A stretch of 64,000 nt of DNA from Podarcis muralis. Lineage: Eukaryota. The notes below the pieces were generated by a model. That model was not told where the DNA came from. It made no database searches and was given only the letters and a program-made list of their open reading frames with translations. Position 1 is the stretch's first letter; each line of letters starts with the position of its first letter. The stretch is taken from assembly GCF_964188315.1 (NCBI RefSeq), contig NC_135655.1, positions 82,274,001-82,338,000 of the forward strand, read 5' to 3'. The translations under genes and the position numbers were made by a program. Below are positions 1 to 64,000 of the stretch, in pieces.

Positions 1-1398
1 CCCCTTGCCTCACTCCTTTCCCAGGGAAAACCTGCTCTTTAGCTCTAAATCAGAACAAACAGTAATCAGCAGAAAACCTGATTGCCGTTTGCTCCAGCTG
101 AGCACTAAAGTGGTTTCCCCCAGGGGAAATGCAGTGGGAGAAGAGGAAGTGTATATGGATAAACTCCAAGAGGCGAACCAGGGGACAAATTCCTGTCTTG
201 CTGTCAGACAGCACCTGTTTAAATGGCCAAAAGCCCATTGAAGAAAACTTACTGCCGTTCCAATGCAACAACCCCAAGGTTTGTAGAAATACAAATAAAT
301 TTAAAAATCTAGGTGACTTGGGGAAAACCCAGAAACAGCTCACTGAAGCATGTGGTCCATGGCCAGAGAACATTGTGTGCTCGGAGTGGAGCAGGGAAGA
401 GAGATCCTGGGAATGGAATGTACTATCTTCTACAAACCCCCTACAGCATTGCACTGCTCTCAGAGGTGCAAAGGAGAGTGACAGGCCCTCCAATGTCCTT
501 ATTTTCCAAATACGTCCTGGATTAGAGAAGTCATCCCAGTTTCTGATTTGATCCTGCAGTGTCCCAATTTCCTTAGGATGTCCCTATTTTCATTGTAGAA
601 ATGTTGGATGGTATGGAGTTATCCGACCCCTGAGCTGTCTGAAGGCAATACTGTATAGGGAAGGGGTTGTTTTTTAAAAAAATGTTTAATGTTTTATTAT
701 GTTTTTATATATGTTGGAAGAAGCCCAGAGAGACTAGAGCAACCCAGTAAGATGTGTGGGATATAAATAGTAAAATTATCATTATGGAATGGGACATCCC
801 TGTTTTCATTGGACAAATGTTGAAGCGTGGGGAGGAGTCTCTTCTCTCCTTTGCACCTTTGATGTCAGAACTGCAAAGAAGAAGAGGAGGATTACAACAT
901 GCTGTGTTATTTGGATCTTGCTATCTGAACCTACTGCAGTAAAAGGAGAGAGCTAATTATACAGTGATAGTACACACAGGCATTTTCCATGGGAGAGGCA
1001 GAGAATTTGCTTTTCTTCCCTAGCCCATGTGCATGTGACTTCCTGATACATATCATATTGCAGCCAGCAAAAAAACCTTGAGGAAGGAACCTGATCTACC
1101 GAAAGACCTAGCAGAGGAACAAAGCACACAGGATCATGCACTGGGCTCAGGCTAGCAGATGCACTGCATTCTGATTGCTGTTAACAAGATTGAATGTGGG
1201 AGGGGAATCTCACTGAAGGAGGACAGGGAGAGAACAAAGTAGCAAGCCACCTTTGGCTAAACAAATGGCAGGAAGGGATGGAGAGGGAATTCAATGTCTC
1301 ACAAGCAAGGCTGACAATGCCCATCCATGACTCACCTTCTGTTGCTCACACATGCAGCTCAGCTAGATTGGTAAAGAAAAAGTGTTTTATATGCGTTG

Positions 1399-1401
<3 letters not shown>

Positions 1402-1449
<48 letters not shown>

Positions 1450-1515
1450 TATTATTTGTACCCCGCCCATCTGGCTGGGTTTCCCCAGCCACTCTGGGCG
1501 GCTTCCAACAAAGAT
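1402..1515 (-). mobile_element. L2-type LINE 3' end with (AAT)n tail
   Basis: ccccgcccatctggctgggtttccccagccactctgggcggc matches the tails at 59064-59130 and 700-780. Confidence 0.8.
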
Positions 1516-1541
1516 GAAAGATACACTATATGTGATATGCA

Positions 1542-1892
1542 GGGACACGGGTGGCGCTGTGGGTAAAACCTCAGTGCCTAGGACTTGCCGATTGTATGGT
1601 CGGCGGTTCGAATCCCCGTGGCGGGGTGCGCTCCCGTTGCTCGGTCCCAGCACCTGCCAACCTAGCAGTTCGAAAGCACCCCCGGGTGCAAGTAGATAAA
1701 TAGGGACCACTTACCAGCGGGAAGGTAAACAGCGTTCCGTGTGCTGCACTGGCTTGCCAGATGCAGCTTGTCACACTGGCCTTGTGACCCGGAAGTGTCC
1801 TCAGACAGCGCTGGCTCCCGGCCTCTTAAGTGAGATGAGCGCACAACCCTAGAGTCGTACACGACTGGCCCATACGGGCAGGGGTACCTTTT
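1542..1892 (+). mobile_element. Sauria SINE (Squam1), full length
   Basis: tRNA-like A/B boxes and ggggtaccttt tail; TSD tatatgtgatat at 1527-1538 and 1893-1904. Confidence 0.92.
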
Positions 1893-2799
1893 TATATGTG
1901 ATATAGCACTGTGACTCCCAATGGCGCTGTGGAGTCCCGTCTTTCCCTACCAGATTTCCCTGTATGAGTTTACAACGTGTTTAACTGAATTGCTTCTTCG
2001 ATGTGTCTAGATCCAGCCATGCAATCACCATGTACATACAGACACACATGCCTATGCATACCTCCTTCCCTCTCTCAGTTGGCCCAATGGTATTTCTCTG
2101 TCTCTCATAGAACTGAACACACCTCTCTCCCCCTTACAAAAGCCTTCCCAGGGTAGCAGACAGGCAGAGAAGCAATCAGGGAAACCATCACAATTGCTTC
2201 TCTTAAACTAGAAGAAGAAACTCTTTAGGGCATTGCAAGCCCACCACCGTCTTCAACAGTACACAGCAGGGCAGCAAAGTGATCCTTGTTTCTCCACTGG
2301 AAATTAGACTTCTCCTTGTTTCCTTTTAATTTTTAGTCCCAACCACCTAAAACTGAAAGATTAAGAAGGATCATATCAGAAGAGAATCACTGCAGGATCT
2401 GTGGCAGTTTTTTACATCATGGACATACTGTACCTAAAAAAGCCAGAAGCCTTTTGGGCTGCTTTGCATGATTAATCCCTTGGTTTGGCAAGTAACAAAA
2501 GGTAAGGTGCTGATCATAGACCTTTGTTGAGCTCTGTTGGTTTTCAGATAGTTTTTCAAGAGCAGCAGGCACTGTTTACATTGGTAGAAACCTATTGGGA
2601 AGTAGCCAGAGAGTCCCAAGAACACTAGAGGATCACGTGTTCCTCAGGCCTGTTCTATAGACTTGATATCATGACTGGAAAGGAAAGAAAGGGAGGAATT
2701 GAACAACTGTTTGGTATTCACTTTTATAAACAAGTTCAGGTCCACATTTCCCCCCAATATTCTAGGATGAGAAAAATTACACATGGGGAGGAAATGGTC

Positions 2800-3729
2800 A
2801 TGGAGAATTACACCACAACGACTGAGTTCATCCTTCGTGGACTGACAGATCAGCCAGAACTGAAGATTCCCCTCTTTGTGATCTTTCTGGGGATCTATGC
2901 TGTCAGCATCGTGGGTAATCTAGGAATGATTGTTTTAATAGGAATTGACTCTCGGCTTCACACACCCATGTATTTTTTCCTTTGCTACCTGTCCTTTGTT
3001 GACTTCTGTTACTCCACCGTCATCACTCCCAAGATGCTGGTGAACTTTGTAGCTGATGCTAACATCATTTCATTCCATGGATGTGCAGCGCAGTTCTACT
3101 TCTTTGGCTCATTTGCGGGCATCGAAGGTTTCCTTTTGGCAGTAATGGCATATGACAGGTACAATGCCATTTGCAACCCACTCCTCTACAAGGTGATTAT
3201 GTCATGGAAAGTCTGCAGCTACTTAGTAATTGCCTCGTTTCTAGCTGGATTTATAAATGCAGCAATTCACACTTATTTCACGTTCCACCTGCACTTCTGT
3301 GATTCTAACATCATCAACCACTTCTTCTGTGACACGCCCCCTCTCCTCGCACTCTCTTGCACTGACATACACATCAACCTGATCATCATCTTTGTCTTTG
3401 CCAGTTTTAATGAATTAAGCTGCCTCATCACAATTCTTATTTCCTACATCTATATCCTCTCTGCCATCTTACGGATCAGCTCCTCAGATGGGAGGCGCAG
3501 AGCTTTTTCTACATGTGCTTCCCACTTACTGGCAGTCACCATATTCTTTGGAACGATCCTGTTCATGTATTTGAGACCCAGCTCCAGCCACTCTATGGAC
3601 CAGGACAAAATAGTCTCTGTCTTCTACACTGTGGTGATTCCCATGCTGAATCCACTGATCTACAGCCTGAGGAACAGGGAGGTAAAAGATGCTCTGAGAA
3701 AAGCTGTGCGTAGGAAAGCCGTGTTTTAA
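2800..3729 (+). CDS. OR5AP2-like: Olfactory receptor, class II family 5, OR5AP2-like (309 aa from MENYTT; alternative ATG at 2794)
   Basis: Intact ORF with [22 protein letters not shown] and [34 protein letters not shown] and CDTPPLL match recalled OR5AP2. The upstream ATG at 2671 lies before a likely acceptor (AG 2764-2765). Confidence 0.95.
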
Positions 3730-3894
3730 CATGTTGGCTACTGGAAGACTATCAATGTGTGCTTTGGGCATGTTGGTAGTCGACTGGCTTTAGCACAATT
3801 TTATAAATGTATTGTTAAATGTAAATGTTATCAGTTGATTTTTACCCAGTACTTTTTAGCTCATATTTTCATTATGTTGGGAAGAACAGACTGT

Positions 3895-4087
3895 TTGGGG
3901 TAGAGCTGCAGCTCAGTGGAAGCTGCATTGCCTGCAGAAAGGTCCTCTGGTTCAATCACGAGCATCTCTAGGCTGGGAGAGACCCCAGTCTGAAACCCAG
4001 GAGAGTCCCTGCCAGTCAATGTAAACAATATTGATCTAGATTGATCAATGATCTGATTCAGTATAAGGCAGCTCCTTATATCCCTAA
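3895..4087 (+). mobile_element. tRNA-headed SINE with CR1-like 3' tail
   Basis: gctcagtgg/ggttcaatc boxes followed by ctgaaaccc..gagag..gccagtca; related degenerate copy at about 46700-46885. Confidence 0.7.
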
Positions 4088-4587
4088 CTTCATTATAATG
4101 GAACCTAATGACTTGTAATTCAGCCAGGTATCCAGATTGCGCAGAAATAACTTATGGAGACCTAGAGTCAACTAAGTTCTACTCAGTGAGTGTAGACTCA
4201 TTGAAATTTATGAACCTAAGTTAGTAATGTGTCAGGACTACTCTGAGTAGGACTAGCATTGAATGCCATCCATAGGCTTGGATCCTAATTTCCTTTCTTT
4301 CAACAGGAGCTTTCTCTGAGTGAAGTTCCATCAGCAGCAACAGAGAAGGTGATTTTCCCCCATGCAGTCACTTCCACCCCTGGAAACCTGCTCAGGAGGG
4401 TTCTGGATCCTTCCAGAACAGTGTGAGAGGCTTCAATGGGAGGGGGTAATTGGCCAAAAAAAACCCCCAACCCTGCACCTCTTTCTTTTGATCCTTCAGC
4501 CAGTCAAAAGCCCTACATGAATGAAAGGAGCCCTTCTGTCTGAATTTAAATCATTTGCTGAATTAAAATATGCTGTATAATTTAGTA

Positions 4588-4725
4588 CAGGAGTAGCCAA
4601 TGTAGTATCCTCTGGGTGTTGTTGAACAATATTTTCAATTTGCCACAGCCAGCATGATCAATAATCAGGAATAATAGGAGCTGCAGTCCAACAACATTTG
4701 GAGGGCACCACGTTGATTAGCCCTG
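4588..4725. mobile_element. hAT-type MITE, degenerate
   Basis: caggagtagccaa...gattagccctg ends with a hairpin interior. Confidence 0.6.
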
Positions 4726-5175
4726 AAGTATATTGGCAAAAGTCTTGTCATCCCCAAAGAAATATCAAATTAAGATACAAACTATTTAAAGGTTTCATAA
4801 ATATGATCTATTTTCTCAATTCTAGAAATATAATTAAAATATTTTTGGATAAAGCACCATTGTATTAATTTTTTCCCCACATTATCGATTTCCAGATCTA
4901 ACATGACCTTCAGTGGAAACTAAATAGTAGCAGAATTCATTTTATAATTATAATTATTTCATAAAATTTATATGCTGCTTGATTGTAGAAAAAGCCTCAA
5001 AGTGGTTTACAAAAAGATAAATTTAGCAGAGCAAGATGAATTAAAGATGCAACACAGACTGTATTCACATGTGATGCCACGTTAGGGATGCTCACTGGAA
5101 GTTTTCTGGTGTAAAATGGTATTCCACACTGTAGGGCCTTGTGAGGTTTTGGTGAGTTAGTCTTGAGAATGTGGG

Positions 5176-5860
5176 AAATGTAATGAGACTGAAGGTACCT
5201 TTTATCACCTCTGGTGGACCTGCCCGAAGATTAAAGCCTTTTGGGAAATGATCTATAATGAAATTAAGAAAGTCCTTAAATGGACCTTTTCTAAGAAACC
5301 TGAGGCTTTTCTCCTGGGCATGGTCGGCCAATTGGTGTCAAGGAAGGATAGGACGTTTTTTATGTATGCTACCACAGCAGCAAGAATTCTTCTGGCAAAG
5401 TACTGGAAGACACAAGAACTACCCACTCTGGAAGAATGGCAAGCGAAGGTGATCGACTATATGGGACTGGCAGAGATGACCGGCAGAATCCGTGACCAGG
5501 GGAGAGAGACAGTGGAAGAAGACTGGAAGAAATTTAAAATTTATCTTTAAAATTGTTGTAAAATTGAGGAGCACTGAGATGTCAAGGTGTTAAGAGATAG
5601 AGAATTGTAACTGTAAACAATAAGTTAAGGAAATAAGAATGTAAGGAAAGTGAACTAATTAATTAGTTGGAGGGTTGCTGAAGAAAGGTAAAAACAAGGA
5701 TGCAGAAAAGGGGAGGTATGGGGAAGTCCACGAAGCAAGGTGTATGAAAATAAGATTATGAAATTATACATGTTTATATGTTTGTATGTTTTGTTTTGTT
5801 TATTGTTTGCTTTTATTATGTGTTTGGAAAACCAATTAAAATTTATTTTAAAAAAAAAAA
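5176..5860 (+). mobile_element. 5'-truncated L1-clade LINE (ORF2 C-terminus, 3' UTR, polyA)
   Basis: C..C..FYHLWWTC zinc knuckle and TAARILLAKYWK; polyA at about 5850-5860; TSD gagaatgtggg at 5165-5175 and 5861-5871. Confidence 0.9.
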
Positions 5861-6607
5861 GAGAATGTGGGGACAAGAGGGGAAAATGTAATTCATTTGC
5901 ATAAAATACCAGGTTTATTCAATAAAATACCTTACACTGAATGTATGACAAATATACATACTGCACAGAAAAAAGTATCATTTTGTACAATGCTACACCA
6001 TTTTATCATTCTGCTGGTAGGCCTGGAATACATAATGTATTATGAAAACACACAGGGGATCCTTCCCATTTAGGTTGCTGTTGCAGACATCAGACGGAAG
6101 ATGGAGCTCTGAGAAAAGGAAGGAAAAGAAGATGTTGTTTTCCATTGTGAATGTAAGCCTGTTCAGGGTGATTCAGAGCTCCTTCTGAGCAATAAATGTC
6201 CTTTAAGAAAACCATGATGCTCAACAGTTGAATACTTGGCAACTCAAATCCAATTCAGAAATATCACTCATGTGAGGAGTGGGGCCATGCTGACTAGCCC
6301 ACCTGGAGATTGCATGAACCAACTACCTCCTCCCCAACTGAGCATTTGCAGGAGAAAGCAGTCACACATACCACTGTATGGAATCATACATATATAAAGG
6401 TTCTCCCCTTGCAGACGTTTGCACTGCACAGGCCAATGTTAGAGTGTAGGCACATGGCAGGTGCAAGGCCTGTCAAAGCAGGCCCACTCTCTTCTTATGC
6501 ACTGGCCCAATGTGTGAGGGATACTTTTGAACAGAACTTCAGTATGGAGAAAACTGAGCTAACAGGATCTTCTTCCCCTCTTTAAGATATAGACTTACAA
6601 AGCCACT

Positions 6608-6950
6608 GGGGCGTGGGTGATGCTGTGGTCTAAACCACCAAGCCTCTTGGACTTGCCGATCGGAAGGTCGGTGGTTCGAATCCCCGCGACAGGGTGAGCT
6701 CCCATTGTTCAGTCCCAGCTCCTGCCAACCTAGTAGTTTGAAAGCTCGCCAATGCAAGTAGATAAATAGGTACCACTGCAGTGGAAAGGTAAACGGCTTC
6801 CTAGCAGTGGTTTAATCATGCTGGCCACATGACCCGGAAAGCTGTCTGTGGACAAACACCAGCTCCCTCGGTCTGAAAGCAAGATGAGCACCGCAACCCC
6901 ATAGTCACCTTTGACTGGACTTAACCGTCCAGGGGTCCTTTACCTTTACT
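6608..6950 (+). mobile_element. Sauria SINE, full length
   Basis: Same family as 1542; TSD ttacaaagccact on both sides. Confidence 0.92.
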
Positions 6951-7075
6951 TTACAAAGCCACTCTAACATATGTAATAAAAGGTGAACAAACGGTGAATC
7001 ACTGTAGGATTAAAAACTTTACTGGACAGTATCAATGTCATTCTTGGGTATTGGCTCAGTTCTATTTCTACTGTA

Positions 7076-7335
7076 CAGTGGTACCTTGGGATGCAAACAG
7101 GATCTGTTCTGGAGCCCCGTTCGCATCCTGAACAGAATGTAAGATGCAACGGCACGTCTGTGCATGCGTGGGTCATGTTTTGCCACTTCTGCGCATGCGT
7201 GTGACGTCATTTTGAGCGTCTGCACATGTGTGAGCGGCAAAACCCAGAAGTAACACACTCCGTTACTTCTGGGTTGCCACGGAGCGCAACCTGAAAACGC
7301 TCAACCTGAAGCACATTCAACCTGAGGTATGACTG
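7076..7335. mobile_element. Tigger/pogo-like Tc1-mariner MITE
   Basis: TA|cagtggtacc...ggtatgactg|TA. Confidence 0.8.
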
Positions 7336-7429
7336 TAATCACTTTTAGTTTAACAACCAATCAATTGCTATTGTGAAACTCCTGCACATATTCTAGTAAA
7401 TTAAGACAGATATTGGGGTCTTAGGGGGG

Positions 7430-8130
7430 GAGTAGTACCTCTGGTGGGGGACACATCATGCTCCTTCTGAGGTAGTTTATCCACCTTTGTCCCCACCCTG
7501 CACTCGGCTCTCACCTGTAGCTTCCAGAAGCTGTCAGCATGCAACAGCATGCAACACACCCTGGGAACTAGCTTCAATTGGCTGGCTAAACCAGGTGAGG
7601 GTAGCCAATGGGTCTTAAACCCTCAGTATGTTAGGGACTAGTCTGTCTCCTGTAGGTGAAGAGTGAAGCCCTGTAGGCTCCAGTGGATTGAGTGGACGAG
7701 ACCAATAGTGGGTCCAACAGTCAAGAAGGTGGTTTCTGCACATGGTATAGAAGCATATGGGGCTCATCAACCTGGGAAGGTTGCCCATCTAGGGGAAGGA
7801 AAACTCTGATCCTAAACCTCTGCTGCCTTGTGGAATATTTTCCGGCTAAAGTAAACCCTACATAAATCTGGAGTGGAGTTCCTAAGGTGGTTGGAAAGTG
7901 CCTTGTATGCCTCCTTTCAGCAATTTCTGAAGCAAAGCTGGTGCCAAAAGTATTGCTGTGCCTTCCTTTGGAGCACATCAATGAGGCCAAGTGCTGCTGC
8001 TGGTGGTGGGGTCTTCTCCCTGCTTGGGAATGGCTTACAAAGGTGCATCGACCTGCCTTGCCAAACGCCCTGCCCCTTGACAGCCCAGGTCACTCTGCAT
8101 AGTCCAAGGCAAACTGGGGTGATCCAGGAC
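7430..8130 (+). mobile_element. RTE-clade LINE 5'-region fragment
   Basis: ggaaggaaaactctgatcctaaacctctgctgccttg and aagctggtgccaaa.gtattgct resemble recalled RTE 5' UTRs. Confidence 0.5.
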
Positions 8131-9233
8131 TGTCTAACTCTCACCCCAACTTTGTTGAAGCCAATTTCCCCCCTATCGTCCCATTTTGCCCTGGGAGTTG
8201 GCTGAATTCAGTGCACAGCCCTTGTGCCCAAGCTTTGCTGTTCTAAGATAAAAATAATCAGGCCTAACACTGCACAAATACAGCTGTGTGGGGTGAAACC
8301 AACAGGTTTCTCTGGGTCTATTATAAAGGCAATGTTTTACTTCTTTATCTTTGGAAGACTTACAAGTTTCAGCCCCAAATTAGTGACTTATCTAAGGAAA
8401 TTGAGGTTTCACTAATCTCTGTTTTCTCCCTTGTCAGCCTCCCCAGTGTTTCTTAGGGTTAGAAACAACCACTAACAATGTGGTAGCTGCTTTAAAGCCT
8501 TACTGCATCACCACTCTTAACAGAGGCAATTGTGTTTATTTTTTGGTTTGATGAAAGCTCTGAGAGCCACTCAGAAATTGATGAAAGTGAGGGGGAGTGG
8601 AAGAAATGGCAATGCTGGGCCTACCATGTTATTAGAGTTTGCTATGGTCTCAAACCTACATAGATGTGTGAAAAGTCTATGAGCAGTGAAGGCTCTGGAT
8701 GGCACCATCCTTTGCCCATGGCTTCCCATCCCCAAGTCTGCCAGACATGCATACATTGGATGTCATGTTTGAATAGCTACACACAGCTCCAAAATCATAA
8801 TGACCAGTCTATACAACACATGTCCTTAAAATCAGAGATAATAATGGGATGGGCAGCTCTAATTTGAACAACAGTGCACTAGGCTGCAGCCCCTTTTCAT
8901 TTGCAATGTCCACTTCTGTCTTTAGACTATATAAATGTACAATGTAAGAGCAAGCCAGCTTCCCATTTCAGAAGTATCAGCAAGTGCAGGTGCCGTAAAC
9001 TGCAATATTAATTTAATCTGAAACTAGTTCTGATCAAAAATGATCAAGAGCTAAACCCATTCTGCTGCAGTAGTTGACCAACATGGTTACTTGTTGCCTG
9101 ATGCTTTTGGCATTATAAGCAGAACAGAAACACACAACACTCACAACAGTTCTTTATATAAGCACAGACTTCACACTATTTATGGAAATAAATAATAGTG
9201 GATATTAAGCTTTAAATAAGGAATTAATGGACA

Positions 9234-10184
9234 TTATCGTTTACGGTGTATATTAGTAAAATACTTCCCTACCAGTCTCTTCATGGCACCCTTGACCTCC
9301 TTGTTCCTTAGGCTATAGATCAGTGGATTCAGCATGGGAATCACCACTGCATAAAACAAAGATACTATTTTGCCCCGTTCTGGGGACAGGCTAGAAGGAC
9401 GCCTGATATACATGACGAAAACTGTCCCATAAAAGAGGGTGACCGCCATCAGGTGGAAGCCACATGTGGAGAAAGCTTTGTACCTACCCTCAACAGAGGG
9501 TATCCTCAGGATCGTAGAGAGAATGAAAATGTAGGAGATTAGAATAACAACGAGGGAGCTGATGAGGTTGAAACTGGCAGATAGTAACATTAGGGTCTGT
9601 TTGACGTGGGTGTCAGAGCAGGACAGTTTCATGAGAGGTGGGTCAGCACAGTAAAAGTGGTTGATGACATGGGAGCCACAGAAGGTCAGGCGGAAGGTGA
9701 ATATGGTCTGTATCATGGCATCTAGGAAAGCATATGCAGAGGGAACAGCCACCAGCCACATGCAAACCTTTGGTGTCATCTTTGTGGTATATGTCAGTGG
9801 ATTGCAGATAGCTGCATACCGATCATATGCCATGACGGCCAGGATGAAGCATTCTGTGAGACCCAGAGCAATGAAGAGATAACACTGTATCAAGCATCCA
9901 GTAAAAGAAATGTATTTGTGGCCTGTAACTAAATTTGCCAACATCCGAGGTGTGACATTGGAGGAATAGCAAAAGTCTATAAAGGACAAGCTGCTGAGGA
10001 AGAAGTACATGGGAGTGTGGAGTTGGGAATCCATCTTGATTACTGTGATTGTCCCCAGATTTCCCACAACAGTAATAATATAGACCAGCAGGAACAAAAC
10101 AGAGAGCAGGAGCTGCAGTTCAGGATACTCTGCAAATCCCAATAGAATAAATTCAGATCCTGATGTATTATTTCCTTTCACCAT
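9234..10184 (-). CDS. OR5M-like: Olfactory receptor, OR5M-like (start MVKGNNTS)
   Basis: Intact ORF with all OR motifs. [18 protein letters not shown] and HFYCADPPL are OR5M signatures. N-glycosylation sequon NNT follows the ATG at 10184. Confidence 0.95.
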   Translation of the reverse strand: MVKGNNTSGSEFILLGFAEYPELQLLLSVLFLLVYIITVVGNLGTITVIKMDSQLHTPMYFFLSSLSFIDFCYSSNVTPRMLANLVTGHKYISFTGCLIQCYLFIALGLTECFILAVMAYDRYAAICNPLTYTTKMTPKVCMWLVAVPSAYAFLDAMIQTIFTFRLTFCGSHVINHFYCADPPLMKLSCSDTHVKQTLMLLSASFNLISSLVVILISYIFILSTILRIPSVEGRYKAFSTCGFHLMAVTLFYGTVFVMYIRRPSSLSPERGKIVSLFYAVVIPMLNPLIYSLRNKEVKGAMKRLVGKYFTNIHRKR

Positions 10185-11180
10185 TCTGCTATGCATTTTG
10201 CCTTTTGAGATACAAGAATTGAAATGCACGCAGTCTAAGTGCTTTTCCTGAAAGACAAAACAACCCAGTTTATGTTTCTTCCTTCCTTCGGGCAGACGCT
10301 GGCACAATATACTTCCCTTGCAGGAGATAAGAACATCATCATCATCAATATGTTTATTGTTCTAGCTGAAGGCCATGACAATTGAGTAGAATATCTATGG
10401 AAGAATAAACATGAAAACATGCTGCTGAAGGCTGTCCTAGAATATACTGTGCAATTGGATTCTGCAGGAAAGATCCCAAGCAGGATCTTTCCCAGTCTTT
10501 TCCCAGTCTACCCTTCAAGCCCATCTAGGCACAAACAAGCAACCGATAATTCCCATTGAAAGAACAGAGGAAAGTAGGAATTCTGCGTGTAAGTTTATGC
10601 CATAATCACTGGGTCAGGTGCCATGTGCCTGACTTTTCACAGGATGGTTCACTCTTTGAAGTGCTGCCAGATGACAGTCCTCAATCTGAAGACATCTTCT
10701 GTTTGAAGGGCTGTCTGGTCCAAGTCCAGTTTTAAGATAAAGAGCCATAAGAAGAGATAGCAGAAGCCTTGAACTTGCTCATCAGCATTTAGCCCCTGGA
10801 CTGTAGAATGAGCATAAACAAAGGTCATCCAGTCACATACTTCCTCATTAGGGTGAGATATATTGCATTTCTCCTTAAATTATCATACGGTAATTCTTTC
10901 AACATTTGCACCTATACATATAAATTAGGATGTGCTAATTACATGCCAACCCATGTCCTCTTTCTTGATGACAAATGAGTAGCTACCCTAATAACAGGAT
11001 TATTTTGCCAGCACGGTCTTGCCATTCTGTAGATTGGAACAACCCCACCCCCATAGGTACAGTGCTGTATAGAATTACAAATATTCACTGTTTCTGGGAC
11101 AAATAATGAATACTTTTTACAGCTATGCTCAGCCTACCAGTTCAGGAAATGTTGGAGACATTTCCACCCAGAGTCCAGAG

Positions 11181-11336
11181 CAGGGGCAGATTTTGGTAAT
11201 CTTTGGTAGTATGGCACCCTGAGTGAAGCCAGAATTTGGGGCCCCCAAATGAATCTTCTCAATGATGGATCTTCTCAATTTTGTGCCCCCCTGGGCTCAG
11301 CACCCTGTGCAAGGAAACTGTCCTAAATCTGGTGCT
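11181..11336. mobile_element. hAT MITE
   Basis: caggggcagattt...aaatctggtgct ends; 8-bp TSD gtccagag. Confidence 0.65.
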
Positions 11337-11664
11337 GTCCAGAGCACTGACACTGGAGCTAGGCAGAAGAATAGTTTTATACTGTCGTCCTTAGCTCTAC
11401 AACATGTGACCACTAACATTTTCCTGAACTTCCCGACTAGCATGGACCCCCAAAGATATGACACAATCATTATTTTAGCACAGCCTTGGAAGTCAATTAA
11501 GGATACTCTGAGAATTTCTTTCCCCCAGAGTTGCTGAGAACAGAAAAGCATATTTATGTTTGTGATTCCCGTGGGGTTTTGAGCGAGTGAAATCCATACT
11601 CTTTCTACAACTGTCATAGCCTAGTTGAAAAGAGGCATTTAATTATTTGTTTTCTTTATTTATT

Positions 11665-11757
11665 TAGGGTCTCTTTGTTGAACGCTTTCAATCCCGGGGG
11701 GGGGGAGATCTATAGGGTCTCTTTGTTGAACGCTTTCAATCCCGGGGGGGGGGGGGG
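11665..11757 (+). repeat. Tandem duplication of about 48 bp ending in G-runs
   Basis: tagggtctctttgttgaacgctttcaatccc(G)n occurs twice. Confidence 0.9.
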
Positions 11758-13919
11758 AGTAATAAAAATAAGCAGAGAAAAGCAAAAAATACAAGGATCA
11801 TATAAACAGGACCAATACACAACTATACAATTCTATTGTAAGTTAAACAAGCAAAAATACAAATTAATGCAAATTTATATTTCCAATTTAACAAAACTCA
11901 AGCCTCCAGGTTGGCAGGGCTGCCAGATAGTGATGTGGAGATGGGTTTGCTGCCCCACCATCTCTCTTCTCCTTACTTGCTGACACAGACAGCATTCAGG
12001 TTTTTCCAGGGTCTTGGGAGGAGGGTCTGTGGCGTCTCTCCTTAAACAAGGAGCAAACACAGTTTCTTCACTGTGTGGAGATAGAAGCATAATTGTTAGG
12101 AATCCAGGCATGGCCATACCTTCATTAAACAGCATTTGAGCTAATGGCTTGGCATGGCTGGGAAATAGTTCTTCATTACCTAGCGATGTTTTGAATGGAG
12201 AGAATTATCACTTGGGGGCAGGTGTTTGTGTTTGATGGAACAATCATACTCCCACTCTAGGGTGGGGGCAAGTTTGCCATACCCTAGCTCCCACACAAAA
12301 GAAGACTCATGTTGGGTTTTCTTCTTCCCCAGCTGTGGTGAACTGTGGCGATGACCCAGCTTATAAACCAGCTCCTCCCCAAACTGAATGAATGAATGAC
12401 TCAATCAATCAATCAATCAATCAATCAATTTATTACGGTCACATACCAGAAATTCCTCCCTAAACTGCCCCAAACTGTGTGGTACACACCCTTCCTGCCT
12501 TTGTAAAGTGTGAACTTTGCTAGATGCTTGTTGAAGGGACTGAGTAGGAGTTCTTGGTAGAGCACCTAATTGGCCTGGGATTTGGCCTCTTTTTCACCTA
12601 CTTTACTCTCCTGGGAATTCCTTGTTTGGAGTGGAGTTCCTTATTTAGTTTAATCTGGCCTGTAGTCTAGGCAGCAAAGTGGAATTAAGATCTGTTGAGT
12701 AAATTCCTGAGGTATTATGCAAGGCATTATGGTTAAATGCACTCCTTGGTCAACCTCCATTGCAATTGCTTTGTGGGTTATTGCGGGTGTCATGTAGCAT
12801 GTGTACTAGGGAGAACGTCAAACCAGTGGGCTGTGATACATTGTTTGGCTCAAAAACCCAAGGCCCTGGTAGCAAGGAGGAAGTGTTACTTCACTATTTG
12901 CTGTGGGGTCATAGCTTGTACCTGATGATATGCCCAGGAGCAAGAAGGGATATGATCTCTCCATCAATGAGGAACTTTCCTGCTTGGATTATTTGATTTG
13001 GTTGATCAGTTCAATTTTCTATTTGGTTATTGCAGATCCTCTTATTGTTATTTTCATATTTTAATAAATATAACATTCCCGCACTTTAGTATTGTACCCT
13101 GAGTCTTCTTTTGGGGTATGATGGCAATAGGAGCATTTTTGGAACAGAAGATGGGGAATGGGAAACACAGGACAGAGAAGCAGAAACTCACCTTTGAGCT
13201 CTAGAAGCTCATTTGCGTTGCAAGTGTCTCTGGTGATCTGAAATGAAATGCTGCCCTGCTAGAAGGATGAAAGCTGTCTGCCTCCAGCTATGTTCTATTT
13301 GCTTATTTCCACACATACATTTTTAAAAAGTTTTTAATTTTTTACAAAAAGCCGTAAGTTTTCAGTGGTCTCATCTCACAAACTCAGGTAAGTGCTTCCA
13401 CTTGGAATCTCTAACCATGTGAGGAAGTAGGGAGCATATAACAATATAAACCATCTCTATTTTATTTGTTTTTTATTAGCAAGCTTGGGAAGAATGTAGG
13501 CTCATGTTCACCTTAGCTTTCTATCTCCTAGTTGTGCAGTACTGTGGTTATGGTTAACATTATGGTCCATAACCACTCAGATATCATTTGTACCATCTGG
13601 TTATTTGATGTACGTCCTAGGGATATGGCACAAGACTCCACTTCTGGCTCCTCATCCCCAATTCAAAACAAATCTACACATTATGTGGTACAGGGGTTGC
13701 CAGCCTTTTTGAACCAATGGGTACATTTCAAATGTTGAGAGTGCTGGAGGCACTGGTCAATAAACAACTGTTATGGCATAAGACAAAATGGCTGCCATGG
13801 GGAGCGTAGCCAGAAACAGCAAAAGAGATATGGCTACCCCCAACAAAGTTATGCTTATTATGGAAAATCAGCTACTGCATGTTGTGTTGGTTTTGATTCT
13901 GGAAATCACACAATATTGG

Positions 13920-13923
<4 letters not shown>

Positions 13924-13965
<42 letters not shown>
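13924..13965. repeat. (CA)n microsatellite
   Basis: Seen directly. Confidence 0.95.
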
Positions 13966-13967
<2 letters not shown>

Positions 13968-14340
13968 ATCCCATTGCTGTCTAATGGCAACAGGGGACAT
14001 TCTTCAGTAGGAAAAAATATATATACAATGTAGCCACACCACACTCACTGTACATTTTGTCGTATAACTTTCATTTTTGGAGGGCTACAGAGTTGCTTTT
14101 TCAAGAAATAAAGTATGAAAGCTCAGAGACAGCAGTGAAACCCTTCAAAAGCATCATGGCTCCTGCACATTCCAGGATGGAATCTCTGATCTTCTGATTC
14201 ATATTAGTTCAAAAGGTCATACCACTATAGTCTAATTAAACAGGAAAGGGGGCACATTTTCATTGTCAACAACAGCTCCCAGGAATCCGATGGAGAGCAG
14301 TAATTTTACTCTCAGGGCTCTAGAGGACAACAAGTGGAGC

Positions 14341-14462
14341 AGAAGAGCCATTTCAGAGACAATCTCCCTGGGTTCATAGATGAATATAAAGCCTTCTGCT
14401 TCATTCAGCTGCCGGTGCTCTTGGAAGTCTGTGGGATTGCCTCTTTCCTCATTGAGGTAGGT
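14341..14462 (+). promoter_or_regulatory. Candidate promoter and non-coding exon 1 of the 16484 OR
   Basis: O/E-like TCCCTGGG, TATAAA at 14385-14390 and donor GAG|GTAGGT at 14457. TATA and donor are conserved in the paralogous copy. Confidence 0.55.
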
Positions 14463-15049
14463 TTTACCAGCATCCATTGCCCATATTTGGGTGTGGGACA
14501 TCTTATATCAATTGAGGCATTCAACCTAACATCCATTGGGCTCTATTTATAGCATGGTGTGTTGAGAAAGACTGCCACTGTGCAGTGGTCCTATCTGTTT
14601 CTGAAGTAGCTGCAGCTAGATGTGTCCACGAACAGCAAGATTTAGTTTGGATCCCAGTTCAGAACTGTGGGAAAACAACAGACCTCAGTCTGAAGTAGTT
14701 TGTAGAGTTGGTGAATCAGTCAGAAAAAATATACCTTTTAATTGTTATTTTAGGGTAGGAATGGATGAGATTTGCAGGAAAAGTCATCTGCTAAAGAGGG
14801 CACAGAACCTGTCAAATTTTAGAACAGCTGCTGTGGTTTTCCCTGCAGCTTTACAGTTTGGAGGTGGGTAAAAAATAATCAACCTCACCTGGGGTTTTAT
14901 GAGTAGTTGGTCTGAAAATTACAAACATGTCTAATCTTCTTTTTTTGTGAACCGTCCTGAGACCTCTGTGTATAGGGCAGTATATAAATTCAATGAACGA
15001 ACGAACAAATGAATGAATCTCCCACTGAAACTGCCTTCGAAATCCTCAA

Positions 15050-15520
15050 AGGCAGTCACTGTCCTGAATCTCTTGCCAATCACATTCATTGGATGACCCT
15101 GGGTACTAGCATTATTATTTAAACAACAACATTAGGAACTTGTCTCTGTTCACCATCTCCACAGTATGCATATTTTTATTAACTTTAACCACCACCACTC
15201 TTCTCTGTTTTCTATGAGGTCCGAACACCTTACTTTTTAAAGGAAAGGCTTGCCAATCCCGTGATCATTTTACTGGCATTTTCTGCACCTTTTCCAGATC
15301 AATAATACTGTGTGGCCAGAGCAGTAGATAGTATTCCAAATGCAGCTACCATTCTAAATTCTTTCTACCATGATCACAAGACGCTATGTCATCATCATAA
15401 TCAGCAGATCCCTTTCCTGTATATGTCAGTTGTTGATATTTTGCCCCATTATGTGAATCACTTTACATTTGCTTTCATTCGATCTTGTTTTCATTTCTCC
15501 CCCTTCATCTGTTTTGGAGC
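15050..15520 (-). mobile_element. CR1 LINE ORF2 fragment, old
   Basis: Minus-strand SKCKVIHI resembles the CR1 KCKVMH motif. Confidence 0.6.
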
Positions 15521-15685
15521 TATTGACAAGCTGTTTGATTTTAGCTTGAAAGTAGTTTTGCTGACTCTGGAATATTGAGTGGAGTGCTATGGTTGTATAT
15601 GTTTTCAGGTTCTTTTTTGACATTTACTTTAGCTATACCCCCCAAAAAATATGGTGAGTCAATGTAACCACCTCTTTCTTCTGTA

Positions 15686-15869
15686 CGGTGGAACCTAGGG
15701 TTATGTACCTCTCTGGATATGTAACTTTCAGGTTATGAATGTGGCAAACCTGGAAGTATTCTTCTATCACGCTGCGCGCATGCGCAGAAGCAGCGCCTCT
15801 GGTTACGGATTTTTTGGGGTGCGCACGGACCCCCAGAACAAATTAAATTCATATCCAGAGGGTCCACTG
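15686..15869. mobile_element. Tigger-like MITE
   Basis: TA|cggtggaacc...gggtccactg|TA. Confidence 0.7.
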
Positions 15870-16483
15870 TATATAGAAAAGAGATCTATAGCTCTATCTT
15901 CTCCATACATATAAGGTCTGATAATATCTGGATCACCAGTACACCAAAAAGCACTTCAAGGTCCCTACTTTAACCACCTGCTTTACCCATGAGAATATGG
16001 ATACCTCTGATGATCAGATGTTGAAGCTAAAAATGGCAGAATAGCAATCACACACTTTTTTTTGTCACATTCTAAATGCATCTGTTTGGCAGGTGTGAGA
16101 AAGAAAATACTGAACTAGATGGTGCTTTTTGTGTTCTTATTCCCTGTCTCCTCCCTCATATAATACTAACCTTTACAAATTTATAAGTTTGTGCATGTGT
16201 GCATTTCAACTATGTTTCTATTATTCATTCCCCTTTCATTCAGGTAGCACAAAGTCTATTATGAAACAATTGTATGTTGTCTTCAAGCTAGTTGTGTGTT
16301 AAAACAATGGAGATAAAAAGGACCCCCCCCCCTTGATTCACACACAAAAACAGTAGAGGTTTGAGACCACAGAATAAAACTAGGGAAGAATGTTGCTTCA
16401 CCAGCACATCAAATAATAAGTCTGATTTCACATTCTATGCATGTATGTTCCTTTCGTTTTCAGAAGACATTATAAATGTGTAG

Positions 16484-17422
16484 ATGGCTGAACAAAACAA
16501 CACAATTGTATTTGACTTCATTCTTTTGGGTGTCACAAATCGTAAAGAGCTGCAGCTTCCTCTCTTCATGCTGTTTTCAGTCGTTTACATTATCACCCTT
16601 CTGGGGAATCTGGGGATGATCACATTAATCAGGATGGACTCCCAACTCCACACTCCCATGTACTTCTTCCTCAGCAGCCTGTCCTTTGTAGACCTCTGCT
16701 ATTCCTCCAATGTCACACCTCGGATGCTGGCCAATTTTGTAGCAGACTATAAAGTCATTTCCTTTACTGGATGTCTGATACAGTGTTATCTCTTCATTGC
16801 ACTGGTGCTTACGGAGTCCTTCATCCTGGCCATCATGGCATATGATAGGTATGTAGCCATCTGCAACCCACTACTCTATACCACAAAGATGTCATGGAAG
16901 GTCTGCATGTTGCTGGTGGCAGTTCCCTCTGCATATGCTTTCCTAGATGCCATGATACAGACCATATTCACTTTCCGCTTGACCTTCTGTGGCTCCCATG
17001 TCATCAACCACTTTTACTGTGCTGACCCACCTCTTATGAAACTGTCCTGCTCTGACACCCATGTCAAATTGACCCTGATGTTACTTTCTGCCAGTTTCAA
17101 CCTCATCAGCTCCCTAGCTGTTATTCTGACTTCCTACACCTTCATCCTCTTCACTATTCTGAAAATTCGCAAAACCGGAGCGAGGTACAAAGCTTTCTCC
17201 ACATGTGGCTCCCACCTGACGGCTGTCACCCTTTTCTATGGGACACTCTTTGTCATGTACATCAGACGTCCTTCCAGCGTGTCCCTAGAACAGGGCAAAA
17301 TAGTCTCTGTGTTTTATGCCGTGGTGATCCCTATGCTGAATCCGTTGATCTACAGCCTAAGGAACAAGGAGGTGAAGGGTGCCCTGAAGAGATTATTGCA
17401 GAGGAAAGTATTATTGCATTAA
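16484..17422 (+). CDS. OR5M-like: Olfactory receptor, OR5M-like (312 aa)
   Basis: Intact ORF with OR motifs and HFYCADPPL; pyrimidine tract plus CAG acceptor at 16461-16463. Confidence 0.96.
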
Positions 17423-18194
17423 ATGTCTATTCATTCACTAGTTATGAAATGAAATGATCCATGAGGAAGAAGAAGAGGGGATATGAATTTTTACAGCTTA
17501 TGAATGTATGGTATTTAATATGTGGTAGATGAGTTCTTGCACCTTGCTGTCTGGTTTCTTCCTTCCCTCCCCACTTTTCCGATTCAATTTTGGTTGTTGG
17601 TTTCGATCTCCATAAAATATTGACAGTACGGCCCAAATACAAAATAGTATCTCTCACTCATCACCAGCATCTAATTTTCAGATCCACCAGTTCTTCAAAA
17701 TTGAAACAGGGTGTTTGGGTGGGCGTATTGCTTGCACACTGCAATGGCACCTAATGGTTAGGGGAAATGCCTCTTCTGAAACTTCTGACTTACATTTTCA
17801 TCCTCAAATTGTGAATTTCCTGGGAAAAAGAAGAAACTTGGAGTCAGCATCAGGTATGGTATCCTTCTTACATCTGCAAAGAAACACTGATGCCCAAAGC
17901 CTAGCCTCGTGTCTTTTTCTCCATGAGCCCCTAACTTCATGAGACCATCAACTACAATGAAGAAATGAGTATCTTTATCCTATCGGTGTTACCTCTCATT
18001 TTGGTTGTATATGTACTATTCTTTATTTGGCTCTCCAAGAAATTAATCTTGTGGTGTTAATGTAAGGTGGTATTAATGTTACTATTGGTTGATTGGATTT
18101 TACAATGAAAAGAATGCTCCTTATATTTATGTGGATGTAGTGTTTCCCTCCGCCCCATCCACAAACCATTTGAAAGCCAGAAAGACTCTCCTCC

Positions 18195-18990
18195 CTGCAA
18201 GAGAGGGGAGTGGTTGTGGCCGGGAGCCGGACTCCGCCTCAAGCAGGGGGCGTTTGCCCCCTGCCTCCCACTCACCTGGCTGGCGCCCACGCCCTCGGTC
18301 AGGCACCCAACCAGGTGCCTTCAAGGGGGCGTGTTCAGCAGCCTGAATTGCTGCGACGCCAGCCTCCAGCCCTCACTTTTGTCGGCCCGTCGCGAGTCAC
18401 CCACCCTCTACTCCCTTAGAGCAGGGTTTCCAGTTTTCTTTTGGCCTTGCTATGGACCTTAGGTTGGTCGCCCTGGTTGTCCGGGGAGCCTGGTAGGAAT
18501 TTTTCCATTTGGCATTAGGCTTTTTGGTTTTTTCGCCTACCTCGTAGCAATCATCACAACTTTCGTGGTATTGGTGGATAGGTTAGGCATTGGAATAATG
18601 TGTTGTGGTGTCAAAGGGCTAGGTGTGGCCATCACCTGCGCCTTCAATTTTTGGGTATTCCGTTAAAGGAATCCGGCGGTCGTGTATTCTGTCCGATGCC
18701 TGCTTGGCGGGAGGCCATGGCACGACCCTCGGTGACATCAGGGGAGAGCCTATAGTTGAATTAGCATCAACAGGCTCCACCTACTGGTGAATAAACCCCC
18801 TTTGTTTGTTTGTTTGTTTTTTAGACTCACCCCTCTTCGAGTGGGTGGAGTCAGCTGCCATTATCCAATGCCTAAGCCAATACCTTTTCACTTGCTGTAA
18901 TCAATAAAGTTGTGGCCTTTTCTTGCCCATTAACCTTATATCACGTGTCCTTGTGTTTCATTCCACTGCACGGGGTTCGGGTCCTCGAAC
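18195..18990 (+). mobile_element. DIRS/tyrosine-recombinase retroelement-like non-coding remnant
   Basis: CpG-rich block with internal complementary segments, ending in aataaagttgtggcc; no ORF. Confidence 0.45.
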
Positions 18991-19417
18991 CACAAAACCA
19001 TTTGTTTGCACCACAATTCCTTAGTCTTTCTGAGGATGCTTGTTTAGGCATGATAGGGGCTGGAGCGGGAGGGAATAGTTGGGGTGGGGAGTTTGGGGGA
19101 TGTGGAATTTGTTATAGAATACACACATTAGATTTTAGTGATTGCCCTGGGCCTGTATATCATTATGGGATTCCTCTTTTGTCATGGCTGATGTCTATAG
19201 TGTTTCACTGAAGGTACAAGGCTTAGATGATGTAATCAAGCAATGGAGGAACTCTGAGTACATTAGAAGGCAGAAGTCCTTTATTGTTTCTTTCTGCAGG
19301 AGACACATGATGCAGCTACAAGCAGTAGCCTCTTATCCTACTCATACCTTAGCAAACATTATATGGCTCCAGGTAATAAGCAGTCCAGAGGTGTTGCTAA
19401 AACCAGGTCCTAATCTC

Positions 19418-19598
19418 ATGTTTCCCAGTTAGCTAAGTACTATGGACCCCGTATTTTTCAAAAGCCAAGCCACAGACCCCTACTTTTGAAAATCGTGATA
19501 TCTTTATGGTAGTTTTTGTTATGTGAATGGTGCCACGGACCCCCTGGGTGGGTTACATGGACCCCCTGGGCCTGCGGACTACCAATTGGGAACCACTG
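19418..19598. mobile_element. hAT element right end with repeated ggacccc subterminal motifs
   Basis: Ends in ttgggaaccactg; several ggacccc motifs. Confidence 0.5.
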
Positions 19599-19899
19599 TC
19601 CAAATCTTTTAATTTTCAGGACCTACGGGGAAGGGTTCTGTGTGTGGCTGGAATGCTAGGTACCCTCACTCTTATTTGCATCGATTTAAACACTGGTCCT
19701 GTTTTATGAACACAATGGAAATCATTTGTTAGGCAATTGTTTGCATAACAAGTCAATGATTTTCACTTATTCCTACTGGGAAAATTCTAATGCACTCTTG
19801 AGTATACAATCTGCAGCGCATATAGTGAGGAATGGATACTAATTCATTTTGTTCAGAAAAGTGAAATTTCGCATAGCAAGCATTTGTAAATGGGACCTG

Positions 19900-20500
19900 A
19901 GTGTTACCTTCAAAACTATTTTTGCAGGCAATTTGAATGCTATCTGTAGTAAGCATTTGGATAGACTTCTCAATGTGTCGCTTGGCAGCTATTCTGGAAA
20001 TAAATGTATATTCCCAGTCTTAAACAGCTACAATATTAAAAAAGGATGGTGTCATATAAATCAGGGAGCAAGCTATCACACATATTTATCTCTGAAATTT
20101 CATTCTTATTCAGGAATGATTTTTCTTTTTAATCTCTGTCTCCCTAATTTTGATTTTATTGAACATAGAACCCATGACTCTATCTGATCACTTTAAGGCC
20201 TCTTTACAAATACAGGGCCCCATTATCTCTGACTCGATATGGTAGTTGCATACATTCCTGATGTACCACAAGATATTCCAGAGGCAATCCAAATGGCTAT
20301 AACAAATTACTTTGCTGACAATGCCTCTCCCAATGTCGAACCTCATATTCTCTGGGATGCAATGAAGGCTGCAGTACTTGGCATATGCATTGAAGAAATG
20401 ACTGGAACAACATCAACAAAAGGAATTCCTCTAACAAAAATGCCAATCCAGTCAGATATACAAGACCATGAATTAAAACATTAAAGGACAGGTTCCAACT
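19900..20500 (+). mobile_element. Ancient L1 ORF2 fragment (endonuclease end and linker)
   Basis: Degenerate ...SDH and AITNYFADN..NVEPHILWDAMKA. Confidence 0.6.
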
Positions 20501-21069
20501 GAATTTATGTCAACCTAATCACTAAAAGGATTCTGCATCCTGTGTCCATTGAACATATTCTTTCCTGGGCTACATTTGTGTCCCTTCTTCCCCTAATTTT
20601 TGTTTTTGTTTTCATTTTTTGTACTTCTGCAAATCATGGAGTTACCCCAAGGCTGCCAATAATTCTCTCTTGGGCATGGATGATTCCTTTTAGCTACATA
20701 AGGGTTGATAATCTCAGAATGAGTTCACAATTAATATAAATGATTACACTAGCCCTTATTTTAAATACTGGGTATCTCTTCTGCAATTATTCCTGGTATT
20801 ATTACCAAACTTTCACATTTTATTTCATTTCACATTTCATTCATTTTCCATGAGTGATGAACTGAAATAATGACATAGTCAATGGTAAAAGAGAACAGGA
20901 AGTCTAATATCTTCAGCCAACAAATTAACTACTAAATTATACTAGTTCAATAGATTCAATAGTCAATTAAACAGGAACACATGTTCATTGTCAACAGCAG
21001 CCACTAAGTGGCCTATGGAGTGCAGTAATTTTTACTCTCAAGGCTCTAGAAAACAACAAGAGAAACAGA

Positions 21070-21177
21070 AGAGATTCTGTCCCTTGACTCACAGGTGACT
21101 ATAAAGTTTTCTGTTTCATGCAGCTGCCACTGCTATCAGGAAACTGTGGGACTGCCTCTTCTCTCATCGAGGTAGGT
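21070..21177 (+). promoter_or_regulatory. Candidate promoter and non-coding exon 1 of the 23012 OR
   Basis: Homologous to 14341-14462; CTATAAAG and donor GAG|GTAGGT at 21172. Confidence 0.55.
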
Positions 21178-21574
21178 TTTACCAACATCCATTAACTATA
21201 TTCAGGTGTGAAACATCTAATATCTATCCAGGAATTTAGCCAAATGTCCCTTTGGCTCTGAGAATTTTATTTCTATAGCATAGTATGTTGACTAAAACTC
21301 CAGTTGTGCATTGGTCACATTCATTTCCAAATCAGTTGCAACTAGATGTGTATCCACCAATGATAAGATTCATTCCTCCCCCATTCAACACTTTGAGGAA
21401 ACAGATTGCCTCAGTGTGAAGTGCTTTGCAGGCTTGCCAATTCATTCAGAAGCATTTATGCCTTTTTAATTATTATTTTGGGCTAGAAATGGATGCAATC
21501 TGCTGGCAAAGTTACTCCTTATGAGGACATGGAAACTGGCAAATTTCAAAATGGCTGCCCTGGTTTTCCTGCAG

Positions 21575-22625
21575 CTTTATCTGCTGACAAGGTTGCACTC
21601 CTATCAGCACTTGTGCTACAGCATTCTGCACCAGCTGCAACTTCTGGATCAGGCACAAGAGAAGCCCCACACAGAGTCCAGTAACCCAATGCATGAACTA
21701 CTGTGGCAAGGCTTTCCTGGTCCAGGGATGGTCATAGCTGTTGAAACAGTTGCAGTTGGTAAAAGGAACTGAGCACCCCAAATGACAAACCTGCTCCTTC
21801 AGGGGGAGTGCGAACCCATCCAGGGTAGGCAACTGAACAATTTGTCAGACAGAAGAAGCAGAAGCAGAAGCAGAAGCAGAAGCAGAAGCAGAAGCAGAAG
21901 CAGAAGCAGAAGCAGAAGAGTTTGGATTTGATATCCCGCTTTATCACTACCCAAAGGAGTCTCAAAGCGGCTAACATTCTCCTTTCCCTTCCTCCCCCAC
22001 AACAAACACTCTATGAGGTGAGTGAGGCTGAGAGACTTCAGAGAAGTGTGACTAGCCCAAGGTCACCCAGCAGCTGCATGTGGAGGAGTGGGGACGCGAA
22101 CCCGGTTCACCAGATTACGAGCCCACCGCTCTTAACCACTACACCGCACTGGCTCATTCACAGTGCCTCTGTCTTGCCAGGATTCAAGATCAGTTCATTT
22201 TTCCTTACCCATTTCACCACTGCATCCAGGCAATGGCCCAGAGACAGCCTAGCTTCTCCTGATTCCAATGTTATAGAGAAACAGAGGTGAGTGTCAGCAG
22301 CATACTGATGGCCCTCATCCTGAAACATTGAATGACTGCTCCCAATGGCTACATGTAGATATTGATAGTACTGGGGATAACACTGCCGAACCCCATAACG
22401 TAGCTGCCAGTGGACTGAAAAGCACTCTCCCAATGCTACTCTCTGGACTCAGTCCTGAAAGTAGGATTGGAACCAGTGTAATAGAGTGTCCCCAATTCCC
22501 ATTCCCCAGAAGGATGCCATGGTTGATAGTATCAAAAGTCAACAAGAGATCAAGAAGTAGGAGCAAGGTCGCAATCTCCCTGTCCCCCTCTCTGCACAGG
22601 TCATCCATCAGGGTGACGAACAAAG
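21575..22625 (-). mobile_element. L2 LINE RT fragments interrupted by a SINE
   Basis: LLLLDL..TFDTINHGILL, YAADTHLCFS, CLDAVVKWVRKNELILNPGKTE and QKLQLVQNA. Confidence 0.8.
21855..22155 (-). mobile_element. Squam3-type SINE with an expanded (GAAGCA)10 tail
   Basis: Minus strand gagccagtgcggtgtagtggttaagagcgg...gccgctttgagactcc; tail at 21855-21914. Confidence 0.8.
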
Positions 22626-23011
22626 TACTTCTTATGTTCTTATTCTCTGTGCAGTCTCCTCTCCTGTATAATGCTAACCCTTTTCAAAGTGTATCAGCTT
22701 GTTTATGTGCATGTGTGAAAATACATTCTGTCTTTCTGTCTTGCATTCCCTGAGATTTTGATAGCACCAGTTGTATTAGAAAACAAAATGTGTCGTCTTC
22801 AAGCTAGTTTTATTGTGTGTTAAAAGGTGAGGGCATTAAAAAATAGGACCCCAAGTTCCTTCCCCAATTTACATGCAATCATAGAAGAGGTTTGAGACAA
22901 CAGAATAAAACCAGAGAAGAGTATTGTTTCACCAGTACATCCAATAATGAGTCTGCATTCACTTTGTGTGTATGTTCTTTTTTCTTCTCAGAAGACATCA
23001 TACATGTGTAG

Positions 23012-23950
23012 ATGGCTGATAGTAATCAGACAATGATGTATGACTTCATTCTTTTGGGGTTCACCGATCGTAGAGAACTGAAGTTTCCATTCTTCATGCT
23101 GTTTTTATTTGTTTATATTATGACCCTGCTGTTGAATCTGGGAATGATCACATTAATCAGGATGGATTCGCAACTCCACACTCCCATGTACTTCTTTCTC
23201 AGCAGCTTATCCTTTGTGGACATTTGTTATTCCTCCAATGTCACACCTCGGATGTTGGCAAATTTAGTAGCAGACTACCAAGTCATTTCCCTCACTGGAT
23301 GTGTGATACAGTGTGACCTGTTCATTGCACTGAATCTCACTGAATCCTTCATCCTGGCCGTCATGGCATATGATAGGTATGTTGCCATCTGCAATCCACT
23401 GACATATACAACAAAGATGTCCCGGAAGGTTTGCATGTGGCTGGTGGCAGTTCCCTCTGCATATGCTTTCCTAGATGCCACAATACAGACCATATTCACC
23501 TTCCGCTTGACCTTCTGCGGCTCCCATGTCATCAACCACTTTTACTGTGCTGACCCACCTCTCATGAAACTGTCCTGCTCTGACACCCACGTCAAACTGA
23601 CCCTGATGTTACTTTCTGCCAGTTTCAACCTCATCAGCTCCCTCGTTGTTATTCTAATCTCCTACGTTTTCATTCTCTTCACTATCCTGAAAATTAAAAA
23701 TGCTGGGGCGAGATACAAAGCTTTCTCAACATGTGGCTTCCACCTGACGGTTGTCACTCTCTATTATGGGACACTCTTTGTCATGTACATCAGGCGTCCT
23801 TCTAGCGTGTCCCTAGAACAGGGCAAAATAGTCTCTGTGTTCTATGTGGTGGTGATTCCCATGCTGAATCCGTTGATCTACAGCCTAAGGAACAAGGAGG
23901 TCAAAGGTGCCCTGAAGAGATTATTGCAGAGGAAAGTATTATTGCATTAA
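23012..23950 (+). CDS. OR5M-like: Olfactory receptor, OR5M-like (312 aa), tandem duplicate of 16484-17422
   Basis: Intact ORF; C-terminus identical to the 16484 gene; homologous flanks; acceptor at 22989-22991. Confidence 0.93.
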   Translation: MADSNQTMMYDFILLGFTDRRELKFPFFMLFLFVYIMTLLLNLGMITLIRMDSQLHTPMYFFLSSLSFVDICYSSNVTPRMLANLVADYQVISLTGCVIQCDLFIALNLTESFILAVMAYDRYVAICNPLTYTTKMSRKVCMWLVAVPSAYAFLDATIQTIFTFRLTFCGSHVINHFYCADPPLMKLSCSDTHVKLTLMLLSASFNLISSLVVILISYVFILFTILKIKNAGARYKAFSTCGFHLTVVTLYYGTLFVMYIRRPSSVSLEQGKIVSVFYVVVIPMLNPLIYSLRNKEVKGALKRLLQRKVLLH

Positions 23951-24076
23951 ATGTCTATTCATTCACTTGCTATGAACAAAAAAAATAAAGAAATAAGGAG
24001 GTTGTCTCCACATTATGTCCAAGTAGAAGGGAAATTAATTTTTAAAGCTTATGAATGTGTGAATTTTATTATATGC

Positions 24077-24274
24077 TAGCGGGCCTTCTTGGTAGTGGCA
24101 CCCACCCTGTGGAATGCCCTACCATCAGATGTCAAGGAAATAAACAACTATCTGACTTTTAGAAGACATCTGAAGGCAGCCCTGTTTAGGGAAGTTTTTA
24201 ATGTTTGATGCTTTATTCTGTTTTTAATATTCTGTTGGGAGCCACCCAGAGTGGTAATAATAAATAATAATAAA

Positions 24275-24326
<52 letters not shown>
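24077..24326 (+). mobile_element. L2 3' fragment with (ATT)n tail
   Basis: ctgtggaatgccctaccatcagatgtcaaggaaataaac; same family as 59019 and 63455. Confidence 0.8.
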
Positions 24327-24904
24327 GATTTGAACCTTTCCATCCTATGCTCAGGTTATCCTAAATATGCTACAGTCTCTACTAACTTTCTTTCCAGGGA
24401 AATTGAGCTCTCTACTGCAATTGTATTTGATATCTCCTCTAGTCTCTTAAAGTTATTATTTTACATTTTCATGACTCTCCTTTTTATTTTCCAAATTTTA
24501 ATCCATTTGACATAACTGAAAAGCAGCTGGTTACTTTAGATGTCAAATTCCTGATGGAGGGAAATGCCTCATTACAATTAAGATGATCTGTACATGAAAA
24601 CAGAATCTTCACACAGATTGCCTTTTAGAATTGGATCCTGCGTATGCAAAGAGCACTATGTGGCTAATAAAAGCCCACATCCTACATTCAAAGATAAAAG
24701 CATCACTTGAAGATGGAAATCTCCAGAAAAATCTCCAGGAAATGGGAAATGCATTTTCATAGTGTACACTTCCTTGGATTATCTCCTGCTGGCAGTGGAG
24801 TCACCAAGAAGAGATTACAGAAACCCTTAAGGTGGACTTTTGCAAAGATAAAACAAGTCAGGCACAAAGCTTTCCCAAACACAATACTAAGGACAACCTC
24901 TCCA

Positions 24905-25140
24905 AGCTTCGTTCTGGAGGTCTGTTCTTAACCTGAAACTGTTCTTAACCTGAAGCACCACTTTAGCTAATGGGGCCTCCTGCTGCCACTGCGCTGCCAG
25001 AGCACGATTTCTGTTCTCATCCTGAAGCAATGTTCTTAACCCATTTTTCTCTCTCCTGACAGAAGTTAATTTCTGGGTTAGCGGAGTCTGTAACCTGAAG
25101 CATATGTAACCTGAAGTGTATGCAACCCGAGGTACCACTG
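24905..25140. mobile_element. Tigger-like MITE with only the right TIR intact
   Basis: Ends in cccgaggtaccactg|TA; aacctgaa repeats. Confidence 0.7.
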
Positions 25141-25861
25141 TAGTTCATGATAGGATGGTATAGAAATAATTCTATAAACAAATAAATGTATTTTTAAATG
25201 GAAATGCTACATATGTTATGACTGGTCACATGATTTATTTTTGCAACCAGTAAACCTATTGTTTCAGATTTTACTGGGGTCAGCTGCTCATCGTGAACTC
25301 CTATAAGTTATTAAGGAAGAGCTTCCAGAATGAAAGAAGGATATCAAGGAATGCCTAAGAGAAGGGAGGGAAATTGTGGAAACTGAATTACGTTTCTGAA
25401 TGAATACTATTATTGGAGACATGTGGCTTTTGCCTCTATGTTATTGAGACCTTCAGCTCCAGATAATAGTTTACCAGCCTAAGACTGGGCTCAAGTTGGC
25501 AATAACTGAATGATTTATATGGCTTGAGTCCTTGGTCTAAGGCATTTAATCGAGCAGGAGCAGATTCAACCAAAAATGTGGTGATTTAGAATTGATTAAT
25601 CTTTTTAAAATAATATACTTTTCAAAAATAAATACATTGCCAAAAGAGACCCACCAACTAAATAACTGTAGGATTTGACAGAGTGCCAGCTTTGCCATTG
25701 CCATGAGAGATACACTGATGGTACACTGATGAATTCACCAGTGGAGTCAATATAGCTCCACTGTATATATTTATATGTTTTGTGGTTTTATATTCTGATT
25801 TTGTTATGTGAACTGCCCTGAGACCTTTGGGTATAGGGTGGTATATAAATTCAATAAAATA

Positions 25862-26365
25862 AATAAATCTGTACACTGCCCTTTATCCAAAGATCACAGA
25901 GTGGTTCAAAACATAAAAATACAAAGTGGGAACACAAAATACATCATCATCATCATCATCATCATCAACCCAAACCAATAACCCCACTTCTAAAAGCACA
26001 TTTAAAAGGTCACAGAATGTTAATCAGCCAATGGTTGTAGAGGAATGTTTTCACTTGTCGCCTAAAGATATATAATGAAGACGCCAGGCGGGCCTCCCTG
26101 GGGAGAGCATGCCACAAAAGGGGAGCCACTGCTGAAAAGGCCCGTTCTTGTGTTGCCATCCTCTGGACCTCTCTGGAAACGACCATCCAAGTAGTACCAG
26201 AACCACTGCAAAATGGTGCTACCCACCCCTAACTCGGACAGCTGCTCCAGAAGTATACCATGGTCAAAGGTATTGAAAGCCACTGAGAGATCAAGGAGAA
26301 CTGACAGGGACACAATTCCCCTGTCTCTCTCCTGACAGAAGTCGTAATCCAGGGCAACCAAAGCA
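25862..26365 (-). mobile_element. Internally deleted L2 fragment, tail-to-tail with another L2 tail (25770-25866)
   Basis: LLDLSVAFNTFDHGILL..L..LGV RT motif joined directly to 3'-end sequence. Confidence 0.7.
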
Positions 26366-26746
26366 GTTTCTGTGTCAGAACTGGGCCTAAACCCTTATTG
26401 AAATGGATTTCATTTCAAAAGAAATGATCGAAATGTATTAAAACGTACACTTTAAGATAAAATATATTTAGAGGCACACATTTGACTGAACATTTTCTTG
26501 CAGATTTTTCAGAAGAAATATATTAGCAGATTAATGGGGAAAGGGCATTTTGAGTGAGCACATGTGGAAGTGACATGGACTAGAAAGAGATTGATTTATC
26601 TATCCATCCCTACATTGAGGCTCTTCCGTCTTATCTCCTGTGCTGCTTTCTAGCATCACCTCCTTTTGGCCATTCCAGGCATACACACAACACATTCTAT
26701 TCTTGGCTTGAATAAAATACATTAGGAAGAATGTCCTAAATATCCA

Positions 26747-27691
26747 TCAGCGGACGACAACAATTCTTTCTGTTGTTCTCTTCAGAGCATCTTTCACCTC
26801 CTTGTTTCTCAGGCTATAGATCAGAGGATTGAGCATAGGAATCACCAGTGTGTAGAAAACGGAAGCTATTTTATCCGTTGCTAGAGAGTGGTTTGTACTA
26901 GGTTGCAAATACATAAAGATCAGAGTTCCATAGAAGATGGTGACAGCAGTCAAGTGAGAAGCACACGTGGAGAAGGCTTTGAGTCGTCCCTGAGCAGAGC
27001 TGATTCTCAGAATGGCTGAGAGGATAAACGTATAAGAGATGAGAACAATGAGAAGGGAGCATAGCATATCAAAACCAGCAAAAGCGTAAATCAGTATCTG
27101 CTTGGTGCTGGTGTCAGAGCAAGAAAGGGCTAACAACGGGAGGTCATCGCAGTAGAAATGGTTGATCACATTAGCAGAGCAGAAGGACAAACGAAATGTA
27201 ACTATGGTGTGGAACAAGGCAACACAGAAGCTGTATGCATAAGGGCCAGCTGCCAGCTGGATGCAGACTCTCTGGGACATGATGATCCGATAAAGCAGTG
27301 GATTGCAGATGGCCACGTAACGGTCATATGCCATCACCGCCAGGAGAAAGCACTCTGTGATCATGAAAGTAAGGAAGCAGCCCAGCTGTGCTGCGCACGC
27401 GTAGTACGAGATGGTTTTCTTAGCTGCTAAGAAGTTTGCCAGCATCTTAGGGGCAATGACAGAGGAATAGCAGAGGTCAACAAAAGCCAAGTGGCTGAGG
27501 AAGAAGTACATGGGGTTATGGAGGTGGCTATCAGTCCGGATTAGAAGGATGATCCCAAGATTCCCCATCACAGTGATAACGTAGATCAGGAGGAAGATGA
27601 CAAAGAGGGGGACTTGTAGGTCCGAGCGGTCGGTGAGTCCAAACAGAATGAACTCCTTCACTGTGGTCACGGTGTGATTGGCATCTGCCAT
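26747..27691 (-). CDS. OR8U-like: Olfactory receptor, OR8U-like (314 aa)
   Basis: Intact ORF. TM3 [22 protein letters not shown] and HFYCDD.PLL match recalled mammalian OR8U1. Confidence 0.95.
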
Positions 27692-28861
27692 TTATTCCGC
27701 ATCAGATCATCTGGTTAAACAGGGCATGATTAAATCAGGGGAGAATTTCACTTATCTCTGACAGGCAGAAAACATACAGTAGTGTTATCTCAGCATATGT
27801 GGATGATATTTTTTTCCTGGTGGGTACTTTTTAAAAATACTGTCTTGTTTCTGTAGGTGTTCCGTTTTAAGTTCTGATGTGGTAAACATTGTCATGCAAT
27901 CACAATGTCACCACCAGCTGAAATCATTGTTTGAGAAATGTTATGTGTTTCTGATCTGCATAACCACCACCACCCCAACCCTAAGAGGTTGCCTGGGTTC
28001 AGAAAGCATTTCTTGACCTTCTTGCCAGATAAACCCCATGACTGAACACGGGTAGCTTAAACTCTGTCTCCTTATACGTTTTTTTTTTTTTGTCATCTGG
28101 GGTCAGGAAGGCAATAGAAATGCTGCCCATTTTGATACATTTCTGTATTTCCTCCTTAGAATAAGGTGTGTAATATATCCATTGTACACAGCAGGGAAAT
28201 GTTCAAATGTAAATACACCACACAGCAAAAGTGATCAGGGTGGAGGAGTGGTGGCACTTGCCTAACCTTCTGTGACTGGTGTTGCTGTGGGTTACTGGGA
28301 GAGGTGAGGTGGTGGGGAGGTTGGTGTGGTGCAAACACACAGCTATGAAGCCAATCTGATACTCCTGTTGGTGGATTTATATCTTGGCAACCTCTCCTTC
28401 CCAGTAAGCTGCACTGGTGTCCGTGATAAGAGGTCATGTAAGTGCCACCCCTCCTCCCCACCAACCATCATGGCCATACAGGTACACTGAAAAGGTTGGT
28501 TGTAGCAACCTTTTGAGTGCACAGGTGACAAAATTGGACATGCTGCTACATAAAGTGTGACATGGTCCGTAGCAGCACCTTATTCTTGCCAGCAGGGCAG
28601 CTTTTTCAAACTGCCTTTCTAACAAAGCTGATCCCACATGAACGCCACCTCCCAATCAGGTTTTTGCTTGAATCATAACACACCTGACACTTTTATGAAG
28701 AATCTCTAGGCAAGTAGATCCTCGGCCATATTGTTAGGGGATGCACGGGGAATTTTGTCTTTTGTGATTTGCTCTGAATTTCTTAGACTGGATAATTTTT
28801 GCACTTCTCTGAATTTCGCAACACTGCTCTCTGCAATTTAAGGGTATCAAAGTACATTTAG

Positions 28862-28863
<2 letters not shown>

Positions 28864-28946
<83 letters not shown>
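28864..28946. repeat. Compound (CA)n(GA)n microsatellite
   Basis: Seen directly. Confidence 0.95.
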
Positions 28947-28949
<3 letters not shown>

Positions 28950-30085
28950 CGTATAGAAATATACACCAACACATATATAAATGCATTTTTGTGTGGAATT
29001 TTACAAAAAGAAATGGCTGATTAATGGAATCAGCCTATGGAACAGATTTATGGATGACACAAATGAGAAACAGATTGGTTCTTCCATCTTCAGATATATC
29101 ATACTTCTATTCTTATTTCCTGGACAAATCCCATTTTTCACCGTAAGGGGTGCTATTCCACCCTGCGCTGCTCAATGTCTGAAGGATGTATCTCTCTGTA
29201 TCTATACATAAAAAATGTATCTATCTACATATACGAAGATGTTAAATACTAAGATCTCATATAAAGAAATGCACATTCACTCCCAAAGTGCCAGAAGAAA
29301 TATAGTTATGAACTGAGCGATACTTTGCACTTGTCACTCTTCCTGCAGAGAGGTAAAATTCACCCTTCCTGGGAGAAAGTGGAGCAAAGTTGTGGCTGAA
29401 GAATGTGACAGTGTCCATTTTTTGCCACCACTAACCATGCTGAGGCACTTCTGCACTGACTGCTTCCCCATCTCATGGATAAAAATATACTCTCCTCCGG
29501 TCTTCCTCGTTCACAACAGGTTACACATTTTTTTAAACATGGAAATTATCCCCTTGTAGAACAATGCTGATTTGGTTCTTGGTTAAAGTAGCCAGCTGCC
29601 CAACCTACCAGAGTGTCCATTTCCTTGTTCTTTTATGCACTCTGAATGGGTCCCCTGACTGCTTTCAAGCTCTTTATGTGTGTATCTGTCCCTCTAGCAT
29701 TCTGCCTCATATTCCGCCTGTAGGAGTTTTGATCCTTAGGGATATCTCCAAATGAGCTGTTGAAATAAACATGTGCCATGTAATCATGCTTCTTTATATG
29801 ATGGAATCCTCTTCTTACCAACTGGTAAGTGCAGAATTCAACCTTGCATGGTATTGCTCCTTCCCAAGGAGTTTCCCTTAAGGGCAGGTGCTTGTGAACG
29901 AGCAACACTGAGCTCAGTGGAATGTTTTGCTTATCAGATGGTAAGTGCAGGATTCAACCCTGCATTTTGCACTCACAAACATGCAGGACCTTTCATTCAG
30001 TCAGGAGAGGGGGAAAAGAGATGCAGCTTATCCCCCCCCCCCCGCTCAACCATATGTTTACTTAGGTTTTTAAAAACCCTAAGTA

Positions 30086-30403
30086 CAGGACCATCTTTAG
30101 CATATGCGCCGTTGGGGTACAAAGATCCGCCCAGCGCCCCCAAATTTAGTTTAGCCATCCCCTAATTAACTTTTAATGAGCTTTTTTGGGGACGGGGAAG
30201 CTAAAGTTGTTGACATTTTGGGGGGGTGTGTGAACTCAAAGTTATTGAACTTTTTTTGGGAGGGGGGAAACGCTCACCTATAACAACCTTTTCACTGCCA
30301 CTGATCAAGAGAGACCAGTATACAGTAGGCATACATTTGGCGCCCCCCAGAATTAGATGCCTGGGTGCCCCACACCCCTTGCACCCCCTTAAAGACAGCC
30401 CTC
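30086..30403. mobile_element. hAT MITE
   Basis: caggaccatcttta...taaagacagccctc ends; perfect TSD cctaagta at 30078-30085 and 30404-30411. Confidence 0.75.
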
Positions 30404-31191
30404 CCTAAGTAGCCCTGCCCCTGAATCAGAGGCGCCAGCTTGCAAGGCCAGTGTTGCATGTGTGACATATGTGTGATGTCAAGAGGTCAAGGGCGGAGCC
30501 AAATATGGTGACCATGCAGCTTCAATGGCTGGTGGCTTCTCCTCCACTTCCTCTTGGTACCACCACTGATGGGAGGCTGCTTCAAACCTTCTCCCCCTCG
30601 GCAACAGCAGCAGGAGGAGAATGAGTCGACCACTGGAGTTGTGCAACACTCATCTCCATGCTCCACCTCTGCACTTTTTGGACATTGGAGGAAGCCCCCA
30701 CTCCCAAAATATAGGGAGGGCAAAAGGGCTCAGCCCCCAGGAGCTGGCACCGCTGCCTTTAATTGATCAGGGACCAGATTTTGGGTGGATGACCCTTTGG
30801 CAGGTCTGCCAAATCCAGGGAATCTAGATTAAGGCCCTGATACAGTTTCAGAGTTTGTGTGAGTCTAAAATGTGACTTGTCATTCTATTTTGAAACAAGA
30901 CAAGGCTAGGTAGGAATGTTTGGTCCTAAGTGCTATCTGTGACTTTTTTGTACATAGAATGAATGGGCTGAACATATTTTTTATATATTGCTGAGTATTA
31001 TAACATTTAAATTAAAAAGAGATGCTGCTTTATAATGAATCAGAGCAGCAATCCAGCAGCCCCCTTTTAAGATTCCGAGAAAACTTTGGAGATTCTGTGG
31101 TTTAAACAATGAGACAGAACCAGGAAAGCAAAGTGCACCAAAGGGGAGTAGAAAACAGCAGCCATTTTGGACTACAAGACTTCCTATAGAG

Positions 31192-31327
31192 CAGTGTTTC
31201 CCAAACTTGGGTCTCCAGCTGTTGTTGGGCTACATCTCCCATCATCCCTAGCTAGCAGGACCAGTGGTCAGGGATGATGGGAATTGTAATCGAAAAACAG
31301 CTGGAGACCCAAGTTTGGGAAACACTG
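31192..31327. mobile_element. hAT MITE (hairpin)
   Basis: TIR cagtgtttcccaaacttgggtctccagctg; TSD ctatagag/ctgtagag. Confidence 0.88.
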
Positions 31328-31475
31328 CTGTAGAGCTTGGTGTCCAAATAACTCATTCATCAATCACAGCTCTGACTGCACACATGGATTAAAAACATTG
31401 AAAGGCAGGAGCAGCCTGGTGACTCATTTCATAGAAATTGCTTAGAAAGTTGCATGTAGAAGGTCTTGGTATTTA

Positions 31476-31717
31476 CAGTGGTACCTCGGTTTTTGAACAT
31501 AATCCATTCTGGAAGACCGTTTGAGTTCTGAAACGTTCAAAAACCAAGGACTCAACAGCCGACAGCTAGGCCTCTGGATCTTGTAGTCAGCGGAGGCTGC
31601 GTGGCATGTTCAACTTCTGAGGTGTGTTCGAAAACTGAAGCATTTACTTCTGGGTTTATGGCATTCGTAAACTGAAATGTTTGTCAACAGAGACATTAAA
31701 AAACCGAGGTACCACTG
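31476..31717. mobile_element. Tigger-like MITE
   Basis: Perfect 19-bp TIR cagtggtacctcggttttt with TA TSD. Confidence 0.9.
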
Positions 31718-31791
31718 TACTTTTTATTAAAAAAAGAAAGCTTAGACTCTAGGCCCCTTGCAAGTCTGGACCCTGATGAGATGACACCATT

Positions 31792-31827
<36 letters not shown>

Positions 31828-32542
31828 TTATGGGGAATTTTCCCAAGGCTCAGGTGAAATTGATGAGTTTAGTCAGCTGCAGACACCCAAGTTCGGAGGC
31901 AGATAGACTAATCCTGAGCCATCCACACCTAGTGTGACTTTCTCTGCTCTGCAGCAAGAGACATAAAGGTGATTGAGAGCCTATAGGGAATCCTCACAAG
32001 AGAATGAATAAATACTCTGTGAGCTCCTCGTCCAAGCTCAACCCTCTGAATGCTGCTGAGGCTCCATTCCATAGGTGAGCTACTAAAGTATGAAAATGGT
32101 GTTCAGGGGACAAGTCCTAGGAATCTCTGGTTGTTGTTGTTGTCATTTGCAATTCATTGAGTACTTTAAAATAGATGTTAGCGGTAGACAGAATGGTGCT
32201 GAGAGTTTAGGATTTTGCTCATTCGCTACAATTAAAAATGCTGCAATCCATAGCTGATTATGCCTTTGGATGGTCAAATACATATCTTTGATAGATTGGA
32301 ATTCCTATTAACTTCCATGTGGGTGGAAGGGATCCAATTTGTGTGTTCTGAGGAATATGTGAGTGGATCAGATTTTTTCCACTGAAAACAAAGAGAGAAG
32401 TAATTTGGTAGGGAAGATAGCATTATACAGGCACCAGTTTCCACATTTGGAAAAGATTGCAGGAGGGCACTAAGTTAAAATCTACCTTCAAAAGGTGTTT
32501 TCATGCAAAATGTGTAGGATTTTAAAAATTAGTAGCACTTTA

Positions 32543-32858
32543 AAAAGGTAAAGGGACCCCTGACCATTAGGTCCAGTCATGACCGACTCTGGGGTTGTGG
32601 CGCTCATCTCGCTTTATTGGCCGAGGGAGCCGGCGTACAGTCATGTGGCCAGCATGACTAAGCTGCTTCTGGCGAACCAGAGCAGCCCACAGAAACACCA
32701 TTTACCTTCCCGCCGGAGTGGTACCTATTTATCTACTTGCACTTTGACGTGCTTTCAAACTGCTAGGTGGGCAGGAGCAGGGACCAAGCAACGGGAGCTC
32801 ACCCCTTCATGGGGATTCAAACCGCCGACCTTCTGATTGGCAAGTCCTAGGCTCTGTG
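32543..32858 (-). mobile_element. Sauria SINE, slightly 5'-truncated
   Basis: TSD tagtagcacttta at 32530-32542 and 32860-32872. Confidence 0.9.
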
Positions 32859-33218
32859 ATAGTAGCACTTTATCTCCAAGTAAAATAAAACATGAAATCT
32901 TTACAGGCCTCAGAAGTAAATAACATTGAGTCTAGTGTGGCTTACCCCTGAATAAATGGGCATCTCCTGAAAATAGAACATTCTGTAATTTGAAGGGAAT
33001 TCTGAAATATCTCCTCCTGAATTTAAAAAGGGTGTAGTTCCACAAATCTCCCTCTTGCACATCATTTGCTCCTAATGACCATATGCAACTGGCAGGATTA
33101 AGGAGATGGAAATTGTCTGACCTCTCCTCCCATCTTCTTCGCTATCTCTCAAAATAGATGGTAGATACTCAGCCTTTTTCTTTCTTTCTGTCCCAGCAGC
33201 TAATCTATAATAAAAAAC

Positions 33219-34154
33219 ATGTCTGTGTGGAATCATTCAAGCACCACTGAGTTTATTCTCCTGGGAATCACAAGCCGAATGGAGCTGAAACTGCCCCTCT
33301 TTTTTCTGTTCCTTCTGATCTACATTGTCACCCTGGTGGGGAACATAGGGATGATCTTGCTCATCAGGAGAGACCCTCGCCTCCACACCCCCATGTACTT
33401 CTTTCTCAGTAACTTGGCTTTTGTGGATGTCAACTATTCCTCAGCCATCACACCCAACATGTTAGTCACTCTCTTGGCAGAGAACAAAAGCATTGGGGTA
33501 ATTGGATGTGCAACTCAGATGTTTATGTTTGTTATATGTGGGAGTTCTGAATGCCTCTTGTTGGCAGTGATGGCGTACGACCGGTATGTGGCTATCTGCA
33601 ACCCACTGCGTTACCCCATCATAATGTCAGGGAAAAGGTGCATGTGGCTAGTAGCTGGTTCCTATTTCCTTGGCAATTCTTACGCAGTTCTACATACAGT
33701 GTTTACCTTCACTCTATCCTTTTGTGGGCCAAATGTGATCAACCATTACTACTGCGACATTCCCCCATTGCTACAGCTTTCTTGTTCAGATACGCACACC
33801 AATGAGACAGTGATATTTGCACAGGTTAGCATAAATTGCGTCGGCACGACGGCAATCATCTTGCTCTCCTATGCCTGTATCTTGGCCACCATTTTGAAGA
33901 TCCATTCTGCCGAGAGCAGGCGCAAGGCCTTTTCCACCTGCACATCCCATCTGACGGTTGTCAGCTTATTCTACGGGGCAATTTTCTTCATGTATCTGAG
34001 GCCCAGCTCCACGTACGCACTAGAGCAAGACAAAGTGGCCTCGCTATTCTACACGGTGGTGATGCCCATGCTGAATCCCCTCATCTACAGCCTGAGAAAC
34101 AAGGAGGTTAAGGATGCATTTTGGAGACTGCTTGGGAAGACACTGCCATTCTAA
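33219..34154 (+). CDS. Olfactory receptor, class II family 5 (311 aa)
   Basis: Intact ORF with [24 protein letters not shown] and [12 protein letters not shown]; NHS sequon. Confidence 0.95.
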
Positions 34155-35422
34155 AGGACAATTATGGAATAACAAACCAATATAATAATGAACGGGATAT
34201 TCAACTTTCATTCTGTTTACTAAAATTCATTATGCCTTTCAGTTTATTATTGTTGTTGTATTTATATTTTAAGGGCTTGTCCTAATGGTGGTGCAAGTAG
34301 AAGGAGCCTTCCCTAACCAATATTTATCATTTATTTATTTATTAGATTTATATACCACCCTTCATTAAAAGATCTCAGGGCAGTTCACAAGGAGCCTCCC
34401 TTTTGCAGCCTCCTCTACCAAGGACAGATGCATCAGTCATATCTGCATGTTGGTTCAGAAGTCCATTCCATCCCATTTCCAGATTAATTTGCAATTTTTA
34501 CTTTAAAAAATACAAAAGAATTTTTGCATTACAATACATACACATACTTTTATTACAAAATACATATATAAATATTATTTGACCCCAAAATGAGCATTTT
34601 AAATACCTATTTCATCTCATGTTGTGCATTTTAAAGCATATGTTATCCTAAAACACACATTTCTTTCCTGTTTTTGTTTTTATGAAGAACTGTATTGCGA
34701 AATTAAGAGAAGCAGAAAGAAAATTACACTCTGATCTATGTATTATTCCAGAAGACATGGATTAGGTTTGTTCACTTACAAAGTCAGACCAAACAAAATT
34801 CATCTCCAAGGCATCTTAATTTTTTTACATTTTTTAAAATGCCAAAGCAGTCAGTAGGATAGCCATTCTCTACTTTGCAGAGAACAGTTCTCCATTTGAA
34901 GAGTTATCCCAGGACAGCCCTCTAATCTGAAGGGCTACCAATTACATGCTTAGTATATAAAGAACAATCAAGAAGAAAAAGCAGCAGAGGCCTTGAGGTT
35001 GCCTATCAATGGTTAGCTCTTGCACTGCAGTCTAAGTAGACACAGATGCCACCTGGTCACAGTCTTTGCTACTATGGGGAGATGTATTGTATTTCAATTG
35101 TAGTAATTTCCAGATTTGCATCTATACACATTAGCACCTGCAAATGTTATGTGAACCTTTGTCCTACTTCATCCTCTTTATTTTTGTCAGTTTAACAATG
35201 GGTAAGTCACCACCCTGGCTTTAAGTCATGGAATCTGGAGTTGTACAGCCTAAGAATAGGTTTACCTGCTCAAGGAGAGACAGGCTAGCAGCAAATACAG
35301 CTGAATGTGCATTTGTTTATATAAAGAGATATAGCAGAAATGCATCTGCGTATAAGTGTTTATATGCTAATGCTAGAAGCTTCTGAACCTAGATGGGAAA
35401 ACTGAATGCAGCAGAGGAAAGT

Positions 35423-35551
35423 TAGGGCTGCCATACATCCTGACTTTCCAGGACATGCCTTGGAATTAAAAAAAGCACAACCTTTGTTCCCCTAAGAAAA
35501 CGCACCCAAAAAACTCTGTTCTGATTTTCACTTGGAGATATGGCAACTCTA
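35423..35551. mobile_element. hAT-type MITE (tagggttgcc end family) inserted in a CR1 3' end
   Basis: tagggctgccata...tatggcaactcta; TSD ggaaagt. Confidence 0.7.
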
Positions 35552-35666
35552 GGAAAGTGCCTGCTTGTATGCTGCCACAGGCACGTAGCTAGCCACTGGG
35601 AGAACAGGATGCTGGACTAGATGGGTCATTTGCCTGAGCCAGCAGATTCATCTTATGTTCTTATGC

Positions 35667-35802
35667 CAGGCATAGACAAACTTGGCCCTCCAGATGTTTT
35701 GGGGCCACAACTCCCATCATCCCTAGCTAACAGGACTAGTGGTCAGGGATGATGCGAGTTGTAGTCCCAAAACATCTGGAGGGCTGAGTTTGCCTATGCC
35801 TG
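35667..35802. mobile_element. hAT MITE
   Basis: caggcatagacaaact...agtttgcctatgcctg; perfect TSD tcttatgc. Confidence 0.88.
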
Positions 35803-36390
35803 TCTTATGCTACATTTACTCCTATCTGAAAGAGCTGCGGTGGATACCACTATAAACACTATAAACCACTATAAACAATATTGCTTGTTCAAGTAGCTAC
35901 ACACCCAACTAGAAACATGTAATTTGATGTGGTTTTCACACGTGAAACATGGATCTCCAGATTTAGAAAGGATAAAGACTGCAATGTACTTGAACATTCT
36001 GGCCCATGTAATTTTAACATATGCATTACAAACCCAACTGAAGCAAAAGCTCCATTAAGCCTTGTGTGTGGGAACTATATTTATCATGATTTTCCACTGG
36101 TGAATTCCCTGTGATCCACCTATTATGGATACAGGCTCCAGATGGATATGTAAGTTAGTGATGATGATCTATTAATACACTAGTGGTTATTATAGGTAGA
36201 ATGTTTACAAAGATATAATTCCTCTTAGAGACTCATTAAGTTTATGGAAGCAATAATTACTCAAGGCAAATCTTTATTTAGCATTAGGAACAGTGCTTCC
36301 AAATGGTAACAATGATTATGGTCTTAACAAATGATGAGATTGGAGGTCCACAGTGGCCTGCGCTTGCCCAGGCAGGGGCATTATGTGACC

Positions 36391-37300
36391 TGTGAGAACA
36401 GCAAAATAACCAGACTGTACAATGGTGATGGGACAAAATCAGGCCAAATCTTTATTGAAAGCAGCAGGTAGTGCAAGGGTTGCCATGGCATTGGGTCCCA
36501 AGATCAGTTCATTATTCCACAAGCCCCATATTGATGGAATGGATCTGCCGGGTTTGGATCGCTCCAAACCTGTACAATGGGAGTCAGCCGGTGTTGAAAC
36601 TGCCATGGTGCAGGCAGGGTCTCACTGGGAGACCAGGGTGCAGATTCCAACCAGGCAGATACCGAACCCGCACTTGGGATTGCCATGGTCAATTCTCCCC
36701 TCAGGCCCCTTATGCCCCCGCCCATACTATGTTGATCCTGACTAATGCCATTTCCGCCCTCATACAAACAACATTCTTCCGGCTAACAAAGGAAAGCCAT
36801 AATTTCACTGAGGGAAAGGTGAGAAAAGCCCCAACCAAATGCCAATCAATTTGAGAGAAATAAATTCCTTTCTGGTCCTTTCAACCAATGACCCAGAATT
36901 GCTATGTGAAGGCTCTAACCCAAGGGCAGGCAGGTGAGAAGCTCTCAAAGCAAAATGGCTGTGAGCTTCAGGGGAAGCAGCCTTATATAGGCTTTCCCCT
37001 CCCCTCTTCAGCAAGGACTCATGAGGTAGCTTTTTCACACGAGCCCATCACACAGAGAAGATACTGGGCAAAACCTGGCCACAGCCCCACTCGGCAAAGG
37101 GCCCCATGCTTATTGGGCATGGAATGGGGCTTATGTCTGCTTGACAAAGGAAAGGGTGTTTTGGAAACCTGGGAGATGAAGGTTGTGGCCCTACAATTAG
37201 ACAGAGTGAGACAGCCACCTCAGAGGGAAGATGATGAGAGAAGGCAGCGCTCATTCTTCCTGAGACTCACCTGGGATGTTCCCAACTTCCTAAGTCAGTG
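36391..37300 (-). mobile_element. Possible solo LTR-like sequence
   Basis: Minus-strand TATA (about 36985) and AATAAA about 60 bp from a terminal ACA. Other boundary and TSD not found. Confidence 0.3.
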
Positions 37301-38239
37301 CCCTAGTGATGGTGCTTGCTCAATGCTGGTCTGAGTTGACTGGCTTTTCCAGTCAGTTACCCTCTCTGATTGTGTCAAAGATAGGACCTTCAGGAAAAGG
37401 CAGCCAACGTAGTCCACATAGTTTAGCAGGAAAGCACTGCTCTTAATATGTGATGCGTGCTGATGCCATCACTGCTGCATTTGTTGGAGTGGACAGTGAG
37501 CATGTACCGGGTATAGAAATAAGAGAGTGGCAGCAAAGTGTTGAAGGGCAGAGGTGTGTATTCCATGTGTCCTCTCCTGCACTTCCTAAGCTAACCAGCA
37601 GACAATGCTGACCCAGTGTTTTGAAGTAAGATTCAGTTGCTAGTCTGGTTGGCTTCTGTACATGGGGGTGTCTAGGCTGCAAACTATATTGGGCTGGCCC
37701 CGCAAGCGTTATGTAGATTTCTCTAAAGCCCATAGAAGAACAAGGAAGGAAGAAGAAGATGAGGAAGTGCTATAGGAATGAATAACTCATTCTAGAACAA
37801 ATGACTATTCACAACAACCCAGACTAATTGGGCAAGGTATCTTCAGCATCACACTAAAAAGTATATGTGAAACTTAGGGGAGTTAAGTCCCAGAGGTAAC
37901 AGCAAATAATAAATACTATGAGAGGCTCCTCAAGATAGCAGACAATCATGTCCAACAAGCTGGTGCTTCATCTCACAGGGTAAGCTGGCAATTAATCACT
38001 TCTGAGTATGGTATTTAGGGGCCAATGGTTAGCAATCACAAGCATTTTTATTACTAGTGTTAATCACCAATATAGAGACAAACAACATGGTAGCTGCTGT
38101 TGGGAAAATAGATGTAATATCTGCCTGGAGGGCTGGATATTCTACATTGGATAGATAAGGGAGGGTTGATGGGAGACATCAGGAATTGACAATGCACGGC
38201 AGGAAGCAGCAGCAGAAAGTAAATTGATGGTAGAGGAGA

Positions 38240-38440
38240 CAACTAAAGATGATTTATGGAAAAGGAGCATCTTGAGGGGCAACCTGGGAGGAGGATCCAT
38301 CTCTAAATGCACCCATTTCAGTTATGGAAATAGAGCTGGCTATTAATCAAGAAAAACAGGTAAATCATCGGGTCCTGATGGGCTCACTGCTTCTTGCTAG
38401 AGAACATTTCGAGATCTAACAATACCACTGAAAGATACAA
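38240..38440 (+). mobile_element. Ancient L1 RT-start fragment
   Basis: aaaacaggtaaatcatcgggtcctgatggg encodes KTGKSSGPDG. Confidence 0.5.
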
Positions 38441-39261
38441 TGAACGGAGTAGGAGAAAGACACAGCACTTGAAAATTGCACCCTAGCCTAAGTCATTAAT
38501 TACCTTCCTACTGAACAGCCCACACCACGCCCCATAATCGTCTTATGGAAAATGTTTAATAGCTTGACCATGATTCCATAAGAAATTGACATTTTACCAT
38601 TGTTGTGTTTTTTTTTTCCCCTCCTGAGGTTAACTATAATTTTATTACTATCTACTCTTAGTAGAATTTTCAGATTTTCAGGTTACATCTTTGCCTCCTT
38701 TGCCAGGAATGAAGAAATGAGGTATGAATTGGGGTGAATAAAACATGCAGTTAAAAGAAACACCCTAACACCCCTCAGTGTGGGTTCCTGAGAGTTGGGA
38801 GAATAAGCCTACCAAATTATAACTGGCATGGGCAATTCCATCCCTGCTCTGAGCACTAGAACAGTCTCCCCTTGCCTGTTCATCTTAAAGGTAATCAGCC
38901 ACAGATGGAATTTTTTGACAGACAGAATCCTAGAGTAGCTTCATTTCTGTAGCACCTTATGCAAGACAGTTGTGAGAAGTCAATTGGATAAGCATCTCTT
39001 CACCATAAGGATGCCTCAATTTGACCCCCTCCTGATCCATCTTACACCTGCATCTGTGTAAGATGTTTCACCAAGCTGGCCCAATTACTAGATCCCTCCC
39101 TCAACTTATCCCTCTACTACTACTGCATGAAATAGATGTGGAGGGCCAGTGCTCTCAGTTTGCCAACTCTGAGGGTACCCACCCCAATACAAATTCTACT
39201 TAACTCCTTAAATAGGGACTGGCTACTCCCATGCTCTAAATACATAAATATATATACAGTA

Positions 39262-39615
39262 AAGGTAAAGGTAAAGGGACCCCTGACCATTAGGTCCAGT
39301 CGTGGACGACTCTGGGGTTGCAGTGTTCATCCCGTTTTACTGGCTGAGGGAGCCAGGGTACAGCTTCTGGGTCATGTGGCCAGCATGACTAAGCTGCTTT
39401 CTGGCGAACCAGAGCAGCGCACGGAAACACCATTTATCTTCCCGCTGGAGTGGTACCTATTTATCTACTTGCACTTTGTGCTTTTGAACTGCTAGGTTGG
39501 CAGGAGCAGGGACCAAGCAATGGCAGCTCACCCTGTCATGGGGATTCGAAATGCCGAGCTTCTGATCAGCAAGCCCTAGGCTCTGTGGTTTAGACCACAG
39601 CGCCACCCATGTCCC
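39262..39615 (-). mobile_element. Sauria SINE, full length
   Basis: TSD atatatacagta at 39250-39261 and 39616-39627. Confidence 0.92.
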
Positions 39616-39982
39616 ATATATACAGTATATAATTATGGAAATGCACTGAGGAGGGTTAGGCTTTTAAGCCTGTCCACATTCCTCCTTTAACTGGCAGATG
39701 CATCCCACCAGCTATGGGTCACCAAAACGGATGTGGGTGAGGGAATCACCCTTCACCTGAAACAAGGGCAGAAGAGCAGCATTCCATTCACTCTTCCATT
39801 CTTTGTATTTTGAAACCCTTTGCTTTAGAACTCTGGAAGCACATGAAGTCTTCGTCCAAAGTCACCTGCTGAAATGGTATTTTGTTTTGTTTGCCACACA
39901 AAGGGAACTGATCTGAGAAAATAAAATATTACATTGCTAACCATTGTTTCTCGTCCCACACAGGCAACTTGTATATGAGGAA

Positions 39983-40918
39983 ATGTCTCTGGAGAATCAC
40001 ACCACAATCACTGAATTCATTTTTCTAGGAGTCACAAACCGAACAGACCTGCAATTGCCCCTCTTTATCCTGTTCCTTATTGTCTATATTGCCACCGTAG
40101 TAGAAAATCTGGGCATGATCTTTCTGATAAGGAGTGACTCACAGCTTCACACTCCCATGTATTTCTTCCTCAGCCACTTGGCTTTTGTGGATGTCTGTTA
40201 TTCTTCCACCATCACCCCCAAAATGTTGGTGGATCTCTTGTCAGAGAGAAAAGGCATTGGGGTTTCAGGCTGTGCAACCCAGATGTTTCTCTTTGTTGTA
40301 TTTGGGATTACTGAGTGCCTCCTGCTAGCTGGAATGGCCTATGACCGTTATGCAGCAATCTGCAACCCCTTGCTCTATTCAGTTATTATGTCTGAGGAAA
40401 GGTGTGCCTGGCTCGTTGCTTGTTCATATGGAGTTGGACTGTTCCATTCAGTTACCCACACCACATTCACTTTTACTTTGTCCTTCTGCAGATCAAATAA
40501 AATAAATCATTTCTTCTGTGATATTCCTCCTCTTCTCCAGCTTTCTTGTTCTGATACCCACATATATGAGATGGTGATCTTTGCTTTGGTTAGTGTAAAT
40601 TGTGTGACCACCACAATGACCATTGGCATTTCCTATACTTGCATACTGGTTACGGTTTTGAAGATACGCTCTACAGAGGGCAGACACAAAACCTTTTCCA
40701 CCTGCACTTCCCACTTGATGGTTGTTACACTGTTCTATGGGACAATTTTCTTCATGTATCTCCGACCCAGCTCTGCATACAGCCTGGATCAAGACAAGGT
40801 CGCCTCTGTGTTCTACACAGTGATGATCCCTATGTTGAACCCCTTGATCTATGCCCTGAGGAACAAGGAGGTTAAATGTGCCCTTCAACGAGCGATTGAG
40901 AGGATGTTATCACTGTGA
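39983..40918 (+). CDS. Olfactory receptor, class II family 5 (start MSLENHT), related to the 33219 gene
   Basis: Intact ORF with OR motifs; acceptor CAG at 39961-39963 precedes the ATG. Confidence 0.95.
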
Positions 40919-41379
40919 AATGAAATAGCAGAACAGCTGGAACAAAGTACAAGAAAAGAACCTTGCAATACAACTTGATCACTGTTATAATTGATCTGTT
41001 CACCTGGTTGTTTGTTGCGAGTCCTAGCAGGGAATGAATTTGGAGCGACAATAAACCATGGCTTCATGCTTTTTGTACACATGAAGGACAATTGAAAAAC
41101 CTATTGCTATTCTAGCACAATGTTAGAAAGTTCAGTAATGTGTAGGTGTCATGGGCCAGAATGTTGCACAACGTGGGGATATTACTGAATTGGCACCTGC
41201 CACAATTTATTTATATATTTTTATCCCTTCCTCCCTGCAATGTAGCTAATATGGCTTTCACAGCTTTATCTCAGTTTTTCCAACAGAGGGCAGTGAGAGG
41301 GTGAGAAACCCAAATTCAAACCTGAATATGAATTTGAACGTATGACACCTGGTGACATATATGGTCCTATGTACAATAA

Positions 41380-41519
41380 GGGATGTGGGTAGTGCTGTGG
41401 TCTAAACCACTGAGCCTCTGGGGTTTGCAGATCAGAAGGTCGGCAGTTTGAATCCCCGCGATGGGCTGAGCTCCCATTGCTCTGTCCCAGCTTCTGCCAA
41501 CCTAGCAGTTCGAAAGCAC
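41380..41519 (+). mobile_element. Sauria SINE 5' half
   Basis: A/B boxes present; homology stops at gaaagcac. Confidence 0.85.
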
Positions 41520-41930
41520 ACCAGTCCAGCATTTTGTTCTCACAGTGCCCAACTAGCTGTCCAAGCAAAGTCCAAAAGCAGAGTACAGGCACTCTACCCA
41601 CAAGTGAATCCCAGCAACCAGAATTCAAATCCATATAAACAATGACAATTGAGATAGAATACAGACAACATGAGCTGCAGTCATTGATAGACCTGCCCTC
41701 CATTAATTTTCCCTTTTAAAGCCATCCAAGTTAGTAGCCATCACTACTTATTGTGGGAACAAATTCCAGATTATAACTATGGGCTGTATGAAGAAGTATG
41801 ATCTTTTATCTGTCATGAATTTTCCAATATTCAGTTTCATGGGATAGCCACCTGCTCTAATGTTATTCGAGTGGGAGAAAAACTTTTCTTTGTCCACTTT
41901 CTCTACTCCATGCATCATCCCATGGCTTCT
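41520..41930 (-). mobile_element. CR1 3' fragment
   Basis: Minus-strand ctgtgagaacaaaatgctggact (CR1 3' UTR) plus degenerate ORF2 end. Confidence 0.65.
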
Positions 41931-42289
41931 GACAAAATTAAGTGGAATCTTACTAAAAACATATTTCTTTAAATTGTAAAGATTTTAGTAAAAACATCCG
42001 GAAACTGCACTAGCCACAGTACTTGTTATATTGACACCTCAATTTCCAAGCTCTTTGCTTTGTCTGAATCTATACAAACCTCTGCCCCACCAGAACACCC
42101 TCCTAGTGCTTTGCCCCCAGTGGGAGGTATCTGCTAATGGAGGAGAAGGGGGCCATTTTGACAATTCCCTCACCCACTGCTGCCCCAAATGTCCCTTGAA
42201 AATCTAAGCTGGAGGGTGGGGGAACAACCTACCCAGCCCCTGAGATCACTTTCTGAGGCCCTCCTAAGTGTGACTCCTCCACCAGAGGT

Positions 42290-42860
42290 CTGGAGGGTGG
42301 TAATATAAGAAGAGGCCTTGTCTGCGATGGCTCCCCATTTGTGAAATGCTCTCCCCAGGGAGATTCAGCTAGCGCCTTCATTATACATCTTTAAGTGCCA
42401 GGCAAAAACGTTCCTCTTCAACCAGACTTTTGGCTGATTAATTTCTATGGACCTTTTTTTTTTTTTTTTTTTTGCAAATTCTCTTTATTTTATTTCCAGC
42501 ATATAAAAAAACAGGTCCACAAATGTATCAAAACAACAACAAAAAAGAAATAAAAATACATAAACATAAGTAAGCATAAAAGAAATACATGAACATAAGT
42601 AAACCACATATGCACACATTAATCCATACTATATCCTTGGTATGACTTCCCTCTACCACGGTTTGAGCAATGTCCCAAAATTGTCTTCTGCAGTATCCTT
42701 TTGCAACCATTGTCTCTACATCACAGGTAATTTCACCTTTAAGCGTGTCTTGTGGTAGGGTGGGTGTTGGTGGTTATTGTTTTGTTATTGTTATTGTTTT
42801 TATTATATACTTTGTTGTTTTATTCTGTGGTTGTTATGCTGTGAACTGCCCTGAGATGAT
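42290..42860. mobile_element. L2 3' fragment (+) interrupted by an L1 3' UTR/polyA (-, about 42451-42735)
   Basis: L2 sequence resumes after the poly-T-headed insert; accttt occurs on both sides. Confidence 0.6.
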
Positions 42861-43831
42861 GGTGGTGGTGGTGGTGGTGATATTTCACTCTTTCTCTCTC
42901 TGGAATTCTGCTTGACAGCACCATTTCACCTCATTTTCCATTAAGAGGTAAAAAATAATAATTAGCTCCCTGTTGGTCATTTTAGTTTCTATGAGACTTC
43001 AAGAGGGATTAAAGTCTGAAAACGTCATGTGTGAGGAAGCTCAATATCCTGTCAACTGTTTATCTTACAGCAGCCAAACAAAAGTGCTCCATAATAAATT
43101 GCAAGGTAGTCTCTTGCAAATTCAGATCAGAATAGACATTCTATTTATGCTAAGAATTCTGAAAGAACAGGACTGCTGAGAGAATAACATCTGGCGGAAA
43201 AGTAATGTTAGGAACCAAGTGTCACTGGAAAGATTGGTGAAGAAAGAAAATGGAACAGAGCTTCTTATGGTGCCCATATAGTACCAACAATCAGGGGGTT
43301 GGCAATTAGATTAAGGGAACATTTGTAGCTTATTTTAGAGCTGAGGAGAGAAAACATTATTGCAAATTATCAGATCGCTGTGATTCAACATATCTAGTTC
43401 ACTTTAATATTATTTTATATCTTACATGAACTTGCTGATCTATCTGCCTCAAGCGCTCTCTCTCTCTCTCTCTCTCTCTGACTGCAACAGAGTACCACAG
43501 CTGTTTATGCAAAAGCTGCACAGAGCTTATTTCCAAAGGTATGTAAAAGTATGCAAAAGTGCACTTTATGCTATGCTTTCTTGTGTTGGTGTAGATAGAA
43601 GTATATGAAATGAAGGAAATGATTTGCATGAATTCTTTGACCGTTCATAGCACAGGAGTAAATATCTCCTGAGTAGATGCAGTGATAATCCAATTTCTGT
43701 TAAAGTAATGCAAGCTCATAGTCATCCCTGCCACTGCTGGCAAAGAATTCCATACATTAGTTGTAAAATATTGTTTTACCTGTGCTATGCTTTGGTGTTT
43801 TTTTCAGATCTGGACATTTCACCTGGGTGCA

Positions 43832-44797
43832 ATGTCTGAAGAAAACTCCACAACAGTGGTCAGTGAGTTTGTCTTTGTAGGATTAACAAACAACCCTACA
43901 CTACGAACTAATCTCTTTTTGGTGTTCCTGGTTATTTATATGATCACCTTGGTTGAAAATCTAGGAATGATTGCCTTAATAAGGGCCAGTCCCCGGCTCC
44001 ACACTCCAATGTACTTCTTTCTCAGCAACCTGTCTTTCCTGGATGTATGCTTCTCTTCTGTGTTTGCTCCAGAGGCATTAGTAAACTTCTTAGCAGAGAA
44101 AAGGTCCATTTCCTTTATTGGGTGTGCAATGCAAATGTACTTTTTTATAGGTCTGGGGAGTACGGAGTGCTTTCTCTTGGTTGCAATGGCATATGATCGC
44201 TATGTGGCTATCTGCAAACCGTTGCTGTACCCAGTCCTCATGTCTCCTAGAGTCTGCATTCTTCTGGTGTTGGGGTCTTATGCTCTTGGCTTTTTGCACT
44301 CTCTCCTTCATACAGTCTTCACCTTCAGGCTGTCGTTCTGCAGGTCTAACGTGATCAATAACTTTTTCTGTGACATCACAGCACTTTTGGCCATTTCCTG
44401 TTCAGATATCCACCTCAATGAACTCCTGATTTTCTATGAAGCTGGTCTTGTAGAAATAACCACCATCCTGAGTGTTGTAGTTTCTTATACATATATTCTC
44501 AGCAACATTGTGGTGAGGATCAGTTCGGTCGCAGGCAGGCTGAAAGCCTTCTCCACCTGCACCTCGCACCTCATCGTGGTTACCATTTTCCATGGGGCAA
44601 TTCTCATTCTGCATTTCCGACCAACCTCTAGCAGCGAATCTTTGGTTCAAGGCGTCTTTGACAAAACACTGACTGTGTTCTATACAGTTGTCATCCCTTT
44701 GCTCAACCCTTTGATTTATAGCCTCCGAAACAAGGAGGTAAAGGATGCTTTGGGAGGCTTTCAGCGAAAGGTGTGTGACAAAATGTTTTGTTCATGA
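43832..44797 (+). CDS. Olfactory receptor, family 5, divergent FHG/long-ECL3 type (start MSEENST)
   Basis: Intact ORF with [24 protein letters not shown] and [12 protein letters not shown]; acceptor at 43805-43807. Confidence 0.94.
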
Positions 44798-46298
44798 ACC
44801 TTATAAAATCAAATGGGCATTGCATTATTAATGTATGTAATGTATTACAGTTCTTTCCAGACCTTAAAGTCTGGATAGAAAGAAGGATGCACCAAATTCC
44901 CTCTGGCCCCTATGTGCTGATTTGGTGAGGAATGTAATGTTTCCCTTAAACTATGTCCCTATTAATCCAAGCTGAATGAAGGGAACATTCTATGCTATGA
45001 ATGATATATGGTGTATCCCCTAACATGGAGTTTGACCACTGTTTTAACTATTCTCTTTTGTATGATTAACATAGTGCTTAATAGTGCATTGTATCCCCAC
45101 CTCCTTAAGTCAGAGATGGGGAGTTGCTGTAGCCCCTTGGTGTTGTTGGGTTCCAATTCCCATCAGACTCATGATCAGGCAAGATGGGAGTTATAGTCCA
45201 GCAATGTCTGAAGAATCACAGGTTCATCCCTCCTGCCTTAAGCCATAGGGAGTATGAGAAGTGCTCCTGTTCAGTCAACTTGGAACAGGAACCTCCTTGG
45301 AACAGGAAGGCTTGCATTTGACAGAGTTATCCGTCCATCCATCTTGCCCACCTGCTGCCTGCCAACATCATTCCATTGGCACAGAGCACCCTTTTCTATC
45401 CACCAGATGTATGGCCAGATAGAAGTATCACCAATGGAATTGCTGCGAGTGGTGGCCAGTGGAAAGTCTTGAAAGGGATCCCTTCCCAGTGCTACTACCA
45501 TCGTATGAAAACATTGCGCCTGATTCAGTTCCAAGTGGGTGCAACAGTCTTCTTGCTCCCAACTTCTGTCCTACCTGTGATGTACAGCAAGGCTCTGGAT
45601 GTGACAAAAAACTCTCACAGAGAGAGAAGTAGAGGGAGAGGGAGCTGCTGTCTGCCAGCCACCTCAAAAAGTATCTGAGATGCCATTGCACTGCCTGCAG
45701 AAAGTTTAAGAAGGCTTTCCCTGATGTGTGCCTCAGTCATTCTCTACAGTGTCTATAACTGTAGATATGATTTTATTGCTTTTAGTTCATTGAGTTTGTT
45801 TCTTTTATATTTTATCCTATTTTCTCTTACTGTACAATGCTTGCATGACTTTAGGCTATGAAATGCTTTTTAGAATTGAAAAATAAAAAAAAGGCAGTCA
45901 ACCTATCTCCTCCTCTATCTCCTCTACAGTCAACCTATCTCCTCTATTGTGAGACTCAATTAGGCCCTCTTCAAGTGTTTGGCTTGACATTATGTCAGAA
46001 GCTAGCCAGCAATAAATCACACAGAGTAAGTGACATTAACTTTATTAGAAGAAACAAGGTCTGCTCAGGGGTGTCAGCATAGCAACACTTTTCAGAGGCC
46101 TAGCTCCTTTGAGGCAGTTGTGGAGACTGCAAGTCCTCACTTTCCCACAGCTGCTTAAATCTCCTCCTCCCCCAGGTCCTTCCTTGAACAAAAGAGATAA
46201 AATTCAAAATGGATATCAATATTTCTTATTAGAAAATTCAGTCCCACGTGTTTCCCCATTCTTCAGCACTTGTACCTACCAGTACTTTGTATTTCTGC

Positions 46299-46535
46299 TA
46301 GGGTTGCCCTATTTCAAGAAGTGACAATCCGGACTAAAAAGCTTTTGAGCTATTTTTTTGGCAAAAATGCTTTTTAAAAATGCACTATTTTTGAAGGAAA
46401 TCGGCAAAAACACTGCCGACACTGTTGCCATACACCCAGATTTTCCCAGACATTTAGCTGATTTCTGCCCAGACATTGATTCCGACTGCAGTATTCTGGA
46501 TATCTCCGGTAAATTCTGGACAAATGGCAACCCTG
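46299..46535. mobile_element. hAT-type MITE
   Basis: tagggttgcc...ggcaaccctg; TSD atttctgc/attcctgc. Confidence 0.75.
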
Positions 46536-48972
46536 ATTCCTGCCATCTCACTGTTTTGTATTGTTGCCTGGTTGTGTGTGTGTGTGTGTGTGTGTGAAAC
46601 CTGGGACCTTCTGCAGTCAGATGCACTACCACGGAGTTACAACCCTTTCCCAGAAAAACAAATTGTGACAAAGTGTCAATGCGAATTTGATGGAAGATCA
46701 CATGCTTCCCCTGCAAAATATCCTAGGTTCAATGTGCAGCATCTCTGGGTAGTGCTGGGAAGGATCTTTCCCTGAAACCCTGGAGAGCCACTTCTAGTCA
46801 GTGCATAGTCCTGCACATTGCTGCTGCCCTCCAATGCCAATATTCATTCAGATAAACCAGTGATCTGGCTTTGGCTTCCTATGTTATTGGGATTCCTTCA
46901 TGAAACAATATTATCCATTTCCAGTCTATGATGCCCCCAACATTCTTCCAGTTGTAGCCATAGCTGTCAACGTTTCACTTTTTTTAAGGGAAATTCCCTT
47001 ATTCCGATTAGGATTCCTCACAAGAAAAGGGAAAAGTTGACAGCTATGGTTGTAGCTTCATATATGTTTGTTTTTCAGGGCTAGCAATACTCCCCCCCTT
47101 CTCTTTGCCTCTTCACAAGGGTGGCTCACCTATGAAGCAAGGTGAGGCAACCGCCTCAGGTGGCAAGATCCACAGGGGTAGCAGATCCCAGTGTAGATCT
47201 TTATTTCCCCTTTGTTAATCTTTATTCACTCCTTCTTCCCTAGCAGGGAGGGGGCACTTTTTGTGGTTCACGTGAGGTGCCAAAATGTATTGGGTCGGCC
47301 CTGCCTCTTCATATGGAATTATTATTATTTTTTATCAGAAACAAACAATGCGGTTGAGTCTTGGGGAGAGTATAGCACATTTTCCCAATAGATGAATTCC
47401 TAAAACGATGAATTCTGTGCAGTTCTCCAAGGACATGGAGCACTGAGGGTGGTAGGGATAAAATAAAAGCTCTCCAATTATATATACACATGCCATTCCA
47501 TGCAGCTGGCAAAGTGGACTCTGTCTAAGAATGCTTCTGGGTACAATAACTGTGCTCATTATCACATTTCTCTATTTGGGTTTTACTGCAAGCAACCCAC
47601 ATAGTTATCTCTCTGGAATTAAGTTCCATTGATGCAATTTCATTCTCCATTCATTTCTTCAGATCTTCTACCACCCCAGTTTCCTTTAAGAGTAAGTAGA
47701 GACATATAAGAAAGCAGGAGTCAGTATGTTGTTTTCCCGCAACCACACACCTTGTTTTTCTGCATAACGTTTCCCCAACTTTGCTCTTAATTTGGCACAT
47801 ATATGCACTTCTTCTGCTAATGATGATTTTGAAGCATGTTTGATTGATCCTTGTGGCAGGCTTTTTGCCTATTTGTTTGTTATTTTGTTTGCTGTTTGCA
47901 TTATTTATATGAGCTCTGTTATGCAGGCTTATATGCATTTAAAGAATTATGGTTTTTTCATGCTCTCCAGAGAAAGGAGAGAGTGCTTCATGATTCCACT
48001 GCAAGCCAGCTGATTCTGCACTGATTATTTTTCTTCAGTATTGTAGTGCATGTACCTCCCAAGCATTGTTCTCAAGAGAAGATTATGCTCAGCAATCCAA
48101 GAGTCAGAGTTGTTACTTAGCTGTAACAGATACCAGATCCTGCAGTGTCATTTTAGTTTAGAAGGGGAAGGAAAATGTGCAGAATTTTACTAAGGGACCC
48201 TCTTAACAGGCAAAATAGCTTCTGGAAAAATTGCAAGTATGCGTAATGATTATCGTAAATGTACTCTGAGTGTCTCGATTATACACTTAAAACAGAAGTG
48301 AGAGGAAGTTTTCAGTCGAACTCTTGAATTTACTTGCATAACTTTGACGACATATTCTTTCTCAACATCCCCAGTAATAGAGACTCTTAACAGCGGCATT
48401 CTTGTAGCAGCAGAACCAAAGGCACACTTTCATACCCCTCAACCGTCCCAATTTAAGTGGGACATCCCATTTTGGGGCGCTGTGTTCGTGCACAAGTCCC
48501 CTGGCTCCTTTGAAATTGCAGCCCCGAAAGATGCATGTCCTGGTTTTCCTCTGGGCTGGGCTGGAGGGTATTCACTTTCAATGCCAAAAGTAATTTTTGA
48601 AAGAGTTTCTACATTGCTTCCTGGTATAGCCAGTTTCCTACATTAACAAAGGATGTGCTAGCTGTGTGGGGTACATTCTTAGTTTGTGTGGGTGTCTTCA
48701 TCACATCCTTTCCCACCTATAACTAGGCCCCCATGCTGTATAAGCAGATACCTTTGTAGAGCTGAAGAAGAAGGTAAGACACTCCCTTTATCCCCAAGCG
48801 CCTGGTACCTTTGATAGAAATCCTTCCTATATTTGTCTAAATAAAACAAGGGAGTCACTGGTGGCAAATGAATTGCATAGATTTCTCATGTGCATGATGA
48901 ATAAATGGTCGCTTCTTCTCAGTTGTCGTGTTTCTTTATTTTACAGCTCTGGAATAAAACAATCTGAATGCA

Positions 48973-49932
48973 ATGAAAGAGAAAAACTTCAGCGTAATAA
49001 TCAATGAGTTTGTATTTGTAGGGTTAACAAACAATCTCATACTACAGATTGTCCTCTTTCTAGTCTTCCTTGCTATTTATATTGCTACTTTGGTGGGAAA
49101 TCTAGGACTGTTTGTGTTAATAAGAGCCTGTCCCAAGCTCCACACTCCAATGTACTTCTTTCTCAGCAACCTCTCTCTCCTCGATGCATGCTTCTCCTCT
49201 GTGGTTGCCCCTAAGACTTTTGTGAATCTCTTAGCAGATAAAAAGACCATTTCCCTCACTGGATGTGCATTGCAAATGTACTTTGTGATAGGTCTGGGGA
49301 GCACAGAGTGCTTTCTCCTGGCTGCAATGGCATATGATCGCTATGTGGCTATCTGTAAACCACTGCTGTATCCAGTCCTCATGTCTCCTAAAATCTGTAC
49401 ACTTCTGGTGGTGGGGTCCTATGCTCTTGGGCTTCTGCACTCTCTTCTCCATACAGTCTTCACCTTCCGGCTGTCATTCTGTCAATCTAACGAAATCAAT
49501 CATGTATATTGTGACATCACTGCACTTTTATCACTTTCTTGTTCGGATACTTACATCAATGAACGTCTGATTTTTTTTGAGGCTGGGCTTGTAGAAGGAA
49601 CCACCATCCTGAGTGTTGTCGTCTCTTATATATACATTCTCATCAACATTGTGAGGATCAGCTCAAGGGCAGGTAGACTCAAGGCATTCTCCACTTGCAC
49701 CTCACACCTCACTGCAGTTACCATCTTCCATGGGGCAATTCTTATCTTGCATTTCCGACCAAACTCTGGCAGTGGATCGTTTCTTCAAGATGTCACGGAC
49801 AAAACCCTTGCTGTGTTCTACACAATTGTCATCCCCTTACTGAATCCCTTGATATACAGCCTGAGAAACAAGGAGGTTAAGGATGCCTTAGGAGGCATTC
49901 AGAGAAAAGTATGTAACAAAATGAGTAGCTAG
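48973..49932 (+). CDS. Olfactory receptor, paralog of the 43832 gene (319 aa)
   Basis: Intact ORF with OR motifs; shares [12 protein letters not shown] with the 43832 gene; acceptor at 48944-48946. Confidence 0.94.
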
Positions 49933-50438
49933 CAACAATTTCTAAACATTTCCACAAGAGTTATATATTGCTAGTCCATTATCAGCATCTATGTATGGTG
50001 TTGCATGTCCAATATTAAAATTACAAAAATGTAGCCTCTCTTGTCATTTACCTATATGATGATCTTAAGGATCAATATAAGTTCAGCAAATAATATAAGC
50101 TAGAAGTGCTCATTGTAGCTTAGGGTTGCCATATTTCAAAAAGCAAAAACCAGGACATCCCAAAAGTTGTTGAGATTTTTTTAAGGAAACCCCCAAAATT
50201 GTTGAGTTGTTTTTTAAATAAAAGAGAGTAAGTCAATTCTAGGAAAGTAATGCCCTATTCTTAAATTGCTTATCTATGATTACCTCTTACAATAAATATG
50301 TAGAAGATACCACATATCATGTGTGGTTGCAATGAGAGAGGGCTGTGGAGATGAACATGAGATCTTAAGATTGTGAGGAAACACAAAAGCCAGAGTGGTC
50401 TCATGGGGAGATCTTGGGCCGATCACTACTACTTAGTA

Positions 50439-52458
50439 CAGTGTTTCCCAACCTTTTTTGGGCAAAGGCACACTTGTTTCATGAAAAAAATCTTGAGGCA
50501 CACCACCATGCCAGATGGGGAAAGGTCACTTTCTACTTATGTAAAAAAAAAATAGTAACAGCATAGAAGGTAATGGTTAGGCTAGCATCCCTCTTCCAAA
50601 TATGCTAGGTTTTTATTTGCAGGGACTGTTCTACATGGGAAAGCATTCAGCACTGTCATTCTCCCATCTGCCACCTGAATTGGTACTATTCTGGGTCAAC
50701 TTACTCTGCTGCATGTGTAGATGAAAATGGCACCAAGTGTGGGGGAGGGGGCAGAACAGGTTTCAGATACAGGATATTAAGCATACACGTACTTCAGATT
50801 GAACTGGTTGCTTGCTTTGCAAGTTTTCATTTCCCAAATGACTGCCTTGGCAAGCGCAATACCTACCAGGCTCAACGCCGGTCTCGCGCTGCCGCTTCCC
50901 ACGCTCTCAAGGACCCGGGAGGAGGAAGGCGTGAAGGGAATCCCGAAGGCGCGAAAACCTCGCGCATGCGCAGGCCTTCCGCCTGCGACAGCCCAGTAGG
51001 CCAGCCGAAGCGAGCGGCGATGGGATGTGGGAGGGAGCTCGCTCGCCGCCCCGTGTGTGCCTATGTGGGGCACGTTACAGCCCCGTGACGTCAGCGCCAC
51101 GCAGGCAGCCAGGCAGGCAGACGGCGAGAGCCCCGCGCTAGTGTGCCGCGGAACACCGGTTGGGAAACACTGGTCTAATGATGACAATTTGGCCCTCTCT
51201 GAAGTGCTTCTCTGCAAGATATGGTAGGGTGTGTTACACAAGTAAACACTTGGAGGGTATGATAAAGAGAGCATTCCAAGAGTGACTTGGGATGCTATGA
51301 AGATGCTGCAAAAGTGGGCATGTGATTATTGCACGCCTTAAGCTAATGCTGAATACCCAAGAGTGTACAACTGGACTGCTGAATCCTAACTCGGTGTACT
51401 GAAAAGATGCTGGATGAGGCCCAGGCCAATAGTACCTGCAAAAGCAGCGTTATTAAAAGCAGCTTTCCCTTTGAACATCTCTTTGTTCAAAGTGCATCTG
51501 AAAGCCTAATGACCCACTGGTTCCTTATGAGTGAGCTTTAATGCAAGGATTTTGATGTTAATCCATGGATCAGATGCGTGTGTGTGGATAATCGCATTGT
51601 TGGACAGTCCTTTCTGCCTGTTGGCCGTTAGCCAACGACCCCCTCCTCCGCCTGAATGAAATGTGCCCCGTGGGAGCGTTGGGACATCAGAACCACGAGT
51701 TATAGTTATAGGCACGTCCCAGGGCGAAGCAGGTTTGGAGGGAGGGGGGTGCCTAAGAAACTATCGACGGGGTTGGCGAGGCGGCGTTCAGACTGGGCTG
51801 CAAACAGCAGCTGTGTAGCCTGGCCATAGGAAAGGCGAGCAGCTCCTTTTATTTCCTCCCTCGCAGCTGATTCCCCTCTCTCCCGCCACCAGATTGTGAA
51901 AAGGCTCGGAATTCAGCCTGAGGAAAACCCCAAGTCCCCACATTTCTAGTTTCCCGCGCCCTTTAAAGGGTGATACGAGCCCCACGGCAGGCAGGCAGGC
52001 AGGCAGAGCTGGGACAGAGGTTTCCAGGGGACACGGCAGCTCCTCGAAAGGCTTCTCTCGGCTGCGCTCAATCCTCCTCGGAGAGGATTTCCCCTCCGGT
52101 CCCATGCGTTCGTTTGGGGGAGCCCTCCGGCTGCTCCCTCTCCCGCCGCGCAGGAGCGATGCCTCTCTCTGGCTCTCCCTCCGCGCAGGCTGAGGGAGGG
52201 AGGGAGGGGCGCGTGTGACCCGTCTCTGCTGGGAGACCAAACCCAGCGAGGCAGAGTCGCGCGGAGGCGCCCAGGCAGCGCTGCCGGCTGCGAGGAGGAG
52301 CGCCAGGCAGCAGCAGGAGGCGCGGCCTCTCCTCACCGCCGCCGCCCCGCCTCTCGCCGCCCGACTCGCCCGCCTCCCTCCAGGCAACATCTTGCGGCAC
52401 ACCAGGCAGCGTCTCGCGGCACACTGGTGTGCCGCGGAACACCGGTTGGGAAACACTG
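50439..52458. mobile_element. Non-autonomous hAT element with CpG-rich cargo and an internal duplicate right end
   Basis: Perfect TIR cagtgtttcccaacc/ggttgggaaacactg; perfect TSD acttagta at 50431-50438 and 52459-52466; subterminal ggcacac motifs. Confidence 0.88.
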
Positions 52459-52965
52459 ACTTAGTATATAGAATATTCTACTACTTAGAATATAGAATAT
52501 ATACTACTATATACCTCATAGAATCGCTGTGAGGATAAAAAGGTAATAAGGAGACCATGTTTACTCTACACACCCAGAGAACCTTAATTATTGGGCAGAA
52601 CATAAACACTGCAAATAAATTAATAAGCTACCTTCTGCTTGGAGAAAGGGTCAGGTGTTTTTTTAAAGCAACAACAGCTAAACATATAATAAAGCAGTGT
52701 GCAAAAGTTCCATGATAGATGTTCAGAGATTCCTCATAATAAGCGCAAGGTGTGAAAAATAGGAAATATACTTTATTTCCTTGACATCTAATGGGAGGGC
52801 ATTCCACAGGGTGGACGTGACTACTAAGAAGGCCCTATGAGCTCTCCACAGCCGCCAACAGCGCACCCACACGAAGGGAAGAATCTACTTGGACTTCTGG
52901 TCCAGTATTCACTCTGCTCTCTCAGCTTCTTCATTTCTCTTCACCTGCCTTATTTCCCTCTAGAG

Positions 52966-53103
52966 CATCCTTTCTCAACCTGTGGGTCCCCAGATGTTTT
53001 TGAACTACAACTCCCATCACCCCTAGCTAGCAAGGCCAGAGCTCAGGGATGATGGGAGTTGTAATCCAACAACATCTGGGGACCCACAGGTTGAGAACCG
53101 CTG
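52966..53103. mobile_element. hAT MITE
   Basis: Hairpin interior; perfect TSD ctctagag at 52958-52965 and 53104-53111. Confidence 0.85.
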
Positions 53104-53327
53104 CTCTAGAGTCTAGAGTCTGCCATCCCAGTCTGCACTTGACAATGAGTCCTTCATACACAAACCAAACTACATGCCCTTGGGGTACACTTGACTTTTT
53201 CAAATGTGAATATTCCCATAAAGCTGATTGCTCGGAGGAAATGTGTTGCTCTGTAATACCATTTCATAAAAGGTTCAGGTCCATCTCAGCAATAATTCAT
53301 AGTTTCATCATGAATAAAGGGTTAAAC

Positions 53328-53460
53328 TAGAGGTGGAGAACCTGTGTCCCTTCAGATGCTGCTGGGCTCCCAGCTCCCATCAGTTCCAGCCAATATGGCC
53401 AATGATCAGGGGTGATGTTAGTCCAGGAGCATTTGGAGGACTGTAGGTTAGCCATTCCTG
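53328..53460. mobile_element. hAT MITE, degenerate
   Basis: TSD ggttaaac/agttaaac. Confidence 0.65.
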
Positions 53461-55807
53461 AGTTAAACTAATCAGCTTCTGGGTATATGTCAAATACCTA
53501 CCCTGGAAGGTGACTTTGAGCAAGAAGACAGTTTGGTTCATGCAAACGATGCTAGCCTAAAAATCTCAACATACTTTCAATTTACGTTTTGATCCTGAGG
53601 AAGAACTTGAAGAAAAGAGAGTCCTCCTTGGGATGTAGCTGGCAAAATGAGTATTTCGAGACCATGAATACTGTTAGTACTAGAAGTACTGCTTCTTGAT
53701 TTCCTTGTGAGTTTTATTTTCAATACAAATAGGGTAAAATACAATTAAGACACTCTTCAAAATGAATTTTGGCATCATCAATAGACCTCAATGCCAAACT
53801 GTTTAAGTTATGTGAGGTCTCATTGTTGTTATAGGTAAACCTCTCTAAGGTGCAGGTCCAAAATCATTCTCCAAATCATGGGGAAATGGCAGTTGATCTT
53901 ATCATACTGGACAGCTGCCAGGAAGCAAAAGTGGAGAGAGTAAGAACAGGAAGCTGGACTAGAGGGGCCTTTGGTCTGATGCAGTGGGGCTCTTATGTTC
54001 ATTTCTTTTCTCTAGGTTTTTTTTAATATTAAAAAATGCCTTGCCAGTTTTTCAAGCAGCATCTTAGATGCTTTCAGCTGCTGCCAAGCCATAGCCCATG
54101 GGGCAGATTGCTTCCCACCAACTGTAGTCCTTTAGGATCCGATCATATTTTGCATATTTATTTTAATATATTCAAGATAACTTGCACCTGTTTTATTTTT
54201 GGTATTCTTGTAACTCATCCTGGGACAATTGGGTGAAGAAGAGGGTCTATGTAATAAATAAGTAAATATTAGAATTCACAAAAAACTGTTTCCTTTATGG
54301 TTACAGACTGTTTCATTAGCCAGTGCCCCATGGGAGATTGTACTAACAAATCTCTGTATGCTAGAACCGCCACAGGAGTTTTGTTGTTGAAGTACAGTAT
54401 GGAGAAAATTACTTTTTTGTCTTGTAAAATCCTGGCGCTTCACCAACAAAGAAAGGCCAGTATAATAAAGCTACTTTTTGTAACAGTTTGTGGAAGTTTA
54501 TATTTCCTTCCAATGAGGTCTGTCAGTGTGAAGCACCCAAAACCATTTCATCCACAATATCTTTCCACTGTGTATTATTTAGAGATTCCTCCATATCAAA
54601 CCAAAAACATCTTGGCAAAGTCACAAGGTAAACAAAGAAGTATTAACAGAGCAGCTTGACTTATTACTGCAGAGGTCCATCAGGTGGAAGGATCCCAATG
54701 GGTTTACCCAAACCCAGATCTTCAAGATAAAATAAGTACATCTTCATTTGGGAATCTGATGACTAAAAGAAGGCATGCACTTCAGACCTAGAATAATAAC
54801 CTAGAATAATAATTAAGAAACCAACTTCAACTCCTTCCCTTGCTGCTATAATTGTTGCCTGAAACTGTGGTGAGTACAGATCTCTCCTTTTCTCCAATGT
54901 GGTATACAAGCTGATGTTGTCCTCAGATTCTCAGAGAATTCATAATGAATTTAAAGAGTTTATGGCTAAAAATGAGATAACTATTCTACCTAAATTTATC
55001 AGTGAGAGACATCCATGCTGACGTAAAGAAAATGATTTGCTTCTTTCCTATATGATTTGTCACCTTATATTTCTTAACCTGGTGCCCATGTCCATATATA
55101 GAGAACATTCCATCTGTGGAATTTTGCTTCCATATGTGGAACTCCTTTATTGGCTTGGCGTGTAACATCAGTATGTTACATTAACAAAAACATTAGAAGA
55201 GCTCTGACCAAAGACCTGTCTTATTCAGCATCCTGACCTAAGCAACCAGATCCTTATGGGAAGCTCATAAACAGGATATGAACAAAAGAGCGCTACCATC
55301 AATTGTTATTCCCAGCACTTGAGGAAATGATATTGAGTTTAAATGAAGTCAACTGGGTGTAGCTTGTCCAAATAACTCATAATTGCTGGAGTTGTTAAAA
55401 GTGGCCTACAATTTCCTTTCCCCTTTCCCCCATTTTATTCTTCTTCTTGTTTTTATATATTGTTTATAGGAAATTCTATCCTGCTGTTCTAGTGCCTCTG
55501 CAATGCTCAGTATTCTTAATTTTCTCACAATATAAAAATATATTTAGAGGGGGGTCTTTTTTTAAAAAAGGAGAAAGAACAGTAACTGAAACAACACCTG
55601 TGTATTTTCAGTTAAAGGATCAAACTGGAGATTGCTCAGACAAGTTCCTCCTTTCCCCCCCTAAAAAAATGATATTTCCGAAGAGATTTTGAATGTCAAA
55701 TAATCTTGTTTTTTTTTATAGCAGCTTTTCAAAATCTGATTTGCTACCTATAACACTGAAATTTATTATTTTCCTCCTTTCCAATAACAGTATGTTTGCA
55801 AGGGCAC

Positions 55808-56746
55808 ATGGATGGGGACAACTGCACTATAGTGAACGAGTTCATTCTTGTGGGACTCACAGATCGATCTGAACTGCAAATCATCCTCTTCATAGTCTTC
55901 TTGCTGATCTACATTATCACAATATTGGGGAATGCTGGGATCATTGTAATCGTGAGGACTTGCTCTCAGCTTCAAACGCCAATGTATTTCTTCCTTAGCA
56001 ACTTATCCTTCCTGGACCTGTGCTATTCCTCTGTCGTAACACCCAAGATGCTAGTGAGCTTCATATCACATAGAAAAACCATCTCCTACTCTAGCTGTTT
56101 CACTCAGTTATATTTTTATATTGCTTTGGCAACAGCAGAATGTTACCTCTTGGCAGCCATGGCATATGATCGCTATGTGGCCGTCTGTAACCCACTGATG
56201 TACACAGTCATCATGTCTGAAAGACTATGTGTTTTGTTGGTGTTTGCTTCTTTTGTGGTAGGCTTCCTAAATGCAACAGTACAGATAGGTTTTTCCTTAA
56301 CAGTGTCCTTTGGTGATTCTAAGGTCATTAACCATTTCTTTTGTGATGGGCCACCATTGATGAAGTTGGCCTGCTCTGATACCACTCTCAACCAAATCCT
56401 TGTTTTTACTATTGTTGGATTCAATGAAGTTACCACCACGTCCATAGTTCTCATTTCTTATACCTGCATCTTCTCTACCATCCTCAGAATACGCTCCAAT
56501 GACAGCAAGCACAAAGCTTTCTCCACCTGTACTTCTCATCTAACCGCCGTCAGTTTGTTCTATGGGACCCTCCTCTTTATGTACTTGAGACCCAGTTCCA
56601 GCTACTCTTTGGAGCAGGATAAAATAATTGCAGTGGTCTACACAGTGTTGATCCCGTTCGTGAATCCCCTGATCTATAGCCTCAGGAACAAAGATGTGAA
56701 GGATGCCTTGATTAAAGGAATGGAGAGACTCGGGATTTCAAGATAA
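55808..56746 (+). CDS. Olfactory receptor, family 5 (start MDGDNCT)
   Basis: Intact ORF with OR motifs; acceptor at 55788-55790. Confidence 0.94.
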
Positions 56747-57719
56747 ATGTAGCAGTCACATACTGGAAAGAATATGGCAAAGGGTTAGCTCTTTGATTTA
56801 CCTGAAGGCTGGGGAGGGGAGAGAATTTTAAAACAAAAGAAAAAATAGGAATAAAAGCTAATGCTCATAATATATATATATATCCAGAGTTATACAGGAT
56901 GATATTCAATGTTAGTTATACCCATTGTGCCAGGCTGGCACAATGAGACCGCTGAACTTTAGTAATGTACATTCATTGATTTTAATAGGTCTGAGCTCTG
57001 AATATGACAGTTGGATATCATCCATACCTTATTATTTCAAATAGAGAGTTTCACAAGCCTTCATAAAGGAACCAAAAGGAAGAAAAATAATGTATTTGTA
57101 CGTACAGTATCTACAATAAATAAAAACGAGAACATAGTGATAGTAGTAGTTGTAGTACAATGAGTAGATTTTTAGAAGGTTCTTAATGCTTAGAAGGGAT
57201 AGATATGGAGATTGTATTGATTGCTATTACTGTGCAAAACAAAACAAAAAAAAAAACAAGTAGAAGGCACAAATATAGACATGTTGGAATTTAGATTTTC
57301 AAATCACATTGGTTGCACATTGGCTTGAAATTGATTGTTCCAGTGATTTATTGATATGGACCATCTCTCAGTGAGCTTGTCTTCTGTCTTTTGCTTAGCC
57401 CTGTGTTTCGCTTGGCTTAGAAGTGTGTAAAGTTTATTAACATATGCAACTACCATTTCAAAAGTAGCTTTGTCAATATAAGAAAGGGTTTCTTGAAAAT
57501 GAGAAAGGTGATTCATGATTGGCATATTAATTATTTATGAATAAATAAAAATACAAATTCTGCTTGTTATTATCCAAAAATTATTATGCAACTTTACAAT
57601 CTGCCCCCCCTGCCCCCGCAATCCAACTTGGTGCTGGTCCTTAGGTGGGTCAGAGATGATTTGGCGTTGGGGTGAACTGTGAGGTGGCCAAGCTTGCTAA
57701 ACAAACCAGGTTATTTGGG

Positions 57720-57970
57720 ATGATGAAAACAAAAAAAGGATAGCAAAGATCTTCAAAGATATATAACTGGCAAGTGTAATTCAATGTAAGAGATTCATAT
57801 GGGGTAAAAAAATTCCTAATTTCATATATATGCTAACAGAGACTCAACTGGTGGTGATTGATGATGAAGACTGTTAAATATCTATATTTCTGTGTATATT
57901 GCTCTGTTACTTAGAGTGAAGAAAAAATGTTGAATTGTTTAAGTGAGAGAATGGTTTCTATAGGTACAAT
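57720..57970 (+). mobile_element. CR1 ORF2 fragment, old
   Basis: Degenerate DLQ.., FNV and KNPNF.Y.L-like segments. Confidence 0.5.
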
Positions 57971-58106
57971 CCTATACTCAAGCAGTTCTTTCAAAAAGTT
58001 AAGGCATTACAAACATTTTAAATATTCCCATTATAGTGAATGGGGAAACTTGAAGCTTCGTTGTTCCAGAACAAGGTTCTGATTTGAGTCTGAGCAAAGC
58101 AAGTAG

Positions 58107-58148
58107 CCTCTGAAGTGGTGCACACCACCTCTGAAGTGGTGCACACCA
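58107..58148. repeat. 21-bp tandem duplication
   Basis: cctctgaagtggtgcacacca occurs twice. Confidence 0.9.
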
Positions 58149-58215
58149 CTTTCTGAATCATCTGGTCAAGGTCCAAACCAAATCTCGTGTTCAGTACACA
58201 CCTCTAATATCTATG

Positions 58216-58515
58216 TTGTTGTTGTTGTTGTTTAGTCGTTTAGTCGTGTCCAACTGTTTGTGACCCCATGGACCAGAGCACGCCAGGCACTCCTGTCTTC
58301 ATAACTTTTATATGCCTGTTATCTTTGTCCATGGAGTTTACTTGGCAGGGATACTGGAGTGGCTTGCCAGTTCCTGCTCCAGGTGGATCACGTTTGGTCA
58401 AAACTCTGCACTATGACCTGTCCATCTTGGGTGGCCCTGCATGGCATAGCTCACAGCTTCTCTAAGTTGTTCAAGCCCCTTCGCCACGACAAGGCAGTGA
58501 TCCATGAAGTACCGG
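58216..58515 (-). mobile_element. Miniature BovB (RTE): 5' end fused to 3' end
   Basis: cttcatggatcactgccttgtcgtggcgaagggg head, cgactaaacaacaac tail; TSD taatatctatg at 58205-58215 and 58516-58526. Confidence 0.8.
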
Positions 58516-58988
58516 TAATATCTATGGTCAGTACTAAAAGATGTGACATGTGTTACAAAAGACACTTCCATTTTCTCCTTAAGGGGAATAAGCCTTTCTG
58601 GTATTACTCTGTTAATTTATAAGTATTTTTAGGAAGGTTGCAATAGCCTTTTTATAGTTAAGGTGGAATTTAATTATATCATATATGGTATAAAAAAGCA
58701 GTTTTTAAGTGGCTCCTTTTTTCTTTTTCTTTTTTGAAGGGGCTACTTGTTAAAGGGGTTTAAGTTTTTTTTTTAATTAGTTTTCAAATTGCTATAGAAC
58801 CACAAGGACAGATAAACCAAATTAAATAATAACACCCAATCTAAGATCAAGACATCCATATTTTCCTAGAAGGTGCAGAGAGAGATAACTGTAAATCTGA
58901 AACTATATGGGATTACACACATGAGACAGGAACTTTACAGAGCTGATGGAGTCCACTTGTCAGACTTAGGGAATGACATTATACTCTC

Positions 58989-59018
<30 letters not shown>

Positions 59019-59064
<46 letters not shown>

Positions 59065-59388
59065 TTCTTATTTATACCCTGCCCATCTGGCTGGGTTTCC
59101 CCAGCCACTCTAGGCGGCTCCCAACAGAATATTAAAAACATAATAAAACTTCAAAAATCAAAAACTTCCCAAAACAGGGTTGCCTTCAGATGTCATCTAA
59201 AAGTCAGATAGTTGTTTATTTCCTTGACATCTGATGGGAGGGTGTTCCACAGGGTGGGCATCACTACCGAGAAGGCCCTCTGCCTGGTTCTCTGTAACCT
59301 CATTTCTTGCAGTGAAGAAACCACCAGAAGGCCCTCGGAGCTGGACCTCAGTGTCCGGACTGAACGATGGGGGTGGAGACATTCCTTC
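59019..59388 (-). mobile_element. L2 3' fragment with (AAT)n tail, next to a (GAT)n tract
   Basis: Matches 24077 and 63455. Confidence 0.85.
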
Positions 59389-59589
59389 TGACCTTCATAA
59401 GGGGTTAAGAGCAGTAATAGTTGAGCAGTGGGGGAAGAAGCACTAAGTTATCCTTTTCGTGTTGCAGGTGTGAACGGGAAAGGAATAGATTGAAATGGAT
59501 GATGAGTTCCTTGAGGCATGTTTGAGGTAAACTGTGATGCCAGAGTATTTCACGCTTTGTGATGTCATGGCGAAGGGTATGGCTCACTG

Positions 59590-59882
59590 TTGAGCTTAAC
59601 TTGTGTCACCCATTTTGGGTTTTGCAGTCTTGATGGGCCATGAATCAGGAAGGAGTTCCTCCTCACCTTTAAGGGTGTGGTGTGACAGGTACATGTTCAT
59701 CTGCAAACCCATTACACAGCTATCATGAGCAAAAGTGTATGCAGTTGGATGAGGAGGGAATTATGGCTGAGTGCAGTTCACATTCAATGGTACAGACTCT
59801 CCTCACTATACATCTCTCCTCTTGTGGGCGAAATGAAATTGACGATTATTTCTGTGGTGTCTACCCTTTATTGAAATTTGCA
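59590..59882 (+). pseudogene. Decayed OR fragment (TM3-ECL2), family 4-like
   Basis: Frameshifted remnants: [27 protein letters not shown] and [34 protein letters not shown]. Confidence 0.8.
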
Positions 59883-60855
59883 AAAATTAAGTTTCACCAC
59901 CTAAAATGGCATGCCCTACTGTGGCAAGAGGAGTTGGAAATTAAGGCCACCTTGACTCCCTTCAGTGTAGGCTTACCCAGTTAACAGACAAGAGCCTGAT
60001 AGAGTCTGAAGATGCTTCTGTACATTTTGTCATTTATAAGTTGAGTATGTTCTTCTGTATTTAATAAAGTGGTCCTCATTCTACACCATACTTGGTGTTT
60101 TGCCTCATTATTTCTGGTTTCCTAACATAAAAGCACACTTTCTTCTTTTGGGAGTAGGGAATCGTTTTGAACAGAAAATGATTCCCTAGCTCCAATACAG
60201 TATTGTTTTCTCTACCATCAAGGGAAAACAACTCAAGCCATTAACAACCAACTGATTTTGTGCTTAGGGGACTAAAGCTCTTGACATCAGGCAACCTAGT
60301 ATAAATGTACCAACACTTTCAGACCCTTGTATCTTTCTGAAATGAGAAAATGGCATTATTTAGAGACATACATTTAAGGTAAGTATTAACTAGCAGGATG
60401 AGAAAGTTGATTTTCGCTCTCTTGGAAAGGTTGACAAAAGGGTTGTGACTGAGTAGAAGACTAGGAAACAAAGATGTCTCCCAATACCATTACAGCATTT
60501 GCTAAAGTTGCAGTTGCAATAATCAAACTTTAATTGGTCTAGCTGTCACCTAAAGCTTTCAGCCGTAATCTGGTGCCCACTGACCCCATTAAATTCAGTG
60601 AGATTTACTTTTGAGTATACATGTACAGGATTGCTTTCTCAGTGAGGCAAGGAACTAAAGAGCTCACTCGATTAATTTAACCTGTTTGTTTTAACCTGTT
60701 TGTGGTGCATTACTGTGAAAAAATCAGTATGAAAGAATCAGTATGAATGATGACTTCTCCTAACAATTGGCCACATATTTCATTTGAAGAAAGGAAAAAA
60801 AAACCCAGTTAGGTTACATTTGTTTCAATATAATCAAAAAAATGATGTCAAGATG

Positions 60856-60856
<1 letters not shown>

Positions 60857-60900
<44 letters not shown>
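60857..60900. repeat. (TAT)n microsatellite
   Basis: Seen directly. Confidence 0.95.
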
Positions 60901-60902
<2 letters not shown>

Positions 60903-61658
60903 AAAGTCAGTCAAATACTTGAAATTCAGAATGCTGATAACACAAATTGTTTAATCAGTTGACAGCTGTAATAATTGGAGAGCTTCTGGTTGCGCTGTGG
61001 CCTGCCAAACTATATCTAGTGGTAACCTAGGCTAAGCCAGGCCTTTTTCAGTTGCAGAATCTAGTCTCTGGGATTTCACCCCATGCCCCATAGTAGCAGC
61101 TCTGTTGAGTTTTTGGTTCCTCATGAAAATGCATTTATTAACCCAGATTTTGTTGGTTACTGGCACCAAACATTGAGAAAATATCTGGAAATTGCTGTCT
61201 CTAGTGCCTTCAATGCCCAGTAATTTAAATTTTCTTACAATAGTTAAGATTCTTGGGAGAGAAGTCCTGAAAGAGAAGAGGAGAGGAGGAAGAAGGAAAA
61301 GGAGGAGAAGCATTACACGAGTCAACCGTAACATGACCTTCATGCTCTCATTTGAACTACAATAATGGAGATTGCTGGGGAAAGATCCACCTTTTCCCCC
61401 AAAACTGATAATATTTCTGCTTTAAAATTATAATTAAATCATATTTTTTTCATGAACAATAACCACATACCTTTTAAAATCCCTGGGGAAACCCAGCCAG
61501 GTGGACAGGGTATAAATAATAACATTATTTTTTAAAAAAACATTGTGAATGATGTGCACCGGGCACTGAAATATTTTTTCCACCCTCTCAAATAACAGAA
61601 TATGTGCACATAGATATACATATAGACAGACAGATATATCAAGTGCTTGTAACTGCAC

Positions 61659-62609
61659 ATGGATGGGGACAATTGCACTATGGTGGATGAGTTCATTCTT
61701 GCGGGATTCACAGATCAATCCAAGCTGCAGATCACCCTCTTCATTGTCTTCTTGCTGATCTACATTATCACTGTGATGGGAAATATTGGGATCATTGTAA
61801 TCGTGAGGACTTGCTCTCAGCTTCAGACGCCAATGTATTTCTTCCTTAGCAACTTATCCTTCTTGGACCTGTGCTATTCCTCTGTCGTAACTCCCAAGAT
61901 GCTAGTGAGTCTTTTATCTCATAGGAAAACAATCTCCTACTCTAGCTGTTTCACCCAGTTGTTTTTTTATATTATTGGTGCAACAACAGAATGTTACCTC
62001 TTGGCTGCCATGGCATACGATCGCTATGTGGCCATCTGTAACCCACTGCTCTATACCGTCATTATGTCTCGAAGGCTATGTATTTTGTTGGTCTTTGCTT
62101 CTTATGTAGCTGGGTTTATAAATGCATTAGTAAATACAGGATTTACCTTAACAGTGTCCTTTGGTGACTCTAATGTAATCAATCATTTCTTCTGTGATTG
62201 GCCACCATTGATTCAGTTGGCTTGCTCTGATACCAGTCTCAACCAAATCCTTGTTTTTGCTATTGCTGGGTTTAACGAGGTTACCACCACATTGGTAGTT
62301 CTCATCTCTTATGCCTGCATCTTCTCTACCATCCTCAGAATACGCTCCAATGACAGCAAGCGTAAAGCTTTCTCCACCTGTACTTCTCATCTGACCACCG
62401 TCAGTCTGTTCTATGGGACCCTCCTCTTTATGTACTTGAGACCCAGATCCAGCTATTCTATGGAACAGGATAAAATAATTGCTGCGGTCTACACAGTGTT
62501 GGTCCCTTTGGTGAATCCCCTGATCTATAGTCTCAGGAACAAGGATGTGAAAGAAGCTTTTATGAAAGGAATGGGGAGGCTGAGGATCACTTTAGCAATC
62601 ATCTGCTAG
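61659..62609 (+). CDS. Olfactory receptor, tandem paralog of the 55808 gene (316 aa)
   Basis: Intact ORF highly similar to the 55808 gene; 3' flank homology extends about 750 bp (57300-57480 vs 63045-63210). Confidence 0.94.
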
Positions 62610-63256
62610 GTAGAACCCAAAGAATAGGGAGGGGAGAATATTTTAAAAATGAAAGGAAAATTGTGAGTAAAAAATAATCACACTCTGAACAAGCCCAATG
62701 GATTTAAGAGATTTAAATAATGTACATCCAGTGACTTCAATAGCTCTATTTTCTGAGTATGACAGCTGGAGATCATCCATATTTCATTATTTCAAAAAAA
62801 GTGAATCATACAAGCTTTCAGAATGTGATGAAATGAACAAAAAAATGAACATTTGTAAATACAATATATACAGTAGAGAGAAATATAAGAACATAGCAAC
62901 AGTAGCAGTACATATTTAGAAGGTTCTTAGTTATTAGAGTGGACATTGAGATTGTATTGTTACCAGACTAACCCAGACAAAGACACAGATATGAGGAACA
63001 AACATACACTCATGAGATTACAGTTATTCAAAACAAAGAAAAAAAATGGTTGCACATTGGCTTCAAATCTGTCATTCCAATAATTTATTAATAAAGACCA
63101 ACTCTATGAACTTGTCATCTTTTGTCTTTCACTTAGCTCAATGTTTCCTTTAGCCCTGGAGAATATGTGTATTTTGTTGACATACAAAACTCCCTTTTCA
63201 AATGTAGTTTTTTCTGTGATGCTCATTTTAAAGAATAAATTTTGAATAAATAAATA

Positions 63257-63287
<31 letters not shown>

Positions 63288-63372
63288 TCATTAAATACAA
63301 GTTATGGTTGCTGTTGTTCAAAAATATTATGAAACACTATTATTTTTTCACAATGGGGGGATGCAAGGGGGG

Positions 63373-63373
<1 letters not shown>

Positions 63374-63410
<37 letters not shown>
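63374..63410. repeat. (CA)n microsatellite; an (AAAG)n tract lies at about 63257-63286
   Basis: Seen directly. Confidence 0.95.
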
Positions 63411-63415
<5 letters not shown>

Positions 63416-63454
63416 CCCTTTTGAGTTAAAAAAAAAGTGACTAAGGAGGGGACC

Positions 63455-63765
63455 TGACCAAAGTTCAGATGTCTTCTAAAAATCTGGTAGTTGTTGTTCT
63501 CTTCGACATCTGGTGGGAGGGTGTTCCACAGGGCTGGTGCTACTACCAAGAAGGCCCTCTGCCTGGTTCCCTGTAACTTCGCTTCTCGCAGGGAGGGAAC
63601 CGCCAGAAGGCCCTTGGCGCTGGACCTCAGTGTCCGGGCAAAACAATGGGGGTGGAGATGCTCCTTCAGGTATACTGGACCGAGGCCGTTTAGGGCTTTA
63701 AATGTCAGCACCAACACTTTGAATTTTGCTCGGAAACGTACTGGGAGCCAATGTAGTTCTCTGCT
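63455..63765 (-). mobile_element. L2 ORF2 C-terminal fragment
   Basis: ELHWLPVRFRAKFKVLVLTFKALNGLGPVYL...RAFLVVAPALWNTLP. Confidence 0.9.
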
Positions 63766-63873
63766 TTCCCCCCACATAATGGAGAAAATAACCCTGGAGG
63801 GGAAAACACACAGCAATGTGCATAAAGATGTATACAGTACTTTAATTTCTTTTAATTTTTATTATTTGTATAC

Positions 63874-63979
63874 TAGGGTTGACATATTCCCAAAAGTGAA
63901 AATCTGGACAGAGTTGTTGAGCACAAATCCTTCCAGACGCCATTTTTTCAGAGCGATTCCCGGACGAATGGCAGCCATA
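63874..63979. mobile_element. hAT-type MITE, degenerate
   Basis: tagggttgacat...atggcagccata. Confidence 0.5.
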
Positions 63980-64000
63980 TTGTCAGTGCAGGATTTACAT

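What the first reader, a model, noticed from the sequence alone, without database searches (positions are those of the whole stretch)
50439..52458. Candidate Pack-type hAT transposon delivering CpG-island cargo into an OR cluster
Seen: a 2020-bp unit with perfect 15-bp TIRs, a perfect 8-bp TSD (acttagta) and ggcacac subterminal repeats at both ends, but no transposase. The interior is a mosaic of AT-rich pieces and two very CpG-dense blocks, unlike the CpG-poor surroundings. Known: Pack-MULE and Pack-TYPE elements capture gene fragments in plants; well-described vertebrate hAT equivalents are few. Inference: a young hAT family capturing and dispersing host regulatory DNA, able to place an ectopic promoter or CpG island in a normally silenced OR array.
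Basis: partly seen in the sequence, partly recalled or inferred. Interest (0 to 1): 0.8.

Follow-up and report, generated by a model that had tools for sequence, protein, structure and literature searches.

The report
Recently inserted composite lizard hAT transposon
A 2-kb transposase-less hAT transposon, rich in promoter-like CpG DNA, jumped recently into a lizard smell-receptor gene cluster, but its contents are the shared sequence of a very large repeat family, not DNA freshly picked up from a host gene.

Summary
At 50439-52458 there is a perfect 15-bp TIR pair, a perfect 8-bp duplication (ACTTAGTA), GGCACAC repeats near both ends, no transposase, and two blocks that meet CpG-island criteria.

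New evidence: contigs of two other animals (X1, same species label, identical flanks; X6, second label, about 3.6% diverged flanks) join the flanks precisely with one ACTTAGTA. So the whole 2,020 bp moved as one unit, recently.

X1 lacks this insertion, yet every interior segment is present in it. Rough abundances against single-copy depth are:
- ends: about 10,000-20,000x
- 50550-50872: about 470x
- CpG block 1: about 1,700-4,400x
- 52001-52351: about 110x
- 51173-52000: about 7-8x

No single-copy donor, coding exon or protein homologue was found.

The element is a rare composite. A complete 734-bp family member (50439-51172, with its own right end at 51138-51172) is fused to 1,286 bp that ends in a second right end. 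I infer it was mobilised from the outer ends.

All five substitutions in CpG block 1 between two copies are CpG transitions, which suggests methylated, decaying copies.

This scan has already flagged similar gene-start- or CpG-island-carrying hAT elements elsewhere in this genome.

The parts
50431..50438 (.). Left copy of the 8-bp target-site duplication ACTTAGTA
   Evidence: The empty-site contigs hold only one copy (records 3 and 19).
50439..50453 (+). Left terminal inverted repeat CAGTGTTTCCCAACC
   Evidence: (I6).
50439..50549 (+). Left end and subterminal region, with GGCACAC at 50467 and 50497. This is the most abundant part of the family.
   Evidence: One search gives summed depth 80,000-180,000 against about 9 for single-copy flank in X1.
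50550..50872 (.). CpG-poor interior segment, about 470x. On the minus strand it follows a splice-donor-like CTG|GTAGGT at about 50861.
   Evidence: record 4: one 323-bp contig, depth 4123, 1 mismatch..
50873..51139 (.). CpG block 1, promoter-like. It holds an NRF1-type palindrome (50961-50972), a GC box (51046) and a CRE TGACGTCA (51086-51093). It is the common interior of the family, at about 1,700-4,400x.
   Evidence: One search gives the depths, and shows the frequent family form that joins 51139 directly to 52322.
51138..51172 (+). Internal second copy of the family's right end, 34/35 identical to 52424-52458. Together with 50439 it closes a complete 734-bp element.
   Evidence: (D3, I1). 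The same junction is present in an independent copy, L001.
51173..51712 (.). Low-copy segment, about 8x, mostly CpG-poor. In X1 its main form continues 206 bp to the left of 51173 with sequence unlike this element.
   Evidence: record 5. L001 is collinear up to 51712 and then diverges.
51713..52000 (.). Low-copy segment, about 7x, moderately CpG-rich. It holds TTTAAAG at 51961 and a (GGCA)n run at 51987-52007 that repeats 51101-51121.
   Evidence: record 6, which bridges 51712. (D1).
52001..52351 (.). CpG block 2, right part, about 110x in X1. Family-level RNA over it is strand-biased.
   Evidence: record 7 (depth 976, 9 mismatches in 351 bp) and the X23 columns of table 2.
52352..52458 (-). 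Right subterminal region and right TIR (52444-52458). GGCACAC lies at 52396 and 52418 on the plus strand and at 52427 on the minus strand. There is a 12-nt perfect hairpin at 52394-52405 / 52424-52435.
   Evidence: (I6, I15). One search gives depth of about 80,000.
52459..52466 (.). Right copy of the target-site duplication ACTTAGTA

Best explanation
This is a recent insertion, absent from two other animals, of a rare 2-kb composite member of a very abundant, recently active, non-autonomous hAT family in a lacertid (wall-lizard-like) genome.

The left 734 bp (50439-51172) is a complete short family member. It has a left end, a CpG-poor stretch, the promoter-like CpG block that thousands of copies share, and a minimal 33-35-bp right end.

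Directly after that right end come 1,286 bp: a stretch that is low-copy (about 7-8x) up to about 52000, then the family's commoner right-hand sequence and a second right end.

Inferred origin: the short element sat inside or just upstream of a longer element of the same family, or of another sequence that ended in a family right end. A transposase supplied in trans then paired the outer left end with the outer right end, bypassed the internal end, and moved the whole block. This is how Ac/Ds macrotransposons form. The composite has since transposed more than once: there is at least one further copy (L001), and there is a deletion variant.

What is shown:
- the ends and the target-site duplication
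- the precise empty sites
- the multi-copy status of every segment
- the internal end

What is inferred:
- the hybrid-end origin
- that 51173-52458 is the right part of a longer family member
- that the family's CpG block came originally from a host promoter

Nothing indicates that this copy itself captured anything.
For: Precise empty sites:
- X1 record 3 (594 bp) joins 50430 to 52459 with 0 mismatches, at the single-copy depth of 8.65.
- X6 record 19 joins 50438 to 52462. It differs only by an extra unit of the neighbouring 24-bp tandem repeat and about 3.6% flank divergence.

Every segment is multi-copy. X1 lacks the insertion, yet its depth across the element is never below 59, against about 9 in the flanks. 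The abundance gradient rises towards both ends (table 2).

The composite exists elsewhere. Locus L001, from another run, matches 50550-51712 at 98.5% and runs straight across the internal right end.

The break falls at the element's last base. X1 record 5 matches 51709 down to exactly 51173, the base after the internal TIR, then runs on for 206 bp unlike this element. This fits an uninterrupted progenitor sequence into which the short element had inserted.

The family shows typical hAT internal-deletion variants (tables 5, 5c and 7):
- 51139 joined to 52322
- 50508 joined to 51075
- 50745 joined to 51188
- 50460 joined to 52363
- 50461 joined to 52394

The short element's right end differs from the common form by a deletion with CT microhomology.

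Literature:
- Ac macrotransposons bounded by ends of two elements do transpose (PMC9910405, PMC3260210).
- hAT/hobo elements of Anolis carry extraneous filler DNA (PMC3014272).
Against: - The tool warns that summed contig depth is not a copy number, so the multiplicities are rough.
- I could not read the 206 bp left of 51173 in X1. I could not read any other full copy either. So it is unproven that 51173-52000 belongs to a longer hAT element rather than to low-copy host DNA.
- No progenitor locus with GTCTAATG on both sides of the short element was seen.
- No autonomous element with these TIRs was found in the window or in the scan's notes.
- Only two animals were checked for the empty site.
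- The TSD ACTTAGTA does not fit the loose nTnnnnAn hAT target preference (my own knowledge).
Confidence: 0.6

Rival explanations
1. True Pack-type capture at the level of this 2-kb subfamily. The low-copy middle (51173 to about 52000) is host DNA, for example the flank of a donor insertion or a low-copy promoter region. It was picked up next to the short element and is now spread by transposition. One of the roughly 7-8 copies would be the donor.
For: - The segment is far rarer than the rest, at about 7-8x.
- In X1 its main form is not joined to a hAT end on the left (record 5).
- It is held at 0.66-0.82 of its words by several small runs guessed to be RNA.
- In stranded RNA reads it is covered on one strand only, as an expressed host sequence might be.
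- Other scan notes report host gene starts inside hAT elements of this genome (unchecked here).
Against: - No single-copy donor was seen.
- The collapsed contig of the segment is near-identical in all DNA runs of both species labels, each holding 0.81-0.85 of the words. This fits a young repeat family as well as it fits a host locus.
- There is no exon, Pfam domain or protein homologue.
- Abundance rises stepwise towards the right end (about 7x, 110x, 1,000x, 9,000x), as expected for the right arm of a longer element and its deletion derivatives.
Confidence: 0.25
2. The composite arose during double-strand-gap repair after excision (abortive synthesis-dependent repair with template switching, the usual source of hAT filler DNA), not by use of two elements' ends. 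Repair synthesis copied another short element to its end, ran on into that copy's flank, then switched back to the family's right arm.
For: - Many family variants have short filler insertions and microhomology at their joints. Examples are 8, 12 and 40 letters between the joined sides (table 5c).
- A 21-bp (GGCA)n-type direct repeat (51101-51121 and 51987-52007, 95% identical) brackets the extra 886 bp (D1). This is the kind of microhomology used in template switches.
- Tan et al. (PMC8277862) give gap filling and template switching as the main route to Pack-TIRs in animals.
Against: The left junction falls exactly at the last base of an intact TIR (51172|51173). This is expected for an intact inserted element and unlikely for a random switch point. 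However, read-through off a template copy would give the same junction, so the two models are hard to separate with the data in hand.
Confidence: 0.3
3. The interior holds no host DNA at all. The CpG-dense blocks are the promoter and untranslated regions of the still unidentified autonomous hAT element, and this element is only a rearranged deletion derivative of it.
For: - Abundance gradients rise towards both ends.
- There are many deletion variants.
- Family-level RNA is strand-biased over 52134-52424, at 2.8-6.7 to 1, and one-stranded over 51261-51745. This fits transcription from an element's own promoter.
- The low-copy part has about the copy number expected of an autonomous element.
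Against: - No transposase fragment is present anywhere in the 2 kb.
- The sharp alternation of CpG-depleted stretches (o/e 0-0.2) with CpG-saturated ones (o/e about 1) looks like vertebrate promoter DNA plus its surroundings, not like one transposon's sequence.
- No autonomous element is known from the window or from the scan's notes.
Confidence: 0.25
4. Assembly artefact: the 2-kb block was wrongly placed in the reference assembly.
For: None of the public runs listed holds more than 0.70 of the words of 50300-52600 or more than 0.85 of 51190-52000. So no independent run was shown to carry this exact copy.
Against: - A perfect 8-bp duplication of a target that is present once in the empty alleles, together with complete TIRs, is the signature of real transposition.
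- Contigs drop rare variants, so the missing words are not evidence of absence.
Confidence: 0.03

Closest known systems
Non-autonomous hAT elements with filler DNA: maize Ds2 and Ds-like elements (Du et al. 2011, PMC3260210) and Anolis hobo/hAT families (Novick et al. 2010, PMC3014272)
   Same: - Short TIRs starting CAG, an 8-bp TSD and subterminal repeats.
- No transposase.
- An interior unrelated to any transposase gene.
- Many deletion and filler variants.
- In clusters of related elements, the high copy number hides where the filler came from.
   Different: - Here the filler is CpG-island-grade, promoter-like DNA that is shared by thousands of copies.
- The family is still inserting in a lacertid lizard.
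- The autonomous partner is unknown.
Ac/Ds macrotransposons and alternative transposition using ends of two nearby elements (PMC9910405, PMC4270019)
   Same: A left end and a right end that did not originally belong together bound a larger block that moves as one unit and makes a normal 8-bp TSD. An internal, bypassed end is retained.
   Different: - The maize cases are 10-100 kb, were seen happening, and have known progenitors.
- Here the block is 2 kb, the progenitor was not found, and the mechanism is inferred from anatomy alone.
Animal Pack-TIRs (Tan et al. 2021, PMC8277862), for example the multicopy hAT-N8_XT carrying the CAPSL 5' UTR in Xenopus tropicalis
   Same: - A vertebrate hAT element carrying non-transposon, 5'-end-like DNA.
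- It is multicopy, with distinct insertion sites.
- It is absent at the orthologous site of a relative.
   Different: - A Pack-TIR is defined by an identified parental copy of the captured DNA, and none was found here.
- Copy numbers here are orders of magnitude higher than the three-copy frog case.
[quoted passage not shown]

Membership tests
hAT superfamily, non-autonomous element | Short terminal inverted repeats beginning YARNG | tested here: met
   A perfect 15-bp TIR pair starting CAGTG. The YARNG rule is from my own knowledge of the hAT literature.
hAT superfamily, non-autonomous element | 8-bp target-site duplication created on insertion | tested here: met
   ACTTAGTA lies on both sides. 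The empty alleles in X1 and X6 carry it once.
hAT superfamily, non-autonomous element | Mobilised by a hAT transposase (BED finger, DDE and hAT dimerisation domain) encoded by a related autonomous element | not testable with these tools
   There is no transposase in the element or the window. No autonomous element appears in the scan's notes.
hAT superfamily, non-autonomous element | Multi-copy family with shared ends and subterminal repeats | tested here: met
   4,368 contigs of X1 and 4,778 of X6 lie on the stretch, and end depths are about 10,000-20,000 times flank depth. GGCACAC is clustered at both ends.
Pack-TIR / Pack-TYPE (gene- or host-DNA-capturing TIR transposon) | The interior matches an identifiable parental host locus outside any transposon | tested here: inconclusive
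   No segment is single-copy; the minimum is about 7x. There was no protein homologue or exon. Exact-ORF look-ups found nothing. The full genome could not be searched by DNA.
Pack-TIR / Pack-TYPE (gene- or host-DNA-capturing TIR transposon) | Cargo bounded by TIRs and a TSD, and moved by transposition | tested here: met
   (precise empty sites). A second composite copy is L001.
Composite element / macrotransposon | Contains an extra, internal transposon end, and the outer ends delimit the mobile unit | tested here: met
   The internal right end is at 51138-51172. The TSD and the empty site correspond to the outer ends only. GTCTAATG after 51172 does not match ACTTAGTA.
Composite element / macrotransposon | A progenitor arrangement of two separate elements exists or existed | not testable with these tools
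   The only hint is that the X1 contig runs on unlike this element from exactly 51173 (record 5).
CpG island | At least 200 bp with GC of at least 50% and CpG o/e of at least 0.6 | tested here: met
   50751-51250 and 51501-52500 pass. 100-bp bins reach o/e 0.8-1.1.
CpG island | Unmethylated in the germ line, with open chromatin or promoter activity | not testable with these tools
   Indirect evidence against: 5 of 5 differences between two copies in block 1 are CpG transitions, and divergence there is 1.67% against 0.31% in the adjacent CpG-poor segment. Indirect evidence for: family RNA is strand-biased.

The most novel reading that the evidence does not exclude
The family's standard interior (block 1: NRF1 palindrome, CRE, GC box, splice-donor-like site, then CpG-depleted 'intron-like' DNA) is a captured host housekeeping promoter. 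A currently active lizard hAT family has copied this promoter thousands of times, and it still fires, giving strand-biased transcripts that read out of the elements into flanking DNA. The internal-end composite seen here would then show the way the family keeps acquiring further DNA, by bypassing its own right end. That would make it a vertebrate promoter-dispersing transposon on a scale not reported before.
Probability: 0.25. Interest if true: 0.7.

Novelty: new member of a known kind. Interest (0 to 1): 0.42.

Why it matters
Cut-and-paste DNA transposons that are still inserting are rare in amniotes. Multicopy elements carrying non-transposon, promoter-like DNA are rarer still: Tan et al. 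found four multicopy Pack-TIRs in 100 animal genomes.

This copy adds two things:
- a clean filled-versus-empty example in a lizard
- anatomical evidence (an intact internal end) for how such elements can grow

For the OR cluster itself, the insertion places about 1.3 kb of CpG-island-grade sequence 507 bp downstream of one receptor ORF and 3.3 kb upstream of the next. Carriers and non-carriers could be compared directly for receptor expression and chromatin.

The finding is not unique. The same scan has already reported several similar elements in this genome, and the specific claim of fresh host capture is not borne out here.

Tried and rejected
Searches that gave nothing useful:
- Protein search of the 222-aa minus-strand ORF over block 2: nothing found. 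The exhaustive HMMER search gave only two weak, many-stretch, low-complexity hits, which I discarded.
- Search of the 165-aa ORF over block 1: it found only one Logan contig, L001, which is another copy of the same composite.
- Search of the 69-aa ORF across 51509-51715: nothing.
- Exact-product look-ups of five element or L001 ORFs: nothing new.
- Look-up of the neighbouring OR protein: it returned only the window's own assembly record, GCA_964188315.1 OZ076954.1, identical to the window. No second assembly was available for comparison.
- Rfam: only sub-threshold miRNA-like and speF-like noise in the element.
- BLAST of the element against the rest of the window: only the TIR of the MITE at 31192 matched.
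- The scan's notes searched by sequence: blank.

Ideas rejected:
- The zero depth of X6 over 51261-51939 is not absence. The same run holds 0.85 of that segment's words.
- I considered that the L001 divergence at 51712 (into CAGGGGCGCC...) marks the true edge of a captured piece. I rejected this because an X1 contig of about 7x depth bridges 51712 in the window's arrangement (record 6). L001 more likely carries a further insertion there.
- RANBP9 or other coding cargo: no long ORF with a start codon and homologues was found. This could not be tested against a lizard RANBP9 sequence.

Full report
**1. The observation**

The ends are as described. CAGTGTTTCCCAACC lies at 50439-50453 and its exact reverse complement at 52444-52458. 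ACTTAGTA lies immediately outside both ends, at 50431-50438 and 52459-52466.

- With up to two mismatches, the TIR 15-mer occurs five times in the window against 0.25 expected, and no shuffle reached five.
- Three of the five hits belong to this element: the two ends and an internal copy.
- The other two bound a 136-bp MITE at 31192-31327.
- GGCACAC occurs 11 times in 64 kb. Seven of these lie in this 2-kb unit, five within 65 bp of an end and one more in the internal right-end copy.
- No ORF in the unit has a Pfam match.
- CpG o/e is 0.26 for the window. It is about 0.8-1.0 over 50800-51199 and 0.4-1.1 over 51600-52499. Two stretches, 50751-51250 and 51501-52500, pass the usual CpG-island thresholds.
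- The neighbouring ORFs are olfactory receptors. The insertion lies 507 bp after the stop of the ORF at 48973-49932 and 3.3 kb before the next ORF, at 55796.

**2. It really moved, as one piece, and recently**

I laid contigs of public runs on 50000-52900.

- In X1 (same species label), one 594-bp contig at single-copy depth (8.65) matches 50179-50430 and 52459-52800 without a single mismatch. This is the flanks joined, with one ACTTAGTA.
- In X6 (second species label), one 691-bp contig joins 50438 to 52462. It differs by an extra unit of the adjacent 24-bp tandem repeat and by about 24 substitutions in about 660 bp.
- hAT excision normally leaves footprints (my own knowledge). A clean single-copy target in both animals is therefore the pre-insertion state.
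- So the 2,020 bp were inserted as a unit, after or within the history of the species. The insertion is absent from the two animals examined.
- Only one read-laying run was allowed, so I could not measure the allele frequency.

**3. The interior is not private cargo**

X1 lacks this insertion, so everything of X1 that lies on 50439-52458 comes from other loci. The tool warns that summed contig depth is not a copy number. The values below are therefore rough abundances, measured against a flank depth of about 9.

| Segment | Rough abundance | Contig evidence |
|---|---|---|
| Left end | about 9,000-20,000x | |
| 50550-50872 | about 470x | one contig, 1 mismatch |
| CpG block 1 (50873-51163) | about 1,700-4,400x | |
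| 51173-51709 | about 8x | one contig, 6 mismatches |
| 51680-52033 | about 7x | |
| 52001-52351 | about 110x | 9 mismatches |
| Right end | about 9,000x | |

- No segment is single-copy.
- X6 shows zero depth over 51261-51939, but this is a filter hole. X6 holds 0.85 of the words of 51190-52000, and the other DNA-size runs of both labels hold 0.81-0.85.
- The words missing from every run correspond to the private variants of the window's copy.

**4. The family**

Joints and loose ends show the usual swarm of hAT deletion derivatives:

- 51139 joined to 52322 with GG between. This is seen in 14 RNA reads and in X1 and X6 contigs. It gives a form of about 840 bp, which matches the size of several elements noted elsewhere by this scan.
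- 50508 joined to 51075, seen in 67 RNA reads.
- 50745 joined to 51188.
- 51059 joined to 52332.
- Mini-MITEs with 50460 joined to 52363 and 50461 joined to 52394, some with short filler.

Block 1 is therefore the family's ordinary interior.

**5. The internal right end, and what the 2-kb unit is**

- 51138-51172 repeats the right end at 34/35. So 50439-51172 is by itself a complete 734-bp element.
- Its right end relates to the common form by a deletion with CT microhomology.
- The 8 bp that follow it (GTCTAATG) are not the outer TSD.
- A Logan contig from another run (L001, 1,201 bp) matches 50550-51712 with 17 differences (1.5%) and runs straight across this internal end. So the composite exists in at least one more copy.
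- Eight of the 17 differences are private to the window's copy, because the X1 contigs agree with L001 at those sites.
- In X1 the main form of the low-copy segment matches down to exactly 51173 and then continues for 206 bp unlike anything in this element (record 5).

The simplest reading has three steps:
1. The 734-bp element had inserted into, or next to, a sequence that carries a family right end 1.3 kb downstream.
2. That sequence was probably a longer family member, given the stepwise rise in abundance towards that end.
3. Transposase then used the outer pair of ends.

This is the macrotransposon principle known from Ac/Ds (PMC9910405, PMC3260210). Repair synthesis that read through a template copy into its flank, followed by template switching, would give the same product. 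A 21-bp (GGCA)n-type repeat at 51101-51121 and 51987-52007 brackets the extra 886 bp and could have guided such a switch. I cannot separate the two models without the progenitor locus.

**6. Is the interior host-derived at all?**

Arguments for, all by inference:
- Block 1 holds an NRF1-type palindrome (50961-50972), a full CRE (51086-51093) and a GC box.
- On the minus strand it is followed by a splice-donor-like CTG|GTAGGT and then by CpG-depleted DNA. This is the layout of a housekeeping promoter, a non-coding first exon and the start of an intron.
- The sharp alternation of CpG-saturated and CpG-depleted pieces is hard to obtain within one transposon after amplification. It suggests the mosaic predates the family.
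- Other notes of this scan report host gene starts inside hAT elements of this genome (RANBP9, CRPPA, PKD2, ARHGEF33). I did not check them.

Arguments against:
- There is no donor, no exon and no protein homologue.
- The length filter of one search and the 50%-cluster representatives of the other could miss a short first exon.

Pack-TIR membership needs an identified parental copy (PMC8277862). That criterion is not met here.

**7. Activity as a CpG island or promoter**

- All five differences between the window copy and L001 within block 1 are CpG transitions. Divergence there is 1.67% against 0.31% in the adjacent CpG-poor 323 bp. These copies behave as methylated DNA in the germ line.
- In the stranded RNA run X23, the flanks of this locus have zero depth. 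That animal may lack the insertion, and its tissue is unknown.
- Family-level reads are strand-biased over 52134-52424 (first mate on minus 2.8-6.7 times more than on plus) and one-stranded over 51261-51745.
- About 180 reads at each end run out into diverse flanks.
- This suggests that some copies are transcribed from within. It says nothing about this copy.

**8. Comparison and verdict**

The element is a structurally typical non-autonomous hAT. The defining features that could be tested are met, and the transposase partner was not testable.

- In its filler-rich interior it is closest to Ds2 and Ds-like elements and to the Anolis hobo/hAT families (PMC3260210, PMC3014272).
- In its composite build it is closest to Ac macrotransposons.
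- It works like a Pack-TIR, but it cannot be filed as one because no parental copy was found.

It stays open for the 7-8x middle segment.

The scan had already found and followed up similar elements on other DNA of this genome. I rate this a new member of a known kind, of moderate interest.

The assembly record returned (GCA_964188315.1, OZ076954.1:82312973-82333932) is identical to the window. The label 'wall lizard' comes from earlier notes, not from a test of mine.

Noticed in passing
window 31192-31327: A 136-bp palindromic MITE with TIR CAGTGTTTCCCAAAC, 14/15 identical to the TIR of the element studied. Its 8-bp TSD is CTATAGAG / CTGTAGAG. The subterminal sequence is different, so it is a different family that may use a related transposase.
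   Followed up: partly
window 52966-53102 and about 53330-53440: SPIN-like hAT MITE palindromes (ends ...TTCTCAACCTGTGGG). They score below threshold against the Anolis miRNA family mir-5408 (48 bits against a gathering score of 90, on both strands). That miRNA family looks MITE-derived.
   Followed up: no
window 52459-52506: A 24-bp tandem duplication (ACTTAGTATATAGAATAT / ACTTAGAATATAGAATAT) starts at the insertion target. Organism B (X6) carries one more unit of 23 letters, so this is a copy-number variant right next to the insertion site.
   Followed up: partly
window 50121-50214 and 52716-52836: Two very abundant short repeats flank the insertion, at about 2,800x and about 26,000x single-copy depth in X1. 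Contigs break at 52772 and 52811. They are the reason that public short-read contigs of this locus are so short.
   Followed up: no
L001:1-52 (reverse strand; follows the equivalent of window 51712): This other copy of the composite diverges after ...GTTATAGTTAT into CAGGGGCGCCGACTTATAAAAAATATTGGGGGGGCC. This looks like the end of a different transposon inserted into that copy. There is no match in the window.
   Followed up: partly
window 1451-2000, 6601-7350, 18351-18850, 27251-27450, 32551-32800: Further CpG-island-grade patches lie in this otherwise CpG-poor OR cluster. No inverted-repeat pair bounds the three that I checked. Their origin is unknown.
   Followed up: partly
window 51097 / 52139 (variant seen only in RNA reads of X23): Twelve reads join 51097 to 52139 through 40 letters found nowhere in the stretch. 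This is another family variant with a different filler between block 1 and the right arm.
   Followed up: no
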